From Escherichia coli (lineage in GTDB: Bacteria > Pseudomonadota > Gammaproteobacteria > Enterobacterales > Enterobacteriaceae): a stretch of 64,000 bases of DNA. The position numbers and the translations under genes are program-made. Positions 1 through 64,000 of the stretch are shown here, in pieces (within the stretch, counting starts at the first letter, position 1; the number at the start of each line of letters is the position of its first letter). The notes under the pieces were generated by a model. It searched no databases, had not been told where the DNA came from, and was given only the letters and a program-made list of their open reading frames with translations. Location of the stretch: assembly GCF_002854065.1 (NCBI RefSeq), contig NZ_CP024147.1; one strand, given 5' to 3'.

Positions 1-889
1 TAATGACCAGTGAGCCACACACCATCACTCCGGCGGAAATGGCTGCGTAATCCTGCTGGCGGATGGCGTTAATTAACCAGCGCCCTAAACCCGGCCAGCT
101 AAAAACCATTTCGGTGATCATCGCCAGCGTCAGCATGGTGGAAAACTGTAAGCCCAGGCGAGGAATAACCGGCGGTAACGCGTTATGCAGAACGTGGCGA
201 CGCAAAATAGTAAAGCGCGACAAACCGCGTGTCGCCGCCGCTTTTACATAGTTCTGGTCATACACTTCGATAGTGCTGATACGCATCAGGCGGATCACTT
301 CAGTTGTTGGCGCAACCGACAGGGTGATCACGGGCAATATCATATGGCGGATTGCGCTCATGATCATTTCATCCCGCCATGGTGAGTCCGAAAGCCAGGC
401 ATCAATCAACGCAAAACCGGTAATCGGTTTCACTTCGTAGAGCAGATCGAAACGCCCTGAAACGGGCAACCAACCTAGCGTGAGTGAACAAAACAGTGTC
501 AATAGAAGCGCCAGCCAGAACACCGGGATTGAAAAGCCCAGTAAGGCGATGGCGTTGATCAAGTTATCCTGCCACTTATGGCGCGTAATCCCGGCAATCA
601 TCCCCACGGGGATGCCAACAATCAGCGCAAAACCGAAGGCGAGGATGCACAGTTCCATCGTCGCCGGGAAGACCTCTTTTAACTGTTCGGCAATTGGTTG
701 ACCGTTAATGCTGGAAACACCAAAATCCCAGTGGATCAGGCCATTAAACCAGAACACCCAAGCATTCCACAGTGACGCGCCTTGTAACGGCGCGTGTGGA
801 GTGAAATAGCTCAAGCTGAAGCCAACGAAGGTCAGCAGGAACAAGGTGACAATCAATAACAAAATGCGGCGTAAGGTGAAGATAATCAT
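1..889 (-). CDS. sapB: Peptide ABC transporter permease SapB; start codon at 889, C-terminal ~25 codons lie beyond the window start
   Basis: Reverse-strand translation from ATG at 889 gives [24 protein letters not shown]..., a hydrophobic permease I recognise as SapB; start overlaps sapA stop (operon arrangement). Confidence 0.85.
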
Positions 890-2529
890 GGTTTTTTCAC
901 CTCATCCTGTTTCTCGCGATACACCCCAGCAAAGGAGGCGTTACCAAACGGGCTAAGTACCAGACCTTTGATATCGTACCGATAGGCCTGCAAACGCAAT
1001 GACGACGCAAGCGGCAAAATGGGCAATTCCTGCGCCAGAATACTCTGCGCTTCGTCATAGGCTTCAATACGCGCCGCCAGCTGCTGCGAGGAGAGCGCCT
1101 TACGCAACACGCTGTCGAATTTCGGATCGCACCAGTGGGCGAGGTTGGTCTGTGAATGAATTGCCGCGCAGCTCAGTAACGGACGGAAGAAACTGTCCGG
1201 GTCGTTACTGTCCGTCGCCCAACCGGATAACGTCAGATCATGGCTCATATCCATCAACCGCGCCTCCTGAAAGCGACCTTCTATCGGCACAATCACCACT
1301 TTTACGCCAACCTGCGCCATATCCGCCTGAATCAGTTCGGCAGTTTTCAGTGGACTGGGGTTCCACGCCTGCGAACGTGTGGGCACCCACAGTTTCAGCG
1401 TTAAATTTTCCAGCCCCAACGACTTCAACTGTTCGCGCGATTTCGCCGGATTGTATTCAGTAATTTTAGCCTCGTTGTCATAGGCCCACGAGGCGCGCGG
1501 TAAAATAGAGGCCGCCGTTTCAGCCGTACCATAATAGATGGATTGCATCAGGCGCTGGTTATTAATCGCCAGTGCCAGCGCATGGCGGACAGCGGGATTA
1601 TTTAGCGGCGGTTTGGCGGTGTTAAATGCCAGATAGGCGACGTTCATCCCAGGACGCAGCGTTAAACGCAAGCGCGGGTCGTCACGCAAAATGGATAGCT
1701 GGCTGGCAGCAGGCCAGGCCAGAACGTCGCATTCACCAGTCAGGAGTTTCGACAGACGTCCGGTGCCGCCGGAGCCTAAATCCACCACTACCTGCGGCAT
1801 TAACGGTTTACCGCGCCAGAAGTCATCATGACGTTGTAGGCGAATAAATTGCCCGGCGCGGTATTCCGACAATTGATACGGACCGGTGCCGACCGGTTGA
1901 CGGTCGAGTTGCTCCTGGCGATCTTCTTTCTCTAACTTCCGGGCATATTCTGCCGACATGACCGAAGCATAATGGGTTGCGAGGTGCCACAAAAAAGAAG
2001 CATCCGGCTGGGCGAGTCGGAACTCAACGGTATGATTATCCAGTTTACGGACGCTTTTCACGTTATCGGCAAATTGCAGGCTGTCGAAGTAGGGGAAGTT
2101 GCTGCCGTTGACGTTATGCCACGGGTTGTTGCGGTCAAAAATTCGCTGGAAGGTAAACACCACATCGTCGGCATTCATTTTACGAGTGGGAGTAAACCAG
2201 TCGGTTTTTTGAAACGGAACATCGCGACGTAGGTGGAAGCGATAGGTCGCGCCGTTGTCGAGTACTTCCCAGCTTTCGGCAAGTTCTGGCATCAGGCGAT
2301 AGGTATAGGGATCGACATCCAGCAGTCGATCATAAAACTGGGCGGCAAGGGTATCGACAATTAACCCACTGCTCGCTTTGGATGGGTTAAAGGTGTTGAC
2401 TTGCCCGCTGACGCAATAGACAAAACCGCTGTCGCGGATATCAGCATGCGGGGGGGATTCAGGCGCGGCGATTGCCTGACCACTCACAAGTCCAGCAATC
2501 ACCAAAAGAGACGATAATACCTGGCGCAT
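886..2529 (-). CDS. sapA: Periplasmic peptide-binding protein SapA
   Basis: ORF track 547 aa with N-terminal signal peptide ([21 protein letters not shown]); length and sequence match my recall of K-12 SapA; sapB follows. Confidence 0.93.
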
Positions 2530-2840
2530 AATATTAAGGGATTTTATGTAAAGAGGCTATCTTACTAATATTTAATGACATTTGCCATTACCGTTTGTGT
2601 TCAGGGGTCGTAATGAGGGCCGTGTGGTTGGTCGTTGAACAGATGGCGTCGCCATCTGTTCAACATTCGTACCCGTGATTTCTCTATAACTATAACTCAC
2701 AGAACAACTTAGCGAGGAGCAGAGCGGTACGATCGTGAGAAACCCATTAAAGCACGCTGCAATGCGTGTCATTTTAACCGGATGCAGCGTGAACGCTTTA
2801 TCCGGGTAACGATACTGACCGATCGTCTGCAATTAAATAA

Positions 2841-3086
2841 TTACTCATTACCCCATTGATTCAAAAACTCTGCGATCTCATCAATGCGTACGGGATTAAT
2901 CCCCGCTTCAGCAGCCATTTCATGTTGGGCTTCTTCGCTGATCTCTTCATTGTTCATCAAACGGGTGAGCAGTAACTGGAAGTAGTGGGCCAGCGGTGTG
3001 CGTTCAGCCTCTGCGACAGGCTCTGCGCATTCGGTCGCGTACTCATCGGCAATATCAAAATATTTTAGCGGGATATCGTGGTTCAT
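2841..3086 (-). CDS. ymjA: Small conserved protein YmjA (DUF2543)
   Basis: ORF track 81 aa; position between sapA and puuP as in K-12; sequence recognised. Confidence 0.8.
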
Positions 3087-3171
3087 TATTTGCCCCTGGG
3101 GTTAATGCGCTAAGCATAAGGGCGGATGATAGCACTCGTGATCCGGGTCATACATCTTTTTATAGTTAATG

Positions 3172-3211
3172 GCGCGGCGCATTACCCTCAGGCAGGATAA
3201 TGCGCCGCGCA
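3172..3211 (-). terminator. Perfect 13-bp inverted repeat (gcgcggcgcatta / taatgcgccgcgc) just downstream of puuP stop; putative terminator
   Basis: Palindrome read directly; no strong U-tract follows, so terminator function is uncertain. Confidence 0.35.
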
Positions 3212-3219
3212 TCCGACTA

Positions 3220-4605
3220 TTACGTTTCGCTCACTGGCGTTCTGTCACCTTCGTACAGCGGCACTTTGCGATAGCGGCGGATCAGATACCACAAATATGC
3301 GCCGCCTAACGAAGCCCATACCAGACCGAGTGTCAGTGACGTTGACTCGAGGTTAACCCACAGCACACCCACCGTCAGCGCGCCAACCAGCGGCATCAGC
3401 AAATAGTGGAAGTGATCCTTCCAGCTTTTATTCATTCCTTTGCGCCGCCAGAAATGATTAAACACCGACAGATTCACGAAGGTAAACGCCACCAGAGCAC
3501 CGAAGTTAATTAACGCTGTGGCGGTAACTAAATCGAAGAACAGCGCCGACAACGCGACAATCCCGACCATAATGACGTTCAGTGCCGGAGTCCGCCATTT
3601 TGGGTGCACATAGCCAAACACGCGCTCCGGAAACACATTGTCACGCCCCATCACATACAGCAGACGCGACACGCTGGCATGTGAAGCCAGGCCAGAGGCT
3701 AACGTGTTCACAAACGTGGTGCAGAGGAAAATCGACTGGAAGAGCTTGCCGCCGACGTACAGCGCAATTTCAGGCAGTGCGGCGTCCGGGTCTTTAAAGC
3801 GGCTGATATCGGGGAAGAACAGCTGCATAAAGAACGACGCCGCGATAAAGATAACGCCACCATAGACCGCCGTCAGGAAGATGGCTTTCGGGATCACGCG
3901 TGCGGCGTCTGGTGTCTCTTCCGAAAGTGTGGTCACCGCATCGAAACCAAGGAAAGAGAAGCAGACGATCGTCGCCCCGGTAATAATCGGAATCAGATGC
4001 GCGTTCTCGCTGATAAACGGCTGAAGTGACCAGACGGTGCCAACGCCTTCTCCTTTATGCAGTCCCTGAACCACCAGGAAGATAAACACCACCATGATGG
4101 AGATTTGCACCAGTACAAACAGGGTATTGAAGTTAGCGACCAGGTTGACGCTCTTCAGATTCGCGGCGGTTAAAATGGCGACGAAGGTTACCACCCACAC
4201 CCACGGCGGCACTTCCGGGAAGAGGGCGGAGAGATAGATTTTCGCCAACAAAACGTTGATCATCGGCAAAAAGAGATAATCCAGCAGTGATGACCAGCCG
4301 ACCATAAATCCGACGTGCGGGTTAATCGACTTTTGCGCGTAGGTATAGGCCGAACCGGCCTCCGGAAACTGGCGAACCAGTTTGCCGTAGCTGATAGCGG
4401 TAAACAGCACGCCCGCCAGCGCCAGCAAATAGGACGCCGGAACGTGACCGTCGCTAATGCCGGAGACAATACCAAAAGTATCAAATACGGTCATCGGCGT
4501 GAGATAGGCCAGACCCATCATCACCACCTGCCACAATTTCAGTGATTTTCGCAGACGGGTTTTGCCGGGTTGCGCGGCAATATTCAGTGGTGAATTAATA
4601 GCCAT
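3220..4605 (-). CDS. puuP: Putrescine importer PuuP (amino acid/polyamine permease)
   Basis: ORF track 3220..4659; start trimmed to Met giving 461 aa ([12 protein letters not shown]...), the K-12 PuuP length; multi-pass membrane protein. Confidence 0.9.
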
Positions 4606-4907
4606 AATTGCTGCCTCCCCTGCGTAATAAGGTTTGCGGTCGTGTCGACCTGAAATCAAACCTGTTTAGCAAGGGAAGCAAAGGGGGCGGAGTCCAGTCA
4701 GTCGCAGGAGGGGCGCATACGCAGCCTCCCTCGCCATGCGGGGATTTAATCATCGGCATCATCTCATTTCCTCGTCACAGTCTTAATCGTTAACGGAAGC
4801 CCGTTGCCGCCTGCGCTCCATAACGCGACATCCGGGAAATGTCTGGATTACCAGCAAATGTCAGGCCTGGCTCCGCTCAGGCCGATGAAACAACCCCGCA
4901 AGGGGTA

Positions 4908-6308
4908 TTACGCGTTTTTCAACATCCACTCAATTTCTGTTTCTGTGATGAGGCGCTCAAACTGCAACAGCTCATCATTTTTACAGGCGTGATACACATG
5001 GCAAAACCGTTCGCCTAAATAGCGGCGCAGGTGATCATTCTCGATAAACTCACCCAGGGCATCGCTCTGGCGAATCGGGAAGGGTAAGCCATCCTGTTCC
5101 AGCCCGTTGCCTTCGACTTCTTCCTGCAACGGCAGCTCGTTATCAAGACCGTGCAAAATACCGGCAAAAATCGCTGCCATCACCAGATATGGGTTGGCAT
5201 CGGCACCCGCCACGCGATATTCCACGCGGTGATTATGGCGATCGCCGCATGGAATACGCAGGGCGACGGTACGGTTATTATGGCCCCACGACGCCTGCGT
5301 CGGTACATACATACCTGGCTGGAAGCGGCGATACGAGTTCACGTTTGGTGCCAGCAACGCCATTGATGACGGCATCAGGTCAATCATCCCGGCGAGCATC
5401 TTTTTCAGCAGCGGCGAATCTTCGCCTTCTGTGTCAGAAAGCACGTTCTCGCCACGATTATTTTGCATACTGATATGGATATGCATTCCGCTGCCCGCGT
5501 GCTCTTCATACGGCTTCGCCATAAAAGTGGCGTGCATCTTATGCTTTTCTGCCATCAGACGCACCAGGCGTTTTAGTGCCAGCGCATCATCGCAGGCTTC
5601 CAGCACGTTATCAGTATGGTAAAGGTTGATTTCAAACTGACCCGGCGAGGCCTCAGCGACCGCGCCATCTGCCGGAATCAGCTGTAACTGCGCCAGTTCA
5701 TCAATATCATTGAGCACGTCGGCGAAGTGGTTGAGGTTATCAACGGAGTAAACCTGGCTTTGTGTATTGCGGTCATCAGTGCCGGGCGCGCAGGGCGGTT
5801 GCAGATACCCTTCAGCGTCGCGCTGGCGATCCAGTAAATAGAACTCCAGCTCTACCGCTACGACCGGGAACAATCCGCGCTGGCGCAGCTGCTGCCACAG
5901 GCGGTTAAGAACGTTCCGCGGCTCAACGTCAAAGGGAGCGCCATCTTCATCGACCATGGTCAGGAGCATCTGACCGATAAACTCTGGATCGGCGGCAGAA
6001 GGGGTTAAGGAACCGAGAACAGGAACACAGGTACGATCCGGCTCGCCCATTTCCTGACCCAGACCTGCTTCTTCTACTACGTTGCCCAGAATATCCATTG
6101 CAAATACCGAGGCCGGGAAATAACACCCTTTCTCGAGCTTCTTCAGGCTTGAAACAGGAATACGTTTTCCACGGAAGCAACCATTCAAATCGGTAAGTAA
6201 AACATCAACATATTGCGTATTCGGGTAGCGCTCCAGGTAGCGTTTCACTTCCTGCGTAAAGGCGCTACCCCGCCTCTCTTCTGACTGCTGAACAAAGTTC
6301 TCTACTTC
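4908..6308 (-). pseudogene. puuA: Gamma-glutamylputrescine synthetase puuA, body of the gene, separated from its first 9 codons by IS1
   Basis: ORF track 4908..6248 (446 aa, glutamine-synthetase-like); in-frame upstream codons ...VENFVQQSEERRGSAFTQEVKRY run to the IS1 end at 6309; native N-terminus is on the other side of IS1. Confidence 0.85.
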
Positions 6309-6323
6309 GGTAATGACTCCAAC

Positions 6324-6827
6324 TTATTGATAGTGTTTTATGTTCAGATAATGCCCGATGACTTTGTCATGCAGCTCCACCGATTTTGAGAACGACAGCG
6401 ACTTCCGTCCCAGCCGTGCCAGGTGCTGCCTCAGATTCAGGTTATGCCGCTCAATTCGCTGCGTATATCGCTTGCTGATTACGTGCAGCTTTCCCTTCAG
6501 GCGGGATTCATACAGCGGCCAGCCATCCGTCATCCATATCACCACGTCAAAGGGTGACAGCAGGCTCATAAGACGCCCCAGCGTCGCCATAGTGCGTTCA
6601 CCGAATACGTGCGCAACAACCGTCTTCCGGAGCCTGTCATACGCGTAAAACAGCCAGCGCTGGCGCGATTTAGCCCCGACGTATCCCCACTGTTCGTCCA
6701 TTTCCGCGCAGACGATGACGTCACTGCCCGGCTGTATGCGCGAGGTTACCGACTGCGGCCTGAGTTTTTTAAATGGCGGAAAATCGTGTTGAGGCCAACG
6801 CCCATAATGCGGGCGGTTGCCCGGCAT
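6324..6827 (-). CDS. insB: IS1 InsB (expressed as InsAB-prime transposase by -1 frameshift)
   Basis: ORF track 167 aa recognised as IS1 InsB; overlaps insA in the -1 frame. Confidence 0.9.
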
Positions 6828-7021
6828 CCAACGCCATTCATGGCCATATCAATGATTTTCTGGTGCGTACCGGGTTGAGAAGCGGTGTAAGTGAACTGCA
6901 GTTGCCATGTTTTACGGCAGTGAGAGCAGAGATAGCGCTGATGTCCGGCAGTGCTTTTGCCGTTACGCACCACCCCGTCAGTAGCTGAACAGGAGGGACA
7001 GCTGATAGAAACAGAAGCCAC
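6746..7021 (-). CDS. insA: IS1 InsA
   Basis: ORF track 91 aa [43 protein letters not shown]... recognised as IS1 InsA. Confidence 0.92.
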
Positions 7022-7076
7022 TGGAGCACCTCAAAAACACCATCATACACTAAATCAGTAAGTTGGCAGCATCACC

Positions 7077-7103
7077 CTCTACTTCAACGATATTGGTTTC
7101 CAT
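7077..7103 (-). pseudogene. puuA: puuA 5-prime fragment: start codon plus first 9 codons (METNIVEVE) stranded upstream of IS1
   Basis: Reverse translation from ATG at 7103 gives METNIVEVE then the IS1 end; the same VE(N) codons resume at 6308, consistent with a 9-bp target duplication. Confidence 0.8.
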
Positions 7104-7314
7104 GATTCTTCGCCTTTGGTTTGTTTTCCGCTCGTTATCAAAGCGTAAAATATAATGACCACCATTCGAATCTGTATGCAAACTAAATGTTTGTCAAATG
7201 TTAAATTGAGTTTGCAAAAATGAAAACTCACTGCTAGATTGAAAAAATATTGAACATAAAGGTCATTTAAACCGCAGTAATGGCGATAATTTAGTCCACT
7301 TTGTGAGATTGAGC
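7104..7314. promoter_or_regulatory. puuA / puuD divergent control region with two similar A/T-rich motifs (AAAATATAATGACC 7147-7160; AAAAATATTGAACATA 7243-7258); candidate PuuR operators
   Basis: Motifs read directly; assignment to PuuR is inference from location only. Confidence 0.3.
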
Positions 7315-8079
7315 ATGGAAAATATAATGAACAATCCGGTTATCGGTGTCGTAATGTGCAGGAACAGGCTTAAGGGTCATGCGACCCAGACTCTGCAAGA
7401 AAAGTACCTGAATGCCATCATCCATGCAGGCGGCTTGCCAATTGCGCTGCCACATGCGCTGGCGGAACCGTCGTTACTTGAACAACTTTTGCCGAAACTC
7501 GATGGCATTTACCTTCCTGGTAGTCCCAGCAATGTGCAGCCGCACCTATATGGTGAAAACGGCGATGAGCCTGACGCCGATCCCGGGCGTGATCTTCTGA
7601 GCATGGCGTTAATTAATGCCGCACTCGAAAGGCGCATCCCCATTTTCGCCATCTGCCGGGGTTTACAGGAACTGGTGGTGGCAACCGGTGGTTCGTTGCA
7701 TCGCAAGCTGTGCGAACAGCCTGAATTGCTGGAACATCGGGAAGATCCCGAACTGCCGGTGGAACAGCAATATGCACCGTCGCATGAAGTTCAGGTTGAA
7801 GAGGGGGGATTGCTGTCTGCGTTGTTACCTGAATGTAGCAACTTTTGGGTAAACTCTCTGCATGGACAAGGGGCAAAGGTCGTTAGCCCACGGTTGCGTG
7901 TTGAAGCTCGCTCGCCGGATGGCTTAGTTGAGGCGGTTAGCGTCATCAATCATCCTTTTGCGCTGGGCGTACAGTGGCACCCGGAATGGAACAGTAGCGA
8001 GTACGCGCTTTCGCGTATATTGTTCGAGGGCTTTATCACCGCTTGTCAGCACCATATCGCTGAAAAACAGCGACTCTGA
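7315..8079 (+). CDS. puuD: Gamma-glutamyl-GABA hydrolase PuuD (class I glutamine amidotransferase-like)
   Basis: ORF track 7303..8079; start trimmed to MENIMNNPVIG giving 254 aa, the K-12 length. Confidence 0.9.
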   Translation: MENIMNNPVIGVVMCRNRLKGHATQTLQEKYLNAIIHAGGLPIALPHALAEPSLLEQLLPKLDGIYLPGSPSNVQPHLYGENGDEPDADPGRDLLSMALINAALERRIPIFAICRGLQELVVATGGSLHRKLCEQPELLEHREDPELPVEQQYAPSHEVQVEEGGLLSALLPECSNFWVNSLHGQGAKVVSPRLRVEARSPDGLVEAVSVINHPFALGVQWHPEWNSSEYALSRILFEGFITACQHHIAEKQRL

Positions 8080-8105
8080 CCACTACAGTTTAAGGAAATG
8101 CAAAT

Positions 8106-8663
8106 ATGAGTGATGAGGGACTGGCGCCAGGAAAACGCTTGTCGGAAATCCGCCAGCAGCAGGGGCTTTCACAACGTCGTGCCGCCGAACTCTCCGGGCT
8201 GACTCACAGTGCTATCAGTACGATAGAACAAGATAAAGTCAGCCCTGCCATCAGTACGCTGCAAAAGCTGCTGAAGGTGTATGGTCTGTCACTCTCGGAA
8301 TTCTTTTCCGAGCCGGAAAAACCTGATGAGCCGCAGGTCGTCATTAATCAGGACGATTTAATTGAGATGGGCAATCAGGGTGTGTCAATGAAGCTGGTTC
8401 ATAACGGTAAGCCGAATCGCACGCTGGCGATGATCTTTGAAACGTACCAGCCGGGCACAACCACTGGGGAAAGAATTAAGCATCAGGGTGAGGAAATAGG
8501 CACTGTACTGGAAGGTGAAATTGTTCTGACGATTAATGGTCAGGATTACCACCTCGTCGCGGGGCAAAGTTATGCCATTAATACCGGCATCCCGCACAGT
8601 TTCAGTAATACGTCGGCAGGTATTTGCCGAATTATCAGCGCCCATACGCCCACCACGTTTTAA
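8106..8663 (+). CDS. puuR: HTH-cupin transcriptional repressor PuuR
   Basis: ORF track 185 aa; XRE-type HTH (LSQRRAAELSGLTHSAISTIE) plus C-terminal cupin; synteny. Confidence 0.9.
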   Translation: MSDEGLAPGKRLSEIRQQQGLSQRRAAELSGLTHSAISTIEQDKVSPAISTLQKLLKVYGLSLSEFFSEPEKPDEPQVVINQDDLIEMGNQGVSMKLVHNGKPNRTLAMIFETYQPGTTTGERIKHQGEEIGTVLEGEIVLTINGQDYHLVAGQSYAINTGIPHSFSNTSAGICRIISAHTPTTF

Positions 8664-8812
8664 TCTTTTTGTTCTGTAAGCCGGGTAAGCGCAATGCGCC
8701 CGGCAATCCATAAAGAATGTCGCCAGAAATAAACGGGCATACGGCCCGGGGATCTCTGCGCCCTGACGTTCACAAACTGCATATATCTGATAGACGTGAA
8801 ACAGGAGTCATA

Positions 8813-10300
8813 ATGAATTTTCATCATCTGGCTTACTGGCAGGATAAAGCGTTAAGTCTCGCCATTGAAACCCGCTTATTTATTAACGGTGAATATACTG
8901 CTGCGGCGGAAAATGAAACCTTCGAAACATCCGATCCGGTTACCCAGGCACCGCTGGCGAAAATTGCCCGCGGCAAGAGCGTCGATATCGACCGTGCGGT
9001 GAGCGCAGCACGCGGCGTATTTGAACGCGGCGACTGGTCACTCTCTTCTCCGGCTAAACGTAAAGCGGTACTGAATAAACTCGCCGATTTAATGGAAGCC
9101 AACGCCGAAGAGCTGGCACTGCTGGAAACTCTCGACACCGGCAAACCGATTCGTCACAGTCTGCGTGATGATATTCCCGGCGCGGCGCGCGCCATTCGCT
9201 GGTACGCCGAAGCGATCGACAAAGTGTATGGCGAAGTGGCGACCACCAGTAGCCATGAGCTGGCGATGATCGTGCGTGAACCGGTCGGCGTAATTGCCGC
9301 CATCGTGCCGTGGAACTTCCCGCTGCTGCTGACTTGCTGGAAACTCGGCCCGGCGCTGGCGGCGGGAAACAGCGTGATTCTAAAACCGTCTGAAAAATCA
9401 CCGCTCAGTGCGATTCGTCTCGCCGGGCTGGCGAAAGAAGCAGGTCTGCCGGATGGCGTACTGAACGTAGTAACGGGTTTTGGTCATGAAGCGGGGCAGG
9501 CGCTGTCGCGTCATAACGATATCGATGCCATCGCCTTTACCGGTTCAACCCGTACCGGGAAACAGCTGCTGAAAGATGCGGGCGACAGCAACATGAAACG
9601 CGTCTGGCTGGAAGCGGGCGGCAAAAGCGCCAACATCGTTTTCGCTGACTGCCCGGATTTGCAACAGGCGGCAAGCGCCACCGCAGCAGGCATCTTCTAC
9701 AACCAGGGTCAGGTGTGCATCGCCGGAACGCGCCTGTTGCTGGAAGAGAGCATAGCTGATGAATTCTTAGCCCTGTTAAAACAGCAGGCGCAAAACTGGC
9801 AGCCGGGCCATCCACTTGATCCCGCAACCACCATGGGCACCTTAATCGACTGCGCCCACGCCGACTCGGTCCATAGCTTTATTCGGGAAGGCGAAAGCAA
9901 AGGGCAACTGTTGTTGGATGGCCGTAACGCCGGGCTGGCTGCCGCCATCGGCCCGACCATCTTTGTGGATGTAGACCCGAATGCGTCCTTAAGCCGCGAA
10001 GAGATTTTCGGTCCGGTGCTGGTTGTCACGCGTTTCACATCAGAAGAACAGGCGCTACAGCTTGCCAACGACAGCCAGTACGGCCTTGGCGCGGCGGTAT
10101 GGACGCGCGACCTCTCCCGCGCGCACCGCCTGAGCCGACGCCTGAAAGCCGGTTCCGTCTTCGTCAATAACTACAACGACGGCGATATGACCGTGCCGTT
10201 TGGCGGCTATAAGCAGAGCGGCAACGGTCGCGACAAATCCCTGCATGCCCTTGAAAAATTCACCGAACTGAAAACCATCTGGATAAGCCTGGAGGCCTGA
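8813..10300 (+). CDS. puuC: Gamma-glutamyl-gamma-aminobutyraldehyde dehydrogenase PuuC
   Basis: ORF track 8717..10300; start trimmed to MNFHHLAYWQDKA (495 aa); aldehyde dehydrogenase family. Confidence 0.9.
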   Translation: MNFHHLAYWQDKALSLAIETRLFINGEYTAAAENETFETSDPVTQAPLAKIARGKSVDIDRAVSAARGVFERGDWSLSSPAKRKAVLNKLADLMEANAEELALLETLDTGKPIRHSLRDDIPGAARAIRWYAEAIDKVYGEVATTSSHELAMIVREPVGVIAAIVPWNFPLLLTCWKLGPALAAGNSVILKPSEKSPLSAIRLAGLAKEAGLPDGVLNVVTGFGHEAGQALSRHNDIDAIAFTGSTRTGKQLLKDAGDSNMKRVWLEAGGKSANIVFADCPDLQQAASATAAGIFYNQGQVCIAGTRLLLEESIADEFLALLKQQAQNWQPGHPLDPATTMGTLIDCAHADSVHSFIREGESKGQLLLDGRNAGLAAAIGPTIFVDVDPNASLSREEIFGPVLVVTRFTSEEQALQLANDSQYGLGAAVWTRDLSRAHRLSRRLKAGSVFVNNYNDGDMTVPFGGYKQSGNGRDKSLHALEKFTELKTIWISLEA

Positions 10301-10301
10301 A

Positions 10302-11582
10302 ATGACCGAACATACCAGCAGTTATTACGCCGCCAGTGCGAATAAATACACGCCATTCGACACGCTGAATGAGTCAATCACCTGCGACGTTTGCGTGGTC
10401 GGCGGCGGCTATACCGGGCTGTCTTCCGCGCTACATCTGGCGGAAGCGGGCTTTGACGTAGTGGTTCTCGAAGCCTCACGCATCGGCTTTGGCGCCAGCG
10501 GACGCAACGGCGGACAGCTTGTGAACTCCTACAGCCGCGACATTGACGTGATCGAAAAAAGCTACGGCATGGACACCGCCCGTATGCTCGGCAGCATGAT
10601 GTTTGAGGGTGGTGAGATCATCCGCGAACGTATCAAACGTTATCAGATTGACTGCGACTACCGCCCCGGCGGTCTGTTTGTGGCGATGAATGATAAACAG
10701 CTCGCCACACTTGAAGAGCAGAAAGAGAACTGGGAACGCTACGGCAATAAACAGCTGGAGATGCTGGACGCCAACGCCATTCGCCGCGAGGTCGCCAGCG
10801 ATCGCTACACTGGTGCGCTGCTGGATCACAGCGGCGGGCATATTCACCCGCTGAACCTCGCCATTGGTGAAGCCGATGCCATTCGTCTCAACGGCGGACG
10901 TGTGTATGAGCTTTCTGCGGTGACGCAGATCCAGCACACCACGCCCGCCGTGGTGCGTACTACCAAAGGCCAGGTGACGGCGAAGTATGTGATTGTCGCC
11001 GGGAATGCGTACCTGGGCGATAAAGTGGAGCCGGAACTGGCGAAGCGTAGTATGCCGTGCGGCACGCAGGTGATCACCACTGAGCGGCTGTCAGAAGATT
11101 TAGCCCGTTCGCTGATCCCGAAAAACTACTGTGTGGAAGACTGTAACTATCTGCTTGATTACTACCGTCTTACCGCCGACAACCGTTTGCTGTACGGCGG
11201 CGGCGTGGTGTACGGCGCGCGCGACCCGGATGACGTTGAGCGTCTTGTGGTGCCGAAACTGCTGAAAACCTTCCCGCAGTTGAAGGGCGTGAAAATCGAC
11301 TATCGCTGGACGGGCAACTTCCTGCTGACCCTGTCGCGTATGCCGCAGTTCGGTCGCCTCGATACCAACATCTATTACATGCAGGGTTACAGCGGCCACG
11401 GCGTCACCTGTACTCATCTTGCCGGACGTTTGATTGCCGAACTGCTGCGCGGCGACGCCGAACGTTTCGACGCCTTCGCCAATCTGCCGCATTACCCGTT
11501 CCCCGGCGGGCGCACGCTGCGTGTGCCGTTTACCGCGATGGGCGCGGCTTATTACAGCCTGCGCGATCGTCTGGGCGTTTAA
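10302..11582 (+). CDS. puuB: Gamma-glutamylputrescine oxidase PuuB (FAD-dependent)
   Basis: ORF track 426 aa; N-terminal FAD-binding GxGxxG (VCVVGGGYTGLS). Confidence 0.9.
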   Translation: MTEHTSSYYAASANKYTPFDTLNESITCDVCVVGGGYTGLSSALHLAEAGFDVVVLEASRIGFGASGRNGGQLVNSYSRDIDVIEKSYGMDTARMLGSMMFEGGEIIRERIKRYQIDCDYRPGGLFVAMNDKQLATLEEQKENWERYGNKQLEMLDANAIRREVASDRYTGALLDHSGGHIHPLNLAIGEADAIRLNGGRVYELSAVTQIQHTTPAVVRTTKGQVTAKYVIVAGNAYLGDKVEPELAKRSMPCGTQVITTERLSEDLARSLIPKNYCVEDCNYLLDYYRLTADNRLLYGGGVVYGARDPDDVERLVVPKLLKTFPQLKGVKIDYRWTGNFLLTLSRMPQFGRLDTNIYYMQGYSGHGVTCTHLAGRLIAELLRGDAERFDAFANLPHYPFPGGRTLRVPFTAMGAAYYSLRDRLGV

Positions 11583-11619
11583 TTTCCGATTAACAGTGAA
11601 GAGTCAAAAGGTGTGAAAC

Positions 11620-12885
11620 ATGAGCAACAATGAATTCCATCAGCGTCGTCTTTCTGCCACCCCGCGCGGGGTTGGCGTGATGTGTAACTTCTTCGCCCAG
11701 TCGGCAGAAAACGCCACGCTTAAGGATGTTGAGGGCAACGAGTACATCGATTTCGCCGCAGGCATTGCGGTGCTGAACACGGGGCATCGCCACCCTGAAT
11801 TGGTCGCGGCGGTGGAGCAGCAACTGCAACAGTTTACCCACACCGCGTACCAGATTGTGCCGTATGAAAGCTACGTCACCCTGGCGGAGAAAATCAACGC
11901 CCTTGCCCCGGTGAGCGGGCAGGCCAAAACCGCGTTCTTCACCACCGGTGCGGAAGGGGTGGAAAACGCGGTGAAAATCGCCCGCGCCCATACCGGACGC
12001 CCTGGCGTGATTGCGTTTAGCGGCGGCTTCCACGGTCGTACGTATATGACCATGGCGCTGACCGGAAAAGTTGCGCCGTACAAAATCGGCTTCGGCCCGT
12101 TCCCCGGTTCGGTGTATCACGTACCTTATCCGTCAGATTTACACGGCATTTCAACACAGGACTCCCTCGACGCCATCGAACGCTTGTTTAAATCAGACAT
12201 CGAAGCGAAGCAGGTCGCGGCCATTATTTTCGAACCGGTGCAGGGCGAGGGCGGTTTCAACGTTGCGCCAAAAGAGCTGGTTGCCGCCATTCGCCGCCTG
12301 TGCGACGAGCACGGCATTGTGATGATTGCTGATGAAGTGCAAAGCGGCTTTGCGCGTACCGGTAAGCTGTTTGCCATGGATCATTACGCCGATAAGCCGG
12401 ATTTAATGACGATGGCGAAAAGCCTCGCGGGCGGGATGCCGCTTTCGGGCGTGGTCGGTAACGCGAATATTATGGACGCACCCGCGCCGGGCGGGCTTGG
12501 CGGCACCTACGCCGGTAACCCGCTGGCGGTGGCTGCCGCGCACGCGGTGCTCAACATTATCGACAAAGAATCACTCTGCGAACGCGCGAATCAACTGGGC
12601 CAGCGTCTGACAAACACGCTGATTGATGCCAAAGAAAGCGTTCCGGCCATCGCGGCGGTACGCGGTCTGGGGTCTATGATTGCGGCAGAGTTTAACGATC
12701 CGCAAACGGGCGAGCCGTCAGCGGCGATTGCACAGAAAATCCAGCAACGCGCGCTGGCGCAGGGACTGCTTCTACTGACCTGTGGCGCATACGGCAACGT
12801 GATTCGTTTCCTGTATCCGCTGACCATCCCGGATGCGCAATTCGATGCGGCAATGAAAATTTTGCAGGATGCGCTGAGAGATTAA
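11620..12885 (+). CDS. puuE: GABA aminotransferase PuuE (PLP-dependent)
   Basis: ORF track 421 aa; class III aminotransferase; synteny. Confidence 0.9.
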   Translation: MSNNEFHQRRLSATPRGVGVMCNFFAQSAENATLKDVEGNEYIDFAAGIAVLNTGHRHPELVAAVEQQLQQFTHTAYQIVPYESYVTLAEKINALAPVSGQAKTAFFTTGAEGVENAVKIARAHTGRPGVIAFSGGFHGRTYMTMALTGKVAPYKIGFGPFPGSVYHVPYPSDLHGISTQDSLDAIERLFKSDIEAKQVAAIIFEPVQGEGGFNVAPKELVAAIRRLCDEHGIVMIADEVQSGFARTGKLFAMDHYADKPDLMTMAKSLAGGMPLSGVVGNANIMDAPAPGGLGGTYAGNPLAVAAAHAVLNIIDKESLCERANQLGQRLTNTLIDAKESVPAIAAVRGLGSMIAAEFNDPQTGEPSAAIAQKIQQRALAQGLLLLTCGAYGNVIRFLYPLTIPDAQFDAAMKILQDALRD

Positions 12886-12913
12886 TACGCAGAAGCAGGG
12901 GCAACGCAATAAT

Positions 12914-12995
12914 GCCTGATACGCTGCGCTTATCAGACCTGCAAACGACGTATTGATTATGTATGCCGGATAAGGCGTTCACGCCGCATCCGGCA
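12914..12995. repeat. BIME: two REP palindromic units (gcctgatacgctgcgcttatcag; tgccggataaggcgttcacgccgcatccggca) between convergent puuE and pspF
   Basis: Classic REP sequences read directly; the second unit is a perfect palindrome. Confidence 0.75.
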
Positions 12996-13015
12996 AGTTG
13001 TATTGCCCAACTTCG

Positions 13016-13993
13016 CTAAATCTGGTGCTTTTTCAACAACGCGCGGAACTGATGATAGGTTAACCCCAGTAATTCAGCCGCGCGCTTCTGGTTATATTTC
13101 CCTTGTTGCAAACTGAGTTGCAGCAACTCTTTTTCCTGCTGCATCTGAAACTCACGTAAATCCAGCGGCAGTGTTGGAAGCGAGGTGGTTTCTGAAACGG
13201 CGATAGCGTCTTCAGGCGGACGCCGTTTAAAGGGATCAATAATGATGTCATCAAGCGGATAATCGCTGGTGCCGTGGCGATACACTGAACGTTCCACCAC
13301 GTTTTTCAATTCACGAATATTTCCCGGCCAGCGATAATTCAGCAATGTTTCTCTGGCGCGCTCCGTAAACCCCGGGAACAGAGGCAGCTTGATTTCCCGA
13401 CACATCTGAATGGCAAAGTGTTCTGCCATCAGCATAATGTCGCTTTCGCGCTCGCGCAGGGGCGGCAGTTGCACAACATCAAAAGCCAGGCGGTCGAGCA
13501 GGTCAGCGCGAAAAGTACCTTCATTGACCATCGCCGGGAGATCGGCATTCGTCGCGCATACCAACCGCACATTCACCTGCAACGGCTGGCTGCCGCCAAC
13601 GCGCTCCAGTTCACCGTACTCAATCACGCGCAATAATTTTTCCTGTACCATCATCGGTGCTGTAGCGAGTTCATCAAGAAATAGCGTACCGCCGTCGGCA
13701 CGTTCAAATCTTCCTGGATGACGTTTTTGCGCACCGGTAAACGCCCCCGCTTCGTGACCAAACAGTTCGGAATCCAGCAGATTTTCATTTAACGCCGCGC
13801 AGTTAAGGGAAATAAACGGCCCTTGCCAACGGGAGGAGAGATAATGCAGGCGGCTGGCGATCAGCTCTTTACCGGTGCCGCGCTCGCCGATGATGAGCAC
13901 AGGTTTGTCCAGCGGCGCGAGATGCGAAACCTGTTCCAGCACTTCGAGAAAGCTGTTCGCCTCACCGAGTAAATTATCTTTGTATTCTGCCAT
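13016..13993 (-). CDS. pspF: Sigma-54 enhancer-binding activator PspF
   Basis: ORF track 13016..14008; start trimmed to MAEYKDNLLGE (325 aa); AAA+ sigma-54 interaction domain (GERGTGKE) and C-terminal HTH. Confidence 0.92.
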   Translation of the reverse strand: MAEYKDNLLGEANSFLEVLEQVSHLAPLDKPVLIIGERGTGKELIASRLHYLSSRWQGPFISLNCAALNENLLDSELFGHEAGAFTGAQKRHPGRFERADGGTLFLDELATAPMMVQEKLLRVIEYGELERVGGSQPLQVNVRLVCATNADLPAMVNEGTFRADLLDRLAFDVVQLPPLRERESDIMLMAEHFAIQMCREIKLPLFPGFTERARETLLNYRWPGNIRELKNVVERSVYRHGTSDYPLDDIIIDPFKRRPPEDAIAVSETTSLPTLPLDLREFQMQQEKELLQLSLQQGKYNQKRAAELLGLTYHQFRALLKKHQI

Positions 13994-14087
13994 GATGAAA
14001 TTCGCCACTTGTTAGTGTAATTCGCTAACTCATCCTGGCATGTTGCTGTTGATTCTTCAATCAGATCTTTATAAATCAAAAAGATAA

Positions 14088-14828
<741 letters not shown>

Positions 14829-14881
14829 TAACATCCAGGCGGCGTCCGAAAGCGCCGCCGCTCATCGTCTAAGGAGTACTT

Positions 14882-15106
14882 ATGAGCGCGCTATTTCTGG
14901 CTATTCCATTAACCATTTTTGTGCTGTTTGTTTTACCGATCTGGTTATGGCTGCATTACAGCAATCGTTCTGGTCGCAGTGAATTGTCGCAAAGTGAGCA
15001 GCAGCGATTAGCGCAACTGGCTGATGAAGCAAAACGGATGCGCGAACGTATTCAGGCGCTGGAATCTATTCTTGATGCAGAACATCCGAACTGGAGGGAT
15101 CGCTAA
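14882..15106 (+). CDS. pspB: Phage shock protein B
   Basis: ORF track 74 aa, single TM helix; synteny. Confidence 0.9.
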   Translation: MSALFLAIPLTIFVLFVLPIWLWLHYSNRSGRSELSQSEQQRLAQLADEAKRMRERIQALESILDAEHPNWRDR

Positions 15107-15465
15107 TGGCGGGCATTAATCTCAATAAAAAATTATGGCGTATTCCACAGCAGGGCATGGTCCGTGGCGTCTGCGCCGGGATTGCCAACTATTTTGATGT
15201 ACCGGTAAAACTGGTGCGTATCCTGGTGGTGCTGTCGATTTTCTTCGGTCTGGCGCTGTTTACCCTGGTTGCTTACATCATTTTGTCATTTGCGCTTGAT
15301 CCAATTCCGGACAACATGGCCTTTGGTGAGCAGCTACCTTCCAGCAGCGAATTGCTGGATGAAGTCGACCGTGAACTGGCGGCAAGTGAAACGCGTTTAC
15401 GCGAGATGGAACGTTATGTCACTTCCGATACTTTCACGTTACGTAGCCGTTTCCGTCAACTGTGA
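15106..15465 (+). CDS. pspC: Phage shock protein C
   Basis: ORF track 119 aa; start overlaps pspB stop; TM protein. Confidence 0.9.
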
Positions 15466-15473
15466 GGAAAGTT

Positions 15474-15695
15474 ATGAATACTCGCTGGCAACAGGCCGGG
15501 CAAAAGGTGAAGCCTGGTTTCAAATTAGCAGGCAAGCTGGTACTTCTTACCGCACTGCGCTATGGCCCGGCGGGTGTGGCGGGCTGGGCGATAAAATCAG
15601 TTGCTCGCCGACCGCTGAAAATGTTGCTGGCTGTGGCGCTGGAACCGCTGTTAAGTCGGGCTGCTAATAAACTGGCACAGCGTTATAAAAGGTGA
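15474..15695 (+). CDS. pspD: Phage shock protein D
   Basis: ORF track 15462..15695; start trimmed to MNTRWQQAG (73 aa). Confidence 0.85.
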
Positions 15696-15769
15696 GGGGA
15701 GTTTCGCAAAAATTGTTAAATCTCAGGCCTATAATGGATGGCAATTTTCATCCATAGAAGGACGCTTAC

Positions 15770-16084
15770 ATGTTTAAAAAAGGCTTACTTGCTCTGGCAC
15801 TGGTGTTTTCACTGCCCGTTTTTGCCGCTGAACACTGGATCGATGTTCGTGTTCCAGAGCAGTATCAGCAAGAGCACGTTCAGGGGGCCATCAATATTCC
15901 CCTGAAGGAAGTGAAAGAGCGCATTGCCACCGCCGTTCCCGATAAAAACGACACCGTGAAAGTGTATTGCAATGCCGGACGCCAGTCAGGGCAGGCAAAA
16001 GAGATCCTTAGCGAGATGGGATATACCCACGTTGAGAACGCCGGTGGCCTGAAAGACATCGCAATGCCGAAGGTCAAAGGTTAA
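15770..16084 (+). CDS. pspE: Periplasmic rhodanese PspE (thiosulfate sulfurtransferase)
   Basis: ORF track 104 aa with signal peptide and rhodanese active-site Cys (VYCNAGRQS). Confidence 0.9.
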   Translation: MFKKGLLALALVFSLPVFAAEHWIDVRVPEQYQQEHVQGAINIPLKEVKERIATAVPDKNDTVKVYCNAGRQSGQAKEILSEMGYTHVENAGGLKDIAMPKVKG

Positions 16085-16101
16085 CAAATTACTTATTGAG
16101 C

Positions 16102-16131
16102 GGTGTAAACAACGCCGCTTATTCATTTGAT
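16102..16131 (+). terminator. Putative terminator after pspE (agcggtgtaaacaacgccgct then T-rich tail)
   Basis: Imperfect hairpin with G-U pair followed by TATTCATTTG; read directly. Confidence 0.4.
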
Positions 16132-16202
16132 AAATCAAAATTAACCCACATTATTATCTCCAGTATCTAATCCTTTCTACAGCTTTCTGGCACAGGACAG
16201 CA

Positions 16203-17600
16203 ATGAAGCGACTTAAAAATGAACTTAATGCGCTGGTGAATCGGGGTGTCGACAGACATCTGCGCCTCGCCGTAACCGGACTTAGCCGCAGCGGCAAAAC
16301 GGCGTTTATCACTGCGATGGTCAATCAGTTGCTCAATATTCACGCCGGAGCACGCTTGCCGCTGTTAAGCGCGGTGCGTGAAGAACGGCTGCTGGGCGTA
16401 AAACGCATTCCCCAGCGTGACTTTGGCATTCCGCGCTTCACCTATGATGAAGGGCTGGCGCAGTTATATGGCGATCCACCTGCCTGGCCAACGCCAACGC
16501 GCGGCGTCAGCGAAATTCGCCTGGCGCTACGTTTTAAATCGAACGATTCGCTGCTACGCCACTTTAAGGATACCTCCACGCTGTATCTGGAGATTGTGGA
16601 TTATCCCGGCGAATGGTTGCTCGACCTGCCGATGCTGGCGCAGGACTATTTAAGCTGGTCGCGCCAGATGACGGGCTTACTTAATGGTCAGCGCGGCGAA
16701 TGGTCGGCGAAATGGCGAATGATGTGCGAAGGGCTGGACCCGCTAGCGCCTGCCGACGAAAACCGGCTGGCAGACATTGCCGCCGCGTGGACCGATTATC
16801 TCCACCACTGTAAACAGCAGGGGCTGCACTTTATTCAGCCTGGGCGCTTTGTCTTGCCGGGGGATATGGCAGGTGCGCCCGCGCTGCAATTCTTCCCGTG
16901 GCCGGATGTCGATGCCTGGGGCGAGTCCAAACTCGCGCAGGCCGATAAGCACACCAATGCCGGAATGCTGCGCGAGCGGTTTAATTATTACTGCGAGAAA
17001 GTGGTGAAGGGGTTCTATAAGAATCATTTTCTGCGCTTTGACCGCCAGATTGTGCTGGTGGATTGCCTGCAACCTCTCAACAGTGGGCCACAGGCATTTA
17101 ATGATATGCGTCTGGCGCTGACGCAGCTGATGCAAAGTTTCCACTATGGGCAGCGTACCCTGTTCAGGCGTTTGTTTTCGCCGGTTATCGATAAGCTATT
17201 GTTTGCTGCCACTAAAGCGGACCATGTGACCATCGATCAGCACGCCAATATGGTTTCATTGCTGCAACAACTAATTCAGGATGCCTGGCAAAATGCGGCG
17301 TTCGAAGGGATCAGCATGGATTGCCTGGGGCTGGCGTCAGTTCAGGCGACCACCAGTGGCATTATTGATGTTAACGGTGAGAAAATCCCGGCGCTGCGCG
17401 GTAATCGACTTAGCGATGGCGCACCGCTCACTGTTTATCCTGGCGAAGTTCCCGCACGTTTGCCTGGTCAGGCGTTCTGGGATAAGCAAGGCTTCCAGTT
17501 TGAGGCATTTCGTCCGCAGGTGATGGATGTCGACAAACCACTACCGCATATTCGTCTTGATGCTGCGCTGGAATTTTTAATAGGAGATAAATTGCGATGA
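16203..17600 (+). CDS. ycjX: Uncharacterised P-loop NTPase YcjX (DUF463)
   Basis: ORF track 465 aa; Walker [10 protein letters not shown]; sequence recognised as YcjX. Confidence 0.9.
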
Positions 17601-18658
17601 CCGAACCGTTAAAACCACGTATTGATTTCGACGGTCCGCTGGAGGTCGATCAGAATCCAAAATTCAGGGCGCAGCAGACCTTTGACGAAAATCAGGCGCA
17701 AAATTTTGCCCCGGCCACGCTCGACGAAGCGCAGGAAGAAGAGGGGCAAGTCGAAGCGGTAATGGACGCAGCGTTACGTCCGAAACGCAGCCTGTGGCGC
17801 AAAATGGTGATGGGCGGGCTGGCTCTGTTTGGCGCAAGCGTTGTCGGGCAGGGTATACAGTGGACAATGAATGCCTGGCAAACTCAGGACTGGGTGGCGC
17901 TGGGTGGATGTGCCGCTGGGGCATTGATTATCGGCGCTGGCGTAGGTTCTGTGGTAACAGAGTGGCGGCGCTTATGGCGCTTGCGACAGCGCGCCCATGA
18001 ACGCGACGAAGCGCGTGATTTATTGCATAGCCACGGAACCGGCAAAGGCCGCGCATTTTGCGAAAAACTGGCGCAGCAGGCGGGCATCGATCAGTCACAT
18101 CCGGCGCTGCAACGCTGGTATGCCTCAATCCATGAAACGCAAAACGACCGTGAAGTGGTCAGTTTGTATGCGCATTTGGTCCAGCCAGTTTTAGATGCCC
18201 AGGCGCGGCGCGAAATCAGCCGTTCGGCAGCGGAATCAACGTTGATGATTGCGGTCAGCCCGCTGGCGCTGGTGGATATGGCATTTATCGCCTGGCGCAA
18301 TCTGCGTTTGATTAATCGCATCGCCACGCTGTATGGCATTGAACTGGGATATTACAGCCGTTTGCGCCTGTTCAAGCTGGTATTGCTGAATATCGCTTTC
18401 GCCGGAGCCAGCGAATTGGTGCGCGAAGTGGGGATGGACTGGATGTCGCAAGATCTCGCTGCTCGTTTGTCTACCCGCGCAGCTCAGGGGATTGGTGCTG
18501 GGCTTCTGACGGCACGACTCGGGATTAAAGCTATGGAGCTTTGCCGCCCGCTGCCGTGGATTGACGATGACAAACCTCGCCTCGGGGATTTCCGTCGTCA
18601 GCTTATCGGTCAGGTGAAAGAAACGCTGCAAAAAGGCAAAACGCCCAGCGAAAAATAA
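17597..18658 (+). CDS. ycjF: Uncharacterised inner-membrane protein YcjF (DUF697)
   Basis: ORF track 353 aa; start overlaps ycjX stop (ATGA); hydrophobic segments. Confidence 0.9.
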
Positions 18659-18717
18659 TACAATATCGGGTGCTGACCGGATATCTTTACGCCGAAGTGC
18701 CCGTTTTTCCGTCTTTG

Positions 18718-18735
18718 TGTCAATGATTGTTGACA
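18718..18735. promoter_or_regulatory. TyrR box-like palindrome TGTCAATGATTGTTGACA overlapping a TTGACA -35 hexamer in the tyrR promoter
   Basis: Matches TGTAAA-N6-TTTACA architecture with symmetric G/C; located ~70 nt upstream of tyrR start; consistent with known tyrR autoregulation. Confidence 0.5.
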
Positions 18736-18805
18736 GAAACCTTCCTGCTATCCAAATAGTGTCATATCATCATATTAATTGTTCTTTTTTCAGGTGAAGG
18801 TTCCC

Positions 18806-20347
18806 ATGCGTCTGGAAGTCTTTTGTGAAGACCGACTTGGTCTGACCCGCGAATTACTCGATCTACTCGTGCTAAGAGGCATTGATTTACGCGGTATTGA
18901 GATTGACCCCATTGGGCGAATCTACCTCAATTTTGCTGAACTGGAGTTTGAGAGTTTCAGCAGTCTGATGGCCGAAATACGCCGTATTGCAGGTGTTACC
19001 GATGTGCGTACTGTCCCGTGGATGCCTTCCGAACGTGAGCATCTGGCGTTGAGCGCGTTACTGGAGGCGTTGCCCGAACCTGTGCTCTCTGTCGATATGA
19101 AAAGCAAAGTGGATATGGCGAATCCGGCGAGCTGTCAGCTTTTTGGGCAAAAATTGGATCGCCTGCGCAACCATACCGCCGCACAATTGATTAACGGCTT
19201 TAATTTTTTACGTTGGCTGGAAAGCGAACCGCAAGATTCGCATAACGAGCATGTCGTTATTAATGGGCAGAATTTCCTGATGGAGATTACGCCTGTTTAT
19301 CTTCAGGATGAAAATGATCAACACGTTCTGACCGGTGCGGTGGTGATGTTGCGATCAACGATTCGTATGGGCCGCCAGTTGCAAAATGTCGCCGCCCAGG
19401 ACGTCAGCGCCTTCAGTCAAATTGTCGCCGTCAGCCCGAAAATGAAGCACGTTGTCGAACAGGCGCAGAAACTGGCGATGCTAAGCGCGCCGCTGCTGAT
19501 TACGGGTGACACAGGTACAGGTAAAGATCTCTTTGCCTACGCCTGCCATCAGGCAAGCCCCAGAGCAGGCAAACCTTACCTGGCGCTGAACTGTGCGTCT
19601 ATACCAGAAGATGCGGTCGAGAGTGAACTGTTTGGTCATGCTCCGGAAGGGAAGAAAGGATTCTTTGAGCAGGCGAACGGTGGTTCGGTGCTGTTGGATG
19701 AAATAGGGGAAATGTCACCACGGATGCAGGCGAAATTACTGCGTTTCCTTAATGATGGCACTTTCCGTCGGGTTGGCGAAGACCATGAGGTGCATGTCGA
19801 TGTGCGGGTGATTTGCGCTACGCAGAAGAATCTGGTCGAACTGGTGCAAAAAGGCGTGTTCCGTGAAGATCTCTATTATCGTCTGAACGTGTTGACGCTT
19901 AATCTGCCGCCGCTACGTGACTGTCCGCAGGACATCATGCCGTTAACCGAGCTGTTCGTTGCCCGCTTTGCCGACGAGCAGGGCGTGCCGCGTCCGAAAC
20001 TGGCCGCTGACCTGAATACTGTACTTACGCGTTATGCGTGGCCGGGAAATGTGCGGCAGTTAAAGAACGCTATCTATCGCGCACTGACACAACTGGACGG
20101 CTATGAGCTGCGTCCTCAGGATATTTTGTTGCCGGATTATGACGCCGCAACGGTAGCCGTGGGCGAAGATGCGATGGAAGGTTCGCTGGACGAAATTACC
20201 AGCCGTTTTGAACGCTCGGTATTAACCCAGCTTTATCGCAATTATCCCAGCACGCGCAAACTGGCAAAACGTCTCGGCGTTTCACATACCGCGATTGCCA
20301 ATAAGTTGCGGGAATATGGTCTGAGTCAGAAGAAGAACGAAGAGTAA
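18806..20347 (+). CDS. tyrR: Aromatic amino acid regulator TyrR
   Basis: ORF track 18779..20347; start trimmed to MRLEVFCEDRLGL (513 aa); ACT-PAS-AAA+-HTH architecture. Confidence 0.93.
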   Translation: MRLEVFCEDRLGLTRELLDLLVLRGIDLRGIEIDPIGRIYLNFAELEFESFSSLMAEIRRIAGVTDVRTVPWMPSEREHLALSALLEALPEPVLSVDMKSKVDMANPASCQLFGQKLDRLRNHTAAQLINGFNFLRWLESEPQDSHNEHVVINGQNFLMEITPVYLQDENDQHVLTGAVVMLRSTIRMGRQLQNVAAQDVSAFSQIVAVSPKMKHVVEQAQKLAMLSAPLLITGDTGTGKDLFAYACHQASPRAGKPYLALNCASIPEDAVESELFGHAPEGKKGFFEQANGGSVLLDEIGEMSPRMQAKLLRFLNDGTFRRVGEDHEVHVDVRVICATQKNLVELVQKGVFREDLYYRLNVLTLNLPPLRDCPQDIMPLTELFVARFADEQGVPRPKLAADLNTVLTRYAWPGNVRQLKNAIYRALTQLDGYELRPQDILLPDYDAATVAVGEDAMEGSLDEITSRFERSVLTQLYRNYPSTRKLAKRLGVSHTAIANKLREYGLSQKKNEE

Positions 20348-20352
20348 GCGCG

Positions 20353-20387
20353 AATATGCCTGATGGTGCAACACCATCAGGCATATT
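20353..20387. terminator. 16-bp perfect hairpin (aatatgcctgatggtg / caccatcaggcatatt) between convergent tyrR and tpx; likely bidirectional terminator
   Basis: Palindrome read directly; flanking U-tracts are weak. Confidence 0.5.
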
Positions 20388-20390
20388 AAC

Positions 20391-20897
20391 TTATGCTTTC
20401 AGTACAGCCAGAGCTGCTTCGTAATCCGGCTCGGTGGTGATTTCATCCACCAGCTGACTGAAAATCACATTGTCATTTTCATCAATAACCACAACGGCAC
20501 GCGCTGCCAGACCTTTCAGTGGGCCATCAGCAATTGCCACACCGTAGGCTTGCAGGAATTCAGCGTTACGGAAAGTGGAGAGGGTGATAACGTTGTTCAG
20601 ACCTTCTGCGCCGCAGAAACGAGACTGGGCGAACGGCAGATCGGCAGAGATACACAGCACAACGGTGTTGTCGATCTCGGTTGCCAGTTGGTTAAACTTA
20701 CGTACTGATGCGGCGCAAACACCGGTATCAATACTCGGGAAAATGTTCAGCACTTTGCGTTTACCCGCAAACTGACCGAGGGTGACGTCAGACAGATCTT
20801 TTGCCACGAGAGTAAAAGTCTGCGCTTTGCTACCCGCCTGCGGGATGGAGTTGGCGACTGTAACCGGGTTGCCCTGGAAATGAACGGTTTGTGACAT
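20391..20897 (-). CDS. tpx: Thiol peroxidase Tpx
   Basis: ORF track 168 aa; peroxiredoxin with catalytic Cys in VPSLDTPVCAT-like context ([12 protein letters not shown]). Confidence 0.93.
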
Positions 20898-21015
20898 GAT
20901 TATCTTTCCTGTTTACATATAGTTAACGTCACACCTAGTTTATGCTAACTGTCAATAACACAGCAAACGCTATTTGCGCTTAATCCGCAGACCACTGCGA
21001 CAACAAGGAGTAAAG

Positions 21016-31958: not shown

Positions 31959-32152
31959 AGGTCTGCTCAAGCCGTAATTGATATTTGTCAATTTTAACAT
32001 CTTTTTAGGGAGCAAGTAAGTCTAAGCAAACCTTAACAGCAGAGAATTCCGATATTAGATGTAAATATATGTCTATCTATTTGAAAACCCTTAAGTTGTT
32101 AAGGGTAACTTTACATAAAAGTGTGAACAAGCTGGCACAAATTGTTTAATGT

Positions 32153-32668
32153 TTACAGCAAAAGATAACCTTCGTGGCGCAATAACCACTCTTTTCGCTG
32201 AACTCCGCCTGCATATCCGGTCATGGTGCCGTTTCGGCCAATAACCCGATGGCAAGGTACGACGATGCTGATGGGATTCGATCCGTTTGCCGCACCAACG
32301 GCACGCGCCGCGCCAGGGCGGCCCAATTGTTCAGCCAGTTGGCCGTAATGCATTACCTGCCCGCAGGGAATGGTGCGTAGTGTTTTCCAGACTTCGCGCT
32401 GAAATGGCGTCCCCCCTGTGGCAGTGGGAAGCGTATCAATAATGCTAAGATTACCGGCAAAATAATCACGAAGCTTGTCGCTTAAACCGCCTGGGTTGGT
32501 GGCAGAAATGCGCTCATAGCCTTCTTTGCGATAATGGATGTCCAGAAGCTGCACCATGCGTTCGCTGTACTCTTCCCATTCAACCGCCCGCAGACGAAAT
32601 TGCTCATCGCAAATCACCCACAGTGGACCCAGTGGCGTGGCAATTTTTTCTTCAAGTAATCTCAGCAT
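32153..32668 (-). CDS. ogt: O6-alkylguanine-DNA alkyltransferase Ogt
   Basis: ORF track 171 aa; active-site motif PCHRVIG. Confidence 0.92.
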
Positions 32669-32678
32669 CCGTTCTCTC

Positions 32679-32747
32679 TTAAGACAAACGTGGGTAAATC
32701 CCCGGACCTATCGGCAGACCAACAAGATACCACGCCAGCAACATCAG
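32679..32747 (-). pseudogene. abgT: Residual 3-prime end (22 codons + stop) of abgT, truncated by IS1
   Basis: Reverse translation [26 protein letters not shown] runs from the IS1 end to a stop 10 nt before the ogt start; abgT is the K-12 upstream neighbour of ogt. C-terminal identity is from synteny, not exact recall. Confidence 0.55.
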
Positions 32748-32802
32748 GGTGATGCTGCCAACTTACTGATTTAGTGTATGATGGTGTTTTTGAGGTGCTC
32801 CA

Positions 32803-33078
32803 GTGGCTTCTGTTTCTATCAGCTGTCCCTCCTGTTCAGCTACTGACGGGGTGGTGCGTAACGGCAAAAGCACTGCCGGACATCAGCGCTATCTCTGCTC
32901 TCACTGCCGTAAAACATGGCAACTGCAGTTCACTTACACCGCTTCTCAACCCGGTACGCACCAGAAAATCATTGATATGGCCATGAATGGCGTTGGATGC
33001 CGGGCAACCGCCCGCATTATGGGCGTTGGCCTCAACACGATTTTCCGCCATTTAAAAAACTCAGGCCGCAGTCGGTAA
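32803..33078 (+). CDS. insA: IS1 InsA
   Basis: ORF track 91 aa, same protein as copy 1. Confidence 0.92.
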
Positions 33079-33500
33079 CCTCGCGCATACAGCCGGGCAG
33101 TGACGTCATCGTCTGCGCGGAAATGGACGAACAGTGGGGATACGTCGGGGCTAAATCGCGCCAGCGCTGGCTGTTTTACGCGTATGACAGGCTCCGGAAG
33201 ACGGTTGTTGCGCACGTATTCGGTGAACGCACTATGGCGACGCTGGGGCGTCTTATGAGCCTGCTGTCACCCTTTGACGTGGTGATATGGATGACGGATG
33301 GCTGGCCGCTGTATGAATCCCGCCTGAAGGGAAAGCTGCACGTAATCAGCAAGCGATATACGCAGCGAATTGAGCGGCATAACCTGAATCTGAGGCAGCA
33401 CCTGGCACGGCTGGGACGGAAGTCGCTGTCGTTCTCAAAATCGGTGGAGCTGCATGACAAAGTCATCGGGCATTATCTGAACATAAAACACTATCAATAA
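32997..33500 (+). CDS. insB: IS1 InsB
   Basis: ORF track 167 aa, same protein as copy 1. Confidence 0.9.
33054..33060 (+). promoter_or_regulatory. IS1 A6C slippery motif (AAAAAAC) for programmed -1 frameshift producing InsAB-prime
   Basis: Motif read directly in the insA/insB overlap; mechanism is established IS1 biology. Equivalent motif is present in copies 1 and 3. Confidence 0.6.
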
Positions 33501-33515
33501 GTTGGAGTCATTACC

Positions 33516-33656
33516 GGTTCGTAGCTGACTAAACGTGAGTTCTTGCATCAACAGTCGCGCCGCGCTATTGGCATAAATTAACTGTTCCTCAAAGGGCGAA
33601 ACGATCCAGACAGGACTGGTGAGTAAGTCCAGGGTATTGAAGTTGTGCGTAATCAT
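33516..33656 (-). pseudogene. dgcM: Residual 5-prime end (~47 codons, MITHNFNTLDLLTSPVWIVSPFEEQLIYANSAARLLMQELTFSQLRT) of diguanylate cyclase dgcM (ydaM), truncated by IS1
   Basis: ORF track 33435..33716 runs into IS1; the portion outside IS1 resembles the DgcM N-terminal PAS region as I recall it; divergent from zntB as in K-12. Confidence 0.6.
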
Positions 33657-33889
33657 TGAGATCCCATTATTTTTATCAATTTTTGTTGCTATCCGATCGC
33701 AAAAAAGCCACATCATATGATCAGATAATTCTGATAATGATAGACGCTATTTAACACTTCACACGGTTTGTATACGGAAAAGCATTTTGCTTTTTGTATT
33801 CAATTTAGACAGAATTTTATTAATCATTTCAGGGTAATGGGGTGATGAGATGTTGCGTAACAGGGCCAGAAGGCTAGACTACAAAATAA

Positions 33890-34894
<1,005 letters not shown>

Positions 34895-34940
34895 CAAAAG
34901 CAATTTTTCCGGCTATCTGTATACAAAAACGCCGCAAAGT

Positions 34941-34954
34941 TTGAGCGAAGTCAA
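34941..34954. promoter_or_regulatory. FNR-binding site TTGAGCGAAGTCAA centred ~42 bp upstream of fnrS
   Basis: Close match to TTGAT-N4-ATCAA; class II spacing to the sRNA 5-prime end. Confidence 0.6.
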
Positions 34955-34989
34955 TAAACTCTCTACCCATTCAGGGCAATATCTCTCTT

Positions 34990-35111
34990 GCAGGTGAATG
35001 CAACGTCAAGCGATGGGCGTTGCGCTCCATATTGTCTTACTTCCTTTTTTGAATTACTGCATAGCACAATTGATTCGTACGACGCCGACTTTGATGAGTC
35101 GGCTTTTTTTT
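34990..35111 (+). ncRNA. fnrS: FnrS small RNA (FNR-activated, Hfq-dependent)
   Basis: Sequence gcaggtgaatgcaacgtcaagcgatgggcgttgcgctccatattgtc... recognised from memory as FnrS; ends in hairpin gacgccgactttgatgagtcggc plus T8; lies between zntB and dbpA as in K-12. Confidence 0.85.
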
Positions 35112-35168
35112 GCCTGTTATTTATCAGCGTCTACCCTTTAAGAGTCCACCCAATGACCGGAGGGAAAT

Positions 35169-35342
35169 ATGACGACACTTATTTATTTGCAAATTCCTGT
35201 CCCTGAACCGATTCCTGGCGATCCTGTTCCAGTTCCCGATCCGATCCCTCGCCCGCAACCCATGCCTGACCCACCACCCGATGAAGAACCGATTAAATTG
35301 TCGCATCGTGAGCGTAGATCTGCGAGGATACGCGCCTGCTAA
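35169..35342 (+). CDS. Candidate small proline-rich protein (57 aa) with strong Shine-Dalgarno, immediately upstream of dbpA
   Basis: ATG at 35169 preceded by GGAGGG at suitable spacing; translation MTTLIYLQIPVPEPIPGDPVPVPDPIPRPQPMPDPPPDEEPIKLSHRERRSARIRAC; below the ORF-track size cutoff; no homology evidence available to me. Confidence 0.3.
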   Translation: MTTLIYLQIPVPEPIPGDPVPVPDPIPRPQPMPDPPPDEEPIKLSHRERRSARIRAC

Positions 35343-35371
35343 CTTTGCGTCGATGACCACGAGAATAGATT

Positions 35372-36745
35372 GTGACCGCTTTTTCTACCCTGAATGTTTT
35401 GCCTCCCGCCCAACTCACGAACCTTAATGAGTTGGGTTATTTAACCATGACGCCGGTGCAGGCCGCCGCGCTTCCGGCGATCCTTGCCGGAAAAGATGTT
35501 CGCGTGCAGGCGAAAACTGGCAGCGGCAAAACGGCGGCTTTTGGCCTCGGCTTGTTACAGCAAATTGATGCGTCGCTATTTCAAACCCAGGCTTTAGTGC
35601 TGTGTCCTACGCGTGAACTGGCGGATCAGGTGGCAGGTGAATTGCGTCGGCTGGCGCGTTTTCTGCCAAATACCAAAATTTTGACGTTGTGCGGTGGTCA
35701 ACCGTTCGGTATGCAGCGTGATTCGTTGCAACATGCGCCGCATATTATCGTGGCAACGCCGGGCCGTTTGCTGGATCACCTGCAAAAAGGCACGGTATCA
35801 CTGGATGCGCTGAATACTTTGGTGATGGATGAGGCCGACCGCATGCTGGATATGGGATTTAGCGATGCCATTGATGATGTCATCCGTTTTGCGCCGGCAT
35901 CTCGACAGACGCTTCTGTTTTCGGCAACCTGGCCGGAAGCCATCGCCGCAATCAGCGGACGAGTGCAACGCGATCCTTTGGCGATTGAAATTGACTCAAC
36001 AGATGCTTTGCCACCCATTGAACAACAATTTTATGAGACATCCAGTAAAGGCAAAATTCCTCTGTTGCAACAGTTATTAAGCTTGCATCAGCCATCCTCT
36101 TGCGTGGTGTTTTGCAATACCAAAAAAGATTGCCAGGCTGTCTGCGACGCGCTGAATGAAGTAGGGCAAAGTGCATTGTCATTACACGGCGATTTGGAGC
36201 AACGCGATCGCGATCAGACCCTGGTACGTTTTGCTAACGGTAGCGCCCGTGTACTGGTCGCGACTGATGTTGCTGCGCGTGGTCTGGATATTAAATCGCT
36301 TGAGCTGGTGGTGAACTTTGAGCTGGCGTGGGACCCTGAAGTTCATGTACATCGCATCGGTCGTACAGCTCGTGCAGGAAATAGCGGTCTGGCGATCAGT
36401 TTCTGTGCTCCGGAAGAAGCACAGCGGGCCAATATCATTTCTGACATGTTGCAGATAAAACTTAACTGGCAAACGCCGCCAGCTAATAGTTCCATTGTGA
36501 CGCTGGAAGCAGAAATGGCAACGTTGTGTATCGATGGCGGGAAAAAAGCCAAAATGCGCCCGGGTGATGTATTAGGTGCACTGACAGGAGATATCGGGCT
36601 TGATGGCGCAGATATAGGCAAAATCGCCGTGCATCCGGCGCATGTCTATGTCGCGGTCCGTCAGGCTGTTGCTCATAAAGCATGGAAACAGTTACAGGGC
36701 GGGAAGATTAAAGGAAAAACGTGCCGGGTGCGGTTATTAAAATAA
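35372..36745 (+). CDS. dbpA: ATP-dependent RNA helicase DbpA (DEAD-box, 23S rRNA-specific)
   Basis: ORF track 457 aa, alternative (GTG) start; motifs AKTGSGKT and DEAD (VMDEADRM). Confidence 0.92.
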   Translation: MTAFSTLNVLPPAQLTNLNELGYLTMTPVQAAALPAILAGKDVRVQAKTGSGKTAAFGLGLLQQIDASLFQTQALVLCPTRELADQVAGELRRLARFLPNTKILTLCGGQPFGMQRDSLQHAPHIIVATPGRLLDHLQKGTVSLDALNTLVMDEADRMLDMGFSDAIDDVIRFAPASRQTLLFSATWPEAIAAISGRVQRDPLAIEIDSTDALPPIEQQFYETSSKGKIPLLQQLLSLHQPSSCVVFCNTKKDCQAVCDALNEVGQSALSLHGDLEQRDRDQTLVRFANGSARVLVATDVAARGLDIKSLELVVNFELAWDPEVHVHRIGRTARAGNSGLAISFCAPEEAQRANIISDMLQIKLNWQTPPANSSIVTLEAEMATLCIDGGKKAKMRPGDVLGALTGDIGLDGADIGKIAVHPAHVYVAVRQAVAHKAWKQLQGGKIKGKTCRVRLLK

Positions 36746-36793
36746 TGAAATGTTGAATTGCCGGGTGCAAGAGTAAACATCTTATTCGGGATT

Positions 36794-36863
36794 GCCGGAT
36801 GCGACGCTGGCCGCGTCTTATCCGGCCTCCATAAGAGTAGCCCGATACGCTTGCGCATCGGGC
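36794..36863. repeat. REP elements (gccggatgcgacgctggccgcgtcttatccggc and cccgatacgcttgcgcatcgggc) between convergent dbpA and ttcA
   Basis: Palindromic REP consensus read directly. Confidence 0.75.
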
Positions 36864-36873
36864 GCTATCCTGG

Positions 36874-37809
36874 TTATTTCACTTCAACCACATTCAGCCG
36901 TAACTCATCCAACTGATTTTCATCTTCTTCTGGCTGCCAGCCCGCCGGTTGTAGTGGGATCTCTTCGCGATCAAACGCCAGATCACCCCCGTTAACCACT
37001 TCAGAACCGTGGGTGATGCCTTTGAAATCGAACAGGTTGGTATCGCACAGATGCGACGGCACCACATTCTGCATCGCGCTGAACATCGTCTCGATACGCC
37101 CTGGATAACGTTTATCCCAGTCACGCAACATGTCAGCAATCACCTGACGTTGCAGGTTAGGCTGTGAACCGCACAGGTTGCACGGAATAATGGGGAACGC
37201 TTTTGCATCGGCAAATCGCTGAATATCTTTCTCGCGGCAGTAGGCCAGCGGACGAATAACGATATGTTTGCCATCATCGCTCATCAGTTTCGGAGGCATA
37301 CCTTTCATCTTGCCGCCGTAGAACATATTTAAGAACAGCGTCTGCAGGATATCGTCACGATGGTGACCCAGCGCGATCTTCGTCGCCCCCAGTTCCGTTG
37401 CGGTACGATAAAGAATACCGCGACGAAGGCGAGAACACAGTGAGCAAGTGGTTTTGCCCTCTGGAATCTTCTCTTTCACGATACCGTAAGTGTTCTCTTC
37501 AACAATCTTGTACTCAACGCCCAGCTTTTCAAGATACTCGGGCAGAACGTGCTCCGGGAAGCCCGGTTGCTTTTGATCGAGGTTAACAGCCACCAGCGAA
37601 AAATTGATTGGCGCGCTTTGCTGCAAATTGCGCAGAATCTCCAGCATGGTATAGCTGTCTTTACCCCCGGAGAGGCAAACCATGATGCGATCGCCTTCTT
37701 CAATCATATTGAAGTCAGCAATGGCTTCGCCCACGTTACGACGCAGGCGTTTTTGTAATTTGTTCAGGTTGTATTGTTCTTTCTTGCTAATTTCTTGATT
37801 TTGCGACAT
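36874..37809 (-). CDS. ttcA: tRNA 2-thiocytidine synthetase TtcA
   Basis: ORF track 311 aa; PP-loop SGGKDS and CxxC pairs. Confidence 0.92.
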
Positions 37810-37984
37810 TTAAAAGCGACTCAATTCGTTATATGGCATCAGAAGAGTATGCGTCATGCCGGAACGCCCAGCATAAGAAATCTGATATAAAAACTGTGGC
37901 GTGTATGGTACGGATTAGAGAGGAAAATGTCAGCACATTTGCGAAATGAATCAAAAAGCCCGCAGCAATGTGCGGGCGTTAGTG

Positions 37985-38500
<516 letters not shown>

Positions 38501-38525
38501 TTAGATCAAAGGAGGAATAATAAGC

Positions 38526-38551
38526 AGAAAAAGCCCGCCATAACAGCGGGC
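38526..38551 (-). terminator. Rho-independent terminator of ompN (gcccgc-N7-gcgggc followed by U-run on the minus strand)
   Basis: Hairpin plus A5 on plus strand immediately 3-prime of the ompN stop. Confidence 0.7.
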
Positions 38552-38559
38552 AGGAGGAT

Positions 38560-39693
38560 TTAGAACTGATAAACCAGACCTAAAGCGACAATATCATCGG
38601 TAGAGATGCCGTTGGCAGCGTAGAAACTGTCATCTTCATCCAACAGGTTGATTTTATAGTCAACATAAGTGGACATGTTTTTATTGAAATAGTAAGTCGC
38701 GCCAACATCGGCGTATTTAACCAGATCTTTATCATCAACACCTGCCGGGTTGTCTGCACCACCGGCAGCGTGCAGGTCACGGCCTTTAGACATCAGGAAA
38801 GAGACTGCCGGACGCAGACCAAAATCAAACTGGTACTGTGCAGTGACTTCAAAGTTCTGGGTTTTGTTCGCAACTGCATAATCGCTGTCGCCAAACGGGG
38901 TCATATTACGCGTTTCTGAATACATGGTTGCCAGGTAAATATTGTTAGCATCGTATTTTAGCCCAGCAGTCCACGCGTCTGCTTTATCACCACCCGCCGC
39001 AGTATGGTTAACCTGGTCATTGGTGCGGTCAGAAGAGGTGTATGCCGCACCAGCGCTAAAGCCCATGCCTAAATCATATGTTGTGGAAAGACCCCAGCCG
39101 TCACCGTTTTCATGGCGAACATCACGTCCGTTGTTGGTGCCTTCCTGACCATTACTGGCACCTTCGTTGTTACCTTGATACTGCACCGCGAAGTTCAGAC
39201 CATTTACCAGACCGAAGAAATCAGTATTACGATAAGTCGCGACGCCATTGGCACGACCAGTCATAAAGTTGTCTGCATTGGTATAAGAGTCACCGCCAAA
39301 TTCAGGCAGCATATCGGTCCAGCCTTCGATGTCGTACATTACGCCATAATTACGTCCGTAATCGAAAGAACCGTAATCTGCAAATTTCAGTCCGGCAAAT
39401 GCCAGACGGGTCCATGACTGGTTTTTTGAAGATTCAGTGTTGTTTGCCTGAATATTGTATTCCCATTGACCGTAGCCAGTAAGTTGATCGTTAATTTGGG
39501 TTTCGCCTTTAAAACCCAGACGCGCATAGCTCTGGTCGCCATCTTTCGCTGAATTATCAGAAAAATAATGCAGGCCATCAACTTTGCCATACAGATCTAA
39601 TTTGTTGCCGTCTTTATTATAAACTTCGGCTGCATGTGCAGCACCTGCGGCGATCAGGGCAGGAATTAAAAGTGCCAGTACTTTGCTTTTCAT
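38560..39693 (-). CDS. ompN: Outer membrane porin OmpN
   Basis: ORF track 377 aa; signal peptide, porin fold ending ...LGLVYQF. Confidence 0.92.
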
Positions 39694-39920
39694 TGAATAA
39701 ATCCTTTAGTTATTTTATTTGCCTTTTATCCCCATTTCGGGGAGTGAAAACATCCTAAAGGAGAAGTTCAGTTAGCCGATAAATATCATTTGTTACGCCT
39801 TAAGTAAAACCTTAATCAAATAATTCCTCTGAAATGATAATAAGTCTGGTGAATGTATCGAAGATAATACATACAAAATAAAAATTATACTTTTTATTTT
39901 CTATACGTTATTCTGCGCGG

Positions 39921-40029
39921 GTTATATGCCTTTATTGTCACAGATTTTATTTTCTGTTGGGCCATTGCATTGCCACTGATTTTCCAACATATAAAAAGAC
40001 AAGCCCGAACAGTCGTCCGGGCTTTTTTT
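39921..40029 (+). ncRNA. micC: MicC small RNA (OmpC translational repressor)
   Basis: Sequence gttatatgcctttattgtcacagattttattttctgttgggccattgcattgccactg... recognised from memory; terminator gcccgaacagtcgtccgggc + T7; lies between ompN and pfo as in K-12. Confidence 0.85.
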
Positions 40030-40057
40030 AGAATTGGATAATCCTTATCCAGAGCAT

Positions 40058-43000
40058 TTAATCGGTGTTGCTTTTTTCCGCTTTTCCGGCCATTTGTGCC
40101 AGGAAGTCATAGCGTTTTTGCAAATCAGCTGCAGCATCTTTCCATAACTGTTCTGCCACTTCTGGCTGCTGCGAATTCAGACGACGGAAACGTTGCTCGT
40201 GAAGTAACGTTTCTTCCAGTGCTTCTGACGGCGGGCGTGAATCCAGCGCCAGCGGCAGTTTGCCTTCATCGGCACGACGCGGATCGAAGCGATATAGCGG
40301 CCAGAAGCCGGTAGCTGTGAGTTGGCGCATCTGGTCATGGCTGAGTGCCAGATCGTAACCATGCTCTTCACACGGGCTATAAGCAATGATCAGCGATGGT
40401 CCCGGATACGCTTCCGCTTCCTGAATCGCTTTCACCGTCTGGTTCAGTTGCGCGCCGAGAGAAATCTGCGCCACATAAACATGACCGTACATCATCATAC
40501 TGACGCCAAGATCTTTACGCGCTTTACGTTTGCCGTGCTCGCCAAATTTAGTTACTGCACCCAGCGGTGTCGCTTTCGACGCCTGACCACCGGTGTTGGA
40601 ATAGCATTGCGTATCCAGCACCAGAATGTTGACGTTTTCCGTCAAACTCAATACATGATCCAGACCGCCAAAGCCGATATCGTAAGCCCAGCCGTCGCCA
40701 CCAATCAGCCAGATTGATTTTTCTACCAGTGCATCTGCGTCACGCAGCAGTTCATGTGCTTCGGCAACATCGTTGAGTTGCTGGCGTAAAGCTGCGACCT
40801 GTTCTCGACGAACCTCTGGCGTAGCGTCTGATTTCAACGCCGTCAGTAATTCCGCCGGGATTTTATCGGCAAATTGATCCAGCAGACGCAGCACGCGGAC
40901 ACGGTGTTGATCGACCGTCAGGCGGAAACCAAGGCCAAATTCGGCATTATCTTCAAATAGAGAGTTCGCCCATGCCGGCCCACGACCGTTGGCATCGGTG
41001 GTATACGGTGTAGAGGGCAGGTTACCGCCATAAATTGAAGAACAGCCGGTGGCGTTAGCGATCAACATCCGGTCGCCATAGAGCTGAGTCAGCAATTTAA
41101 TATACGGCGTCTCGCCACAACCGGAGCAAGCACCGGAATATTCAAACAGCGGTGTAATCAGCTGCGATGTACGAATATCAATACGTTCCAGTTTGCTACG
41201 GTCTATTTCTGGCAGGTTGAGGAAGAAATCGTAATTGATTTTCTCTTCTTCGACATGTTCCAGGCGAGACATCATATTGATGGCTTTAATCTCTGGATTC
41301 TGACGGTCTTTCGCCGGGCAAACTTCGACGCACAGGTTACAACCGGTGCAATCTTCCGGTGCCACCTGCAAGACATATTTCTGCCCGCGCATATCACGCG
41401 ATTTCACATCCAGCGAATGCAGGCTGGCAGGGGCGTTTTCCATCGCTTCAGGCGGCACCACTTTTGCGCGAATAGCTGAGTGTGGGCAAGCGGCAACGCA
41501 GTGGTTACATTGGGTACAGAGTTCCTCTTTCCAGATGGGGATCTCTTCGGCGATATTGCGTTTTTCCCAGCGTGTAGTGCCCATCGGCCAGGTGCCGTCT
41601 GGCGGCAGCGCCGAAACGGGGAGGGCATCACCAAGCCCGGCGAGCATCGCAGCGGTTACGGTTTTCACGAAATCAGGGGCGGCATCGGAAACCACTGGCG
41701 GTCGATTGGCGCTGTGCGGATTTACCGGTTGCAACGGAACTTCTTCTACGGATTCACGCGCCAGCGCCAGAGCCTGCCAGTTGCGCTCCACCAGATCCTG
41801 GCCTTTGCTACTGTAACTTTTGGCAATCGCACCCTGCAATTCTGCGAGGGCGCTATCGCCAGGCAGAATTTGCGTCAGATGGAAAAAAGCCATCTGCATG
41901 ACGGTATTAATACGGGCCGCCAGGCCACATTCGCGGGCGATTTTCGCTGCGTTAATCACATAGAAGCACGCTTTTTTCTGGTTTAACACGGCCTGAACTT
42001 CTTGCGGCAAGCGCGACCACACTTCATCTGCGCTGTACGGCGTGTTGAGCAGGAAAATGCCGCCAGGTTTTAAACGCTCAGCCATCTGATATTTATCGAT
42101 AAACTGCAACTGGTGGCAGCCAACAAAATCAGCCTGGGAAATGAGATAAGCGGAACGAATCGGCTGTTCGCTCACTCGAAGGTGAGAAACCGTCAGACCG
42201 CCCGCCTTTTTGGAGTCGTAAACAAAATAGCCCTGTGCGTACCACGGCGTGGAATTACCGATAATCTTGATATTGTTTTTGGTCGCGGAAACGCTGCCAT
42301 CACTACCAAGGCCATAAAACAAGGCTTCCAGTTTCGCCGAGTTTGGCAGGGTGTTTTCCGGCAACGGCAGTGACAGATTGGTCACATCATCGTAAATACC
42401 AACCGTAAAGCGCGCTTTCGGTTTAGCCGCGTTGAGCTCGGCAAATACCGCCAGTACACAGTCCGGGCCAAATTCTTTGGATGAAAGACCATAGCGCCCA
42501 CCAATGACACGGGGCAGAGTTTCGCGCTCGCCATTATTAAAGGCTTCTGCCAGTGCGGTCATTACATCCAGATAGAGCGGTTCTGCCTGGGCACCGGGTT
42601 CTTTGGTTCTGTCCAGTACCGCTACGCTGCGTACGGATCCCGGCAGAGCTTGCAGCAAGTGTTTGGCGGAGAAGGGACGGTACAGGCGAACTTTCAGCAC
42701 GCCAACTTTTTCGCCACGGGTTAGCAATTCATCAACCACTTCTTCACAGGTGCCAATGGCAGAGCCCATCAGGATAATCACCCGTTCCGCTTGCGGATGC
42801 CCGTAATATTCAAACGGCTGATACTGACGACCTGTCGCGGCAGAGAAATCATTCATCGCCTGTTCAACATGGTCATAGACCGCGTTGTACCATGGGTTGG
42901 TGGCTTCGCGAGACTGGAAATAAGTGTCAGGATTGGCGGACGTACCGCGGATCACCGGATGTTCCGGGTTGAGCGCCCGGGCGCGATGAGCATCAATTTC

Positions 43001-43582
43001 GGCCTGCGGCATGAGATCAAGAATAGTGTCATCGGCCAGCGGGACAATTTTATTGATTTCGTGGGACGTACGGAAACCATCAAAGAAATGAATAAATGGC
43101 ACGCGGCTTTTCAGCGTCGCGATGTGCGAAATGAGAGCAAAGTCTTGCGCTTCCTGGACGTTTGCCGCACACAACATCGCGCAACCCGTCTGGCGCACCG
43201 CCATGACGTCGGAATGATCGCCAAAAATAGAGAGTGCATGTGTGGCAACGGTACGTGCCGCTACATGCAGGACAAACGGTGTGAGTTCGCCTGCCAGTTT
43301 GTACAGCGTCGGGATCATCAGCAGCAAACCCTGCGATGACGTAAACGATGTTGAAAGGGCACCCGTCTGCAAAGCGCCATGCACGGTAGCGATAGCACCC
43401 GCTTCCGACTGCATTTCAACCACGCGTGGTGTGTCTCCCCAAACGTTCTTCAAGCCGTTTCCGGCCCAGGCATCAGCCTGTTCTGCCATCGTGGAACTGG
43501 GGGTAATAGGGTAGATGGCGATAACTTCACTGGTGCGAAACGCCACCGAAGCAACCGCGCCATTACCGTCAATAGTAATCAT
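40058..43582 (-). CDS. ydbK: Pyruvate:flavodoxin oxidoreductase (YdbK / Pfo)
   Basis: ORF track 1174 aa; two 4Fe-4S ferredoxin motifs (CTQCNHCVAACP, CTGCNLCVEVCP) and TPP domain. Confidence 0.95.
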   Translation of the reverse strand: MITIDGNGAVASVAFRTSEVIAIYPITPSSTMAEQADAWAGNGLKNVWGDTPRVVEMQSEAGAIATVHGALQTGALSTSFTSSQGLLLMIPTLYKLAGELTPFVLHVAARTVATHALSIFGDHSDVMAVRQTGCAMLCAANVQEAQDFALISHIATLKSRVPFIHFFDGFRTSHEINKIVPLADDTILDLMPQAEIDAHRARALNPEHPVIRGTSANPDTYFQSREATNPWYNAVYDHVEQAMNDFSAATGRQYQPFEYYGHPQAERVIILMGSAIGTCEEVVDELLTRGEKVGVLKVRLYRPFSAKHLLQALPGSVRSVAVLDRTKEPGAQAEPLYLDVMTALAEAFNNGERETLPRVIGGRYGLSSKEFGPDCVLAVFAELNAAKPKARFTVGIYDDVTNLSLPLPENTLPNSAKLEALFYGLGSDGSVSATKNNIKIIGNSTPWYAQGYFVYDSKKAGGLTVSHLRVSEQPIRSAYLISQADFVGCHQLQFIDKYQMAERLKPGGIFLLNTPYSADEVWSRLPQEVQAVLNQKKACFYVINAAKIARECGLAARINTVMQMAFFHLTQILPGDSALAELQGAIAKSYSSKGQDLVERNWQALALARESVEEVPLQPVNPHSANRPPVVSDAAPDFVKTVTAAMLAGLGDALPVSALPPDGTWPMGTTRWEKRNIAEEIPIWKEELCTQCNHCVAACPHSAIRAKVVPPEAMENAPASLHSLDVKSRDMRGQKYVLQVAPEDCTGCNLCVEVCPAKDRQNPEIKAINMMSRLEHVEEEKINYDFFLNLPEIDRSKLERIDIRTSQLITPLFEYSGACSGCGETPYIKLLTQLYGDRMLIANATGCSSIYGGNLPSTPYTTDANGRGPAWANSLFEDNAEFGLGFRLTVDQHRVRVLRLLDQFADKIPAELLTALKSDATPEVRREQVAALRQQLNDVAEAHELLRDADALVEKSIWLIGGDGWAYDIGFGGLDHVLSLTENVNILVLDTQCYSNTGGQASKATPLGAVTKFGEHGKRKARKDLGVSMMMYGHVYVAQISLGAQLNQTVKAIQEAEAYPGPSLIIAYSPCEEHGYDLALSHDQMRQLTATGFWPLYRFDPRRADEGKLPLALDSRPPSEALEETLLHEQRFRRLNSQQPEVAEQLWKDAAADLQKRYDFLAQMAGKAEKSNTD

Positions 43583-43855
43583 ATGACACCCTTACATTGC
43601 GCAAATGAGGGGCGCACGAAATTGCTGCGCGCCCAGTAGTAATCTTTCAATTTTAGCAAATGGCTTTCTTCTGCATTTTCGCTTTTGTGTCCCCCACATC
43701 AGAGTAATGAATGTTTTGATCAAACAGAGGGCAAAAAAATAGCCATAAAAAAGTAAAAATGCGGGGCAACGCGCAGGACAGCTCTCGACGCCGCCCTCTG
43801 TGCTGCCTATTATTTATGGCGGTGTCGTTTGGCTTGAAGATCAGAGGAAGAAGAG

Positions 43856-44122
43856 ATGCGAGCAGCGTTTTGGGTAGGGTGTGCCGCTTTATTGTTGTCG
43901 GCGTGTAGTAGTGAGCCTGTTCAGCAGGCGACTGCGGCGCACGTAGCGCCAGGTTTAAAAGCGTCGATGTCCAGTAGTGGAGAAGCAAATTGTGCAATGA
44001 TCGGCGGTTCGCTTTCTGTTGCCCGTCAACTGGATGGTACGGCGATTGGGATGTGTGCATTACCCAACGGCAAACGCTGTAGCGAACAGTCACTTGCCGC
44101 CGGGAGCTGTGGCAGCTATTAA
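43856..44122 (+). CDS. ydbJ: Lipoprotein YdbJ (DUF333)
   Basis: ORF track 88 aa; lipobox LLSAC. Confidence 0.85.
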   Translation: MRAAFWVGCAALLLSACSSEPVQQATAAHVAPGLKASMSSSGEANCAMIGGSLSVARQLDGTAIGMCALPNGKRCSEQSLAAGSCGSY

Positions 44123-44541
44123 TTCATTAAATCCGCCAGCTTATAAGTTAATGTCTGTTTCGCGGTCGCCAGCGTTAACTGGTTCGCGGTCAGATCCACT
44201 TGTGCACCTTCTTTCAGCATTTCGCTAATGGTGTTATCGAGTTCATTAAGCTGCGGGTTAGCGCACATCATACGGGTCATTGCCAGCCCTTTGGCTGTCA
44301 GTTCACCATTAGACAGTTTGCCTTCACCGCTAAAGCGGTTACACATGCTGCCGGAAATCATCATTTTTTCACCAAAGCTGATTTCTGGCGGATTTTTATC
44401 GCTGGTCACGGGCTTACCGTTTACGCTTTCCAGCACAAAGCGATGATGCTGTAGCTGTTCTGGCGTAACAGCAATTTTGTCATTACTTACACATCCCGCC
44501 ATCAGCAGGCTTAGCGCAACAAACGCGGCTACTTTCTTCAT
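44119..44541 (-). CDS. hslJ: Heat-inducible lipoprotein HslJ
   Basis: ORF track 44119..44553; start trimmed to MKKVAAFVALSLLMAGC (140 aa); lipobox. Confidence 0.9.
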   Translation of the reverse strand: MKKVAAFVALSLLMAGCVSNDKIAVTPEQLQHHRFVLESVNGKPVTSDKNPPEISFGEKMMISGSMCNRFSGEGKLSNGELTAKGLAMTRMMCANPQLNELDNTISEMLKEGAQVDLTANQLTLATAKQTLTYKLADLMN

Positions 44542-44651
44542 TGTGGTTCTCAATTACAGTTTCTGACTCAGGACTATTTTAAGAATAGAGAATGAAAGGT
44601 CATTGGGGATTATCTGAATCAGCTCCCCTGGATTGCAGGGGAGCGGCAAGA

Positions 44652-45641
44652 TTAAACCAGTTCGTTCGGGCAGGTTTCACCTTTTTCCAGATTGCTTAAG
44701 TTTTGCAGCGTAGTCTGAGAAATACTGGTCAGAGCTTCTGCTGTCAGGAATGCCTGGTGCCCGGTAAACAGCACGTTGTGGCAGGCGGACAGGCGACGGA
44801 ATACGTCATCCTGGATCACGTCGTTGGATTTATCTTCAAAGAACAGATCGCGTTCGTTCTCATACACGTCCATACCCAACGAACCAATTTTCTGATTTTT
44901 CAGCGCTTCAATTGCTGCCTGAGAATCAATCAATGCACCGCGACTGGTATTGACGATCATCACGCCATTTTTCATCTGATCGAAGGCGGCTTCGTTCAAC
45001 AGATGGTAGTTTTCCGGTGTCAGCGGGCAGTGCAGAGAGATAACGTCTGATTCAGAGAACAGGGTTGGCAGATCGACATACTCCACACCGAGTTCCAGCG
45101 CCGCTGCACTTGGATACGGATCGAACGCCAGCAGACGCATACCAAAACCTTTCAGAATGCGCAGCATCGCCACACCGATTTTACCGGTACCGATAACGCC
45201 TGCCGTTTTGCCATACATAGTAAAGCCAGTCAGACCTTCTAGAGAGAAGTTGGCGTCACGGGTACGCTGATACGCGCGGTGAATACGGCGGTTCAGCGTC
45301 ATCATCATACCGATGGCGTGTTCAGCAACGGCCTCTGGATCATAGGCTGGAACACGGACTACTTTCAGCCCCAGTTCTTTTGCCGCGTCAAGGTCGACGT
45401 TATTGAAACCGGCACAGCGCAGGGCGATATATTTAACGCCGTGCTTTTTCAGCTCTTCCAGCACCGGGCGGCTGCCGTCATCGTTTACGAAAATACATAC
45501 TGCTTCGCAGCCATTGGCAGTTTTAGCGGTTTTTTCCGTCAGCAGAAAGTCAAAAAATTCCAGCTCAAAGCCAAAGGACTCGTTCACCTGTTGCAGGTAC
45601 TTCTTGTCGTACTGTTTTGTGCTATAAACGGCGAGTTTCAT
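44652..45641 (-). CDS. ldhA: Fermentative D-lactate dehydrogenase LdhA
   Basis: ORF track 329 aa; D-2-hydroxyacid dehydrogenase NAD motif GVIGTGKIG. Confidence 0.95.
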   Translation of the reverse strand: MKLAVYSTKQYDKKYLQQVNESFGFELEFFDFLLTEKTAKTANGCEAVCIFVNDDGSRPVLEELKKHGVKYIALRCAGFNNVDLDAAKELGLKVVRVPAYDPEAVAEHAIGMMMTLNRRIHRAYQRTRDANFSLEGLTGFTMYGKTAGVIGTGKIGVAMLRILKGFGMRLLAFDPYPSAAALELGVEYVDLPTLFSESDVISLHCPLTPENYHLLNEAAFDQMKNGVMIVNTSRGALIDSQAAIEALKNQKIGSLGMDVYENERDLFFEDKSNDVIQDDVFRRLSACHNVLFTGHQAFLTAEALTSISQTTLQNLSNLEKGETCPNELV

Positions 45642-45848
45642 AAGACTTTCTCCAGTGATGTTGAATCACATTTAAGCTACTAAAAATATTTTACAAAATT
45701 TCAAATTTAATTGAAAGCTATGGCGATATTGAAAAATTCATCAACAACTATGCTTAGTGTAGGCGCAACCTTCAACTGAACGGTTAAACATGCCACAATA
45801 CCCGTATTGAATGCTTAATTTTTCGCTAAATCAGGATATTAACTACCC

Positions 45849-48488
45849 ATGCTGGGTAAATATAAAGCCGTTCTCGCGCTGTTATTACTGATTATTCTTG
45901 TGCCGTTGACGCTGCTGATGACGCTCGGGCTGTGGGTTCCCACGCTGGCGGGCATCTGGCTACCGCTCGGGACACGTATTGCATTAGATGAAAGCCCACG
46001 CATTACGCGTAAAGGTTTAATCATTCCCGATCTCCGTTATCTGGTGGGAGATTGTCAGCTTGCGCATATCACCAACGCCAGCCTTTCACATCCCAGCCGC
46101 TGGTTATTGAACGTCGGCACGGTAGAACTTGATTCTGCTTGTCTGGCGAAATTGCCGCAGACGGAGCAATCGCCAGCTGCTCCAAAAACCCTCGCGCAAT
46201 GGCAGTCCATGCTGCCTAACACCTGGATCAATATTGATAAACTGATTTTTTCTCCCTGGCAGGAATGGCAGGGAAAACTCTCTCTCGCATTAACCTCCGA
46301 TATCCAGCAACTGCGTTATCAGGGCGAAAAAGTTAAATTTCAAGGCCAGCTGAAAGGGCAACAACTTACAGTCAGCGAACTGGATGTCGTCGCGTTTGAA
46401 AATCAGCCGCCGGTTAAACTGGTGGGGGAATTTACTATGCCGCTAGTGCCGGATGGACTTCCTGTAAGTGGTCATGCTACTGCGACGTTAAACTTGCCGC
46501 AGGAACCGTCACTGGTAGATGCCGAGCTGGACTGGCAGGAAAATAGCGGGCAATTGATTGTGCTGGCACGGGATAACGGCGATCCGTTGCTCGATTTGCC
46601 GTGGCAAATTACGCGTCAACAATTGACCGTAAGCGATGGTCGCTGGAGCTGGCCGTATGCAGATTTTCCTTTGAGTGGCCGACTGGGTGTCAAAGTCGAC
46701 AACTGGCAGGCAGGGCTTGAGAACGCTCTGGTCAGCGGACGACTGAGTGTGCTGACCCAGGGGCAAGCGGGTAAGGGCAACGCGGTGCTTAATTTTGGCC
46801 CAGGAAAATTAAGCATGGATAACAGCCAGCTGCCTCTGCAGCTGACCGGTGAAGCGAAACAGGCGGACCTCATTTTATATGCCCGTTTACCTGCGCAGGT
46901 AAGTGGAAGTCTGTCTGACCCAACGCTGACCTTTGAGCCAGGCGCGTTACTTCGTTCAAAGGGAAGAGTCATCGATTCGCTGGACATCGATGAAATCCGC
47001 TGGCCTTTAGCGGGTGTAAAAGTCACCCAACGTGGTGTTGACGGACGTTTGCAGGCCATTTTGCAGGCGCATGAAAATGAACTGGGCGATTTCGTGCTGC
47101 ATATGGATGGGCTGGCGAATGATTTTCTCCCTGACGCTGGCCGCTGGCAGTGGCGCTACTGGGGAAAAGGGAGTTTTACACCGATGAATGCCACCTGGGA
47201 TGTCGCAGGAAAAGGTGAGTGGCATGACAGCACGATTACGCTGACCGATCTCTCCACCGGTTTCGACCAGTTACAATACGGTACGATGACGGTAGAAAAG
47301 CCGCGATTAATTCTCGACAAGCCCGTCGTCTGGGTACGTGACGCACAGCATCCCTCCTTCAGCGGCACGCTGTCACTGGACGCCGGGCAAACGCTGTTCA
47401 CTGGCGGCAGTGTGTTACCGCCATCAACCTTAAAATTTAGCGTCGATGGGCGCGATCCGACGTATTTCCTCTTTAAAGGCGATTTACATGCTGGTGAGAT
47501 TGGCCCGGTTCGGGTAAATGGTCGCTGGGACGGTATTCGTCTGCGCGGTAATGCCTGGTGGCCTAAACAATCACTGACTGTATTCCAGCCGCTGGTGCCA
47601 CCCGACTGGAAGATGAACTTACGCGATGGTGAACTGTATGCTCAGGTTGCATTTTCTGCTGCGCCTGAACAAGGATTCCGCGCGGGAGGGCACGGCGTGT
47701 TGAAAGGCGGTAGTGCCTGGATGCCAGATAATCAGGTTAACGGTGTCGATTTTGTCCTGCCTTTCCGTTTTGCCGATGGAGCCTGGCATCTGGGGACTCG
47801 CGGCCCCGTTACGTTGCGAATTGCCGAAGTGATTAATCTGGTGACAGCGAAAAATATTACGGCTGATTTGCAAGGGCGTTATCCGTGGACTGAAGAAGAA
47901 CCATTGCTGTTGACTGATGTTAGCGTCGATGTGTTAGGCGGTAACGTGCTGATGAAACAATTACGTATGCCGCAACATGACCCGGCGCTGTTGCGGCTGA
48001 ATAATCTCTCATCCAGCGAACTGGTTAGCGCCGTCAATCCGAAACAATTTGCCATGTCCGGGGCATTTAGTGGTGCATTGCCGTTATGGCTGAACAATGA
48101 AAAATGGATTGTCAAAGAGGGCTGGTTGGCAAACGCGGGGCCGATGACGCTGCGTCTGGATAAAGACACTGCAGATGCGGTGGCCAAAGACAATATGACC
48201 GCTGGAACTGCCATCAACTGGTTGCGTTATATGGAAATCAGTCGCTCATCAACAAGGATTAATTTAGATAATCTCGGTGTGTTAACCATGCAGGCCAACA
48301 TTTCGGGCACCAGTCGCGTCGATGGTAAAAGCGGTACGGTAAACCTTAATTATCACCATGAAGAGAATATTTTTACGTTATGGCGCAGTTTACGCTTTGG
48401 CGATAATCTCCAGGTATGGCTGGAGCAGAATGCCCAGCTACCGGAAACTGGCTGCCCATCAGGAAAAGAGTGTGAGGAAAAACAATGA
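45849..48488 (+). CDS. ydbH: AsmA-like large envelope protein YdbH
   Basis: ORF track 879 aa with N-terminal TM anchor; synteny. Confidence 0.9.
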   Translation: MLGKYKAVLALLLLIILVPLTLLMTLGLWVPTLAGIWLPLGTRIALDESPRITRKGLIIPDLRYLVGDCQLAHITNASLSHPSRWLLNVGTVELDSACLAKLPQTEQSPAAPKTLAQWQSMLPNTWINIDKLIFSPWQEWQGKLSLALTSDIQQLRYQGEKVKFQGQLKGQQLTVSELDVVAFENQPPVKLVGEFTMPLVPDGLPVSGHATATLNLPQEPSLVDAELDWQENSGQLIVLARDNGDPLLDLPWQITRQQLTVSDGRWSWPYADFPLSGRLGVKVDNWQAGLENALVSGRLSVLTQGQAGKGNAVLNFGPGKLSMDNSQLPLQLTGEAKQADLILYARLPAQVSGSLSDPTLTFEPGALLRSKGRVIDSLDIDEIRWPLAGVKVTQRGVDGRLQAILQAHENELGDFVLHMDGLANDFLPDAGRWQWRYWGKGSFTPMNATWDVAGKGEWHDSTITLTDLSTGFDQLQYGTMTVEKPRLILDKPVVWVRDAQHPSFSGTLSLDAGQTLFTGGSVLPPSTLKFSVDGRDPTYFLFKGDLHAGEIGPVRVNGRWDGIRLRGNAWWPKQSLTVFQPLVPPDWKMNLRDGELYAQVAFSAAPEQGFRAGGHGVLKGGSAWMPDNQVNGVDFVLPFRFADGAWHLGTRGPVTLRIAEVINLVTAKNITADLQGRYPWTEEEPLLLTDVSVDVLGGNVLMKQLRMPQHDPALLRLNNLSSSELVSAVNPKQFAMSGAFSGALPLWLNNEKWIVKEGWLANAGPMTLRLDKDTADAVAKDNMTAGTAINWLRYMEISRSSTRINLDNLGVLTMQANISGTSRVDGKSGTVNLNYHHEENIFTLWRSLRFGDNLQVWLEQNAQLPETGCPSGKECEEKQ

Positions 48489-48670
48489 AAATAGTGATAG
48501 CCGCGTTTGCGTCCTCTTTTATGTTGGTTGGTTGCACGCCTCGCATTGAAGTGGCTGCGCCGAAAGAGCCAATCACCATTAATATGAACGTTAAAATTGA
48601 GCATGAAATCATCATTAAAGCGGATAAGGACGTTGAAGACCTGCTCAAAACCCGTAGCGATCTATTTTGA
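48485..48670 (+). CDS. ynbE: Small lipoprotein YnbE
   Basis: ORF track 61 aa; lipobox LVGC; start overlaps ydbH stop. Confidence 0.85.
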   Translation: MKIVIAAFASSFMLVGCTPRIEVAAPKEPITINMNVKIEHEIIIKADKDVEDLLKTRSDLF

Positions 48671-48674
48671 GGTG

Positions 48675-49001
48675 ATGATGAAAAGAACATTACTCATAGC
48701 TGTATGGGCCATTGGCCTGATGAGCGACAGTGCAATGGCTTTAACCCTGAACGAAGCCAGAAGTCAGGGGCGGGTAGGTGAAACGCTTAACGGTTACCTG
48801 GTGGCGCTACAAACGGATGCCGAAACACAGGCATTAGTAAAAGATATTAATGAAGCTCGTAACCATAGTTATCAACAACTGGCAAAGCAAAATAATGTAT
48901 CCACTAAAGAGATAGCCAAACTGGCTGGACAAAAGCTTGTTGCTCGCGCGAAGTCGGGGCAATATGTTCAGGGAATTAATGGTAAATGGTTGCGCAAATA
49001 A
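48675..49001 (+). CDS. ydbL: Periplasmic protein YdbL (DUF1318)
   Basis: ORF track 48597..49001; start trimmed to MMKRTLLIAVWAIG (108 aa) with signal peptide. Confidence 0.85.
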   Translation: MMKRTLLIAVWAIGLMSDSAMALTLNEARSQGRVGETLNGYLVALQTDAETQALVKDINEARNHSYQQLAKQNNVSTKEIAKLAGQKLVARAKSGQYVQGINGKWLRK

Positions 49002-49408
49002 ATTATAGTTGGCTACAAAATGTATCTATTAATGATCTTTTACAGTATTTAAACTGACGTTAGCATGCTTAATTACCGTGGGTATTTCTACAAAAACCTT
49101 ATATATCCTTCCCTTAAATAACAAATCATTACCAATATATATGTAATCACAAAATATATATGCAGCGTCAATGAATTATTAGTGTGTTTTTGTTTTTTGT
49201 CGTTAATTTTTAGATTGAAGTGAGTTTTTTGTGGAATATAATTCCATCAACTGTTTTTTTGTATGCTTTTACTTGCCTGATTTTAATATTGATTTTGTGA
49301 ATTATATAAGCATTTCTTTATTGCTTATTTCACTATGAATATTTACTACGATTTATCTTCAAATTCTGCATGGCTTGTTACGCACGGTCTAGATCTAAGG
49401 AATTTTAT

Positions 49409-52400
49409 ATGCAAAGGAAAAAATTATTGTCTGTTTGTGTTGCCATGGCGTTAAGTAGCCAGACATGGGCTGCGGATACTTCAATACCCGACTCAACCGA
49501 AAAAACACGTAAGTCCAGTAAGATAACATGTCCGGCAAATATTCATTCCCTGAGCAAAGAGCAGCTAGAAAATTTATCCGCGGAGTGCAGAGAAAATAAA
49601 GATAGTGCAGTTTTACCATGGGCAGCTGCAGGTCTTGCTGCAGTAGCTACGGGAATTGCTATATATACCTTAAGTGACGATGACAATCACCACCATAATA
49701 ACTCCCCAGTTCCGGATGATGGCGGTGATACGCCAGTTCCGCCAGACGACGGCGGTGATACGCCGGTTCCGCCAGATGACGGCGGTGATACGCCGGTTCC
49801 GCCAGATGACGGCGGTGATACGCCAGTTCCGCCAGATGACGGCGGTGATACGCCAGTTCCGCCAGATGACGGCGATGATACGCCGGTTCCGCCAGATGAC
49901 GGCGGTGATACGCCAGTTCCGCCAGATGACGGCGGTGATACGCCAGTTCCGCCAGATGACGGCGGTGATACGCCGGTTCCACCAGATGATGGCGGTGATA
50001 CGCCAGTTCCAGACGACGGCGGTGATACGCCTGTTCCGCCAGACGATGGTGGCGATACCCCGGTTAAACACGATCCTGTCGTCTATAAAAATGACGTAAC
50101 CTGGGATCAGGACGCGAAAACCGTCAAAATTCGCGAAACCACCTTTACCTACAGCCAAAATGCCGATGGGAGTTACACCTTAACCGCGCCTGATGGCCTG
50201 ACGACGATAGTCAAGGGCTGGACAGTCCATGACGACAGCAACACCGTCATCTTTGATGGCGTAAATACGGCAGGTGGCATCACCTGGAGCTACGACGATG
50301 ATGGGCTCATCCATATCACTAAAGAGGCCGGTGTCGTTGTTGATGGCACAACCGGAACTGCGATTGATTTTGGTAATGCGATCATCACCGATCAGGGCGG
50401 CAATACGGCGCTGAATGGCGGTACTGTCATGACGGTTGAGGGTGACAACATCACCCTCAACAACGACGGTAAAACGACCGCCATCGGCGAGGGTTCGGTC
50501 GTTGGTATCCTTACTGGTGACGATATCACTATCAATAACAACGGCGAGACGGAAGTTGACGGCGGTACCGCAGTAATCATCAATGGCGATAATGCTACGC
50601 TGAACACTGCGGGCGACTCGACCATCACCAATGGTGGTACGGGTAGCCTTATCAATGGCGATAATGCGCGGGTCGATAATCAAGGTACCATGAGCGTTGA
50701 CGGTGAGAATTCCACTGGCTCGAAAATTGTCGGTGACGGTGCCACCATCAAACAGGAAGGCGACTTATACGTAAGCGGTGGTGCGCACGGTATTGACGTT
50801 GACGGCAATGATACGTTCGTTAGCAACAAAGGTAATATTACGGTCATCGAAGATAACTCTATTGGCATGCTGCTTGATGGTGATGGCGTCAGCGTGATCA
50901 ACATGGGCGACCTCAATGTTGGTCAGGCCGCAGCGGGTGAAAATGCCATTGGCATTCAGATCGACGGTGATAATGCGACATTTGTTAACGTTGGTGATAT
51001 TTCCGCGACCAATGCCGGAACCGGTGTCAGCGTTGCTGGGGATAAAGCTAATATTTCACTCGCGGGTGGGTTAGACGTTGGGGATTTCTCCACCGGTCTT
51101 GATGTCTCTGGCAATAATAACAACATGACGCTGGCGACTTATGAGCTGAATGTGACAGGGCAAAAAGCGACGGGTGTTAATGTTTCGGGTGATGGCAATA
51201 CGATTGAAATCGCAGGCAGCATTCTGGTTGATAAAGATCAGAAAGCCGATAATGCGCAACCTTACTTCTTTAATCCCTCAACCGGCGTAAATATCAGCGG
51301 TAATAACAATGACGTCACGCTGGATGGTCAGTTAACCGTTGTTGCTGATAGCGAAACCACTACGCGTTCCTATGCAAGTTACGACGGTGCTCAGGAGCAC
51401 ATTGCGGGTATTGTTATTGCTGGCGATGACAATACCTTCACGCTTAATGGCGGTGTCCATTTTGTCGGTGAAAAAAATGTCATGGATGATGGCTCAAAAC
51501 CTGCCGCATCTCGTCGTGGTATCGGAGATACACCGCTTATGAGCGTTGATGGGCATTCCTCAGTCTACCTCAATGGTGAGTCAACCATCAGCGGTGAGTT
51601 CCCGCTGGGTTTCGAAAATCTCATTCAACTGAGTAATGGCGCGGAGCTGGAGATTGGCGCTGACGCAACGTTTGATATGAGTGATGTGGATTCTTTCACT
51701 TATTATTATCGTGTAGCGTTATCCACTATTAGTATTGATTATGGTGCGAAGGCGACAAACAACGGTGAAGTGGAACTGAAAAATATCGGTTTTGCGGCTG
51801 CCTGGAATAAAGATTCAACGGTAATCAATAACGGATCCATTGGCCTGGCGATGTACGATTTTGGTACCGACCCGGCACCAAAAGTCTTTGACGTTGAATA
51901 CGGTGGGATTGGCGTTAACAATGGTACCATGACCACCAAAATGATGAATCAGCACAGTGTGCTGAATTATCCGGCAGAGTGGAACTTGTCTGATGGTACC
52001 TCTTTCAATAACAAGGCATTAGGGCTGACAGGTATGCTTGCCAGCTACTCGTCATCCATTCTGAACGGCGAAACGGGCATTATTGATATGTATGGCCGTG
52101 GCAGTGTAGGGATGCTAGCCATCGATAAATCAACCGCGGATAACGAAGGGCAAATCACCCTGGATACGCTGTGGGTTGATGAAAATGATGAAACATCGCT
52201 GCGTAATAATGTTGCAAATAGCACGGCGAAAGATTTCGGTGTGGGAATGGCTTCAGGTACCGATGCCTATAATGGGGCATTAACTAAAGCCACGGCAACC
52301 AACCACGAGAATGGTGTGATTACTGTCTACAACGCCGGTGCGGGGATGGCGGCGTATGGGAATACTAATACGGTCATTAACCAGGGAACCATCAACCTGG

Positions 52401-64000: not shown

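Follow-up and report, generated by a model that had tools for sequence, protein, structure and literature searches.

A recent, strain-specific transposition of IS1 has very probably disabled puuA, the gene of glutamate–putrescine ligase, thereby blocked the Puu route of putrescine breakdown, and probably also lowered the expression of puuP, in the Escherichia coli strain whose 64,000-nucleotide stretch of DNA (the window) is analyzed here. In what is described as the major pathway of putrescine catabolism, PuuA acts first (PMC11968103), and the allele is most likely a null or a strong hypomorph, as judged from what remains of its reading frame.

The IS1 Element and Its Target Site

The element in puuA is a 768-bp IS1 of the IS1B type at positions 6309–7076, on the minus strand, as is puuA itself. 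It is 100% identical, over its full length, to copies that thousands of enterobacterial plasmids carry under the annotation "IS1-like element IS1B family transposase"; among the best 5,000 catalogued IS1 records, 4,899 are at least 99% identical to it. The termini, IRR on the insB side (GGTAATGACTCCAACTTATTGAT, 6309–6331, minus strand) and IRL on the insA side (the reverse complement of GGTGATGCTGCCAACTTACTGAT, 7054–7076, minus strand), are imperfect inverted repeats that agree at 18 of 23 positions. IS1 elements are about 768 bp long and have imperfect terminal inverted repeats of ~23–30 bp (PMC12428005). Between the ends, sequence reading gives insA (6746–7021; 91 aa, GTG start), the A6C motif of the programmed −1 frameshift of IS1 (TTAAAAAAC, 6764–6772), and the insB reading frame (6324–6827) with its TAA stop at 6326–6324. 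All three are on the minus strand, hence, IS1 is co-oriented with puuA, as had been proposed. Against NF033558, the NCBIfam model of IS1 transposases (cut-off, 100 bits), the 232-aa product of the −1 shift, InsAB′, reaches 243.8 bits.

Both ends of the element are abutted by the 9-mer CTCTACTTC, the right copy (7077–7085) being the original codons 7–9 of puuA and the left copy (6300–6308) their repeat; a third copy occurs on neither strand of the 64-kb window, and an exact 9-mer match at both ends has a chance probability of about 4e-6. Length, terminal repeats, the frameshifted insA/insB pair, a target duplication of the size made by IS1 elements, 8 or 9 bp, and catalogue identity all identify the element as IS1. 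The original prediction of a simple insertion with an intact 9-bp target duplication is correct in every coordinate, and excision of the element restores puuA.

The puuA Reading Frame and Its Remains

The start codon of puuA is at 7103–7101, and codons 1–9 (METNIVEVE) finish at 7077. The gene was said to be split after codon 9, with the rest resuming at 6308; the split stands, and the point of resumption needs a refinement, since the duplication comprises codons 7–9 (EVE) and the downstream part therefore opens with a repeated codon 7 at 6308, codon 10 following from 6299. The 3′ part (4908–6308, minus strand), promoterless and without a start, thus consists of repeated codons 7–9, then codons 10–472 and the stop. 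The 5′ stub (7050–7103, minus strand) reads from the ATG at 7103 through the nine puuA codons and eight codons of the IS1 end (GDAANLLI) to a TAG stop at 7052–7050, giving a peptide of 17 aa.

In silico removal of IS1 and one 9-mer yields an open puuA of 472 codons from the ATG at 7103, located between puuP/ymjE and the divergent puuDRCBE operon. Its DNA is identical to puuA of E. coli CUWW06 (WP_001307767.1), and strain XJ34 likewise has a puuA of 100% identity. The restored protein matches the glutamine-synthetase-type NCBIfam models at scores below their cut-offs (198.6 against 650 for NF045547; 206.1 against 469.6 for TIGR03105); NCBIfam holds no models specific to enterobacterial PuuA, nor to PuuP or PuuB.

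The insB stop shares the puuA frame, hence, an InsB–PuuA fusion protein cannot form. The first ATG, GTG, or TTG codon past this stop is the GTG at 6246–6248 (minus strand; Val27 of PuuA), and no other candidate for an in-frame restart lies near the 5′ end; the AGGA preceding it is badly placed, 1 nt upstream, which is too close for normal initiation, and its duplex energy is −4.3 kcal/mol. Further in-frame starts (codons 47, 77, 93, and later) fall within the N-terminal domain. The absence of a fusion and a sole candidate restart without a convincing Shine–Dalgarno sequence had both been anticipated. With the puuA frame broken, no fusion, and the restart poorly placed, the reading frames are consistent with the proposed inactivation of the first committed Puu step.

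Alternatively, the allele might be leaky, read-through from the puuA or insA promoter leading to a restart at GTG 6248 and to an active PuuA of 446 residues that lacks residues 1–26, in which case the pathway would be weakened rather than abolished. Compatible with this, IS1 lies on the puuA strand, where a consensus scan finds no intrinsic terminator within the element, and the N-terminus lies outside the region of homology. The similarity of PuuA to solved glutamine synthetase structures begins at residues 21–27 and that to family profiles at residues 31–36; residue 23 aligns to residue 3 of the 443-aa chain 4lnf_A, which we take to be the Bacillus subtilis glutamine synthetase. Since the homology as a whole begins near residues 22–36, the first 26 residues appear to be an extension that the relatives lack, and a product started at Val27 could be active if translated. 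Translation, however, would have to begin at a GTG with unworkable AGGA spacing and a weak duplex, behind ~770 nt of poorly translated RNA; the insB frame, which ends 75 nt upstream of this GTG, is translated only after a rare frameshift; and IS1 insertions are classically polar in either orientation. On balance, we consider a functionally leaky allele quite improbable. The 446-aa form of PuuA, sought in the gene-position index as a route to sibling genomes, has no entry there.

Transcription, puuP, and the Control Region

PuuR represses both operons, puuAP and puuDRCBE, and putrescine induces them (PMC11968103, PMC9397018). The putrescine importer gene puuP (3220–4605, minus strand), whose DNA is the same as that of the annotated CUWW06 gene, lies downstream of puuA in the same operon (PMC11968103), and the small gene ymjE (4595–4759) lies between the two. 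As puuA and puuP share one operon and puuP is downstream of the insertion, expression of puuP is probably reduced through IS1 polarity, an effect on the operon that the original prediction missed. In a consensus scan, puuA contains a weak promoter-like match toward its 3′ end (5004 to 4977, minus strand), and a weak terminator-like hairpin directly follows its stop (4906–4893); these sites might give puuP partial independent expression.

Within the element, the same type of scan recovers the known insA promoter-like site in the IRL end (7069 to 7042), and no outward-facing promoter-like site at the insB end. A hybrid promoter, in which the IS1 repeat at the insB end would combine with flanking puuA sequence, was also considered; the scan is negative, and inspection by eye shows a TTGGAG without an acceptable −10 hexamer. 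A search for a Rho-loading stretch (C-rich, G-poor) in the untranslated insB region finds C in excess of G only within insA, which supports neither side.

The divergent control region between puuA and puuD (7104–7333, running 19 bp into puuD) is unaltered. It contains three matches to the PuuR box, at 7147–7161, 7242–7256, and 7319–7333, the third being inside the first codons of puuD (start at 7315); the consensus used is the one reportedly given by Nemoto and co-authors in 2012, and the matches serve as a lead only.

As IS1 is inserted 27 nt inside puuA, behind a putrescine-induced promoter, transcription of the transposase may respond to putrescine, which would make IS1 movement environment-dependent; we regard this as quite improbable. 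Transcription entering IS1 from upstream is known to increase its transposition (PMC12428005), while the opposite effect, repression of cointegration by read-through, is attributed to Machida et al. (1983) in the same paper (as cited in PMC12428005). The many IS1-driven differences from CUWW06 in the 64 kb are compatible with a putrescine-responsive IS1, but do not single out the puuA copy.

Comparison with CUWW06 and the Rest of the puu Cluster

The nearest genome is that of E. coli CUWW06 (NZ_CP182139.1), a strain isolated from wastewater in Thailand, which has an empty site at puuA. An IS-free allele in a related genome had been suggested as a check, and CUWW06 provides it, the empty site being matched to the base. 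From sapA to tpx, the window with IS1 excised differs from CUWW06 at one of 20,223 bases (window position 19123, in tyrR). In the literature on strain CUWW06, nothing beyond a transposon paper on an unrelated matter came up.

The 64 kb contain three IS1 copies that are identical or nearly so, and repeats commonly cause mis-joins; a repeat mis-assembly might, in principle, have put an IS1 copy into a puuA that is intact in the cell. However, a mis-join would not yield a perfect 9-bp target duplication at both ends of the element, and both flanks are collinear with the CUWW06 empty site to the exact base. An artefact is therefore highly improbable, and we treat puuA::IS1 as a genuine insertion.

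The genes of the puuDRCBE operon are all unbroken and on the plus strand: puuD (7315–8079), puuR (8106–8663), puuC (8813–10300), puuB (10302–11582), and puuE (11620–12885). PuuD, PuuR, PuuC, and PuuE pass the NCBIfam equivalog cut-offs. The RefSeq annotation of CUWW06 lists puuP, ymjE, puuA, puuD, puuR, puuC, puuB, and puuE, all intact, and the DNA of puuP, puuD, puuR, puuC, puuB, and puuE in the window is the same as that of these genes, in agreement with the earlier claim that the six are intact. The puuR–puuC spacer of E. coli measures either 149 or 274 nt; it is of the short form in the window (8664–8812), and the long form thus contains an insert of 125 bp, possibly a repetitive extragenic element.

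Occurrence of the Allele in E. coli

None of the 5,426 complete E. coli genomes has IS1 at this site of puuA, and the 36-base left junction has no match in GTDB species representatives or JGI metagenomes. The gene is present in 4,373 of these genomes and has no match at all in the remaining 1,053; at least 80% of it is covered in one place in 4,371 of the 4,373 carriers, and a sample of 60 rows down the puuA ranking comprises 59 single full-length matches and one truncated match. Hence, puuA in E. coli is either intact or wholly absent, its interruption by insertion sequences being rare. Given this pattern and the absence of the allele elsewhere, puuA::IS1 is a private and recent event, and puuA is not a recurrent target.

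PuuD occurs in 71,903 blocks; a neighboring IS1 was sought in these, and the ten contexts listed all have intact PuuA of 472 aa. A literature search for puuA with IS1 gave no earlier description of this allele. We also attempted to find a sibling closer than CUWW06 via the junctions of the other two IS1 copies; in complete E. coli genomes, these produced only joined multi-piece hits from unrelated IS1 copies.

Other IS1 Copies in the Window

The second IS1 (32748–33515; flanks, 32669–33774) is identical to the puuA copy and is not flanked by a target duplication. It connects sequence just beyond ogt with codon 47 of dgcM (minus strand, MITHNF...SQLRT), so that abgT, abgB, abgA, abgR, smrA, and most of dgcM, which encodes a diguanylate cyclase controlling curli, are missing. 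CUWW06 has the same IS1, although both boundaries differ: it keeps a 245-bp remnant of abgT and is without the 259-bp remnant of dgcM. Such a difference implies further IS1-adjacent deletions in each of the strains.

The third IS1 (57716–58483), which deviates by a single base at position 444, interrupts ydbD as a simple insertion, with GTCACAAGC as its 9-bp target duplication. To the left of this copy, CUWW06 has lost 8,398 bases (window 49318–57715), including an ORF of 1,967 aa, an ORF of 286 aa, and the 5′ part of ydbD.

Overall, the window differs from CUWW06 by at least four IS1-associated structural changes, the puuA insertion included; at the base level, the ~55 kb that align contain ~7 substitutions and a single gap of 1 base. 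From this comparison, IS1 appears to be a main source of change in the lineage, acting about as fast as point mutation. Because several other IS1 events have occurred in the lineage, the puuA insertion, one recent event among them, fits drift better than selection for the loss of puuA.

Some further features of the window concern its gene content. The 1,967-aa ORF (49370–55273, plus strand), located between ydbL and ydbC, is uninterrupted; its position is presumably that of the ydbA autotransporter pseudogene, disrupted by insertion sequences in K-12. Also, ttcA is directly followed by uspF (36874–38491), and ydbL directly by the ydbA-like ORF (48.8–49.3 kb); compared with the K-12 map, the Rac prophage and the feaRB–tynA–paa cluster are presumably absent from the strain.

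Discussion

The most plausible course of events is as follows. IS1 would have transposed into puuA at codon 9, recently and in one strain. Transcripts from the PuuR-controlled puuA promoter would now encode the 17-residue peptide and then enter IS1; the remaining 463 codons of puuA have no usable start, and so little or no PuuA is expected to be made. The gamma-glutamylation (Puu) route of putrescine breakdown would thus stop at its first step, and the importer PuuP, encoded downstream in the same operon, would probably be made at a lowered level due to IS1 polarity, the puuDRCBE operon and its control region being unaltered. The PatA/PatD route, in which PuuC-like and PuuE-like activities also take part, would still degrade putrescine. 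Since this route is separate, the expected phenotype falls short of complete catabolic loss: Puu-dependent growth on putrescine would be lost, most clearly with putrescine as the carbon source, and putrescine homeostasis would be altered.

The existence of the second pathway also bears on the choice of experiment. It begins with PatA (Schneider and Reitzer, 2012, as cited in PMC11968103), and the surface motility of W3110 is unchanged when either puuA or patA alone is deleted, but is affected when both are (PMC11968103). Growth on putrescine as the sole nitrogen source, suggested as a test in the original prediction, is accordingly a poor one: because PatA gives a second route (PMC11968103), it does not discriminate unless patA is also removed.

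One may ask whether the loss was selected, i.e., whether the knock-out is adaptive, higher intracellular putrescine promoting biofilm formation or adhesion, in parallel with the losses in phylogroup B2, pandemic Vibrio parahaemolyticus, or Shigella. A preprint does report recurrent loss of Puu genes with gains in biofilm formation and adhesion, E. coli included, and argues that the loss is adaptive in several genera (bioRxiv 10.1101/2024.06.03.596356), and puuA is wholly absent from 1,053 of the 5,426 complete genomes. However, the allele is confined to one genome, carriers of puuA almost always have it uninterrupted (4,371/4,373; 59/60 sampled rows), the other IS1 events in the lineage have no obvious shared purpose, which fits drift under high IS1 activity, and nothing places the strain among Shigella or enteroinvasive E. 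coli. Adaptive loss is thus unlikely, and a chance insertion in a lineage with high IS1 activity is preferred.

The link to Shigella and enteroinvasive E. coli, raised earlier as a speculation, is unsupported: the nearest relative is from wastewater, the allele is confined to this strain, and insertion sequences do not repeatedly hit puuA in 5,426 genomes. By inspection, the insertion sequences of the window are IS1 only, with no other types typical of Shigella. We found no link of puuA to Shigella in the literature, and no pattern of independent puuA disruption across lineages in the 5,426 complete E. coli genomes, a collection that contains no Shigella chromosomes; nearly all carriers have puuA uninterrupted. 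Polyamine genes lost in Shigella include cadA and speG, often with the involvement of insertion sequences; the preprint on Puu loss also mentions cadaverine loss (bioRxiv 10.1101/2024.06.03.596356). These losses resemble the present one in that a gene of polyamine metabolism is inactivated; however, they affect other genes and another pathway and recur across lineages, whereas puuA::IS1 does not.

Closer parallels exist both for the element and for the pathway. IS1 in fimE of W3110 (PMC11968103) and IS1B in afuB of K-12 (PMC12428005) are the same 768-bp element type, with insA/insB, the A6C frameshift, and a 9-bp target duplication, likewise interrupting a reading frame, and only the target differs. 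The loss of puu genes in phylogroup B2 and in wave 4 of V. parahaemolyticus (bioRxiv 10.1101/2024.06.03.596356) disables the Puu pathway, as does puuA::IS1; those losses, however, are multi-gene deletions fixed in lineages, whereas here a single, potentially reversible insertion leaves six of the seven puu genes intact. The phylogroup is reported to be without puuA–D (bioRxiv 10.1101/2024.06.03.596356), with which the 1,053 puuA-less E. coli genomes agree. Finally, in E. coli FDAARGOS_943 (NZ_CP065615.1; 8168–9361 of the retrieved locus), the IS4-like element ISSfl1 has inserted where puuE begins, next to puuB, and the puuE that follows is shortened (401 vs. 421 aa). As with puuA::IS1, a puu gene is hit close to its start and the cluster is otherwise intact; the element, the gene, and the pathway step (the last one) differ, and puuE is still annotated, at 401 aa.

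The insertion is, therefore, real and ordinary: a familiar gene is knocked out by IS1 in textbook fashion, an event known in kind. It matters little beyond the annotation of this strain, and no general question is opened or settled by it. For the strain, puuA is to be annotated as a pseudogene interrupted by IS1, puuP being possibly under-expressed, and metabolic models should omit the gamma-glutamylation route for putrescine. For the lineage, the case illustrates that structural changes caused by IS1 appear to be about as frequent as point substitutions.

Follow-up and report, generated by a model that had tools for sequence, protein, structure and literature searches.

The stretch of Escherichia coli DNA analysed here, referred to as the window, is 64,000 nucleotides long and contains the divergent genes puuA and puuD, separated by a compact control region (Table 1). 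The ATG of puuA occupies positions 7103 to 7101 on the minus strand and that of puuD begins at 7315 on the plus strand, the interval 7104-7314 being exactly the intergenic region. The initial annotation of this DNA had noticed two similar A/T-rich motifs between the two divergent starts and proposed them as candidate operators for the repressor PuuR. Their placement was correct, the stretch in question being the whole of the spacer. The gene assignments are supported by Pfam matches (Gln-synt_C for puuA, Peptidase_C26 for puuD, HTH_3 with Cupin_2 for puuR and AA_permease for puuP), by RefSeq, where the same DNA is annotated as puuA and puuD in 4371 of the 5426 complete E. coli genomes, by the MG1655 record and by a tblastn reconstruction of PuuA. 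The reading frames of puuD, puuR, puuC, puuB, puuE and puuP are all uninterrupted.

Alignment of the spacer with that of K-12 MG1655 (NC_000913.3, 1360909-1361119) reveals two substitutions in 211 bp, neither of them in the four sites, S1 to S4, that are described below. The encoded PuuR is identical to MG1655 PuuR at 183 of 185 positions (99%), and the HTH domain is unchanged. Since both the spacer and the repressor are near-identical to those of K-12, results obtained with K-12 PuuR transfer directly to the present locus.

Table 1. Features of the puuA-puuD locus in the window. Conservation is the figure obtained from the cross-species alignment; scores are from the position-weight matrix described in the text.
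Feature	Position	Strand	Description	Score (bits)	Conservation
puuA-puuD divergent intergenic control region	7104-7314		211 bp, 66% A+T
puuD	7315-8079	+	254 aa, Peptidase_C26, intact
puuR	8106-8663	+	185 aa, HTH_3 and Cupin_2, intact cognate repressor
puuA codons 1-9 (METNIVEVE)	7077-7103	-	27-nt stub still joined to the promoter
IS1	6309-7076	-	768 bp; left inverted repeat at 7076; insA/insB on the minus strand
puuA remainder	4908-6308	-	codons 7-472, including the duplicated 9 bp
S1, assigned PuuR operator	7144-7161	+	CGTAAAATATAATGACCA; holds the first reported motif (7147-7160)	21.0	0.91
S2, assigned PuuR operator	7239-7256	+	TTGAAAAAATATTGAACA; overlaps the second reported motif (7243-7258)	21.5	0.91
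S4, probable fourth PuuR operator	7281-7298	-	TGGCGATAATTTAGTCCA (plus strand); weakest copy here and in E. coli	6.1	0.85
S3, assigned PuuR operator	7316-7333	+	TGGAAAATATAATGAACA; overlaps the puuD start codon and codons 2-6; best in the window	23.2	0.90
Candidate puuD promoter	7212-7240	+	TTGCAA (7212-7217), 17-nt spacer, TGc-TAGATT extended -10 (7232-7240)
Candidate puuA promoter	7169-7198	-	TTGACA (7198..7193), 18-nt spacer, CAGATT (7174..7169)
Alternative candidate puuA promoter		-	TTGCAT (7181..7176), 18 nt, CATTAT (7157..7152) inside S1
Conserved block unlike the PuuR motif	7187-7204	+	TGTTTGTCAAATGTTAA; ArcA/FNR-like		0.91
Between-site segment	7104-7143				0.67
Between-site segment	7162-7186				0.72
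Between-site segment	7257-7280				0.50
Between-site segment	7299-7314				0.68

The two motifs, AAAATATAATGACC at 7147-7160 and AAAAATATTGAACATA at 7243-7258, lie precisely where they had been reported. They do resemble each other, the best pair of 15-mers differing by three mismatches, but the pair alone is not significant. This was assessed by shuffling the 66% A+T region 1000 times with its dinucleotide composition preserved, the shuffles being scored by the number of mismatches among 15-mers: an equally good pair was present within 7104-7314 in 335 of them. Such a figure favours one alternative, namely that the likeness reflects the mere A/T-richness of intergenic DNA and has no specific function. 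Against this, a repeat search made without prior expectation returned not a pair but a family of three 15-nt direct copies, AAAATATAATGACCA (7147-7161), AAAAAATATTGAACA (7242-7256) and AAAATATAATGAACA (7319-7333), corresponding to S1, S2 and S3. The third copy is the best of the three, and lies five bases past position 7314, inside puuD codons 2-6. Together the triple has three summed mismatches, a value reached in none of the 1000 shuffles (the best shuffle had five), making the family non-random. When up to two mismatches are allowed, AAAATATAATGAACA occurs at only these three places on both strands of the 64 kb.

The sequence of the third copy is also, reportedly, the 15-bp PuuR consensus of Nemoto 2012 and EcoCyc; S1, S2 and S3 differ from this consensus at one, two and no positions, respectively. 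The string was found in no paper in a full-text literature search. A strict 20-bp palindrome from databases, ATGGaCAATATATTGaCCAT, was also considered as a description of the E. coli sites and set aside, since it fits them only loosely, with four mismatches at S2 and S3 and six at S1.

Comparison with other species was made through a search of genome contigs with PuuD, which yielded 79 loci, among them 41 enterobacterial species representatives with a divergent puuA upstream. These represent Escherichia, Pseudocitrobacter, Klebsiella, Raoultella, Citrobacter, Enterobacter, Pluralibacter, Buttiauxella, Cedecea, Yokenella, Franconibacter, Serratia, Hafnia and Erwinia, and in the 41 species the puuA-puuD spacer measures 205-240 bp. 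The 42 spacers (the window plus 41 species) were aligned with MAFFT, and conservation was calculated from 27 non-redundant sequences. The initial annotation had held that its proposal would fail were the motifs not conserved at other enterobacterial puu loci; both prove to be about 91% conserved, compared with 50-72% between the sites. Their positions are unchanged throughout the range that runs from Escherichia to Serratia, Hafnia and Erwinia, and this cross-genus conservation in effect refutes A/T-richness as the explanation, leaving it with a negligible probability. Measured from the puuD ATG, the offsets are -171/-169 for S1, -76/-74 for S2, -34/-33 for S4 and +1 for S3, and all four sites score positively with the matrix described below, at fixed offsets, in 38 of the 42 sequences.

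The gene for the repressor accompanies these sites. In all 40 enterobacterial loci that extend far enough, puuR follows puuD, and the PuuR proteins are 83-99% identical; no puuR was found beside the distant puuD homologues (L042-L079). Two local departures in spacer structure were seen. Serratia loci (L026-L030, L034, L035, L040 and L044) carry an extra stretch of about 25 nt (containing TCTGTGGTTCTCACACTTATTG) between the puuA start and S1, while Buttiauxella sp. A111 (L013) has a 10-nt insertion directly after S2 that partly duplicates a half-site (ATATTGAACGATATTGAGCA).

In the alignment the conserved element is an 18-bp unit, with a consensus of about TGGAAAATATAtTGAaCA, rather than an A/T-rich word of 14-16 nt. 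The motifs as originally reported correspond to the central A/T core of this unit with its right half-site (ATAATGACCA and ATATTGAACA), and the conserved bases include ATATAATG and TGAAC. A position-weight matrix was built from the distinct 18-mers present at S1, S2 and S3 of the 41 other species, S4 being left out. The scores it gives to S1-S3 of the window, 21.0-23.2 bits, may be compared with 15.3 bits for the best unrelated position in the 64 kb. The latter, TTGAAAGAATATTGTACG at 60488-60505, is the top match outside the puu spacer and lies inside an open reading frame at 60275-61171 on the plus strand; it is probably a chance match. The matches at 60488, 29499, 28219 and 45678 were considered as further PuuR sites but are isolated, and were taken as chance.

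The held-out S4 was recovered by the matrix on the opposite strand to the other three, with at least 6 bits in 38 of the 42 sequences. In 34 of the 42 it reaches 9.7-13.4 bits on the minus strand, at the constant offset of -34/-33 from the puuD ATG. The copy in the window scores only 6.1 bits, a level that is attained at around 34 of every 128,000 positions. With S4 included the site count is four, which is the number of PuuR motifs reported in PMC9951944.

The position of S3 within the beginning of puuD allows selection on DNA to be distinguished from selection on protein. The first seven codons of puuD vary by genus, reading MENIMNN here and MENIMYK, MGNIFDK, MVDIFDK or MGNIFNR elsewhere, so that residues 2, 3, 5, 6 and 7 all differ, whereas codons 3, 4 and 6 keep the same third base in all 42 sequences. 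Codon 4 is the rare isoleucine codon ATA in 42 of 42; for comparison, ATA accounts for 46 of 416 isoleucine codons in the rest of puuD of these species and for 4 of 91 in the puu genes of the window. From codon 8 onwards the reverse holds, the amino acids being kept while the third bases vary freely. Invariant third positions combined with varying residues at S3 indicate selection acting on the DNA, as expected for an operator, and not on the protein.

The sites show a degree of internal symmetry. Scored on the reverse strand with the 18-bp register unchanged, S1 reaches 15.4 bits and S3 15.8 bits, against 15.3 bits for the best unrelated position of the window; S2 gives 6.6 bits. In the window 4-5 of 9 pairs are symmetric at each site, a symmetry that is imperfect, and weak at S2. 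In Serratia both ends of S4 are altered together, from GG..CC to GTTC..GAAC. S1 and S3 thus appear, from their sequences, to be partly dyad-symmetric, which would fit the binding of a dimeric XRE-cupin protein to a palindrome (PMC7901475).

The site centres, in the order S1, S2, S4 and S3, fall at 7152.5, 7247.5, 7289.5 and 7324.5, giving gaps of 95, 42 and 35 bp, or approximately 9.05, 4.0 and 3.3 helical turns. These distances are conserved across genera, and remain constant despite differences in spacer length on the puuA side. Phased or cooperative binding, or looping, is one possibility at which such spacing hints.

The sites can also be placed relative to candidate promoters. Upstream of puuD, CTGCTAGATT (7231-7240) is invariant or nearly so in the 42 sequences and may be read as an extended -10 element, in which case transcription of puuD would be predicted to start near 7247, inside S2; S2 directly follows the conserved TGcTAGATT. 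This candidate promoter falls below the 9-of-12 threshold of the sigma-70 scan employed. For puuA, sequence and conservation together suggest a start near 7162, abutting S1, or alternatively one near 7145. The sole match returned by the sigma-70 scan was TTGTGA-16-TATAAT at 7301-7328, the -10 hexamer of which lies inside both puuD and S3. It was rejected as a promoter on account of that position, and is probably a by-product of operator S3.

These observations bear on a second alternative, in which the motifs would be core promoter elements of puuA and puuD, that is TATAAT-like -10 hexamers or UP-element-like A-tracts, and not operators. TATAAT is indeed present on the plus strand of S1 and S3, the S3 copy being the one that the scan pairs with TTGTGA at 7301-7328, and the minus strand of S1 offers CATTATATT, which could serve puuA as a -10 element, TTGCAT lying 18 nt before it. 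The conserved unit, however, exceeds a hexamer and continues into a half-site containing G and C (TGtCCAC, TGAAC). It is found four times, one copy being inside the coding part of puuD, a place in which a promoter could serve no purpose, and in other genera S3 reads TATATT, so that TATAAT is not conserved there. Nor need the two roles conflict, since operators often overlap -10 and +1 elements. We consider it very unlikely that promoter function instead of operator function accounts for the motifs.

A further possibility is that the motifs primarily serve a different regulator, such as phosphorylated ArcA, FNR or AcrR, or a nucleoid protein. The spacer is not the preserve of PuuR: FNR and ArcA sites have been reported in it (PMC9397018), and AcrR shifts a 226-bp puuA promoter fragment (PMC9769551) that corresponds to window positions 7074-7299 and includes S1, S2 and S4. 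The most conserved block unlike the PuuR motif, TGTTTGTCAAATGTTAA, contains TGTTT-N6-TGTTA as an 11-bp direct repeat and a perfect TTGACA on the minus strand. Within it, GTTTGTCAAATGTTA has three mismatches to the 15-bp ArcA box, and the reverse strands of S1 and S3 approach the same box with four. This block is probably the reported ArcA and/or FNR site, the -35 element of puuA, or both. It is bracketed by a 12-nt inverted repeat, TGCAAACTAAAT (7177-7188) and ATTGAGTTTGCA (7205-7216), the arms of which are 92% complementary and 16 nt apart. As for AcrR, the minus-strand sequence TGCATACAGATTCGAATGGTGGTC (7157-7180) touches the right edge of S1 and differs from the 24-bp AcrR operator at nine positions, as does the AcrR site predicted in the puuA promoter (PMC9769551).

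Several points nevertheless separate the repeated units from these regulators. The best ArcA- or FNR-like sequence is the separate block at 7187-7204, and not one of the sites S1-S4. The four repeated units equal in number the PuuR motifs that have been reported, and wherever the motif was examined in an enterobacterial locus, puuR lies next to it. For AcrR the match is a weak one, and the shift required 1 uM protein (PMC9769551). That another regulator is the principal ligand of the motifs is therefore regarded as highly improbable. The region is crowded, but PuuR remains a better assignment for the four units than ArcA, FNR or AcrR.

Our main conclusion is that the two motifs are two of four PuuR operators in the puuA-puuD control region, to which we attach a probability of about 0.9. 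The original suggestion of PuuR operators is supported both by the reported binding of PuuR to this region and by conservation; it was incomplete in recognising two sites of four, S3 and S4 having been missed. The K-12 region has reportedly been footprinted with PuuR and DNase I by Nemoto et al. (J Bacteriol 194:3437, 2012). From the identity of the locus, the number of motifs and the comparative evidence, we infer that S1-S4 coincide with those published protections. PuuR operators of this region are already known (Nemoto et al. 2012). PMC9951944, citing the same work, describes PuuR as binding the puuA-puuD spacer at four DNA-binding motifs. According to PMC9951944, PMC7901475 and PMC10965056, PuuR represses puuA and puuD and leaves the spacer when putrescine is high. 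In a heterologous host the full-length puuD promoter was repressed 36-fold and a truncated one 6.9-fold (PMC9951944), a difference implying that more than one site contributes. A full-text literature search located no source giving footprint or start-site coordinates for puuA-puuD; papers profiling sigma-S and sigma-54 contain no puuA or puuD start sites, and the supplementary material on the PuuR biosensor gives plasmids but no annotated promoter sequences.

The arrangement suggests how repression might operate. A PuuR dimer would most likely occupy each operator of about 18 bp. S1 would then coincide with the puuA promoter or follow it closely, and S2 would cover the predicted puuD transcription start, both being suitably placed to occlude RNA polymerase, while S4 would fall in the puuD leader; S3 lies over the start codon of puuD. 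When putrescine is scarce, PuuR would be expected to sit on its sites and keep both divergent units off, these being puuAP and puuDRCBE, the latter including puuR itself. Putrescine bound to the cupin domain would release PuuR, and puuAP and puuDRCBE would be de-repressed.

Comparison with the K-12 operators (Nemoto 2012; RegulonDB/EcoCyc) shows the same locus, DNA, repressor and motif count. There is no operator difference, and the one local difference in the present DNA is an IS1 element lying 27 nt into the puuA coding sequence. More distantly, PuuR is comparable to PauR, PsdR and ErfA of Pseudomonas in combining an XRE-type HTH with a cupin sensor, in being encoded beside its targets, in having sites that appear partly dyad-symmetric and in its reported release by the substrate of the pathway. 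The Pseudomonas repressors of this class act as dimers on palindromic sites (Trouillon et al. 2021, PMC7901475), and consensus sequences differ among members of the family (PMC7901475). As might be anticipated from the latter, PuuR has another recognition sequence; it also differs from the Pseudomonas systems in having four sites over some 190 bp of a single divergent region, and in the imperfect symmetry of those sites, chiefly at S2.

The lac and gal control regions offer a further parallel. As with lac O2 and gal OI, the puu operators flank or overlap two promoters, and S3 occupies the first codons of a regulated gene. The S1-S2 and S2-S4 distances of 95 and 42 bp are near whole helical turns, as in those multi-operator regions, and the full-length puuD promoter is likewise repressed more strongly than the truncated one. 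The comparison is an analogy only, PuuR not being known to form loops or tetramers.

The initial annotation was also correct in describing puuA as disrupted by IS1. The inserted element is 768 bp long and lies between two identical copies of the 9-bp target duplication CTCTACTTC, one at 6300-6308 and the other at 7077-7085. Its orientation is that of puuA, which is split after codon 9; excision of IS1 together with one copy of the duplication restores an intact 472-aa PuuA. Neither of the two IS1::puuA junctions was found in any of 5426 complete E. coli genomes. IS1 is present in three copies in the 64-kb window, the others, at 32748-33515 and 57716-58483, being 100% and 99.9% identical to the puuA copy and both having the reverse orientation. 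This number of copies within 64 kb suggests an IS1-rich E. coli or a Shigella-type lineage.

With puuA split in this way, and puuD, puuR, puuC, puuB and puuE open, it is a reasonable reading, as was originally proposed, that puuDRCBE is now the main unit served by the regulatory region. S1, together with the puuA promoter, would now control only the 27-nt puuA stub, reading into IS1, while control of puuDRCBE should be unchanged in the IS1-bearing strain. A more elaborate scheme can be envisaged in which the operators form a phased, cooperative set, with S3 dictating puuD codons, and in which transcription from the PuuR-controlled puuA promoter enters IS1 at its left end, in the sense orientation. 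This combined scheme is speculative and, on balance, doubtful. If it were true, read-through into insA/insB, and hence the behaviour of this IS1 copy, could respond to putrescine.

The PuuR-putrescine switch was described in 2012 and has already been used in biosensors, and the value of the present analysis is mainly one of correct annotation. Real operators were recognisable from sequence alone, and exact coordinates are now available for all four sites. At least 41 enterobacterial species share the layout of the operators, and one operator, S3, constrains the coding sequence of puuD. In the organism from which the window derives, the gene for the first enzyme of the pathway, puuA, has been inactivated by an IS1 insertion private to it; the control region is undamaged, as are the repressor and puuDRCBE.

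Follow-up and report, generated by a model that had tools for sequence, protein, structure and literature searches.

The window, by which we mean the whole stretch of 64,000 nucleotides of Escherichia coli DNA that was analysed, appears to carry an uninterrupted, ancestral-type psp-ycjXF allele, and the 14.1-kb ycjM-ycjW/ompG block that separates pspE from ycjX in K-12 would be a derived, single insertion. We put the probability of this reading at about 85%. The order proposed for the ancestral-type allele is pspE with its own terminator-like hairpin, a putative ycjX promoter region, and then ycjX-ycjF-tyrR. The block would have entered once, in an event common to all the block-bearing E. coli sampled. 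It would have been placed between the pspE terminator and the ycjX promoter, where it would now be bounded by strongly diverged remnants of the spacer.

In the window pspE and ycjX lie on the same strand. The distance from the pspE stop to the ycjX start is 118 bp, exactly as the earlier note on this DNA had measured it (16085-16202) and close to the ~120 bp expected of an empty site. Strain 100416, which is 100% identical, supplied the gene coordinates through its RefSeq annotation (window position = locus position + 8999), and the names pspE and ycjX are confirmed by the RefSeq annotation of near-identical genomes. The features are listed below. The genes rest on open reading frames and RefSeq annotation, which is that of strain 100416 for pspF, pspA, pspB, pspC, pspD and ycjF; strands are given where they apply.

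13016-13993, minus strand: pspF, activator of the psp operon
14160-14828, plus strand: pspA
14882-15106, plus strand: pspB
15106-15465, plus strand: pspC
15474-15695, plus strand: pspD
15770-16084, plus strand: pspE, thiosulfate sulfurtransferase (rhodanese), 104 aa
16085-16202: pspE-ycjX spacer, 118 bp, the uninterrupted 'empty-site' allele (372 genomes and outgroup orthology)
16085-16189: allele-specific part of the spacer; block-bearing strains have nothing that matches it at the identity usual within E. coli
16097-16121, plus strand: terminator-like hairpin 3' of pspE (pattern scan and folding energy)
16127-16152, plus strand: promoter-like element upstream of ycjX, TTGATAA (16127-16133) and CCCACATT (16145-16152)
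16190-16202, plus strand: last 13 nt before the ycjX ATG, GCACAGGACAGCA, common to both alleles (alignment with K-12)
16203-17600, plus strand: ycjX, P-loop NTPase family, 465 aa
17597-18658, plus strand: ycjF
18806-20347: tyrR, 3' of ycjF

Antisense reading frames that run across the spacer (50-58 aa) were set aside as products of a mechanical ORF listing, lying within or opposite pspE and ycjX. An Rfam scan of positions 15650-16350 at E <= 1 returned no family match, hence no known sRNA or riboswitch there.

The K-12 gene order that the earlier note had described, with about 14 kb of ycj/ompG genes between pspE and ycjX, is borne out by the K-12-type O16:H48 genome NZ_CP043183 (L001), in which the pspE stop lies at 18685, the ycjX start at 32799 and 14,113 bp between them. 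This interval holds ycjM, N, O, P, Q, R, S and T, pgmB (ycjU), a frameshifted ycjV, ompG and the divergently oriented ycjW. The products of the K-12 block are glucosylglycerate and kojibiose phosphorylases, an ABC transporter, dehydrogenases/epimerase, a beta-phosphoglucomutase, OmpG and the LacI-type repressor YcjW. Decay of the block is seen in further strains as well as in K-12 itself with its ycjV: O157 180-PT54 (L091) has a frameshifted ycjM and an internal stop in ycjN, and O111:H8 08-4347 (L092) has internal stops in ycjM and ycjT.

When the K-12 locus was compared with the whole 64-kb window by BLAST, the flanks matched at 97.4-99.0% identity and no block sequence was found anywhere in the window. 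By this comparison homology ends at 16103 and resumes at 16190; aligned base by base, the two sequences diverge from 16085, the first base after the pspE stop. The earlier note had proposed an alignment of the junction as the way to locate the breakpoints, and we made it with six block-bearing strains (K-12, O157, O111:H8, the B2 strain Seattle 1946, 31B22CPO057 and WP4-W18). All six have one common junction architecture: they leave the window sequence after the pspE stop and rejoin it at 16190, so that 105 nt in the window (16085-16189) stand against ~14.1 kb in the block-bearing strains. The shared junction sequences point to one insertion event.

These 105 nt bear directly on the possibility that the window allele arose from a K-12-type locus by a clean, scarless deletion of the block, through short direct repeats or illegitimate recombination. 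Such a deletion would leave a junction made only of K-12 left-end and right-end sequence, and what was found instead is 105 nt with no significant K-12 match. Local alignment of the 86-bp stretch left unmatched by BLAST against both K-12 intergenic regions (pspE-ycjM and ycjW-ycjX) gave no significant similarity, with 80/500 and 141/500 shuffled controls scoring equally well. There is no IS at the junction, as a clean deletion would have it, and K-12 does carry an 11-nt direct repeat, TTTTTTTTCTG, just inside both block ends (L001 18719-18729 and 32763-32773) that could support one. However, recombination at this repeat would give a 69-nt spacer of K-12 sequence, not one of 118 nt. The repeat is also a low-complexity T-run no longer than shuffled controls can yield (maximum 12); it is located where a target duplication would sit, and it is probably due to chance. 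We therefore consider a clean deletion very improbable, all the more because the 105 nt without a K-12 counterpart do match the outgroups Escherichia albertii and SCPM-O-B-8794.

What is left of the spacer in K-12 can be compared only loosely with that of the window. Against the window spacer the K-12 remnants (L001 18686-18897 and 32644-32785) score ~59% identity, a level on a par with the 54-56% of Citrobacter spacers. In a gapped global alignment the terminator part of the remnants reaches a z-score of 3.6 and the promoter part 2.7, values that weakly suggest homology to the ancestral spacer, and we therefore claim no exact insertion coordinates inside it. Just two short, functional-looking pieces are common to both alleles: a GC-rich hairpin after pspE, and TTGATAA…CCC(C)ACATT ~50-75 nt before ycjX.

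The polarity of the change comes from the outgroups. We surveyed 80 YcjX loci from GTDB species representatives, which reached 10 kb upstream of ycjX, and mapped the Psp and Ycj proteins onto them. In nearly all the Enterobacterales among them psp genes lie directly upstream of ycjX, an arrangement also seen in Photobacterium, Grimontia, Salinivibrio, Aliivibrio and Aeromonas. In E. albertii (L003) a 120-bp spacer separates pspE from ycjX; in the divergent Escherichia SCPM-O-B-8794 (L004), which is recorded as E. coli, this spacer is 118 bp long. The whole window spacer aligns to the first at 85.8% and to the second at 90.7% identity, in line with flanks that diverge from the window by 9-11% in E. 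albertii and 7-11% in SCPM-O-B-8794. The spacer has thus diverged in step with its flanks and would have been inherited together with them. Since pspE and ycjX of these two outgroups are not near-identical to those of E. coli, the likeness of the spacers does not come from recent transfer out of E. coli.

Deletion within a K-12-type locus could not recreate 105 nt that match E. albertii, which makes the window allele the ancestral-type one and the block a derived insertion. Judged from the sequences of the two alleles, the empty form cannot be obtained from the block form by deletion. The earlier note had left ancestral absence and clean deletion side by side: the first stands as a statement on the allele, through its outgroup-orthologous spacer, and the second falls on the 105 nt that lack a K-12 counterpart.

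A further way to lose the block is deletion mediated by an IS that was itself lost afterwards. IS1 is active in the source genome, with three copies in the window, and it did remove the block elsewhere: in strain F637 (L100, NZ_OY754389.1, 2170-3445) the order is pspE, IS1B, a 288-nt ycjW stump and ycjX, which is an independent, IS1B-mediated secondary loss of the whole block. Taking F637 as the positive control, we looked for an IS copy or IS end and for truncated neighbours at the window junction. Neither was found: pspE, the hairpin and ycjX are intact, repeat searches at the junction gave chance-level matches of 8-19 nt only, and there is no block remnant. The closest IS1 lies 9 kb off, at 6309-7076. 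The earlier note's observation that no IS or repeat marks the junction, and its view that no recent IS event is involved, agree with these results. The spacer is moreover orthologous to the outgroup spacers, and precise excision of IS1 is not known to restore an ancestral spacer after a 14-kb deletion. An IS-mediated deletion can hence be given almost no weight.

The three IS1 copies deserve a brief description of their own. The first is complete (768 bp, with insA/insB on the minus strand) and is flanked by a 9-bp target duplication, CTCTACTTC, at 6300-6308 and 7077-7085. Seen against K-12, the insertion point lies ~20 nt into the 5' end of puuA (glutamate-putrescine ligase), a gene that is probably inactivated as a result. 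The second, at 32748-33515, is 100% identical to the first, and there the window is without 5.8 kb of strain 100416 (most of dgcM, smrA, an MFS/HlyD efflux pair, an AraC regulator and abgR/abgT remnants), in what looks like an IS1-associated deletion. The third, at 57716-58483, is 99.9% identical; around it the window keeps ~12.3 kb (49659-61925) where 100416 has a single IS1 instead. The two genomes thus differ by IS1-mediated rearrangements in both directions. Comparison of window positions 19501-64000 with the locus L101 also showed that there is no Rac prophage between ttcA and dbpA, and that the abg operon is present in this strain background as fragments only, beside ogt. On the other side of the psp genes, K-12 is ~122 bp longer between puuR and puuC (window 8710-8712 against L001 11199-11322), in what may be a REP-type element, and in Seattle 1946 (L093, positions 1-2500) the whole puu cluster between ymjA and pspF is gone except for a puuP fragment.

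E. coli as a species is polymorphic for the two alleles, with ~7% of genomes empty and ~93% carrying the block. In a survey of 5,426 complete genomes the 118-bp spacer was found in 372, once per genome and always at >=99% identity (0 or 1 difference). The 14-kb block was matched in 5,051 genomes, and 4,943 of these have nearly the whole block in one place. The flanks are present in 5,423, which is also the sum of spacer and block genomes. It follows that a genome has, in essence, either one allele or the other, which speaks against relocation of the block in genomes that carry the spacer. Relocation was the alternative that the earlier note had held against its own claim of absence; with no block or block remnant in the 64-kb window, and absence from the rest of the genome inferred from the counts, absence is the better description. 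An assembly artefact, in which the block was collapsed or dropped, would have to recur at the same junction in 372 independent complete genomes, among them the enteroaggregative reference strain 042 (NC_017626.1), and is about as improbable as any explanation considered here.

Strain 042, which we take to belong to phylogroup D, is thus a carrier of the empty allele, and IAI39, presumably of phylogroup F, carries the block. Against the 372 genomes that have the spacer, 378 have contiguous flanks when 1.5 kb is compared and 407 when 6.5 kb is compared, which suggests that some genomes, a few dozen by these counts, shortened the block independently. We found no paper on a pspE-ycjX presence/absence polymorphism in the literature searched. 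The finding itself is known biology: it is an ordinary accessory-genome polymorphism, can be seen in annotated public genomes, and fits the psp-ycjXF synteny already published.

The ancestral type is a property of the allele, and the window's own lineage may have come by it in more than one way. Neighbour-joining trees were built from the flanks of sampled carriers and block-bearing strains, and thus are trees of this locus. Most of the sampled carriers form one flank haplotype group, beside block-bearing strains from the B2/D/F side; it includes 042, A1_136, RIVM_C037884, MS1685, an O7:H15 'ST70' strain, VCSW7 and a capsule-mutant lab strain. (VCSW7 is a soil isolate, L089, whose ycjX, at 4619-6016, has an internal stop.) In the left-flank tree, made from pspF-pspE, the window groups instead with 100416, YZMc3-1 and the block-bearing K-12, O111 and O157 strains. 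The close relatives of the window are 100416, CUWW06 and GDSC2227PM; YZMc3-1 is 100% identical to it over 1.5 kb and only 98.1% over 6.5 kb.

One explanation for this placement is that an ancestor of the window had the block and that the short spacer was swapped in by homologous recombination with an empty-allele E. coli, e.g. one of the 042 group. Besides the clustering of the window, 100416 and YZMc3-1 with block-bearing strains, it would account for a spacer that is 100% identical to those of 042 and MS1685. It would also account for identity to MS1685 that is confined to 15941-16270, with ~4% divergence on both sides, as for a short imported patch. The near identity of all 372 spacers, which differ by at most 1 nt while the adjacent genes differ by up to 4%, points the same way. 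Yet in a conserved region chance alone can produce 330 bp of identity, and the flanks are mosaic everywhere: WP4-W18, which has the block, and MS1685, which is empty, share the same flank SNPs, and the 5' part of the window's ycjX is almost identical to that of the block-bearing 31B22CPO057. How similar the flanks are is thus a poor guide to the history of the insertion or deletion. We regard this replacement as a reasonable possibility, though we lean against it. If it did take place, the sequence would still be the ancestral-type allele, and the absence of the block would be secondary for the window's lineage.

The empty allele would thus either have been kept in this lineage or been regained by homologous recombination from an empty-allele donor. 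Mosaic flanks around a near-invariant spacer fit an exchange of alleles between lineages by recombination. At the level of the population, so little variation in the spacer would be easier to reconcile with a recent horizontal spread of the empty allele than with its vertical retention from far back.

The insertion that we favour for the block also has a history beyond E. coli. The block adjoins ycjX in two Enterobacter, in Superficieibacter and in Siccibacter, and the Enterobacter with the block have no pspE at all. In Citrobacter sp. FP75 (L030) and C. werkmanii (L058) the block lies upstream of pspE (… ompG, ycjW, pspE, ycjX, at about 300-9850), and C. youngae has the empty arrangement. These differing orders indicate that block and pspE were placed at the locus in an order that varies between genera, and the patchy occurrence of the block in the four genera shows that it is old in the family. 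One ancient insertion may have been followed by many losses, or the block may have been transferred repeatedly by way of homology in the flanks.

Within E. coli the identity of the block to that of K-12 runs from 100% down to ~95% in B2-like strains, and between phylogroups it has diverged as much as core genes or more (95-98%). The block is accordingly of long standing in E. coli as well. At this level of divergence the E. coli ancestor may already have carried the block, in which case the empty allele may be a long-lived polymorphism or an import.

The K-12 block does not look like a site-specific island. No integrase, IS or tRNA is annotated in it, and our search of its ends for att-like repeats returned only the 11-nt T-run; accordingly an integrase or transposase, a tRNA/att target and significant direct repeats are all missing from the K-12 block. 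Its GC content is 51.0%, against 53.8-53.9% in the flanks. The most economical reading would be that the block came in, or was exchanged, through homologous recombination within the conserved flanks on the psp and ycjX sides.

The spacer that the block would have interrupted has recognizable elements. In the hairpin 3' of pspE a 10-bp stem carries a loop of 5 nt, with UUAUUCAUUU after it; the structure passes a terminator pattern scan. Its folding energy is -14.7 kcal/mol (z = -4.2), and no shuffled sequence out of 200 reached this stability. In E. albertii a change of U.G to C-G preserves the stem. It is on these grounds a predicted terminator. The U-tract that follows it (UUAUUCAUUU) is interrupted, and some read-through from pspE is therefore plausible.

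Downstream of the hairpin, TTGATAA is invariant in an alignment of Escherichia, Citrobacter and Phytobacter, and it stays near-invariant when block-bearing E. coli and Enterobacter are added; CCCACATT too is retained in block-bearing E. coli and in other genera. Sigma-32 promoters have as their consensus a CTTGAAA-like -35 element and a CCCCATNT-like -10 element, spaced by 13-15 nt. TTGATAA with CCCACATT resembles this consensus; a pattern scan flagged a sigma-70-like match as well (TTGATA-16-CATTAT), and either sigma factor could be a candidate for the element. The spacing from TTGATAA to CCCACATT is ~3 nt shorter in the window than in K-12. A sigma-32 promoter has been reported for ycjX (PMC3041696).

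In K-12, YcjW represses the ycjM-V/ompG operon, and loss of YcjW raises pspE mRNA (PMC6599011). The window strain would be without the YcjW repressor, the kojibiose and glucosylglycerate catabolic genes and the OmpG porin, and with no ycjW the control of pspE by YcjW cannot exist in it. The ycjXF genes would come to lie close enough to the psp operon to be reached by read-through, as they do in Yersinia.

A bolder proposal, and one that we hold to be rather unlikely as a whole, is that in the ~7% of E. coli that are block-free ycjXF is re-coupled to the PspF/sigma-54 psp system through read-through of a weak terminator, that pspE is free of the control by YcjW on which the 'emergency H2S' circuit described in K-12 depends, and that the empty allele may be spreading by short-patch recombination. 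Recent spread of this kind, if true, would mean that some niches select against the block.

For the description of the species, the result corrects a view centred on K-12: the ycj/ompG block would be the insertion, and the adjacency of pspE and ycjX the original order. Results obtained in K-12 on OmpG, on kojibiose and glucosylglycerate catabolism and on the YcjW-PspE H2S link would not be transferable to the ~7% of E. coli, including 042, that have the empty allele. For annotation pipelines, comparison with outgroup spacers offers a way to tell an ancestral empty site from a deletion. Beyond such bookkeeping the pspE-ycjX empty site itself matters little.

Three E. coli arrangements are useful for comparison. 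At the K-12 locus the flanking genes are ~98% identical to those of the window, the PspE proteins are identical (WP_000473109.1), the 13 nt that directly precede the ycjX ATG do not differ, and the TTGATAA and CCCACATT motifs are recognizable upstream of ycjX. The difference lies in 14.1 kb that K-12 has in addition; the window is without the block, and its spacer is unrelated or highly diverged. In F637 pspE and ycjX are likewise brought close and the ycj/ompG genes are gone, but its junctions are of the K-12 type and it has an IS1B copy and a 288-nt ycjW stump, all three of which are missing from the window. Strain 042 and the 371 other carriers have the same 118-bp spacer (>=99%; 100% in 042) and the same gene order as the window, and differ from it by flanking genes ~2-4% apart that belong to another haplotype group.

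The wider comparison is with the psp-ycjXF loci of the Enterobacterales, for which the linkage and the pspABCD-ycjXF operon of Yersinia have been described (PMC3041696, PMC3467454, PMC9239133). Yersinia has no pspE, which in the window lies between pspD and ycjX. The window spacer also differs from the Yersinia operon in having a stable hairpin and a separate promoter-like motif, and co-transcription of psp and ycjX as in Yersinia is therefore not assured. The plan of the locus is nevertheless the same in Yersinia enterocolitica (pspABCD-ycjXF), in E. albertii (pspABCDE-ycjXF) and in the window, with psp followed by ycjX-ycjF(-tyrR) on the same strand across a short spacer.

Follow-up and report, generated by a model that had tools for sequence, protein, structure and literature searches.

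Deletions anchored on insertion sequences (IS elements) have been known as a kind since the 1970s. Adjacent deletions promoted by IS1 were reportedly described by Reif and Saedler in 1975 and by Turlan and Chandler in 1995, the classical cases being deletions in the gal region of E. coli K-12 that are said to arise by intramolecular replicative transposition. The locus described here, which lies in a 64,000-nucleotide stretch of Escherichia coli DNA (the window), resembles those classical deletions in that the element sits at the joint, no target duplication is present, the flanks are collinear and the interval beside the IS end is lost. The classical deletions could also be extended in later steps, as in the path that we propose below. 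The present case differs in having no laboratory ancestor; the order of the steps and the original insertion site are reconstructed, and both flanks may have been trimmed.

PMC11708052 summarises the general adjacent-deletion mechanism. It reports that, in evolving E. coli B, insertion was followed by adjacent deletion and sometimes by extension, and that the IS copies associated with deletions were always without duplications. The IS150 adjacent deletions of that long-term evolution experiment share with our case the multi-step path, here a proposed one, and the absence of duplications, but they involve another IS family and come from a laboratory time series, whereas ours comes from a comparison of natural isolates. 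IS-driven loss of curli or c-di-GMP functions provides a second point of reference, with an IS1 in csgB of E. coli O78:K80 (cited in PMC6029578) and a degenerate dgcM, along with other degenerate cyclases, in S. flexneri (PMC11327459). There, as here, the csgD/curli circuit has lost one of its nodes to a mobile element or to decay. The dgcM gene of S. flexneri 2457T, however, carries a nonsense mutation and not an IS1 deletion, and our case is known from sequence alone, with the curli genes of the strain lying outside the window. S. flexneri had been considered as the origin of the window in view of its IS1 density, and was rejected because of that nonsense mutation and because the nearest genomes are those of E. 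coli. Set against these systems, the rearrangement is a standard IS-anchored deletion; the specific allele was absent from every collection searched.

The IS1 element at the abgT-dgcM joint

A census using a 65-nt probe from the left end of IS1, for which the chance expectation was 0, returned three matches in the window, at 7012-7076 (minus strand), 32748 (plus) and 57716 (plus). These elements are referred to as copies 1, 2 and 3 (Table 1). The window therefore holds three IS1 copies per 64 kb, two of them 100% identical: copy 2 is the same as copy 1 and differs from copy 3 by one base. Copy 2 also matches at 100% the annotated IS1B-family elements of two other E. coli genomes, CUWW06 and TOK-001, where the same DNA carries the annotation of an IS1B-family transposase with a programmed frameshift. 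Its ends, GGTGATGCTGCCAACTTACTGAT and GGTAATGACTCCAACTTATTGAT, form imperfect terminal inverted repeats of about 23 bp, and InsB' lies in the -1 frame relative to InsA, with AAAAAAC at IS1 position 307. The defining features of the IS1 family, namely a length of about 768 bp, inverted repeats and an insA/insB' -1 frameshift at A6C, are thus all found in copy 2.

Table 1. Positions in the window of copy 2, its flanking features and the two other IS1 copies
Feature	Position	Strand	Details and basis
IS1 copy 1	6309..7076	-	Simple insertion with 9-bp duplication CTCTACTTC, near puuA codons 7-9
ogt coding sequence, intact	32153..32668	-	171 aa; ORF list; annotated in CUWW06 and 100416
abgT 3' remnant	32679..32747	-	Last 22 codons and stop; K-12 BLAST and translation
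ogt promoter remnant	32717..32747	-	Comparison of window, K-12 and 100416; numbering from PMC7419079
ogt promoter, retained +1	32717	-	Position inferred from PMC7419079 numbering
ogt promoter, retained -10 TATCTT	32729-32724	-	Position inferred from PMC7419079 numbering
ogt promoter, retained extended -10 TG	32732-32731	-	Position inferred from PMC7419079 numbering
IS1 copy 2, intact	32748..33515	+	768 bp; sequence analysis and identity to annotated IS1B-family elements
IRL of IS1 copy 2	about 32748-32770		
insA of IS1 copy 2	32803-33078		
A6C frameshift site of IS1 copy 2	33054-33060		
InsAB' of IS1 copy 2	reading to 33500		
IRR of IS1 copy 2	about 33493-33515		
dgcM 5' remnant	33516..33656	-	Codons 1-47; K-12 BLAST and translation
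Undisturbed right neighbourhood	33657..34894	+	dgcM upstream region, ynaN 33850-33897, zntB 33911-34894
IS1 copy 3	57716..58483	+	Simple insertion in ydbD with 9-bp duplication GTCACAAGC

A previous reading of this DNA, made from the letters alone (the sequence-only reading), had placed copy 2 at 32679-33656, an interval that does cover the element but also takes in both gene remnants. The same reading had noted that the element is without a target duplication, which is indeed the case: the 9-bp flanks are CAACATCAG and GGTTCGTAG, and no duplication of 8, 9 or 10 bp was present. Since copies 1 and 3 are bordered by perfect 9-bp duplications, the missing duplication is specific to copy 2. The lack of an 8- to 9-bp duplication is a signature of rearrangement after insertion and is not evidence against the identity of the element as IS1.

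The breakpoints were determined by BLAST alignment of the window to positions 1,385,000-1,425,000 of K-12 MG1655. The left flank ends at K-12 position 1,400,315 (15316 in the L004 coordinates of this locus, in which abgT occupies 15248-16774), and the right flank starts at 1,407,655 (L004 22656, with dgcM at 21564-22796). The right breakpoint is ambiguous by 2 to 3 bp because the right end of IS1 also matches the ancestral sequence there. This alignment, which had been proposed as a check, together with translation bears out the earlier statement that the left side adjoins the last 22 codons of abgT and the right side the first 47 or so codons of dgcM. Relative to K-12, the window lacks an interval of 7,339 bp, which is less than the 8 to 9 kb estimated previously. 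The genes assigned to that interval (abgT, abgB, abgA, abgR, mcaS, smrA and dgcM) were correctly listed: missing from the window are the rest of abgT, abgB, abgA, abgR, mcaS, smrA and codons 48-410 of dgcM. The remnants are 97.5 to 98.5% identical to K-12 abgT and dgcM, and the flanks are collinear and co-oriented with these two genes as found in thousands of genomes, with only the interval between them gone.

None of the abgT-dgcM interval was found elsewhere in the window when it was aligned to K-12. The absence of mcaS and of most of dgcM that had been read from the letters stands in both cases for the window. An Rfam search of the window gave no match to McaS while finding FnrS and MicC, and the 3' 1,092 bp of dgcM (363 codons, encoding the PAS and GGDEF domains of this PAS-PAS-GGDEF diguanylate cyclase) are absent from it. 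The frame of the dgcM remnant enters the right end of IS1 and terminates at 33435; in the resulting hybrid ORF of 73 aa, 47 of the 410 dgcM codons are fused to 26 codons derived from IS1. An exact-protein search with two possible DgcM'-IS1 hybrid ORFs (73 and 93 aa) returned no record. Outside the joint the surroundings are undisturbed. The flank on the ogt side is 100% identical to the ogt region of the genome of 100416, and the right neighbourhood is 100% identical to CUWW06 from 33775 on and 98.9% identical to K-12. The end of abgT and the start of dgcM have been brought to either side of copy 2 by a genuine deletion.

Such a joint could in principle be produced by an assembler if two IS1 copies in reality flanked the segment and were collapsed into one, with the interval between them skipped. 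IS1 is a 768-bp repeat present in many copies, and the exact pair of junctions was absent from every other collection searched, as such an artefact would have it. The other two IS1 copies in the window nevertheless have exact duplications and the proper synteny with two independent complete genomes, and independent complete assemblies have comparable IS1-anchored deletions at the same locus. An artefact of this kind is scarcely credible.

An alternative abgT'-dgcM locus in near-clonal relatives

Among 5,426 complete E. coli genomes, the 648 bp to the left of copy 2 were matched at 100% in two, 100416 and CUWW06. Both are near-clonal to the window, with 7 mismatches and 1 gap over 53.8 kb for CUWW06 and 14 mismatches and 2 gaps over 50.1 kb for 100416; the latter is 100% identical to the window across a left flank of 6,648 bp. 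In 100416 the locus is uninterrupted, with no IS1 between abgT' and dgcM, and reads ogt, abgT' (149 bp), 'abgR, mcaS, AraC-like, HlyD-like, MFS, smrA, dgcM. Its abgT stub, the last 149 bp of the gene, is joined directly to the last 214 bp or so of an abgR that is only 80% identical to K-12. McaS is intact (106.8 bits), and a 3.6-kb insert between mcaS and smrA encodes an AraC-family regulator, an HlyD-family protein and a frameshifted DHA2 MFS permease. This alternative locus is widespread: in 1,315 of the 5,426 genomes at least 80% of it was matched in one place.

CUWW06 retains the abgT'/'abgR joint and is identical to 100416 up to locus position 6893. The joint sits 80 bp inside the interval deleted from the window and is hence not visible there. 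Position 32747 of the window corresponds to position 6648 of the 100416 locus and position 33516 to 12434, with 5,785 bp between them. On this background the loss comprises 80 bp of abgT', the abgR remnant, mcaS, the AraC/HlyD/MFS cassette, smrA and 1,092 bp of dgcM. Given its near-clonality with CUWW06 and 100416, the ancestor of the window very likely had the abgT'/'abgR joint, and it probably carried the alternative locus and not a K-12-like one.

The sequence-only reading had assumed a K-12-like ancestor with the full abgT-abgB-abgA-abgR-mcaS-smrA-dgcM order, from which a single IS1-mediated event would have removed 7.3 kb. The remnants are compatible with this, since at 97.5 to 98.5% identity to K-12 they contain nothing that excludes a K-12-type interval. 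The relatives disfavour it: both genomes with the 100% left flank have the alternative locus or one derived from it, whereas identity over the same 648 bp does not exceed 99.4% in genomes whose abgT is intact, and the near-clonal CUWW06 keeps the abgT'/'abgR joint 80 bp past the breakpoint of the window. We regard a K-12-like starting point as quite improbable.

An ancestor with the alternative locus also changes the reading of the abg genes. It had been proposed that the IS1 event cost the strain p-aminobenzoyl-glutamate uptake and hydrolysis, but the relatives were already without abgB, abgA, most of abgT and most of abgR. The abgT, abgB and abgA genes were most probably lost before IS1 arrived, by another route. 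The ability to take up and hydrolyse p-aminobenzoyl-glutamate had therefore most probably disappeared before, and independently of, the IS1 event. The locus is an example of reference bias. Compared with K-12, the scar seems to be a single 7-kb deletion that took out seven genes; compared with its own clone, the abg loss is mostly older and the set removed consists of the AraC/HlyD/MFS cassette, mcaS, smrA and dgcM.

Origin of the deletion at copy 2

We consider that an IS1 insertion into an ancestor with the alternative locus, followed by one or more transposase-mediated adjacent deletions, best accounts for the joint, with a probability of roughly 0.6. In this scheme the ancestor would have had the order ogt, abgT' (149 bp), 'abgR, mcaS, an AraC-like gene, HlyD-like and MFS efflux genes, smrA and dgcM, and IS1 would have inserted somewhere within the abgT'-dgcM stretch. 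At least one adjacent deletion mediated by the IS1 transposase would then have removed DNA between the IS1 end or ends and nearby targets; in such an intramolecular replicative transposition the element would stay and the segment that separates one of its ends from the new target would be lost. The expected outcome would be one intact IS1 lying between abgT codon -22 and dgcM codon 47, its two flanks unrelated to each other, at a net cost of 5,785 bp. We infer the order of the steps at copy 2 from what is directly observed, namely the scar, the missing DNA, and the relatives with their own deletions.

The scar is equally compatible with recombination between two direct IS1 copies, and the sequence-only reading had named both routes. 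Recombination would have required two independent direct insertions, the first having duplicated CAACATCAG in abgT' and the other GGTTCGTAG in dgcM, after which a RecA-dependent exchange would have left a hybrid IS1. It predicts the same scar, with collinear flanks that lack a duplication; identical IS1 copies are plentiful in the clone (3 in 64 kb, 2 at 100%), and recombination between IS copies is a frequent cause of missing duplications (PMC11708052). Against this, three events are needed instead of two, and IS1 was found at either site in 0 of the 5,426 complete genomes, an absence from a sample that does not by itself exclude such insertions. The sister genomes and other lineages moreover show a fixed junction with variable far ends, which is typical of adjacent deletion. 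Recombination is a possible but unlikely origin, and the comparative evidence, in the form of nested IS1-anchored deletions in sister genomes and in other lineages, favours adjacent deletion.

At copy 2 itself, the IS is retained at the joint with collinear and co-oriented flanks, as in an adjacent deletion, and the second hallmark, one fixed junction with variable far ends, is seen in the neighbours and not at this copy. Neither junction of copy 2 occurs in any of the 5,426 complete genomes, hence no intermediate is in hand, and the exact 40-nt left junction had no match in species-representative genomes or metagenome contigs. CUWW06 carries an identical, co-oriented IS1 at the abgT-dgcM locus with both junctions unlike those of the window, the left at position 6893 of the 100416 locus and the right 119 bp upstream of the dgcM start. 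For the window and CUWW06 together, parsimony counts four events for one shared IS1 insertion with three deletions, and likewise four for two independent insertions with one deletion each. CUWW06 is about twice as near to the window as 100416 is; this would suit shared descent of the IS1 without proving it.

The two other copies served as controls within the window. Copy 1 is missing from both CUWW06 and 100416. At the position of copy 3, CUWW06 has the same right junction as the window and has lost window positions 49318-57715 (8.4 kb) on the left side only, and 100416 has a co-oriented IS1 and has lost positions 49659-61925, that is, DNA on both sides. Three near-clonal genomes thus show an insertion, a one-sided deletion and a two-sided deletion around the same IS1 copies, which points to ongoing IS1-driven erosion outside the laboratory.

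This series bears on whether IS1 could have transposed and deleted in the same event, with no prior resident copy. Duplication-free IS movements with a concomitant rearrangement have been proposed, including a single-step deletion with movement of IS5 in E. coli C (PMC11708052), and no intermediate was found among the 5,426 complete genomes. However, each of the 14 deletions in evolving E. coli B was traced to adjacent deletion in several steps (PMC11708052), and copy 3 shows the multi-step path directly in the same clone. A single step at copy 2 is very improbable.

Deletions of dgcM at this locus were then compared across the species. The 3' 1,092 bp of dgcM were present at 80% coverage or more in 5,374 of the 5,426 complete genomes, absent from 37 and partial in 15, giving a total of 52 deficient genomes. 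An IS1 was found at the joint in all of the dgcM-deficient genomes that were inspected, namely CUWW06, the ST536 pair, ECONIH5, MS 115-1 and strain 1579; the junction geometry of MS 115-1 or strain 1579 recurs in many further records of the junction search. In another lineage, one IS1 variant always has the same left junction (K-12 locus position 16405), while its right junction takes three positions, at about codon 85 of dgcM (ST536), just upstream of zntB (ECONIH5) and at uspF (MS 115-1). No near-identical relocated dgcM was found in CUWW06 among the best matches, where a clonal copy would rank second; for the genome of the window this counts only indirectly. Simple IS1 insertions occur as well: GPEC657 has one with a duplication, adjoining an abgR remnant, and in TOK-001 the dgcM-ynaN spacer carries one, bordered by an 8-bp duplication.

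The deletions in the ST536 mussel isolates, ECONIH5, MS 115-1, strain 1579 and CUWW06 resemble that of the window in IS1 orientation, in the lack of a duplication and in the removal of part or all of dgcM. They differ in that the breakpoints vary from lineage to lineage, neither junction of the window being common to any of them. The IS1 variants of the other lineages are 95.6% and 91.0% identical to the copy in the window, and some of these deletions start from a K-12-type abg locus and not from the alternative one. Overall, the dgcM-locus deletions represent at least four independent breakpoints and three IS1 sequence variants, all in one orientation. The orientation was the same in all eight IS1 elements examined at the abgT-dgcM locus, which, given five or six independent events, is only marginally unexpected. 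One may conjecture that dgcM is a recurrent target of IS1-anchored deletion and that loss of the DgcM-MlrA-csgD pathway is advantageous in some niches, in the manner of a convergent pathoadaptive change; we hold this to be doubtful. If it were true, dgcM loss would be convergent. In this clone the same scar is also predicted to uncouple the DNA-repair gene ogt from nitrate and NarL.

Predicted effects on csgD and ogt

Judging from the truncation seen in the window, we infer that the strain is without functional DgcM. In the model summarised in PMC6029578, DgcM provides input to csgD together with MlrA. By analogy with the established K-12 work, loss of DgcM would weaken or abolish the DgcM/MlrA-dependent activation of csgD. 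McaS and SmrA are likewise predicted to be missing, as mcaS and smrA are absent from the window. The predicted phenotypes are an absence of DgcM and McaS input to csgD/curli and biofilm control and, as described below, a probable loss of the nitrate induction of the alkyltransferase Ogt. Their importance is modest; the useful outcomes are the corrected K-12-centred reading and the observation on the ogt promoter, a consequence that had been overlooked in the sequence-only reading.

The start of ogt is 10 bp past the end of abgT, which places the ogt promoter within the 3' end of abgT. In the published dissection of this promoter, the -10 hexamer is TATCTT with its second base at -11 (p11C), NarL sites are centred at -44.5 and -77.5, nitrate induction needs both of them, and the tandem arrangement is kept among E. 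coli strains (PMC7419079). Placed by that numbering, the IS1 junction falls at -30/-31. Upstream of -30, left-end DNA of IS1 replaces the -35 region, NarL II (-44.5) and NarL I (-77.5). Plausible 7-2-7 NarL sites are present in K-12 and 100416, TATCTTTTTGGTGGTA at -52 to -37 and TACTTACTATTCGTTA at -85 to -70, and in the window the tandem sites are absent, with IS1 sequence at both positions. With the joint at -30/-31, ogt is predicted from the sequence and the published dissection (PMC7419079) to have probably lost its NarL-dependent induction by nitrate. Since the extended -10 element TGgTATCTT survives, some basal transcription of ogt may be possible.

A hybrid promoter for ogt formed with the left end of IS1 was considered and rejected, as the outward TTGGCA lies 26 bp from the -10 element, too far to serve as a -35. 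A scan for consensus promoters and terminators around the joint returned only the insA promoter region of IS1, a result that is uninformative for ogt because the scan missed the activator-dependent ogt promoter even in the intact relative. The older abgT'/'abgR joint lies at about -110 of ogt, just beyond the -105 to +1 fragment studied in PMC7419079.

IS1 copies in puuA and ydbD

Two of the IS1 copies in the window were compared with CUWW06 and 100416, the two complete E. coli genomes that are near-clonal with it (see the table for coordinates). IS1 copy 1 lies approximately 18 to 26 nt inside puuA, which encodes glutamate-putrescine ligase. Because neither near-clonal genome has this element, the disruption is a recent, strain-specific knockout of step one of the Puu putrescine pathway.

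Coordinates of features in the window and in the extracted locus of strain 100416
Feature	Coordinates	Strand	Remarks
IS1 copy 1	6309-7076	minus	Simple insertion; 9-bp duplication CTCTACTTC
IS1 copy 3	57716-58483		In ydbD; duplication intact
FnrS sRNA gene	34990-35107		Intact, right of the scar; 134.8 bits
MicC sRNA gene	39918-40038		Intact, right of the scar; 125.4 bits
Alternative locus	L003 (strain 100416) 6580-10750		Equivalent of the interval deleted at window 32747/33516

At ydbD, the IS1 in CUWW06 has the same right junction as copy 3, and the sequence corresponding to 49318-57715 is missing, including a ydbA-like autotransporter gene, pdxI and the 5' part of ydbD. The 100416 genome carries an IS1 co-oriented with copy 3, where 49659-61925 is gone with loss on both sides, reaching through ynbA and ynbB and into part of ynbC. 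With an intact copy 3, a one-sided loss and a two-sided loss, these clone-mates thus represent three stages of IS1-driven erosion around 49318-61925.

The abgT-dgcM-zntB region

The alternative arrangement of the interval deleted in the window is widespread and was found in 1,315 of the 5,426 complete E. coli genomes searched. It retains 149 bp of abgT, joined to an abgR tail that has only 80% identity to that of K-12, and it carries a 3.6-kb AraC/HlyD/MFS cassette ahead of smrA; in 100416, McaS is intact. This older abgT'/'abgR joint maps to approximately -110 of the ogt promoter, barely beyond the fragment studied experimentally, which spans -105 to +1 (PMC7419079). Judged from its position, the joint looks as though the ogt promoter was spared.

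All eight IS1 elements at the abgT-dgcM-zntB locus (those in loci L001, L005, L006, L009, L010, L011 and L012 from other genomes, and the window's copy 2 at 32748-33515) share one orientation, which may reflect either an orientation bias or chance. They fall into three sequence variants, with 100%, 95.6 to 98.4% and 91.0% identity to copy 2. In OSUCMP42NDM, NT1W25 and NT1N25 (matches H35-H37), an IS1 appears to lie within or adjoining dgcM at still other positions, to judge by how far the joined matches extend.

Other differences from K-12

The IS5 located between ynaI and ynaJ in K-12 is absent from the window (approximately 29671-29674). The K-12 alignment stops at 37802, within ttcA, at the point where the Rac prophage feature of K-12 starts; beyond it the window runs from ttcA to uspF and ompN, as does CUWW06. 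The segment at 22811-24506, between mpaA and ycjY/pgrR, is also unlike K-12, and aligned with the K-12 ymjC-ymjD segment in only one 139-bp match. In CUWW06, a gene for an SDR oxidoreductase is annotated between mpaA and pgrR, along with two genes for alpha/beta hydrolases.

Follow-up and report, generated by a model that had tools for sequence, protein, structure and literature searches.

In Escherichia coli, ynaL is most plausibly a stand-alone small-protein gene beside fnrS rather than a leader of dbpA

Introduction

Between the small RNA gene fnrS and the helicase gene dbpA of Escherichia coli lies an open reading frame (ORF) of 57 codons that is rich in proline and is preceded by a strong ribosome-binding site. 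Does it encode a small protein in its own right, does it serve as a regulatory leader for dbpA, or is it noise? The original prediction for this DNA, made from the letters alone, had favored one of the first two answers and called the ORF unannotated. We took up the question in a window of 64,000 nt, which is the whole stretch of E. coli DNA analyzed here (contig NZ_CP024147.1); coordinates are those of the window unless a genome position is indicated, and all features described lie on the + strand.

The locus is the known E. coli arrangement zntB-fnrS-ynaL-dbpA. Taken as a whole, we read ynaL as a validated small protein gene that stands alone and is not a leader of dbpA, with a probability of about 0.85. 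The gene ynaL and the FnrS RNA were already known; what is new here is the linkage of ynaL to fnrS, the division of YnaL proteins into two C-terminal classes, the origin of the YnaL tail in dbpA promoter DNA, and a candidate σS-like −10 element upstream of ynaL.

Results

Identity of the proline-rich ORF

The ORF spans positions 35169-35342. It opens with an ATG at 35169, 4 nt after the end of a GGAGGG Shine-Dalgarno (SD) sequence (35159-35164), and closes with a TAA at 35340-35342. The 57-codon frame and its SD are thus present as originally described, and the Pro-rich string quoted at the time is found exactly in the translation. The distances given for it also hold: the ATG had been placed about 55 nt past the FnrS terminator (measured, 57 nt) and the end of the ORF about 30 nt before the start of dbpA (measured, 29 nt to the GTG at 35372). 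The label “unannotated” has to be withdrawn. A 541-nt query over the ynaL region has matches in 5392 of the 5426 complete E. coli genomes searched; the annotation “protein YnaL” or “proline-rich small protein YnaL” appears in all 30 of the E. coli matches listed. In both RefSeq records that were examined in detail the bounds of ynaL are exactly 35169-35342 (WP_001296046.1; CDS 1790-1963 of the record), and the counterpart in K-12 is ynaL, b4743 (genome positions 1409308-1409481). YnaL also has a Pfam family of its own, PF23677 (“Protein YnaL-like”), which it matches across residues 1-57 of 57 with 136.9 bits against a gathering threshold of 27.

VanOrsdel 2018 (PMC6001520) reported a protein with the same 57 residues, encoded between fnrS and dbpA; there YnaL was detected by immunoblot of a chromosomal SPA-tagged version, and ynaL also gave a positive result in a screen by tetracycline ribosome profiling. 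Epitope tagging at the native locus and ribosome profiling, both proposed with the original prediction as ways to check it, therefore have positive outcomes for the same 57-aa sequence. The proline-rich ORF is the known small protein gene ynaL (b4743), experimentally detected since 2018. Among searchable main texts, ynaL was found only in VanOrsdel 2018, and the searchable literature returned no function, partner or phenotype for YnaL.

FnrS and its promoter

The upstream neighbor can be defined end to end. FnrS, including its intrinsic terminator, occupies 34990-35111 (K-12 b4699), as had been proposed. The Rfam model RF01796 matches window positions 34990-35107 with 134.8 bits (gathering score 60; E = 2.8e-25), and positions 1-119 of the 119 in the covariance model are covered. 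The terminator scan finds a strong terminator with an 8-bp GC-rich stem (35084-35103) followed by a T8 tract (35104-35111). At the other end, the supplement of Cho 2014 places the FnrS transcription start site (TSS) at the G at 34990, with 55,305 reads. The −10 hexamer CAATAT (34977-34982) was assigned from sequence and conservation; the block GCAataTc is conserved 8 nt 5′ of the fnrS +1 across 120 species.

The FNR binding site of the fnrS promoter, TTGAGCGAAGTCAA (34941-34954), agrees with TTGAT-N4-ATCAA at 8 of 10 positions. As a statistical signal alone the box was rejected, since the consensus TTGATNNNNATCAA with two mismatches allowed has 51 matches in the window where ∼38 are expected; because such matches are common, the site is validated by its position and conservation. 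Its center lies at −42.5 relative to the mapped TSS, close to the class II position (∼−41.5) of FNR-dependent promoters, and this offset is constant in 120 of 120 fnrS loci, 87 of which carry TTGA-N6-TCAA and most others a CTGAT...TCAA variant. In Myers 2013 (Table 1) a single FNR site, also at −42.5, lies under the fnrS ChIP-seq peak. The class II FNR site predicted for FnrS is borne out by these data, and FnrS here is the FNR-activated anaerobic sRNA known since 2010.

Conservation of ynaL and selection on its core

To follow the ORF through evolution, fnrS loci were sampled with a degenerate FnrS pattern, taking one genome per species and orienting each locus on FnrS, in 120 Enterobacterales species; sampling on the FnrS pattern means that the loci were chosen without bias toward the ORF. 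The Pro-rich ORF is kept in 78 of these 120 species, where it usually starts 160-180 nt past the FnrS pattern and ∼57 nt past the terminator. Each of the 78 copies opens with ATG, and 77 have a GGAGG/GGAG-type SD in the corresponding position. The gene is spread throughout Enterobacteriaceae and Erwiniaceae; Pectobacterium, Acerihabitans and Biostraticola have copies at a greater distance, and in the 120-species sample no ynaL ORF was found by fnrS in Serratia, Yersinia, Rahnella, Hafnia, Dickeya, Edwardsiella or Photorhabdus.

A codon alignment of 77 ynaL sequences carries the pattern expected of a protein-coding frame under purifying selection. Mean entropy is 0.77, 0.63 and 1.63 bits at codon positions 1, 2 and 3, respectively; proline codons are invariant (CC) at positions 1-2 and near-random at position 3 (for example, CCG 22, CCC 20, CCT 18 and CCA 16). 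Over the conserved acidic Pro-X core, residues 9-41 (IPVPEPIPGDPVPVPDPIPRPQPMPDPPPDEEP; 35193-35291), the Nei-Gojobori pN/pS is 0.31 (0.307), versus 1.3-2.4 in four control frames, while the N-terminal ∼15 residues are nearly without constraint (pN/pS ∼0.8). The synonymous excess lies in the annotated frame, which is open in 78 species. Conservation at the codon level across Enterobacteriaceae, the remaining check that had been named, is therefore strong; together with the tagging of VanOrsdel 2018 it upholds the earlier view of the ORF as a possible real small protein and “not noise”, a point that was already published.

A family hidden Markov model (HMM) built from 38 members was searched against 1.84e9 representative proteins and returned 43 matches, of which 21 were inspected and all 21 are ynaL-like. 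The matches are 39-135 aa long, except for one protein of 825 aa (E = 5.8e-4). The codon pattern, the pN/pS and the HMM matches together show that the core is selected as protein and that the family is a narrow one, made up of small proteins that stand alone. On these comparisons, the acidic Pro-X core is the only selected part of YnaL.

Predicted properties of the YnaL protein

E. coli YnaL has 16 prolines among its 57 residues, and its core (9-41) contains seven D/E and a single K/R. AlphaFold2 (AF2) with the family alignment gives a pTM of 0.22 and a model in which DSSP assigns neither helix nor strand; pLDDT is 85-94 over residues 11-40, although a high pLDDT on a Pro-rich rod is little informative on function. 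The prediction for the core is thus a polyproline-type rod, extended and unfolded, that lacks any globular fold. Such a peptide would most likely act free, via protein-protein contacts.

Polyproline tracts stall ribosomes, and EF-P relieves this stalling. A PPP motif is present in YnaL of 68 of 77 species; of the two classes of the protein defined below, DPPPD occurs in 25 species of class A and a C-terminal DPPPH in 31 species of class B. In E. coli the PPP codons of DPPPD (residues 34-38) lie at 35271-35279 and are the expected EF-P-dependent stall site. Because these tracts are conserved, a requirement for EF-P is expected, and it is plausible that YnaL synthesis should need this factor.

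Transcription of ynaL

How is a gene that begins 57 nt past a strong terminator transcribed? The only strongly conserved block of the fnrS-ynaL spacer is tCTAyrCTTAAag, ∼39 nt 5′ of the ATG. The σS extended −10 is given as KCTAYRCTTAA, with C at −13, in the passage of PMC5650638 that quotes Weber 2005. Matches to this motif at 9 or more of 11 positions occur in 68 of 78 species (versus 5.7% of shuffles), most often at −39 from the ATG, and among the 68 matching species the C, T, A and final T of the motif are invariant. The E. coli sequence, TCTACCCTTTA (35130-35140), with TACCCT as its hexamer (35132-35137), agrees at 9/11 positions only; the predicted TSS is ∼35144. A TTG-type −35 lies 16-18 nt 5′ of the motif, as TTGCCT in Enterobacteriaceae and as TTGCCA or TTGGCT in Erwiniaceae; in the window the predicted −35-like TTGCCT (35110-35115) falls at the end of the FnrS T-tract, 16 nt 5′ of the −10-like hexamer, and this spacing is conserved in Enterobacteriaceae. 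The motif is missing after fnrS in genera truly without ynaL. We put at about even odds the proposal that ynaL transcription would start at the σS-type −10 TCTACCCTTTA, with a −35 overlapping the FnrS T-tract.

The candidate came only from cross-species conservation; a σ70 consensus scan of 34600-35600 gave no promoter-like sites. In the K-12 data of Cho 2014, which cover four conditions, no TSS falls in the stretch from the FnrS terminator to the ynaL ATG, nor any near 35144, and there is no σS ChIP region at ynaL; the only region there is a σ70/RNAP one (SigD_567/RNAP_656; genome positions 1406867-1407567). With neither a TSS nor a σS peak, the four conditions lend the predicted promoter no support in K-12. 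The locus is absent from Peano 2015. Pairing of CCCUU (35134-35138) with the GAGGG of the SD was considered and dropped, as the UAUGCUU and UAAGCUU variants found elsewhere cannot pair with their SDs.

Given the K-12 data of Cho 2014, read-through stays a live, if doubtful, alternative. Here ynaL would have no promoter of its own and would be transcribed past the FnrS terminator or as part of the zntB transcript, FNR would co-induce YnaL anaerobically, and CTAyrCTTAA would be an RNA or processing element. The K-12 start-site and ChIP data fit this proposal, as do the extreme strength of the FnrS TSS, the 4,235 reads at that of zntB (Cho 2014), and a fnrS-ynaL spacing of ∼57 nt that is kept in most species. 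The form and the location of the motif argue the other way. Its invariant C−13, T−12, A−11, C−8 and T−7 are the −10 positions of σS/σ70 promoters and are accompanied by the TTG-type −35 at 16-18 nt. In Intestinirhabdus a gene of ∼1.1 kb is inserted after fnrS, yet the motif stays with ynaL, ∼40 nt from the ATG; in Pectobacterium TCTATACT precedes a ynaL-like ORF that is 400-640 nt from fnrS. The strength of the FnrS terminator also speaks against read-through, and dbpA goes unmentioned in the main text of Myers 2013, the study of the FNR regulon.

The YnaL tail and the dbpA promoter

Downstream of ynaL, the dbpA coding sequence (35372-36745) has a GTG start preceded by a weak, conserved SD-like CGAGA (35360-35364). 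Its strongest TSS in Cho 2014 is at genome position 1407501 (126 reads, σ70), which corresponds to the G at window position 35338. This start lies 9 nt past GAGGAT (35324-35329), part of an extended −10, TGcGAGGAT (35321-35329), and 2 nt before the stop codon of ynaL. The dbpA promoter region lies inside the 3′ end of ynaL, at 35289-35338, and begins with the conserved segment CCGATTAAATTGTCGC (35289-35304).

Several lines of comparison indicate that this segment is conserved as DNA. In the YnaL class that includes E. coli (class A, below), pS is 0.17 in the tail and 0.60 in the core, and the pN/pS of the tail is 0.87. Two blocks, CCGATTAAAtTGTCGC and AGATCTG(C/A)GAGGATACGCGCC, hardly vary, be they within the ORF or past an earlier stop, the position of the ynaL stop shifting by ∼30 nt between species. 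Where dbpA is located elsewhere, an extended −10 of the homologous form TGnTAnnnT occupies the equivalent site 5′ of its GTG, with the sequence TCTGCTACACT, TCTGCTAAACT or TCTGTTACACT. Kluyvera has lost the Pro-rich ORF and retains dbpA together with the upstream block. A UCGCA/UGCGA hairpin in the ynaL tail was considered separately and rejected: Kosakonia-type sequences break its pairing without compensation, and RNAalifold finds nothing.

With the block conserved as DNA and a TSS at 35338, the ∼17 codons that close ynaL (PIKLSHRERRSARIRAC) are translated dbpA promoter DNA, without selection as protein, in the Escherichia-Salmonella-Citrobacter-Enterobacter-Klebsiella group. The basic tail at the C terminus of the E. 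coli protein is therefore a by-product of the dbpA promoter. Tagging the C terminus of E. coli YnaL, or deleting the gene, will disturb that promoter; with the dbpA TSS only 2 nt before the ynaL stop, this is a practical warning for the interpretation of ynaL mutant phenotypes.

Two C-terminal classes and their gene neighborhoods

YnaL proteins end in one of two ways. Class A (32 species, among them Escherichia, Salmonella, Citrobacter, Enterobacter, Klebsiella and Leclercia) ends in ...DPPPDEEPIK(L/M)S..., followed in some members by ...RRSARIRAC. For 31 of these species dbpA comes next or the contig ends before dbpA could show, and where dbpA is visible its start lies 28-63 nt past the ynaL stop; the exception is Enterobacter BIGb0383, in which ttcA is directly 3′ of ynaL. 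Class B (45 species) comprises Erwiniaceae and Pluralibacter, Cedecea, Phytobacter, Siccibacter, Franconibacter, Buttiauxella, Mangrovibacter and others, and ends in ...DPDPxPIIDPPPH. Class B proteins average 37% Pro, a net charge of −5.4 and a pI of 4.4. The ttcA-adjacent forms with this ending, from Erwiniaceae and several Enterobacteriaceae, score just under the PF23677 cutoff (21.4 and 26.6 versus 27 bits).

Across the 77 species, ynaL is without dbpA downstream in 45, and in 37 of the 45 class B species a convergent ttcA homolog follows directly; the ynaL-ttcA gap contains a strong hairpin (z < −2) in 28 of these 37. The order zntB > fnrS > ynaL > < ttcA is the widespread and probably ancestral layout. 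On this comparison the stable evolutionary partner of ynaL is fnrS, not dbpA. The best reading of ynaL is that of an independent gene, with a short leader and a strong SD, which has stood beside fnrS since before the Enterobacteriaceae/Erwiniaceae split.

Discussion

Relation of ynaL to dbpA

Two further proposals would tie ynaL to its E. coli neighbor. The broader one, which we consider unlikely, joins the separate observations into a single system: fnrS and ynaL would be a conserved sRNA/small-protein pair whose expression is mechanically coupled, the −35 of ynaL being built from the T-tract end of the FnrS terminator, so that heavy FNR-driven transcription and termination of FnrS would either occlude the σS-type ynaL promoter or feed it by read-through; the acidic, EF-P-needing polyproline peptide would be a stationary-phase or anaerobic effector; and translation across the dbpA promoter would link dbpA to EF-P status. 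Were this true, a 50S-assembly helicase, the product of dbpA, would be tied to EF-P status in the Escherichia clade.

The narrower proposal builds on the regulatory leader suggested in the original prediction and holds that ynaL is a cis-acting leader in which polyproline stalling, dependent on EF-P or prolyl-tRNA, tunes the transcription or translation of dbpA. The E. coli arrangement invites it: the two genes lie on the same strand 29 nt apart, the terminator scan finds no terminator between them, dbpA begins with GTG behind a weak SD, DPPPD is conserved in 25 of the 32 species with dbpA adjacent, and a possible operon was suggested in VanOrsdel 2018 (PMC6001520). The comparative and transcript data nevertheless leave this reading highly improbable. 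The linkage is not conserved, given the 45 of 77 ORF-bearing species without dbpA downstream, and the promoter block goes wherever dbpA goes, in Kluyvera even without the Pro-rich ORF. The main dbpA transcript starts at 35338, past the Pro-rich codons, and the variable position of the ynaL stop also counts against a leader. No coupling through RNA structure was found either: RNAalifold, applied to the ynaL 3′ part up to the dbpA start in 17 species, returned no conserved structure (−4.5 kcal/mol, covariation −0.03, 0 compensatory pairs), and the lack of a terminator between the genes counts here too. Because 45 species have ynaL without dbpA next to it, ynaL is not ancestrally a dbpA leader; a dependence of dbpA on the ynaL reading frame is not supported, none being detectable.

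That the ORF is translated noise, or owes its conservation to an antisense Gly-rich frame or a DNA element, has a negligible probability and is largely refuted already: the antisense GGN frame, which shares its wobble position with sense CCN, has an equally low pN/pS (0.295 versus 0.307, so that dN/dS alone fails to discriminate the two frames), and the N terminus and Escherichia-type tail lack protein-level constraint, but the antisense frame contains stops in 54 of the 78 species, the sense frame with its ATG and SD stays open, near-random third positions of the Pro codons exclude DNA-level constraint on the core, and the published detection of tagged YnaL, together with the stops, decides the matter.

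Comparison with known systems

With its two reference systems the locus agrees in every respect compared. For FnrS (RF01796), the full-length match, the terminator, the FNR site at −42.5 and the TSS are all as in the known sRNA, with no differences; for YnaL (PF23677; RefSeq WP_001296046.1), sequence, position and coordinates are the same and there are no differences, as befits the same gene. Arrest and leader peptides, such as SecM, TnaC and polyproline/EF-P-sensitive ones, resemble ynaL in being short ORFs with a strong SD, a conserved peptide, a PPP motif and, in E. coli, a gene downstream. Unlike leaders of the SecM/TnaC type, ynaL has no conserved target gene and no alternative RNA structure, and its neighbor has a TSS of its own.

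Two groups of proline-rich proteins offer likenesses in the peptide itself. Homology to TonB was considered and rejected as compositional only: over residues 9-43, PF16031 (TonB_N) scores 11 versus 33 bits and NF008084 scores 20.8 versus 315 bits. What YnaL has in common with the polyproline spacer of TonB is the alternating acidic X-Pro pattern (EP/IP/VP) and a predicted extended rod; it differs in having no membrane anchor and no C-terminal TonB domain, and its family measures 39-135 aa only. Proline-rich antimicrobial peptides (apidaecin, oncocin and Bac7) contain Pro-X motifs of the PRP/PQP type and are strongly cationic. YnaL shares motifs of this type with them, but its core is acidic.

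Deletion, decay and rearrangement of ynaL

In two Kluyvera genomes of the species set (one genome per Enterobacterales species, 120 species; L044 and L087), the proline-rich part of ynaL is deleted, at approximately +120 to +230 past the FnrS pattern used to orient the loci. Of the motif upstream of ynaL the two loci retain a remnant (GCTACCCTGAT), whereas their dbpA promoter block (CCGATTAAtTTGTCGC...AGATCTGCGAGGATACGCGCC) is complete; they are natural deletions of the ynaL core with dbpA kept. The gene is frameshifted after ...PIPR in Leclercia adecarboxylata (L108; +170 to +350), while Pantoea stewartii (L004; +175 to +200) retains the motif upstream of ynaL, the SD and the ATG, followed by a stop after six codons (MKAIHK, then stop). 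These copies are apparent pseudogenes or sequencing errors.

An ORF of ∼270 residues is inserted between fnrS and ynaL in Intestinirhabdus alba (L074; +100 to +1260); judged by eye from the motif VNDDGI, its putative product resembles a SurE-type nucleotidase. Erwinia persicina, mallotivora, psidii, and phyllosphaerae (L006, L032, L053, and L079) represent a separate local rearrangement. The gene 3' of ynaL is here co-directional, with 65 to 70% identity to E. coli TtcA, against ∼85 to 90% for the convergent TtcA found elsewhere; in E. phyllosphaerae, dbpA comes next after this TtcA-like gene. Erwiniaceae loci (e.g., L004 and L006) carry CTGAT rather than TTGAG as the left half-site of the FNR box upstream of fnrS, at an unchanged position, which is a lineage-specific variant of the FNR site.

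In class B, the form of ynaL ending ...DPDPxPIIDPPPH, a strong GC hairpin lies between the ynaL and ttcA stop codons (e.g., Pantoea agglomerans, L118), with z < -2 in 28 of 37 loci. The A-run on its ynaL side is a T-run for ttcA, and the hairpin looks like the intrinsic terminator of ttcA, serving the convergent ynaL as well.

A search of E. coli genomes placed 6 of 5393 matches to the fnrS-ynaL-dbpA segment on plasmid-labelled records, and one genome held two copies of the segment. Replicons labelled wrongly, or plasmids that carry long stretches of chromosome, may account for these cases.

Expression signals around ynaL and neighboring genes

The predicted ynaL promoter has a -35-like TTGCCT (35110 through 35115) whose two leading T residues are the final ones of the FnrS terminator T-tract, with GCCT following; in most Enterobacteriaceae a fixed 16 nt separates this element from the -10-like hexamer. 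This overlap could couple FnrS termination with ynaL initiation. Farther downstream, dbpA (start region, 35360 through 35374) begins with GTG, or TTG in Kosakonia, preceded by an SD-like CGAGA that is weak yet invariant throughout class A species (those with the other C-terminal form of YnaL, ...DPPPDEEPIK(L/M)S...). Because the start codon is GTG or TTG and the SD-like element only weak, the sequence suggests that dbpA translation initiation is intrinsically low.

Upstream, a 15-codon ORF (33850 through 33897, + strand) is separated by 13 nt from the start of zntB. Its RefSeq name is “protein YnaN” (K-12 ynaN, b4773; one record labels the gene ydaN), and it could be a leader or a small protein for this zinc transporter gene.

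Two weak transcription start sites have been mapped within the ynaL ORF on the + strand (Cho 2014): 1407387 (window 35224; 28 reads, stationary phase and heat) and 1407410 (window 35247; 23 reads, heat). Both were attributed to “C0343;dbpA” (Cho 2014); C0343, an old sRNA candidate, thus shares sequence positions with ynaL, and its signal may simply be ynaL/dbpA mRNA.

Follow-up and report, generated by a model that had tools for sequence, protein, structure and literature searches.

The closest described system is the Rac attachment site of Liu et al. 2015 (Sci Rep 5:16074, PMC4632033), which shares with the DNA analysed here the locus, the 26-bp core and the TtcA' N-terminus (MSQNQEIS...), and has the same neighbours, dbpA-ttcA and, on the opposite side, uspF-ompN-micC-ydbK; the two differ by polymorphisms at strain level only. 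In that work, excision of Rac gave the same four-residue change at the TtcA N-terminus that separates this sequence from K-12, and the excised form was named TtcA'. The TtcA' form was present in all the Rac-free strains examined and is regarded as ancestral, and on overproduction it deals with carbenicillin less successfully than the lysogen form does (Liu et al. 2015, PMC4632033).

The lysogenic strain K-12 MG1655 has the gene order ttcA-intR ... ynaM-ttcC-uspF. Its annotation places the cryptic prophage Rac at 1411899..1434958, beginning with intR, between ttcA and ttcC/uspF. In this annotation the prophage and ttcA share the first 50 bp of the gene, and intR is found 51 bp upstream of where ttcA starts. 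At the far end of Rac, just before uspF, stands ttcC, a 51-bp pseudogene. Integration into the end of a gene is likewise found for e14 in icd and for the lambdoid and P4-like phages at the 3' ends of tRNA genes; for gene-end phages, a near-copy of the gene end in attP keeps the host gene intact, and the opposite junction retains a short pseudogene fragment (PMC6379469). With Rac, in contrast to e14 and the tRNA-gene phages, it is the 5' end of a protein-coding gene that is exchanged, start codon and upstream region included, and this replacement swaps the promoter context of ttcA besides a few residues.

The DNA analysed here is a 64-kb stretch (the window) of the E. coli chromosome, from around minute 30 of the K-12 map. 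With a probability of about 95%, the ttcA locus of the window is considered an unoccupied attB for Rac-family lambdoid prophages, with its core at 37760..37785 in ttcA codons 9-17. This attB is the Rac attB of Liu et al. 2015, is implied by the K-12 ttcC annotation and is already known.

Gene content of the ttcA locus and absence of Rac

The two genes at the locus and the DNA between them were as follows:

36874..37809, minus strand: ttcA, tRNA 2-thiocytidine(32) synthetase, 311 aa (ORF and NCBIfam)
37985..38419, minus strand: uspF, universal stress protein F, 144 aa (NCBIfam NF011581)
37810..37984, minus strand: uspF-ttcA spacer, 175 bp, bacterial DNA and not an att site (alignment)

TtcA was assigned with NCBIfam NF007972 (513.6 bits, cutoff 272) and UspF with NF011581 (303.3 bits, cutoff 166, profile positions 1-144 of 144), the UspF score being taken with the 144-aa start at 38419. 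The RefSeq annotation of strain 100416 has ttcA and uspF at the same positions, and the K-12 annotation agrees on uspF. Both genes are intact, and the ORF list gives a gap of exactly 175 bp between them (37810..37984), the length that the preliminary description of this DNA had claimed. The neighbours are zntB, fnrS, ynaL and dbpA on one side and ompN, micC and ydbK on the other. The small RNAs FnrS (34990..35107, Rfam, 134.8 bits) and MicC (39918..40038, Rfam, 125.4 bits) are both intact and lie on opposite sides of the ttcA-uspF-ompN block.

An earlier statement that ttcA is uninterrupted was right in that the full 311-codon gene is present here, but it does not distinguish the window from K-12. 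The K-12 ttcA also has its full 311 codons, because the phage supplies replacement codons 1-16. The true difference between the window and K-12 is which N-terminus and which upstream region ttcA carries.

Comparison of K-12 (NC_000913, 1408000-1438000) with the whole 64-kb window by blastn (E<=1e-5) produced only two matches. One ran from K-12 zntB to ttcA (window 33861..37802, 98.9% identity) and the other from K-12 ttcC to ydbK (window 37760..40798, 98.7% identity), so that the flanking bacterial DNA is 98.7-98.9% identical, while the 23-kb interior of Rac, including intR, had zero matches anywhere in the 64 kb at this threshold. K-12 MG1655 thus has 23 kb of Rac between the positions of window 37785 and 37786, together with a phage-derived 5' end of ttcA (MQENQQIT...) and ttcC, whereas the window has none of these. 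The ORF list contained no ORF of integrase size in the 175-bp gap, and the ttcC pseudogene fragment is absent from the window. A second att core, which would make up a pair of attL and attR, is also absent, with one copy of the core in 64 kb even when 3 mismatches were allowed. The strain is Rac-free, and ttcA and uspF are therefore adjacent. The K-12 annotation agrees with the earlier statement that Rac separates ttcA from uspF at the ttcA start, and the blastn search of the K-12 Rac region, which returned flank matches only, bears out the absence of an integrase or phage remnant.

Other parts of the window differ from K-12 and from strain 100416, and three copies of IS1 are involved. The copy at 32747..33516 has no target-site duplication and stands in for 5.8 kb of the otherwise near-identical strain 100416, a segment that holds an abgT remnant, an AraC-type regulator, HlyD, a DHA2 MFS pump, smrA and most of dgcM. 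Only about the first 48 codons of dgcM are left in the window, and the arrangement looks like an IS1-associated deletion truncating the diguanylate cyclase DgcM. The copy at 6308..7077 (minus strand) has a 9-bp target duplication, lies in the first codons of puuA, the glutamate-putrescine ligase gene, and is absent from 100416. The third copy (57716..58484) also has a 9-bp target duplication and lies inside ydbD. Strain 100416 has a single IS1 in place of window 49659..61925 (the ydbA autotransporter, pdxI, ydbD, ynbA, ynbB and part of ynbC), and the relatives therefore differ there by IS1-mediated rearrangement. Three K-12 blocks are missing from the window, at about 16104..16189, about 32748..33513 and about 48999/49000, namely the ycjM-ycjW/ompG sugar island, the abg operon with mcaS, and the feaR-feaB-tynA-paa phenylacetate cluster. 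The IS5F found near ynaJ in K-12 is missing as well. The segment 22815..24506 is extra in comparison with K-12, which has just ymjC/ymjD fragments there; its counterpart in strain 100416 is made up of alpha/beta-hydrolase and SDR oxidoreductase genes.

Attachment-site core and N-terminus of TtcA

Three features were placed within the 5' part of ttcA:

37760..37785, no strand assigned: attB core, 26 bp, TTGTTCAGGTTGTATTGTTCTTTCTT, inside ttcA codons 9-17 (three-way alignment)
37786..37809, minus strand: native ttcA codons 1-8 (alignment, junction table and translations)
37788..37800, plus strand: match to the IHF consensus TAANNNNTTGATW, TAATTTCTTGATT, adjoining the core inside ttcA (pattern search)

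The three-way alignment and the junction table showed that the core is identical at 26 of 26 positions in K-12 attL, K-12 attR and the window. To the left of the core the window agrees with the ttcA body, the bacterial side of K-12 attL; to the right it agrees with ttcC and the spacer next to uspF, the bacterial side of K-12 attR. The overlap of the two blastn matches to K-12 is window 37760..37802, and imperfect similarity beyond the 26-bp core extends to the ATG at 37809, all within the ttcA CDS. The core has no second copy in the window, where 0 chance matches are expected even at 3 mismatches, and the same 26-bp position is annotated as the att site in the record of phage Rac-SA53 (KU052037). 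Alignment to the K-12 Rac attL/attR junctions, which had been proposed as the check on this locus, thus gave a 26-bp core at 37760..37785. The claim of an unoccupied attachment site stood as far as the locus is empty; its placement at 37810..37984 did not, the core lying 25-50 bp outside that stretch.

In comparison with K-12 ttcC, codon 8 is AGC in the window and AGT in K-12 (37786, G vs A), a synonymous difference, and the window has one synonymous change relative to K-12 at 37747. Given its 26/26 identity with sites in use, the attB of the window should be recombination-competent. In the junction comparison, which covered six genomes, the Rac-SA53 and RMDEC465 junctions depart from the K-12 core after base 15, and RMDEC465 differs from it at position 9 too. 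Strand exchange is expected to fall within the 26-bp core, and these few junctions suggest that it is likeliest in the left part, 37760..37774. Six records of the phage collection matched intR and no free-phage attP was obtained from them, the best intR-matching records being prophage predictions that include host ttcA/dbpA or start at the junction. There was no independent attP, and attP was therefore reconstructed from attL and attR.

The IHF consensus had 3 matches in the window vs 1.3 expected, and the match at 37788..37800 is therefore not significant alone. A GeF-seq study reported that IHF gives a peak on the motif in its K-12 attL version and gives none on the ttcC version (PMC8407004). 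The version in the window is of the ttcC type.

On its phage side, K-12 attL has an inexact version of ttcA codons 1-8, tgtaatttgttgattttcttgcat, where the window has gctaatttcttgattttgcgacat. Between the phage-borne and the native codons 1-8, 6 of the 24 bases and 4 amino acids differ, and in lysogens the native codons 1-8 remain as the ttcC pseudogene. On translation, TtcA of the K-12 lysogen starts with MQENQQITKK (longer stretch MQENQQITKKEQYN), while the N-terminus of TtcA in the window is of the prophage-free TtcA' type, MSQNQEIS..., with four residues differing from the K-12 lysogen form. The window encodes TtcA'.

Population frequency and alternative explanations

A 901-bp query across the empty junction was searched against 5,426 complete E. 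coli genomes. The junction was contiguous in 2,488 of them (46%), and in the remaining genomes the query was split into pieces that stopped at query positions 361 and 403, which correspond to window 37760 and 37802. Occupied sites were counted with a 501-bp query across the K-12 ttcA/intR junction, at least 80% covered, and a K-12-type ttcA/integrase junction was present in 2,909 of the 5,426 genomes (54%). The two classes of junction account for nearly all of the genomes. A review gives Rac at the ttcA locus in 69% of 638 strains (PMC6379469). The empty site is one of two common alleles, an ordinary polymorphism that is already known. The closest complete genome, strain 100416, has an empty junction that is 100% identical. 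A ranking of the nearest genomes favours unsplit matches and is so biased on the choice between a never-occupied and a cured site.

Other states of the locus were seen among the compared strains. Strains CD306 and RMDEC465 share the locus and the attL core and have about 2.3 kb of degraded Rac-like remnant separating ttcA from uspF (locus 3962..6147 in each), whereas the window is without any remnant. The remnant includes a truncated integrase, a DUF1627 fragment and a frameshifted 'metal ABC transporter permease'; it has kept the attL core but the attR core is absent, and excision is therefore no longer possible. Strain 472 (O157-like) has a large prophage at the ttcA site, in which nleC, a type III effector gene, is located immediately inward of attR (locus 1936..2922).

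The gene order would fit an attachment site in the spacer 37810..37984, with Rac inserting between the genes, since the annotated ttcA and uspF genes of K-12 have Rac between them. However, the whole spacer is found on one side of K-12 Rac only, beside ttcC/uspF, the duplication at the prophage ends is 37760..37785, inside ttcA, and the 2,900-odd split genomes break at window 37760 and 37802. The attL has also been located within the ttcA coding region (Liu et al., PMC4632033), and a site in the spacer is refuted by the alignment. An assembly artefact in which a prophage was collapsed or left out is considered highly improbable. Nothing specific favours it: prophages, and the three IS1 copies of the window, are repeats able to break assemblies, but the junction agrees at every base with that of strain 100416, an independent complete chromosome, the same contiguous arrangement occurs in 2,488 complete genomes, and both flanks are collinear for tens of kb.

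An ancestor that was a Rac-like lysogen could also have lost its prophage by precise IntR/XisR excision. Natural excision of Rac regenerates exactly such an attB with the TtcA' N-terminus (PMC4632033), and IntR-type elements are present in 54% of the complete E. coli genomes, so past occupancy at some point in the lineage is plausible. Against a cured site, all 24 bases that follow the core on its right match the bacterial (ttcC) version, the site is likewise empty in the nearest complete genome, and TtcA' is regarded as ancestral (Liu et al., PMC4632033); this history is held to be unlikely. Precise excision is scarless, and the sequence therefore fits never-occupied and cured histories alike. 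The reading of the locus as an unoccupied Rac-family attB with its core inside ttcA is the one followed below.

The native upstream spacer and proposed consequences of integration

Compared with the ttcC-uspF spacer of K-12, the 175-bp spacer differs by a single substitution and by a 1-bp indel within a run of A. Two elements were located in it:

37958..37977, minus strand: intrinsic terminator of uspF, GCCCGCACATTGCTGCGGGC then TTTTTG (terminator scan)
37905..37933, minus strand: sigma-70-like promoter candidate, CTGACA, 17-nt spacer, TACCAT (consensus scan)

The hairpin of the uspF terminator was the clearest helix, present in both the MFE and the centroid folds of the spacer. The native promoter, 5' leader and ribosome-binding site of ttcA presumably lie within the spacer. 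The sigma-70 consensus scan produced two sites in 1 kb vs 1.8 expected by chance; the promoter sites are at chance level, and 37905..37933 is therefore only a candidate. The fold of the spacer on the ttcA strand had a z-score of -2.07, its clearest helix being the uspF terminator hairpin, and was not counted as support for a structured leader RNA. Rfam at the gathering threshold gave fnrS and micC only in the whole window and none in the spacer. A permissive scan of 37650..38100 returned STnc310 in the spacer, which was rejected (19.4 bits vs a gathering score of 40, E=0.36); this sub-threshold match is on the strand antisense to the uspF terminator.

In the proposed mechanism, Rac-family phages would integrate by means of the tyrosine integrase IntR. 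Their attP would consist of the same core followed by the phage's own imperfect ttcA codons 1-8, start codon and upstream sequence. After integration ttcA would still be complete, with four residues at its N-terminus altered and DNA of the phage upstream. Its original first codons (the future ttcC) would now lie beyond the far end of the prophage, along with the native upstream region and uspF. With no integration in the window, ttcA retains its native N-terminus and the native 175-bp upstream spacer. It is tentatively proposed, at somewhat less than even odds, that the spacer holds the native ttcA promoter and leader and that Rac integration thereby cuts ttcA off from its native regulation and puts it downstream of intR/xisR, genes that are RpoS-regulated (Liu et al., PMC4632033).

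For annotation, the strain can be recorded as Rac-free, with the TtcA' isoform, and as one that should accept Rac-like phages. The att core lies inside ttcA (37760..37785), and primers or deletions based on the spacer would therefore miss it; a full ttcA deletion removes the att site, as noted for the Keio mutant (Liu et al., PMC4632033). The empty ttcA site is a potential entry point for virulence cargo, as in the nleC prophage of strain 472; some Rac-like phages in pathogenic strains carry type III effectors such as NleC. If the proposed change of regulation is true, the orphaned native promoter would point into the ynaM/ynaE end of the prophage, tRNA C32 thiolation would be under its ancestral regulation in Rac-free strains, and in about half of all E. 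coli it would be phage-rewired.

Follow-up and report, generated by a model that had tools for sequence, protein, structure and literature searches.

How phospholipids move to the outer membrane was for a long time a gap in envelope biology, and the case for the importance of modules that may serve this route has already been made in print. The closest described system to the locus examined here is that of Escherichia coli K-12 (b1381-b1383; Kumar 2024; De'Ath 2026), in which YnbE is an outer-membrane lipoprotein that cross-links to the YdbH C-terminus and extends the YdbH groove (Kumar, Davis & Ruiz 2024, PMC11126948), with cross-links mapped to W791 and W857 in YdbH and to I21 and V50 in YnbE (PMC11126948). 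Both YnbE and YdbH are essential in a K-12 tamB yhdP double mutant, while YdbL, a chaperone-like periplasmic protein, is non-essential and becomes toxic when overproduced (PMC11126948). The YdbL structure has been solved (PDB 28oj) and its YnbE binding site mapped, the C-terminal helix of YnbE being the part that is bound (De'Ath 2026, 10.64898/2026.03.16.712125). In P. aeruginosa, YnbE is likewise needed for YdbH (PMC12447247).

According to the literature, TamA-TamB and YhdP are like YdbH in having an N-terminal inner-membrane anchor, a long beta-groove and a redundant essential role, and TamB has an outer-membrane partner as well (PMC11126948). The tamA-tamB pair in K-12 also shares a 4-nt overlap. 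In contrast, YdbH is the shorter protein, with 879 aa compared with 1259 in TamB; in place of a beta-barrel it is partnered by a lipoprotein, 44 residues long when mature, that lengthens the sheet; and YdbL serves it as a dedicated periplasmic modulator.

The ydbH-ynbE-ydbL operon and its products

The window, a stretch of 64,000 nucleotides of E. coli DNA (contig NZ_CP024147.1), holds the same genes as K-12 in the same order and with the same lengths, ATGA overlap, 7-nt second junction, lipobox and signal peptide. Very probably, then, its operon is ydbH-ynbE-ydbL, one of three redundant AsmA-like bridges alongside TamB and YhdP, in a copy that is a natural recombinant. The features are as follows.

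45642..45848, plus strand: ldhA-ydbH divergent intergenic region, 100% identical to K-12; presumed site of the operon promoter
45849..48488, plus strand: ydbH, open reading frame of 879 aa; predicted inner-membrane-anchored bridge protein
45858..45959, plus strand: YdbH N-terminal hydrophobic helix, predicted inner-membrane anchor; codons 4-37, sequence KYKAVLALLLLIILVPLTLLMTLGLWVPTLAGIW, modelled as a single helix
48474..48477, plus strand: GAGG, putative Shine-Dalgarno for ynbE; inside ydbH, 7 nt 5' of the ATG
48485..48670, plus strand: ynbE, 61 aa; predicted outer-membrane lipoprotein with lipobox LVGC (Cys17) and stop codon at 48668-48670
48669..48672, plus strand: GAGG, putative Shine-Dalgarno for ydbL; overlaps the ynbE stop, sequence TTTTGAGGTGATGATG
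48678..49001, plus strand: ydbL, 107 aa; predicted periplasmic chaperone-like modulator, signal peptide at residues 1-21
49002..49369, no strand: AT-rich spacer from ydbL to ydbA (GC 0.27 at 49000-49399)

The initial annotation had named these three genes, taken the operon to be intact and placed it immediately before an AT-rich ydbA region, and all of this was borne out. The names agree with the Pfam and NCBIfam matches given below and with the RefSeq annotation, each gene is a full-length frame free of frameshifts, and the spacer of about 27% GC is followed directly by an intact ydbA frame at 49370-55273. The operon region is present and identically annotated in 5417 of 5426 complete E. coli genomes.

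YdbH matches the Pfam family PF11739 (YdbH-like; E 5e-292, 972.3 bits against a cut-off of 26.3, residues 14-863 on profile positions 1-893) and the NCBIfam equivalog NF007971 (1399.6 bits against a cut-off of 824), and has 98% amino acid identity to the K-12 protein. Its AF2 model, built with 45 sequences (pLDDT 78.8), consists of a helix at residues 4-37 and then about 55 beta-strands up to residue 840. Here, the helix coincides with the hydrophobic N-terminus, in agreement with the anchor that had been proposed and with the transmembrane anchor described for K-12 (PMC11126948). Both residues that cross-link to YnbE, W791 and W857, are present in the window protein and are invariant in the 45-sequence alignment. 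The assignment of YdbH to the AsmA family, also made at the outset, holds per the literature (PMC11126948) but was not reproduced by our sequence and fold searches: hhalign comparison of the YdbH profile with single TamB and AsmA sequences detected no similarity (probability 0.7% and 2.3%), and beyond the YdbH family a Pfam search at E ≤ 10 returned DUF748 alone (E 0.083, below its cut-off).

YnbE matches PF13617 (YnbE-like lipoprotein; E 1.7e-16, 60.1 bits against a cut-off of 25.8, residues 26-59). The LVGC lipobox read by the initial annotation is present, with Cys17 followed by Thr at +2, a position occupied by T, V or I in 47 loci, with no Asp in any of them, which is compatible with outer-membrane sorting. 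The protein is 90% identical to that of K-12; residues 17-51 are unchanged, including I21, the beta-strand region I30-A46 and V50, and so the sequence of the amphipathic strand I30-I44, which augments YdbH and drives multimerisation, is kept. Two changes, E52D and E55K, fall in the C-terminal helix, the second being a charge reversal in the helix that docks into a positively charged YdbL pocket. A fused YdbH(680-879)-YnbE-YdbL AF2 model, a single-chain stand-in for the multimer, reproduced the expected secondary structure, with a YnbE strand at 30-35 (pLDDT <50), a confident helix at 44-56 and a well-folded YdbL.

YdbL matches PF07027 (DUF1318; E 1.1e-30, 106.4 bits against a cut-off of 27) and, over residues 22-107, PDB entry 28oj, 'Probable chaperone-like protein YdbL' (E 1.2e-38). 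Its N-terminus reads MKRTLLIAVWAIGLMSDSAMA|LTL; in the solved structure the K-12 chain begins at the equivalent L22, in keeping with the signal peptide that had been predicted. This protein is 73% identical to its K-12 counterpart, from which it differs by 29 substitutions in 107 positions, without the final Phe, and is 100% identical to that of Escherichia sp. E1V33. Nevertheless, the residues at which full or partial loss of function is reported are all conserved (L24, R28, E35, Y40, N58, R61, Y65, L68, N72, I79, K86, L87, R90, W104 and K107), and the lone interface change relative to K-12 is E60 to Ala, a substitution tolerated in the K-12 study (De'Ath et al. 2026, 10.64898/2026.03.16.712125).

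Junctions and translational coupling

The overlap noted earlier between the ydbH stop and the ynbE start is confirmed: the TGA at 48486-48488 and the ATG at 48485-48487 share the tetranucleotide ATGA at 48485-48488. Every aligned Escherichia sequence has the same 32 nt up to the end of this ATGA, as does the K-12 construct of Huber et al. 2019. Moreover, ynbE overlaps the ydbH stop in 46 of 47 species-representative loci from the Enterobacterales, by a 4-nt ATGA or GTGA in 33 of the 47. The tightness of the second junction likewise stands, though the 4 nt first given for it does not. Two adjacent ATGs follow ynbE, at 48675 (4-nt gap) and 48678 (7-nt gap), and the first was rejected as the ydbL start in favour of the second, which is the start in the PGAP and K-12 annotations, is the only one of the two conserved in E. 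whittamii, Raoultella and Pluralibacter, and is better placed relative to the GAGG at 48669-48672 (5 nt away, as against 2 nt for the first). Of 46 species-representative loci, 45 have 7-16 nt between ynbE and ydbL, and TGAGG or TAGGAG is kept at this junction across 47 loci. The junctions are thus far from chance, as their layout is kept across Enterobacterales loci.

In K-12 reporter assays, ydbH and ynbE showed strong translational coupling by termination-reinitiation, with the Shine-Dalgarno being essential (Huber 2019, PMC6728339). The overlap and upstream intragenic Shine-Dalgarno of such a coupled pair (Huber et al. 2019) are both found in the window, and the coupling claimed for this locus agrees with experiment on the same ATGA and Shine-Dalgarno arrangement in K-12. 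Ribosomes would terminate ydbH translation at the ATGA and then reinitiate on ynbE, and the position of ydbL, 7 nt downstream with its Shine-Dalgarno over the ynbE stop, would tie the ratio of the three proteins. Such a ratio would matter, since too much YdbL is toxic to cells that rely on the YdbH bridge. We found no start-masking RNA structure at the ynbE start, where folds of the -99..+30 segment were no stabler than shuffles for either allele (z-scores of -0.22 for the window and +0.73 for K-12) and the consensus fold had a weak covariation term (-1.36).

As for other signals, the operon promoter is presumed to lie in 45642..45848. A consensus sigma-70 scan of 45500-49500 gave no site in this ldhA-ydbH spacer, and a terminator scan of the same segment gave no terminator-like site 3' of ydbL. 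The promoter scan did return a TTGAAG-16-TATAAT at 49215-49242 in the AT-rich spacer, with promoter and terminator consensus counts over 45500-49500 at the level of shuffles. An Rfam scan of 43000-50000 at E ≤ 0.1 had zero matches.

The diverged 3' block

The K-12 and window sequences part company toward the 3' end, with a DNA identity of about 81% over 0.9 kb there and about 99% over the rest. Judged by its sequence, the window copy is a natural recombinant, in which the first ~745 ydbH codons are ordinary E. coli and the remainder, together with the downstream DNA, is a diverged block. This recombinant nature is not described in the literature searched. Two further features describe it.

48085..48112, no strand: putative recombination breakpoint interval in ydbH, codons 746-755
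48113..49770, plus strand: E1V33-like block, comprising the last ~125 ydbH codons, ynbE, ydbL, the spacer and the start of ydbA; the right limit is the end of the E1V33 contig, where the comparison stops

Up to about 48084 the window is 98.9% identical to K-12 and, upstream of the breakpoint, 88.5% identical to Escherichia sp. E1V33, whereas from 48113 through ydbL, the spacer and the ydbA start it is 99.4% identical to E1V33 and about 81% to K-12. K-12 and E1V33 differ at 451 sites; those up to 48084 are K-12-like in the window, and from 48113 on 162 of 165 match E1V33. Sliding identity places the switch of ancestry at the same point. The block has 99-100% identity to L003 throughout. Against K-12 its identity is 74-89% to the ydbL stop, after which there is no homology, and its dS is 0.64-1.77 versus K-12 as compared with 0-0.03 versus E1V33.

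The same block is found in other strains. Over 45600-49400, strain 100416 matches the window with 100% identity, and it shares its YnbE (WP_000706310.1) with O157:H7. The O157:H7 allele is at least 99% identical to the window in the 3' block and similarly runs from ydbL directly into the AT-rich spacer and ydbA, though there the ancestry switches at a point between 48011 and 48032, about 60-80 nt before that of the window, and ydbA is broken into two CDS. Altogether, 374 of the 5426 complete E. coli genomes (~7%, mostly O157:H7) carry the block, which is at least 99% conserved across 340 genomes. In K-12, a ~19-kb feaR-to-paaY cluster that is absent from the window lies between ydbL and ydbA. 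Within E. coli the block is linked near-perfectly to absence of this fea-paa cluster, with the spacer adjoining ydbL in 373 genomes as against the 374 with the block. Arrival of the K-12-type block together with the fea-paa island was considered and not sustained, as the linkage breaks across species: SCPM-O-B-8794 has a window-like ydbL next to feaR-feaB-tynA, Citrobacter sp. NCU1 also has fea genes at the ydbL locus, and MOD1-EC7003 has a K-12-type ydbL without them.

One reading of the block is that it constitutes a co-adapted cassette in which the YdbH C-terminal domain, YnbE and YdbL have to fit one another and are for that reason exchanged together, so that two deeply diverged 'business ends' (~19% in DNA, 27% in YdbL protein) have been swapped between Escherichia species and the O157:H7 type is functionally different from, or partly incompatible with, that of K-12. 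The breakpoint (codons 746-755) lies a short way 5' of the codons for the part of YdbH in contact with YnbE and YdbL, and therefore all interacting parts come from one donor. Moreover, YdbL is 27% diverged, E55K lies in the binding helix of YnbE, and the two allele types are discrete among the 5426 genomes, none falling between 90% and 95% identity. Against this, linkage to a downstream hot spot of gene content (373 versus 374 genomes) explains co-transfer without selection, the essential residues are all conserved in the window allele, and natural mixtures occur. Escherichia sp. MOD1-EC7003 pairs YnbE K55 with a K-12-type YdbL, on which account covariation between YnbE residue 55 and YdbL type was rejected, and SCPM-O-B-8794 mixes a K-12-like ydbH 3' end, a YnbE with K-12-like signal peptide and window-identical mature part, and a window-like ydbL. 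As K55 is found in every genus other than the K-12 lineage, E55 looks to be a novelty of that lineage and not one half of a covarying pair. We thus regard matched exchange as unlikely, and a functional difference between the two types as equally so.

Function of the operon copy

Following the K-12 literature, YdbH would sit with its N-terminal helix in the inner membrane and span the periplasm with its long beta-sheet groove, and the I30-I38 strand of YnbE, lipid-anchored in the outer membrane, would join the last YdbH strand by beta-strand augmentation. Multimerisation of YnbE would lengthen the groove towards the outer membrane, periplasmic YdbL would restrain runaway multimerisation by binding the YnbE C-terminal helix, and phospholipids are proposed to pass along the YdbH-YnbE groove. 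That YnbE and YdbL act as outer-membrane and periplasmic cofactors of YdbH, as the initial annotation had supposed, is established for the K-12 alleles (PMC11126948; 10.64898/2026.03.16.712125). Indeed, the checks it proposed (complex prediction, yhdP and tamB genetics, and physical interaction) have all been carried out for K-12 in the literature, and the mechanism is therefore not new here: the three-gene bridge is already published (2019-2026 papers), and the window adds nothing to it. Since the essential residues are all conserved, we expect the window allele to work like that of K-12. Values of dN/dS versus K-12 (ynbE ~0.03, the 3' part of ydbH ~0.08 and ydbL ~0.21) indicate purifying selection.

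It is also improbable, if conceivable, that a real YdbH-YnbE-YdbL complex has a main job other than bulk phospholipid flow, such as a tether, a stress- or lipid-species-specific route or a polar-localised function. The published work itself presents lipid transport by YdbH as 'proposed' and notes that biochemical evidence is lacking (PMC11126948), the predicted YdbH-YnbE complex is thought too short for the periplasm, with extra partners suspected (PMC11126948; PMC12447247), and functional diversification of the paralogues is described in the literature. However, the synthetic lethal interaction with tamB and yhdP, like the suppression obtained with extra copies, points to overlapping function (PMC11126948), and a preprint reports that the groove of TamB, a paralogue, contains lipids. 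Decay of the chimeric ydbH or of the whole operon in the window lineage, tolerated through TamB and YhdP redundancy, is less probable still, for although single ydbH, ynbE or ydbL deletions have no phenotype in K-12 (PMC11126948) and the surrounding region is unsettled, with an IS1 in ydbD and, in other strains, a broken ydbA, the three unbroken frames, dN/dS well below 1 in every segment, conservation of the block across those 340 genomes, and intact coupling signals and essential residues all argue against it.

The favoured reading remains that of a working, redundant bridge in a recombinant copy, and its interest lies in the allele. Structural and genetic studies of YdbL and YnbE have all been made with the K-12 allele, and the O157:H7-type allele, with more than a quarter of its YdbL positions changed, would be a natural test of which interface residues matter. 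The locus is equally a clean case of recombination between species in which the exchanged DNA has its end point within a gene for an envelope protein.

The operon and its described mechanism

The three open reading frames were located precisely where the initial annotation had placed them, on one strand:

45849-48488, same strand as ynbE and ydbL: ydbH, ORF of 879 aa
48485-48670, same strand as ydbH and ydbL: ynbE, ORF of 61 aa with its stop at 48668-48670
48678-49001 (start as in the RefSeq and K-12 annotation), same strand as ydbH and ynbE: ydbL, ORF

As had been proposed, the ydbH stop overlaps the ynbE start, the two having a common ATGA (48485-48488) with a GAGG 7 nt 5′ of it. The ynbE stop is followed by two neighbouring ATGs, at 48675 (4-nt gap) and 48678 (7-nt gap). 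Here, the tight ynbE-ydbL junction claimed initially stands, though its 4-nt gap, taken to the first ATG, does not, the gap being 7 nt. We rejected 48675 as the ydbL start, since 48678 is the RefSeq and K-12 annotation and the sole ATG conserved in several relatives; its spacing from a GAGG overlapping the ynbE stop is also better than that of 48675. Pfam searches returned PF11739 (YdbH-like; E 5e-292), PF13617 (YnbE-like lipoprotein), and PF07027 (DUF1318), and NCBIfam gave a YdbH equivalog match. The stretch belongs to the E. coli chromosome. Its region 45600-49400 is identical (100%) to strain 100416, and, of 5426 complete E. coli genomes, 5417 carry the operon stretch. Of 47 species-representative loci, drawn from Escherichia, Citrobacter, Raoultella, Serratia, Erwinia, Pantoea, Cedecea, and Proteus, 46 have a ynbE that overlaps the ydbH stop, 33 of them by these 4 nt, and the gap between ynbE and the ydbL start is 7-16 nt in 45 of 46. 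A lipobox was located by search in 45 of the 47 loci, always with the invariant Cys and never with Asp at +2. Judged from these sequences, the close packing of the three genes exceeds chance.

The initial reading, a YdbH described in the literature as AsmA-like, with YnbE and YdbL as its partners, is correct and already published, and every test it proposed has also been carried out; the system is known in detail. The ydbH/ynbE pair, studied together with four other native E. coli pairs, is strongly coupled in translation via termination-reinitiation, for which the Shine-Dalgarno is strictly required (Huber et al., 2019; PMC6728339). YdbH, TamB, and YhdP are redundant and jointly essential (Ruiz et al., 2021; Douglass et al., 2022). 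YnbE is an outer-membrane lipoprotein that multimerises and, like YdbH, is essential in cells deleted for tamB and yhdP; it cross-links to YdbH at the latter's W791 and W857, and the required YnbE strand, I30-I38, is predicted to lengthen the YdbH groove by β-strand augmentation (Kumar, Davis and Ruiz, 2024; PMC11126948). The same authors discussed the ATGA overlap and ynbE-ydbL coupling, and found YdbL to be dispensable and chaperone-like, though lethal in excess. The YnbE requirement holds in P. aeruginosa too (PMC12447247). Subsequently, the YdbL structure was solved (PDB ID: 28oj), its binding was mapped to the YnbE C-terminal helix with the required residues identified, and YdbL was found to be degraded by DegP unless YnbE-bound (De'Ath et al., 2026; 10.64898/2026.03.16.712125). 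Given this sensitivity to surplus YdbL, we infer that coupling would serve to fix the YdbH/YnbE/YdbL ratios.

Breakpoint in ydbH and two haplotypes

Comparison with K-12 and Escherichia sp. E1V33 delimited two further features:

48085-48112: recombination breakpoint in ydbH, K-12-like to E1V33-like
48113-49770 and beyond: E1V33-like block, by identity comparison

Between ldhA and about 48084, the window and K-12 are 98.9% identical; from there to the ydbL end, identity is about 81%, and homology ends at that point. Against E1V33, identity instead rises from 88.5% upstream of the breakpoint to 99.4% downstream, and stays high through the AT-rich spacer into ydbA, up to the E1V33 contig end. At 451 sites distinguishing the two, the window follows K-12 to 48084 and E1V33 from 48113. 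Across the breakpoint, dS goes from 0.044 to 0.64-1.77 against K-12 and from 0.67 to 0-0.03 against E1V33. On these comparisons, the window's ydbH is chimeric and the operon a mosaic. No paper on this allele was found in the searchable literature mentioning ydbL, and we regard it as a modest, apparently unreported side observation.

When 48110-49369 was compared with the 5426 complete genomes, this 3′ block (the last ~125 ydbH codons to the ydbA start) proved bimodal, with 374 genomes at ≥95%, about 5020 of the K-12 type near 81%, and none at 90-95%. The 5′ part is ≥97.9% in all. Carriers of the window type are for the most part O157:H7, plus scattered others. The O157:H7 crossover lies at the equivalent of 48011-48032, preceding that of the window by about 60-80 nt, an offset that suggests more than one recombination event or later patching.

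Gene content 3′ of ydbL and origin of the block

The surroundings downstream comprise:

49215-49242: promoter-like site in the AT-rich spacer 5′ of ydbA (TTGAAG, 16-nt spacer, TATAAT; 10/12 matches), the top such match within the scanned region
49370-55273: ydbA, intact ORF of 1967 aa with BigA_N and BigA_beta domains
49715-50065: tandem repeat near the ydbA start (30-nt unit, 11.8 copies, 91% matches), encoding proline-rich PPDDGGDTPV repeats
57716-58483: IS1 (InsA and IS1 DDE transposase), 768 bp, inserted in ydbD (DUF2773)

The intact ydbA contrasts with the K-12 pseudogene broken by IS2 and IS30, the two CDS of O157:H7, and the IS1-cut copy of strain 100416. The E1V33 contig ends within the 30-nt repeat, probably an assembly break. 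IS1 divides ydbD into ORFs 56411-57742 and 58514-59500, while K-12 is colinear over the insertion site. Past the operon, identity to K-12 is 69-71% in the ydbA passenger region, 92.9% over 53412-57715, and 97.2% over 58484-64000.

In K-12, a ~19-kb feaR-feaB-tynA-paaZ..paaY cluster (1446207-1465391) separates ydbL from ydbA; it is absent at 49002 in the window, and in 373 genomes ydbL leads directly into the AT-rich spacer and ydbA. The block is thus linked to gene content within E. coli, and what follows ydbL varies among Escherichia and Citrobacter species. In this block, E1V33, E. whittamii, and E. albertii lie at roughly species-level distances; the K-12 type, also found in Escherichia sp. 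MOD1-EC7003, stands apart from them at about 81% to each. Hence, at this one locus, an E1V33-like lineage appears to be the native home of the window type, with these E. coli strains as apparent recipients.

E. coli strain SCPM-O-B-8794, a separate GTDB species representative, has a K-12-like ydbH 3′ end (96%), a YnbE whose signal peptide is K-12-like and whose mature part is the same as the window's, and a window-like YdbL (88%), then feaR-feaB-tynA at 94.6% identity to K-12; by these identities it is a natural mix of types. At YnbE residue 55 (48647-48649), Lys is found in the window, E1V33, E. whittamii, E. albertii, MOD1-EC7003, and Citrobacter, and the K-12 Glu is a lineage-specific novelty.

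Since the linkage of haplotype to island is not strict across species, and a simple covariation of YnbE residue 55 with YdbL fails, physical linkage to a gene-turnover hot spot is the economical explanation; a co-adapted cassette seems unlikely.

Tested residues in the window's allele

Compared with the K-12 proteins, the window's YdbH is 98% identical, YnbE 90%, and YdbL only 73%, and dN/dS is well under 1 in all segments. Conserved are YdbH W791 and W857, YnbE 17-51 (including I21, the β-strand, and V50), and YdbL L24, R28, E35, Y40, N58, R61, Y65, L68, N72, I79, K86, L87, R90, W104, and K107. The sole YdbL interface change, E60A, is one tolerated in De'Ath et al. (2026). In an AF2 model of YdbH, residues 4-37 form a helix, and an all-β body comes after it. 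In a fused AF2 chain, YdbH(680-879)-linker-YnbE-linker-YdbL, the YnbE part forms a low-confidence strand over 30-35 and a 44-56 helix of pLDDT about 84, and the YdbL part folds well; these models agree with the published mechanism and support it weakly. The published work on YdbL and YnbE has used the K-12 type throughout, and the positions tested experimentally are, as read from the alignments, intact in the window's allele.

Follow-up and report, generated by a model that had tools for sequence, protein, structure and literature searches.

An AT-rich spacer between ydbL and ydbA as the probable ydbA leader of a paa-less haplotype apparently exchanged between Escherichia species

Surface-antigen loci in Escherichia coli undergo allelic replacement by homologous recombination in conserved flanks. 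The interval between ydbL and ydbA considered here has already been recognized as the site of a presence/absence polymorphism of a catabolic gene island, and the type of junction described below is likewise already known. In the accessible parts of the two publications concerned, the paa locus is called a "region of genomic heterogeneity" between ydbH-ynbE-ydbL and ynbC, with ydbA involved (PMC4951805), and O157:H7 isolates are reported as tynA-negative, with none of 28 tynA-positive (PMC4640556). In K-12, the spacer between paaY and ydbA is one of 78 "promoter islands" and is bound by H-NS in two ChIP data sets (PMC3661553); ydbA transcription is also increased in an rpoZ mutant (PMC5811629).

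The K-12 MG1655 ydbL-ydbA interval contains feaR, feaB, tynA, paaZ, paaA-K, paaX, paaY, and ynbG, in all 19,185 bp, so the gene order given in a preliminary description of the present sequence, with a fea-tynA-paa block between ydbL and ydbA, is correct for that strain. The K-12 island has a GC content of 51.5%, equal to that of the genome, and its annotation includes catabolic and regulatory genes only, with no integrase or mobility genes. The same description held that the island is absent from the sequence studied here, and in the window (the whole 64-kb stretch of E. coli DNA that was analyzed), spacer included, there is indeed no fea or paa gene or remnant of one. A tblastn search of the spacer and 50 bp on either side with all 18 island proteins gave nothing better than E = 0.14, and a blastn-short comparison of the spacer with the K-12 island gave two 12-mers only (E = 0.38). 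The sole feaB match in the window is an aldehyde-dehydrogenase ORF at 8876-10285, 41% identical to FeaB, which is a paralogue and not part of a fea-paa island.

The window has the following features at and around the junction, where E1V33 is an unclassified Escherichia and positions are those of the window:

45849-48488, + strand: ydbH, about 99% identical to K-12 until about 48050, with its last 400 bp or so in the divergent block
48050-48113, no strand: left boundary zone of the divergent haplotype, K-12-like to its left and E1V33-like to its right
48485-48670, + strand: ynbE (YnbE-like lipoprotein), within the divergent block
48678-49001, + strand: ydbL (DUF1318), 107 aa, a divergent allele
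49002-49408, + strand: spacer, read as the ydbA upstream/leader region and collinear with the E. whittamii spacer
49215-49242, + strand: candidate sigma-70 promoter, TTGAAG-16 bp-TATAAT, a 10/12 match, with the -10 TATAAT at 49237-49242
49254-49260, + strand: variable T-run, downstream of the candidate -10 and outside the promoter spacer
49397-49401, + strand: Shine-Dalgarno sequence AAGGA, read from the sequence, 7 nt before the ydbA ATG
49409-55273, + strand: ydbA, intact; a BigA/YdbA-type autotransporter of 1954 aa that has a signal peptide, a BigA_N domain, and a BigA_beta domain
53412-55400, no strand: right zone of recovering identity to K-12 (from about 80% to at least 95%), gradual and mosaic, with no sharp breakpoint

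The spacer consists of 407 non-coding bp between the ydbL stop codon, which ends at 49001, and the ydbA ATG at 49409; RefSeq places the start at this codon too in strain A16, 99.9% identical to the window in this region. With 27.0% GC (73% A+T), against 50.1% for the 64-kb window, it is the lowest-GC stretch and the sole place in the window where 407 bp of at most 30% GC are found together, and six homopolymer runs of 5-7 nt lie within it. The preliminary description of an AT-rich, homopolymer-rich junction of about 400 bp between ydbL and ydbA is borne out by these figures, and its coordinates are exact. At 407 bp, the spacer is also longer than the minimum of 300 bp of strongly elevated A+T that marks a "promoter island". 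The variable T-run is T6 in E1V33, T7 in both the window and A16, and T8 in O157:H7, all of which carry this haplotype, and the O157:H7 spacer also has a 5-bp TAATG duplication at 49029 (window coordinate).

Searches for other kinds of element gave little. A repeat search within and around the spacer found only weak repeats at chance level and no flanking pair; no Rfam family was found in 48000-50500 (E ≤ 1), and no tRNA or tmRNA gene in a tRNA scan of 44000-60000. The small ORFs listed within the spacer are all short and unsupported. In RNA folding, neither the ydbL-proximal part nor the putative leader gave a structure above shuffled sequences (z = +0.98 and -0.10, respectively). The first of these parts, 49002-49130, has no + strand intrinsic terminator after ydbL, so read-through from the ydbH-ynbE-ydbL operon into the ydbA leader is possible; transcription of the operon may run into the leader or may end by another mechanism.

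Comparison with other genomes ties the spacer to ydbA. In E. whittamii, a homologous spacer of 404 bp comes directly after ydbL and aligns collinearly with that of the window (local alignment z = 25), at 50% identity over the left 112 bp and 62% over the remaining 295 bp. Beyond it lie the first 35 codons of ydbA (74% amino acid identity; L007 10729-10833) and then pdxI. This ydbA stump is a deletion remnant, and together with the collinear spacer it argues that the order ydbL-spacer-ydbA, without paa, is old within the genus. A homologue search found YdbA homologues only in E. coli, in E1V33, and as the E. whittamii stump. Upstream of each of the ydbA alleles examined lies a separate AT-rich tract, about 330-480 bp long and with 25-32% GC; those of the other alleles are:

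K-12, paaY-ydbA: 330 bp, 25.2% GC
NQ3: 327 bp, 28.7% GC
M00057: 425 bp, 28.9% GC
GF43: 483 bp, 31.7% GC

In K-12, the tract sits to the right of the island, adjoining ydbA. The AT-rich tract thus travels with ydbA, as would be expected of a leader or promoter region and not of a scar or an attachment site. The spacer in the window would then be the regulatory and leader DNA that natively lies 5' of one particular allele of ydbA.

The candidate promoter has counterparts in two diverged homologues of the spacer. The aligned hexamers are TTGAAC-16-TATATT in E. whittamii and TTGAAT-16-TATAAA in M00057-type E. coli, so that the -35, the -10, and the 16-bp spacing are kept across three spacers, although the promoter spacer and its surroundings have diverged, the other two being otherwise only 46-62% identical to that of the window there. 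This conserved footprint is the main argument that a real ydbA promoter lies here; its transcripts would start at about 49249 and have a leader of about 160 nt. The earlier proposal of a promoter region for ydbA is reasonable on these grounds, although promoter-like sites as such are not above what the composition gives, with four in 48600-49800 compared to 4.0 ± 1.9 in dinucleotide-preserving shuffles and so no excess density. A literature search found no data on the start of ydbA transcription in EHEC, and nothing usable on strain E1V33. H-NS binding is expected of DNA with such an AT-rich composition, and for the spacer in the window it is plausible. Four matches to the H-NS motif TCGATAAATT, with two mismatches each, were found in the spacer, but are explained by its composition; over the whole window, the TCGATAAATT scan gave 90 matches compared to 73 ± 8.5 expected. 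Overall, the ydbA promoter most likely lies in the tract, which, judging by composition, is probably also coated and silenced by H-NS.

Divergence from K-12 extends well beyond the spacer. The window is about 99% identical to K-12 until about 48097, within ydbH, then 82-86% identical through the 3' end of ydbH and ynbE, and 72-80% (sliding) in ydbL, where the alignment breaks off at 48999. Beyond it, the spacer and roughly the first 4 kb of ydbA, which encode the passenger domain, are either unalignable to K-12 or about 70% identical. A robust alignment returns at 53412, at about 80%, and identities of at least 95% are reached only by about 54500-55400. On the left, the drop from about 99% to 72-86% at about 48050-48113 places the boundary within ydbH, a conserved gene; strain A16 has a different mosaic at this boundary, which indicates a later recombination. 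An alignment to K-12 had been suggested as a way to define breakpoints at the junction. It defines the zones listed above, and gives no breakpoints at the nucleotide level because the spacers are not homologous by either BLAST or Smith-Waterman alignment with shuffled controls: the latter gave z = -0.3 for the K-12 ydbL-feaR spacer and z = 1.5 for the paaY-ydbA spacer.

The close counterpart of this block is found in E1V33, which is 84-90% identical to the window until about 48150, then about 100% identical to the end of its contig at 49770. In 46300-48040 (ydbH), K-12 is the nearer of the two to the window (98.8% identity, with E1V33 at 87.6%), while in 48113-48670 (the 3' end of ydbH and ynbE) E1V33 is the nearer (99.5%, with K-12 at 84.8%). 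The ydbL of the window is 75.0% identical to that of K-12 in DNA sequence (73% in amino acids), and 99.4% in DNA sequence to that of E1V33. Between 48170 and 49700, the window and E1V33 differ by seven substitutions and two indels in 1531 bp; over the same range the E. coli carriers of the haplotype are 0-7 substitutions apart, with E1V33 slightly an outlier. The left flank of E1V33 is thus at inter-species distance (87.6%), while the block is 99.4-99.5% identical. Against E. whittamii, the block in both E1V33 and the window is at 87%, a normal inter-species distance, with the E1V33 flank at 88.5%. To the right, the E1V33 contig stops at 49770 within the ydbA repeats, short of any second boundary that the shared block may have, and identity to K-12 recovers only gradually, over 53412-55400.

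We consider that these observations are best explained overall, with fair confidence, by a ydbA leader that lies inside a paa-less haplotype exchanged by recombination. The divergent haplotype spans about 48050 to about 54500, from the last 400 bp or so of ydbH through ynbE, ydbL, and the spacer into the ydbA passenger, most of which it includes, and the locus would have been exchanged between Escherichia species through homologous recombination in ydbH on the left and, on the right, in the conserved 3' portion of ydbA. The island would then be missing here by way of a paa-less version of the whole locus, and not by local excision. Since the left boundary relative to K-12 coincides with the boundary relative to E1V33, a single import into E. 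coli is suggested; on parsimony, E. coli would be the recipient and a cryptic Escherichia lineage akin to E1V33 the donor. The chances are about even that the O157:H7/O55:H7-type lineages and the window strain lost phenylethylamine and phenylacetate catabolism through one such inter-species import and not through deletion, possibly with selection for a new YdbA surface variant and loss of the island by hitch-hiking.

Arrangements at this locus were counted in 5426 complete E. coli genomes. The K-12-type ydbL-feaR junction is found in 3294 and the window-type junction in 373, mostly at an identity of at least 99% and including O157:H7 and O55:H7. Paa-less junctions of other types are less frequent, with 142 genomes of the M00057 type and three of the GF43 type; judging from sampled rows, most of the remaining genomes appear to be in-situ deletion variants. 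When a YdbL alignment was used to scan one genome per species, 80 loci were found. The order ldhA-ydbH-ynbE-ydbL is conserved out to Serratia and Erwinia, and the next gene after ydbL varies. Many Citrobacter and Salmonella arizonae have ynbA there, and E. albertii and C. amalonaticus have pdxI. In Citrobacter spp., Pseudocitrobacter, Silvania, Leclercia, a Pluralibacter MAG, and a Klebsiella MAG, ydbL is followed at a distance of about 7 bp by feaR-feaB-tynA(-paaZ-paaA), and feaR lies within about 80 bp of ydbL in Cedecea and Enterobacter sp. Ag1. With feaR abutting ydbL in Citrobacter spp. and at least seven other Enterobacteriaceae genera, this adjacency is widespread and probably old.

Within E. 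coli, ydbL itself exists as at least four deep alleles (window 48678-49001; L001 5881-6207; L003 8967-9290; L005 8968-9291). YdbL of the other E. coli types is 68-78% identical in amino acids to that of the window, and the K-12 and GF43 proteins are 62% identical to each other, an unusually high divergence within a species. In a neighbour-joining tree, GF43 ydbL falls outside all other Escherichia alleles; M00057 ydbL is a mosaic with a K-12-like 5' half. A cryptic-clade genome labelled E. coli (L008) has a ydbL of the window class together with the island, so that ydbL class and island presence are not strictly linked. Co-import of the K-12-class ydbL with the island, from a genus with the ydbL-feaR arrangement, was considered and rejected: K-12 YdbL is no closer to such genera (55-69% amino acid identity) than is that of the window, and L008 is a counterexample.

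The other end of the locus is also variable. In the 5' part of ydbA in the window, a 30-bp tandem repeat with 11.8 copies (49715-50065) encodes a proline/aspartate-rich (P)PDDGGDTPV array; YdbA ranges from 1901 to 1961 aa across carriers, and it is in this repeat region that the E1V33 contig breaks. Elsewhere, ydbA is present as two CDS in O157:H7 DEC4E (L086 8716-11751 and 11971-14430) and is interrupted by IS2 and IS30 in K-12. One genome (GCA_052907965.1), 99.98% identical to the window until 49658, has an IS1 at about codon 84 of ydbA (L090 10982-11750), followed directly by ynbD-azoR-hrpA-like genes, so that most of ydbA, pdxI, ydbD, and ynbA-C have been lost in an IS1-associated deletion. 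A ydbA CDS of about 8.6 kb in NZ_CP024720.1 (L004 10371-18288), and those in H138 and H140, are named "EntS/YbdA MFS transporter" in RefSeq, in what looks like an annotation mix-up between ydbA and ybdA. Further downstream in the window, ydbD is interrupted by an IS1 of 768 bp (57716-58483; its ends read GGTGATGCTGCC... and ...GGAGTCATTACC), which has given rise to a 9-bp target duplication, GTCACAAGC. This copy is absent from K-12, A16, and O157:H7, and is found in the same place in GCA_900449015.1 (L094), which is 99.956% identical to the window over 20.3 kb; the window thus belongs to the lineage of that genome.

The spacer could also be seen as an ancestral unoccupied site, with the island inserted in the lineage leading to K-12-like E. 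coli and the AT-rich tract as an insertion hotspot, a role that the preliminary description had thought plausible. The part of that proposal that holds is the variability of the locus: the interval after ydbL differs both across genera (ynbA, pdxI, fea-paa, and others) and within E. coli, where several paa-less arrangements coexist, and E1V33, E. whittamii, and E. albertii are all without the island here. As an empty target site, however, the tract has none of the usual marks. No tRNA gene or att core, flanking direct repeat, or scar was found, the K-12 island has neither an annotated integrase or other mobility gene nor a deviant composition, its GC content being that of the genome, and there is no definable breakpoint, the window spacer being homologous to neither K-12 spacer (z ≤ 1.5), so that an insertion point cannot be mapped. 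The age and spread of the ydbL-feaR adjacency across genera, and the pairing of a window-class ydbL with the island in L008, also argue against this account, and we regard it as unlikely.

The near-identity to E1V33 could in principle have another origin, either a chimeric E1V33 assembly that includes E. coli reads or a transfer from E. coli to E1V33; the haplotype would then be an old E. coli polymorphism. Only one cryptic-clade contig has the block, and it ends in a repeat, as is typical of assembly breaks; E1V33 is also only 7-10 substitutions from the E. coli carriers in 1.5 kb. Against this, the switch in E1V33 (about 48113-48150) falls within about 100 bp of the point where the window departs from K-12, which would have to be a coincidence, and the block is as far from E. 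whittamii (87%) as is normal between species, and much as the E1V33 flank is (88.5%). Both versions seem very unlikely. A third donor is conceivable as the source of the shared block.

Recent deletion of the island in situ in this E. coli lineage, with the tract as what remained, is hardly credible and largely refuted. Such deletions have arisen independently in E. coli, as feaR'::paaY' of the NQ3/ST131 type, as feaR'::paaX' in E371, and in shorter forms in the strains LF82 and Nissle, but the known cases can be recognized by their gene stubs and retain a ydbL of the K-12 type (about 96% identical in DNA sequence where ynbE-ydbL-feaR' can be matched). The window has a ydbL only 75% identical to that of K-12, with divergent DNA reaching some 900 bp leftward and 4-5 kb rightward, no stub or other remnant of the bordering genes in the spacer (all tblastn E > 0.1), and a block that another species shares at 99.5% identity.

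The junction in the window is the ordinary state of a well-sampled E. coli haplotype. If it arose by recombination as proposed, it illustrates that a metabolic cluster can be lost when an island-free allele from another species is swapped in by way of homologous flanks. Several very deep alleles are also present in the ydbL-ydbA interval, with YdbL proteins differing by up to 38% in amino acids within the species. Both points are relevant to how "gene loss" is read in pangenome studies, and to the use of tynA and paa as lineage markers. The identity of the block across species and the E. whittamii spacer are a modest evolutionary refinement, and not a new kind of element or mechanism.

Of the described systems, the published feaRB-tynA-paa polymorphism is the same in locus and flanks, and the junction in the window is of the type found in O157:H7 and O55:H7. 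The accessible parts of the papers concerned (PMC4640556, PMC4951805) deal with gene content only; the divergent flanks, the identity with a cryptic species, and the E. whittamii spacer were not found in those parts. The in-situ deletions (ST131/NQ3 feaR'::paaY', E371 feaR'::paaX') have in common with the window the loss of phenylethylamine and phenylacetate catabolism between ydbL and ydbA, and differ in their gene stubs and K-12-type ydbL, neither of which is present here. The K-12 paaY/ydbA promoter island (Panyukov and Ozoline, 2013, PMC3661553, entry 1463061_385) lies immediately upstream of ydbA, as does the spacer in the window, and the two are alike in kind (330 compared to 407 bp, 25.2% compared to 27.0% GC). 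The K-12 tract follows paaY and not ydbL, however, and has no detectable homology to the window spacer (z = 1.5); the H-NS ChIP data thus come from a non-homologous K-12 counterpart, and the sites in the window are not enriched beyond composition. Allelic replacement at surface-antigen loci (O-antigen/rfb and autotransporter loci) differs in that the exchange in the window also changes 19 kb of metabolic genes, and selection on YdbA would have to be presumed. The likeness lies in the hypervariable ydbA passenger, set in an abruptly divergent block with conserved bounds, and in the coexistence of several deep alleles (window-, K-12-, M00057-, and GF43-type).

Follow-up and report, generated by a model that had tools for sequence, protein, structure and literature searches.

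The ydbA locus of Escherichia coli raises the question of how a protein that must be exported comes to carry a segment as hydrophobic as a transmembrane helix near its N-terminus, and what becomes of that segment. In the stretch of DNA analysed here (the window, 64,000 nucleotides of contig NZ_CP024147.1), ydbA is a single gene, and the original prediction drew attention to a membrane-length segment behind the signal peptide of its product as atypical for type Va passengers. We agree with that description, and the segment, its surroundings and its possible fates are examined below.

The ydbA locus and its product

The predicted uninterrupted reading frame was recovered and is open throughout, although it encodes 1954 aa and a stop and the 1966 codons first reported were a miscount. 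The longest open reading frame begins at ATG 49370 and would encode 1967 aa. However, the start was placed at ATG 49409 because an AAGGA Shine-Dalgarno sequence (49397-49401) lies 7 nt upstream of it, RefSeq PGAP uses the equivalent start in E. coli strain XJ34 [WP_158225522.1, 1954 aa], and all homologues begin with M-Q/K-R/K-K. The features of the locus are as follows.

49002..49408, + strand: AT-rich ydbL-ydbA intergenic region, with the Shine-Dalgarno sequence and a sigma-70-like site
49409..55273, + strand: ydbA coding sequence, 5865 nt, for a type Va autotransporter of the BigA/YdbA family
49409..49471, + strand: predicted Sec signal peptide, residues 1-21, MQRKKLLSVCVAMALSSQTWA, with an n/h/c layout and a putative cleavage site
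49472..49606, + strand: mature N-terminal segment, residues 22-66, CPANIHSLSKEQLENLSAEC, with a C41-x18-C60 loop
49607..49672, + strand: hydrophobic Gly/Ala-rich segment (H2), residues 67-88, AVLPWAAAGLAAVATGIAIYTL
49673..49705, + strand: Asp/Asn/His cluster, residues 89-99, SDDDNHHHNNS
49706..50077, + strand: acidic Pro/Gly spacer, residues 100-223, twelve PDDGGDTPVP units
50078..50320, + strand: BigA_N beta-barrel domain, residues 224-304 (Pfam PF25784, E = 5.5e-32; AlphaFold2 pLDDT 88-95)
50321..53974, + strand: G/N/A/T/V-rich repetitive passenger, residues 305-1522, assigned by composition
53975..54226, + strand: BigA_beta sandwich domain, residues 1523-1606 (Pfam PF25783, E = 6.4e-24)
54593..55270, + strand: autotransporter beta-domain, residues 1729-1954 (Pfam PF03797, E = 8e-18, the match covering 1729-1925)

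Upstream of the gene, GC is 0.26 for 49000-49299. The sigma-70-like sequence TTGAAG-16-TATAAT at 49215-49242 matches at 10 of 12 positions, and the scan gave no excess of such sites over shuffled sequence. The gene order is ydbH-ynbE-ydbL, ydbA, pdxI-ydbD, in which the adjacency of ydbH-ynbE-ydbL reflects only the absence of the fea/tynA/paa cluster. No conserved partner gene was found, the neighbours varying among Escherichia, Citrobacter and [Enterobacter] lignolyticus.

It is near certain that the locus is a full-length E. coli ydbA allele encoding a classical type Va member of the BigA/YdbA family, because the Pfam domains BigA_N, BigA_beta and Autotransporter, the NCBIfam auto_BigA profile, synteny and a nucleotide identity of 97-98% with annotated E. 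coli ydbA copies all point to it. The ydbA assignment and the architecture originally proposed stand, as all of the listed parts were found and the Pfam domain search agrees with them. Domain order and location between ydbL and pdxI are the same as in the BigA/YdbA family, which includes Salmonella BigA and K-12 ydbA (b4492). The score against NCBIfam NF033178 (auto_BigA) is 1077 bits, below the curated cut-off of 3400 bits for BigA proper, and the protein is a BigA homologue belonging to a ydbA paralogue or orthologue group, not BigA itself.

The expected Gly/Asn/Thr/Val-rich passenger is also rich in Ala and includes a close pair of cysteines, C1056 and C1061. In homologues, BigA_3rd and BigA_4th domains are listed in the precomputed Pfam annotation, and the AlphaFold2 model of one homologue predicts the first passenger rungs as beta-strands with pLDDT >90. 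The C-terminal beta-domain ends in Phe, as foreseen (...MLNFKKTF); this residue, the aromatic of the beta-signal, is kept in all full-length homologues, and a C-terminal WKEDG.SDKG...F pattern is conserved across the family. YdbA is a candidate adhesin, and we know of no experimental characterisation of BigA/YdbA proteins.

The statement that K-12 ydbA is split by IS2 and IS30 proved correct, b4492 being a pseudogene interrupted by IS2D and IS30C. The O157:H7 gene is also broken, into two CDSs, whereas the window copy is uninterrupted. There is nothing new or rare about an intact ydbA. The full-length gene was found in ~42% of phylogroup A strains in a published survey (PMC4951805), so that its patchy distribution as intact gene or pseudogene is already on record, and intact 1954-aa copies are annotated in RefSeq. 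Pseudogenes occur in many strains, and the gene is therefore dispensable.

A conserved N-terminal module

The N-terminal part of the protein is a conserved module. Behind the signal peptide come a C-x18-C loop, a Gly/Ala-rich stretch of 17-22 residues that carries no charge, a cluster of Asp, Asn and His, and an acidic Pro/Gly spacer, after which BigA_N begins. All 28 examined members with an intact 5' end, from ~13 named Enterobacterales genera, carry it. At the 50% identity level, 44 clusters matched residues 1-99, and in each the match lay at the N-terminal end of the protein. With the C-terminal barrel alone, 39 loci were found; those broken within the gene were left out of module scoring, and the complete module is present in 14 of the 15 in which the frame is open from the barrel back past the start. 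In the fifteenth, from Enterobacillus tribolii, the hydrophobic segment and spacer are there and the signal peptide and Cys loop are not recognisable. The hydrophobic segment is a hallmark of BigA/YdbA proteins across Enterobacterales and not a peculiarity of one strain, and it is seen in the K-12-type allele too, the module of which is only ~47% identical to that of the window allele. Searches for relatives of the module in solved structures, NCBIfam and Pfam gave only noise, except for the full-length NCBIfam BigA profile, which itself spans the module (positions 25-103). No description of the module was found in database models or the literature.

The signal peptide consists of an n-region (RKK) and an h-region (LLSVCVAMAL), with T-W-A and then A-D at the predicted cleavage site. 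It is near-invariant among Escherichia alleles, its 21 residues being the most conserved part of the N-terminus, and the Ala at -1 is kept in nearly all aligned homologues. Assignment as a lipoprotein via Cys10, with a NalP/SphB1-type lipobox of the form [LVI][ASTVI][GAS]C behind a long enough h-region, was rejected: residues 7-10 read L-S-V-C with Val at -1, the leader of only 9 residues before the Cys is too short, and the loss of Cys10 from several homologues (LLSVGIAL, FIAVAVAV, LISIAIAL) also argues against a lipobox. The two-cysteine segment that follows had been put at ~50 residues. Cys41 and Cys60 are present, but the segment is 45 residues long (22-66). Equivalents of both cysteines are invariant in aligned homologues, 18 residues apart in 25 of the 26 members that match the Cys-loop pattern and 20 apart in the remaining one. 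AlphaFold2 predicts short helices in this segment, with pLDDT 67-84.

The hydrophobic stretch that had been given as 22 residues is real, although the string quoted for it has 20 residues and the run free of D, E, K, R, N, Q and H covers 24 (66-89). Its maximum on the Kyte-Doolittle scale over 19 residues, 1.86, is the highest in the protein (the runner-up window reaches 1.23), and H2 is the sole membrane-length apolar stretch. A position-dependent formula, the parameters of which were only sanity-checked, gives an estimated insertion energy of -0.59 kcal/mol, with a family range of -1.3 to +1.4. The view that H2 is not hydrophobic enough was dropped, the additive Hessa scale giving +2.5 kcal/mol and the position-dependent formula -0.59.

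Identity within H2 is low between alleles, with ~7 of 20 residues shared by K-12 and the window. Among 24 anchored homologues from many genera, a block of 17 consecutive columns is free of D, E, K, R, N, Q and H, and the flanks are >50% polar or charged. The distance from the Cys loop is conserved, and a Trp and a Gly are near-invariant. Most non-Escherichia homologues have W-x-W at the start of H2, where the window allele has LPW. Purifying selection on the physicochemical character of H2 is indicated by the charge-free columns, the kept position, the Trp and Gly and the conserved D/N/H cluster behind it. In AlphaFold2 models H2 has pLDDT 28-44 with no secondary structure and no docking, against 88-96 for the neighbouring domains, and the models suggest that it stands apart from the soluble fold. 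Two AlphaFold2 runs, one of them on a homologue with an 18-residue linker, led us to reject a role for H2 as a structural cap or docked helix.

The DDDNHHH string reported behind H2 lies at residues 90-96, and His is ~14-fold enriched in the 15 residues after H2 (mean 2.0 vs 0.14 expected, 28 homologues). The twelve PDDGGDTPVP repeats were also recovered, Tandem Repeats Finder giving a 30-bp unit in 11.8 copies at 49715-50065. Residues 89-223 include 1 K/R vs 41 D/E; likewise, family members have 0-1 K/R in the 15 residues after H2 and 0-1 in the entire spacer. Spacer length ranges from 18 to 161 aa across the family. In other E. coli strains the lengths of the matched stretches often differ by multiples of 30 bp, and these lengths suggest that the copy number of the spacer repeat varies among strains.

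Fate of the hydrophobic segment

H2 must have both ends outside the cytoplasm, because oxidising conditions are required for the Cys pair that precedes it and the barrel that follows it has to arrive at the outer membrane. A Kyte-Doolittle scan of the window protein found no further hydrophobic segment able to restart translocation. The membrane tether suggested at first, taken as a helix spanning the inner membrane, did not survive this analysis, because with such a topology the passenger and barrel could not be exported. An exported and unanchored H2 would be expected instead, because its ends are extracytoplasmic, its insertion energy is like that of VacA, and 0-1 K/R follow it.

That a type Va protein can have its hydrophobic N-terminal segment exported is known from VacA of H. 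pylori, the segment of which passes through Sec and type Va secretion (PMC4926140). As in YdbA, the segment is uncharged, Gly/Ala-rich and of membrane length, lies near the mature N-terminus of a type Va passenger, is the only one of its kind, and must pass both Sec and the outer membrane, and the estimates of insertion energy practically coincide, at -0.57 kcal/mol for VacA and -0.59 kcal/mol for H2. However, the VacA segment occupies residues 1-32, the extreme N-terminus, with three tandem GXXXG motifs that channel formation requires, whereas H2 is found 45 residues into the mature protein, behind the disulphide loop, and in the window allele has no GXXXG, Gly75 and Gly82 being 7 residues apart. 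VacA is also a released toxin, whereas YdbA shows no sign of release, and the window protein has no Pfam VacA match. Small-xxx-small strings occur in some homologues (e.g. WGWVAGGIAALATGVAIGI). The family-wide helix-face periodicity of small residues in H2 at 90-100 degrees was not above permutation (p = 0.22-0.54), and a VacA-like GXXXG packing interface is therefore unsupported. A glycine-zipper or GXXXG face, read by eye as a G-x3-A-x3-G-x3-G stripe, was rejected, as composition alone accounts for the stripe.

Three other known elements were compared. The ESPR of EspP, Hbp and AIDA-I (Pfam PF13018), a proposed modulator of inner-membrane translocation (PMC2805444), likewise adds to the N-terminus of very large type V proteins an element that brings a second hydrophobic region. 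However, it sits ahead of the classical h-region and is lost when the signal peptide is cleaved off, whereas in YdbA a complete 21-residue signal peptide comes first and H2 lies 45 residues past the predicted cleavage site; PF13018 had no match at E <= 10 in residues 1-1000. TonB shares with YdbA a hydrophobic helix (-0.06 kcal/mol) followed directly by a Pro-rich extended spacer, but the TonB helix is an uncleaved N-in signal anchor, whereas that of YdbA is preceded by a predicted cleavable signal peptide and a disulphide loop. A spanning topology would strand the passenger of YdbA in the cytoplasm, and the length of the YdbA spacer (18-161 aa) is unconstrained. Compared with the segments of SlyB (+2.3 kcal/mol) and OsmB (+2.6 kcal/mol), H2 is ~3 kcal/mol more hydrophobic, and the lack of a Pfam Gly-zipper match places the protein outside the SlyB/OsmB type.

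Most likely, H2 is an exported segment that comes to rest at the distal tip of the adhesin, where it would have the presumptive function described below. Signal peptidase I would cleave after Ala21, and the Cys41-Cys60 pair would be oxidised in the periplasm. Only marginally hydrophobic and followed by acidic sequence, H2 would not act as a stop-transfer sequence and would pass SecYEG like the remainder of the chain. The C-terminal barrel would insert into the outer membrane, and the passenger would be secreted from its C-terminal to its N-terminal end, so that the module would leave last and be placed at the distal tip on a flexible acidic tether. There H2 could insert into membranes or hydrophobic surfaces, or self-associate, in a role comparable to that of the hydrophobic N-terminus of VacA. 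A location at the tip is preferred to a periplasmic ruler because the spacer varies from 18 to 161 aa and repeat number apparently differs among strains. For the whole mechanism, from cleavage through export of H2 to a membrane- or surface-inserting or self-associating segment at the distal tip, we estimate a probability of about 0.4. Against export, a near-zero insertion energy could send a sizeable fraction into the inner membrane. Disulphide-bonded N-terminal regions are reported to stall autotransporter secretion (PMC3419692), and the 18-residue loop could therefore keep the module in the periplasm. Against the tip location, a permanently exposed hydrophobic helix would tend to aggregate. 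The negative periodicity test and the dispensability of the gene also count against the proposed mechanism.

An inner-membrane stop-transfer anchor, with the N-terminus out, the C-terminus in, and passenger and barrel in the cytoplasm, could hold all or part of the protein, whether for regulation, as a dead end or as a target of intramembrane proteolysis. The estimate for H2 (-0.59 kcal/mol) resembles that for the TonB anchor (-0.06), the Kyte-Doolittle value of 1.86 exceeds the usual threshold of 1.6, and standard predictors would probably call a transmembrane helix. However, such an anchor would keep the barrel from the outer membrane, which clashes with the conservation of the full-length autotransporter; the acidic C-terminal flank, with 0-1 K/R in all members, goes against the positive-inside rule, the equally hydrophobic VacA segment is exported, and this topology is highly improbable. 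The earlier suggestion of an extended signal supposes that H2 is the real export signal and that the residues upstream are the artefact of a mis-called start or an ESPR-like extension. Small-x-small triplets near the C-terminal end of H2 in many homologues, and an N-terminal flank richer in K/R than the C-terminal one, would fit, but such triplets are expected from Ala/Gly-rich composition alone. Moreover, the Shine-Dalgarno sequence 7 nt before ATG 49409 and the identical PGAP start support the assigned start, the first 21 residues are the most conserved part of the N-terminus, with position -1 occupied by Ala in almost every aligned homologue, an oxidising environment for residues 22-66 is implied by their invariant Cys pair, that stretch contains no Met, and no Pfam ESPR match was obtained at E <= 10. 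The suggestion is effectively refuted, its chance of being right next to nil. H2 may, as also suggested, lie in a cleaved pro-region. A role confined to biogenesis is unlikely: having crossed the inner membrane, H2 and the Cys loop would for a time keep the N-terminus on the periplasmic side of that membrane or bound to a chaperone (SurA, Skp or DegP), so that the ~1900-residue passenger stays secretion-competent until the barrel emerges, as a functional analogue of the ESPR with no surface role. These are very large proteins (1300-2100 aa) with the N-terminus in the periplasm long before the barrel, their short classical signal peptide has no ESPR, and the hydrophobicity of H2 is marginal. 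Aromatic-x-aromatic is a preferred binding motif of SurA, and W-x-W starts H2 in most non-Escherichia homologues, but the window allele has LPW instead. A single helix cannot span the inner membrane if its two ends are both periplasmic, and the tether would have to be interfacial; the invariant Cys pair, His cluster and variable acidic spacer are also left unexplained.

In programmed periplasmic retention, the oxidised Cys loop and H2 would be unable to pass the outer-membrane pore and would plug it from the periplasmic side, while the spacer runs through the barrel. Conceptually this is akin to the N-terminal retention module of LapA-type adhesins or to CdiA, the secretion of which is arrested. 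Conservation of the Cys pair and its 18-residue spacing is in keeping with it, the Pro-rich unstructured spacer could occupy the pore, and disulphide-bonded N-termini are reported to stall autotransporter secretion, the stalled part being removed by DegP (PMC3419692). However, spacers of 18-32 residues are too short to reach from the barrel to the far end of a >1000-residue passenger if this is an extended rod, both passenger ends would need the same pore, and the other Cys pair (1056/1061) has the usual close, secretion-compatible spacing. Such retention has no known precedent in type Va secretion, and we regard it as quite unlikely. That H2 has no specific function, and is either tolerated low-complexity Ala/Gly sequence or an ancestral remnant, for example of an old fusion junction, is very unlikely. 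The small-residue pattern has no significant periodicity, H2 is unstructured in AlphaFold2, the gene is often pseudogenised, and identity between the K-12 and window segments is low (~7/20), all of which would favour this view. Nevertheless, 17 columns without D, E, K, R, N, Q or H in 24 sequences between flanks that are >50% polar or charged, a constant placement behind the Cys loop, a Trp and a Gly that hardly vary, and conservation of the D/N/H cluster after H2 all speak against it.

Significance of the module for the BigA/YdbA family

The gene itself is nothing new, as it is annotated in RefSeq and Pfam and NCBIfam models of the family exist. What is worth keeping is that a protein that must be exported has a strictly conserved transmembrane-like segment, and that an invariant disulphide loop and a His/Asp cluster accompany it. 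Small, clearly bounded and easily mutated, the module lends itself to asking how hydrophobic a segment of an exported type Va passenger can be and what role the distal tip of an adhesin plays.

A more specific form of the exported tip, which we consider unlikely, is that the Cys loop, apolar segment and Asp/His cluster make up a membrane-inserting "harpoon" on an acidic tether, directed at the membranes of host or neighbouring cells with pH or metal, acting on the Asp/His cluster, as a possible trigger. The periplasmic retention described above would be similarly novel. If the harpoon were real, BigA/YdbA proteins would be membrane-anchoring and not purely receptor-binding adhesins, and the VacA principle would extend to a whole family of enterobacterial surface proteins.

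Location and reading frame of ydbA

The window carries ydbA, for an autotransporter of the BigA/YdbA family (type Va), with ydbH-ynbE-ydbL upstream, pdxI (ydbC)-ydbD downstream, and flanks sharing 98.5-99% identity with E. coli chromosomes. The feaR/feaB/tynA/paa cluster, located between ydbL and ydbA in K-12, is missing at this junction (49002-49408), and ydbA directly follows ydbH-ynbE-ydbL. XJ34, TUM13936 and O157:H7 likewise lack the cluster here. This agrees with a published account of a 'region of genomic heterogeneity' (PMC4951805). The 400 bp intergenic region upstream of ydbA is 26% GC and includes one good sigma-70-like match, the scan overall being not enriched relative to shuffled sequence. 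No Rfam family matched at the ydbA locus, and no neighbouring gene of ydbA homologues is conserved across the genera compared.

As originally predicted, ydbA is uninterrupted, and the K-12 gene is a pseudogene, with IS2D and IS30C inserted in it. The single frame runs from the ATG at 49409 to the stop codon at 55271-55273 (+ strand, 5865 nt) and predicts 1954 residues, the 1966 codons first reported being a miscount. The longest open reading frame begins at the ATG at 49370 and would give 1967 aa; its additional sequence, MACYARSRSKEFY, shows no conservation among homologues. AAGGA (49397-49401) is located 7 nt 5′ of the ATG at 49409, and the RefSeq PGAP start of the intact gene in XJ34 (WP_158225522.1, 5865 nt) is at the equivalent position. 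The probability that the start is mis-called, or that the second hydrophobic segment belongs to an extended signal, is negligible.

A comparison with three further E. coli chromosomes shows a 768 bp insertion in ydbD (57716-58483). Its open reading frames, one coding for 91 aa (57771-58046) and one for 167 aa (57965-58468), have the sizes and layout of IS1 insA and insB. An IS1 therefore seems to interrupt ydbD here, with ydbA itself intact. Elsewhere in the window, the sRNA genes fnrS (34990-35107) and micC (39918-40038) are only ∼4.9 kb apart, and the Rac prophage, which lies between them in K-12, appears to be missing from this site.

Features of ydbA and YdbA (+ strand; window positions where given)
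49409-55273: ydbA, 1954 residues
Signal peptide: 21 residues, N-terminus
Cys-containing segment: 45 residues after the signal peptide, with Cys41 and Cys60
49607-49672: H2, the apolar Gly/Ala-rich stretch, residues 67-88; run free of D/E/K/R/N/Q/H, 24 residues (66-89); string first reported, 20 residues
DDDNHHH: after the apolar stretch
49673-49717: His-rich Asp/Asn cluster, residues 89-103
49715-50065: twelve PDDGGDTPVP units, 30 bp x 11.8 copies
BigA_N (Pfam PF25784): residues 224-304, E = 5.5e-32
Passenger: 14% Gly, 12% Asn, Ala/Thr/Val 8-9% each
BigA_beta (Pfam PF25783): residues 1523-1606, E = 6.4e-24
Autotransporter beta-domain (Pfam PF03797): residues 1729-1925, E = 8e-18
C-terminus: ...KKTF

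Every element of the predicted architecture was found in the 1954-residue protein, leaving the codon count as the only error in the original prediction. YdbA scores 1077 bits against NCBIfam auto_BigA, well short of the 3400-bit cut-off, and is therefore a homologue of BigA and not BigA itself.

Alleles of ydbA in E. coli

An intact copy of ydbA is not unusual. A search of 5426 complete E. coli genomes found 367 in which a single place covers at least 80% of the query and, among the best matches, several are annotated as one intact CDS (XJ34, XJ6-3, LH50-c, A16 and others). The gene is split or IS-interrupted in O157:H7, O55:H7, TUM13936 and K-12. In a pan-genome study, about 42% of phylogroup A strains carried full-length ydbA (PMC4951805). 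The gene thus belongs to a known autotransporter family, and as an intact allele it is known, already annotated and fairly common.

The exact allele of the window is absent from the complete genomes searched, the best full-length match being 97.6% identical. Only about 47% identity is shared with the K-12-type allele in the N-terminal module. BLAST matches to K-12-type clusters are 30-33% identical over the first 450-700 residues and 61-73% in the C-terminal part, which corresponds to the late passenger through to the barrel. A third allele at the same locus, P0028, shares 47% identity with the window protein in its N-terminal half and is near-identical at the C-terminus. Judged from these comparisons (window 49409-52500 for the divergent part), the locus is deeply polymorphic, with deeply divergent alleles within E. 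coli, a pattern resembling that of a surface protein under mosaic or diversifying evolution. The matched stretch is 6051, 6171 or 6201 bp, among other lengths, in other strains; many of these lengths lie multiples of 30 bp apart, pointing to a repeat number that varies between strains.

In public databases the family N-terminus is mostly represented by fragments of 100-180 aa, many on ∼30 kb contigs. Many of the latter appear to end inside the repeats, as expected if 30 bp repeats break short-read assemblies. Some entries are misleadingly named 'porin' or 'EntS/YbdA MFS transporter'; the second name apparently arose from confusing ydbA with ybdA.

Conservation of the N-terminal module

The predicted hydrophobic segment is present and is also conserved family-wide, VacA being its one good functional precedent. 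A phmmer search with residues 1-99 against 1.84 billion cluster representatives recovered 44 clusters, from E. coli, E. albertii, Citrobacter and [Enterobacter] lignolyticus among named sources, every match being at a protein N-terminus. Homology extends along the whole of the long members (1300-2070 aa), which also share the C-terminal barrel. To avoid circularity, members were also recovered with the barrel alone, giving 39 loci in 16 named genera, including Escherichia, Pseudocitrobacter, Citrobacter, Trabulsiella, Superficieibacter, Yokenella, Lelliottia, Huaxiibacter, Enterobacter, Salmonella (S. enterica subsp. diarizonae), Cedecea, Chimaeribacter, Rahnella, Enterobacillus and Budvicia. 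Loci broken inside the gene could not be scored; where the frame is unbroken from the barrel past the start, the complete module is present in 14 of 15. The exception, Enterobacillus tribolii, has H2 and the spacer but no recognisable signal peptide or Cys loop.

The module opens with a signal peptide of the classical type, in which nearly all members have Ala at -1, followed by a Cys loop, C-P-x-[ND]-I-x-x-L-[ST]-x-E-[EQ]-x-x-K-L-P-x-x-C. Of 26 pattern-matched members, 25 have a Cys-Cys gap of 18 and one a gap of 20; by eye, the gap is 11 in one Rahnella. A short acidic stretch precedes H2 ([W]-x-W-[IV]-A-G-G-x-A-A..., 17-22 residues), and D, E, K, R, N, Q and H are missing from 17 consecutive columns in 24 anchored sequences. 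A His-rich Asp/Asn cluster (DDDNHHH, NDDDDHHH, ENNGGHSHHH or similar) directly follows in 23 of 28 homologues; the Asn/Asp/Gly/His cluster averages 2.0 His per 15 residues against 0.14 expected (∼14-fold). The spacer that then leads to the BigA_N barrel is acidic, rich in Pro and Gly and of low complexity, with 18 to 161 residues (0-1 Lys/Arg), and its repeat units differ by lineage (PDDGGDTPVP, PDDGGNVTP, DPV, PDPT, GDNGG, PPxP).

The module matched nothing in Pfam or PDB sequences, and in NCBIfam only the full-length BigA profile (positions 25-103). In the literature searched, BigA and YdbA appear only as uncharacterised adhesin candidates or pseudogenes. On these alignments H2 is a real, strongly conserved hallmark of the family and, as far as that literature goes, has not been described before.

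Topology and possible role of H2

H2 is the most hydrophobic 19-residue window of YdbA (Kyte-Doolittle 1.86; next 1.23), and a hydropathy scan of the whole protein found no third hydrophobic segment. As the Cys pair is invariant, residues 22-66 would reach an oxidising compartment, and the first hydrophobic region would therefore work as an export signal. Since export must also bring the barrel to the outer membrane, and there is no third segment, both ends of H2 should lie outside the cytoplasm, which would exclude a single inner-membrane-spanning helix for any functional molecule.

Insertion energies were estimated with the position-dependent Hessa 2007 formula, using parameters sanity-checked with poly-Ala and Leu/Ala test segments; a simple additive estimate of +2.5 kcal/mol for H2 was too lenient. 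Family H2 segments range from -1.3 to +1.4 kcal/mol by this formula.

Estimated insertion energies (kcal/mol)
LepB H1, ExbD: -2.6
YdbA H2, window: -0.59
VacA N-terminal segment: -0.57
TonB anchor: -0.06
SlyB, OsmB glycine-zipper segments: +2.3, +2.6

Against these segments, the estimate places H2 exactly at the insertion threshold. All members have a strongly acidic downstream flank with 0-1 K/R, the reverse of what follows a stop-transfer segment, and a true stop-transfer anchor, incompatible with these charges and with function, is very improbable. The estimate for H2 equals that for the N-terminal hydrophobic region of VacA (Helicobacter pylori), also type Va, where 32 uncharged residues form the only membrane-length segment, are needed for channel formation and are exported by the same route (PMC4926140). 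The acidic flank and the VacA parallel favour export of H2. A glycine-zipper packing face is not supported, small-residue periodicity being not above permutation (p = 0.22-0.54).

Type Va passengers emerge C-terminal end first and N-terminal end last, so the module would leave last and be found at the distal end of the passenger. In two AlphaFold2 runs, one of them on a Citrobacter amalonaticus homologue with an 18-residue linker, H2 had no secondary structure (pLDDT 28-44) and no contact with the confidently folded BigA_N or first beta-helix rungs (pLDDT 88-96); it is therefore not predicted to cap the soluble fold. The Cys loop forms short helices (pLDDT 67-84). A spacer of such variable length, apparently differing also between strains, speaks against a role that needs a fixed distance, for instance across the periplasm, and would fit a flexible surface tether. 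The preferred, still tentative reading (probability about 0.4) is that H2 is an exported distal-tip segment that contacts membranes or hydrophobic surfaces, or self-associates. More speculatively, the His/Asp cluster may be a metal- or pH-responsive element.

A role for H2 in biogenesis only, as a tether or chaperone handle, is unlikely, though it suits a ∼1900-residue passenger that has no ESPR (the extended signal peptide type of large autotransporters) and the W-x-W that opens H2 in most non-Escherichia homologues. Secretion stalled by disulphide-bonded N-terminal regions has been reported (PMC3419692), and the module could likewise be a periplasmic stopper, but the very short spacers of some members make this distinctly unlikely. 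That H2 has no specific function is improbable, as D, E, K, R, N, Q and H are strictly kept out of it.

The gene itself adds little; it would gain interest only should the module turn out to be a tip that inserts into membranes or a device for programmed retention.
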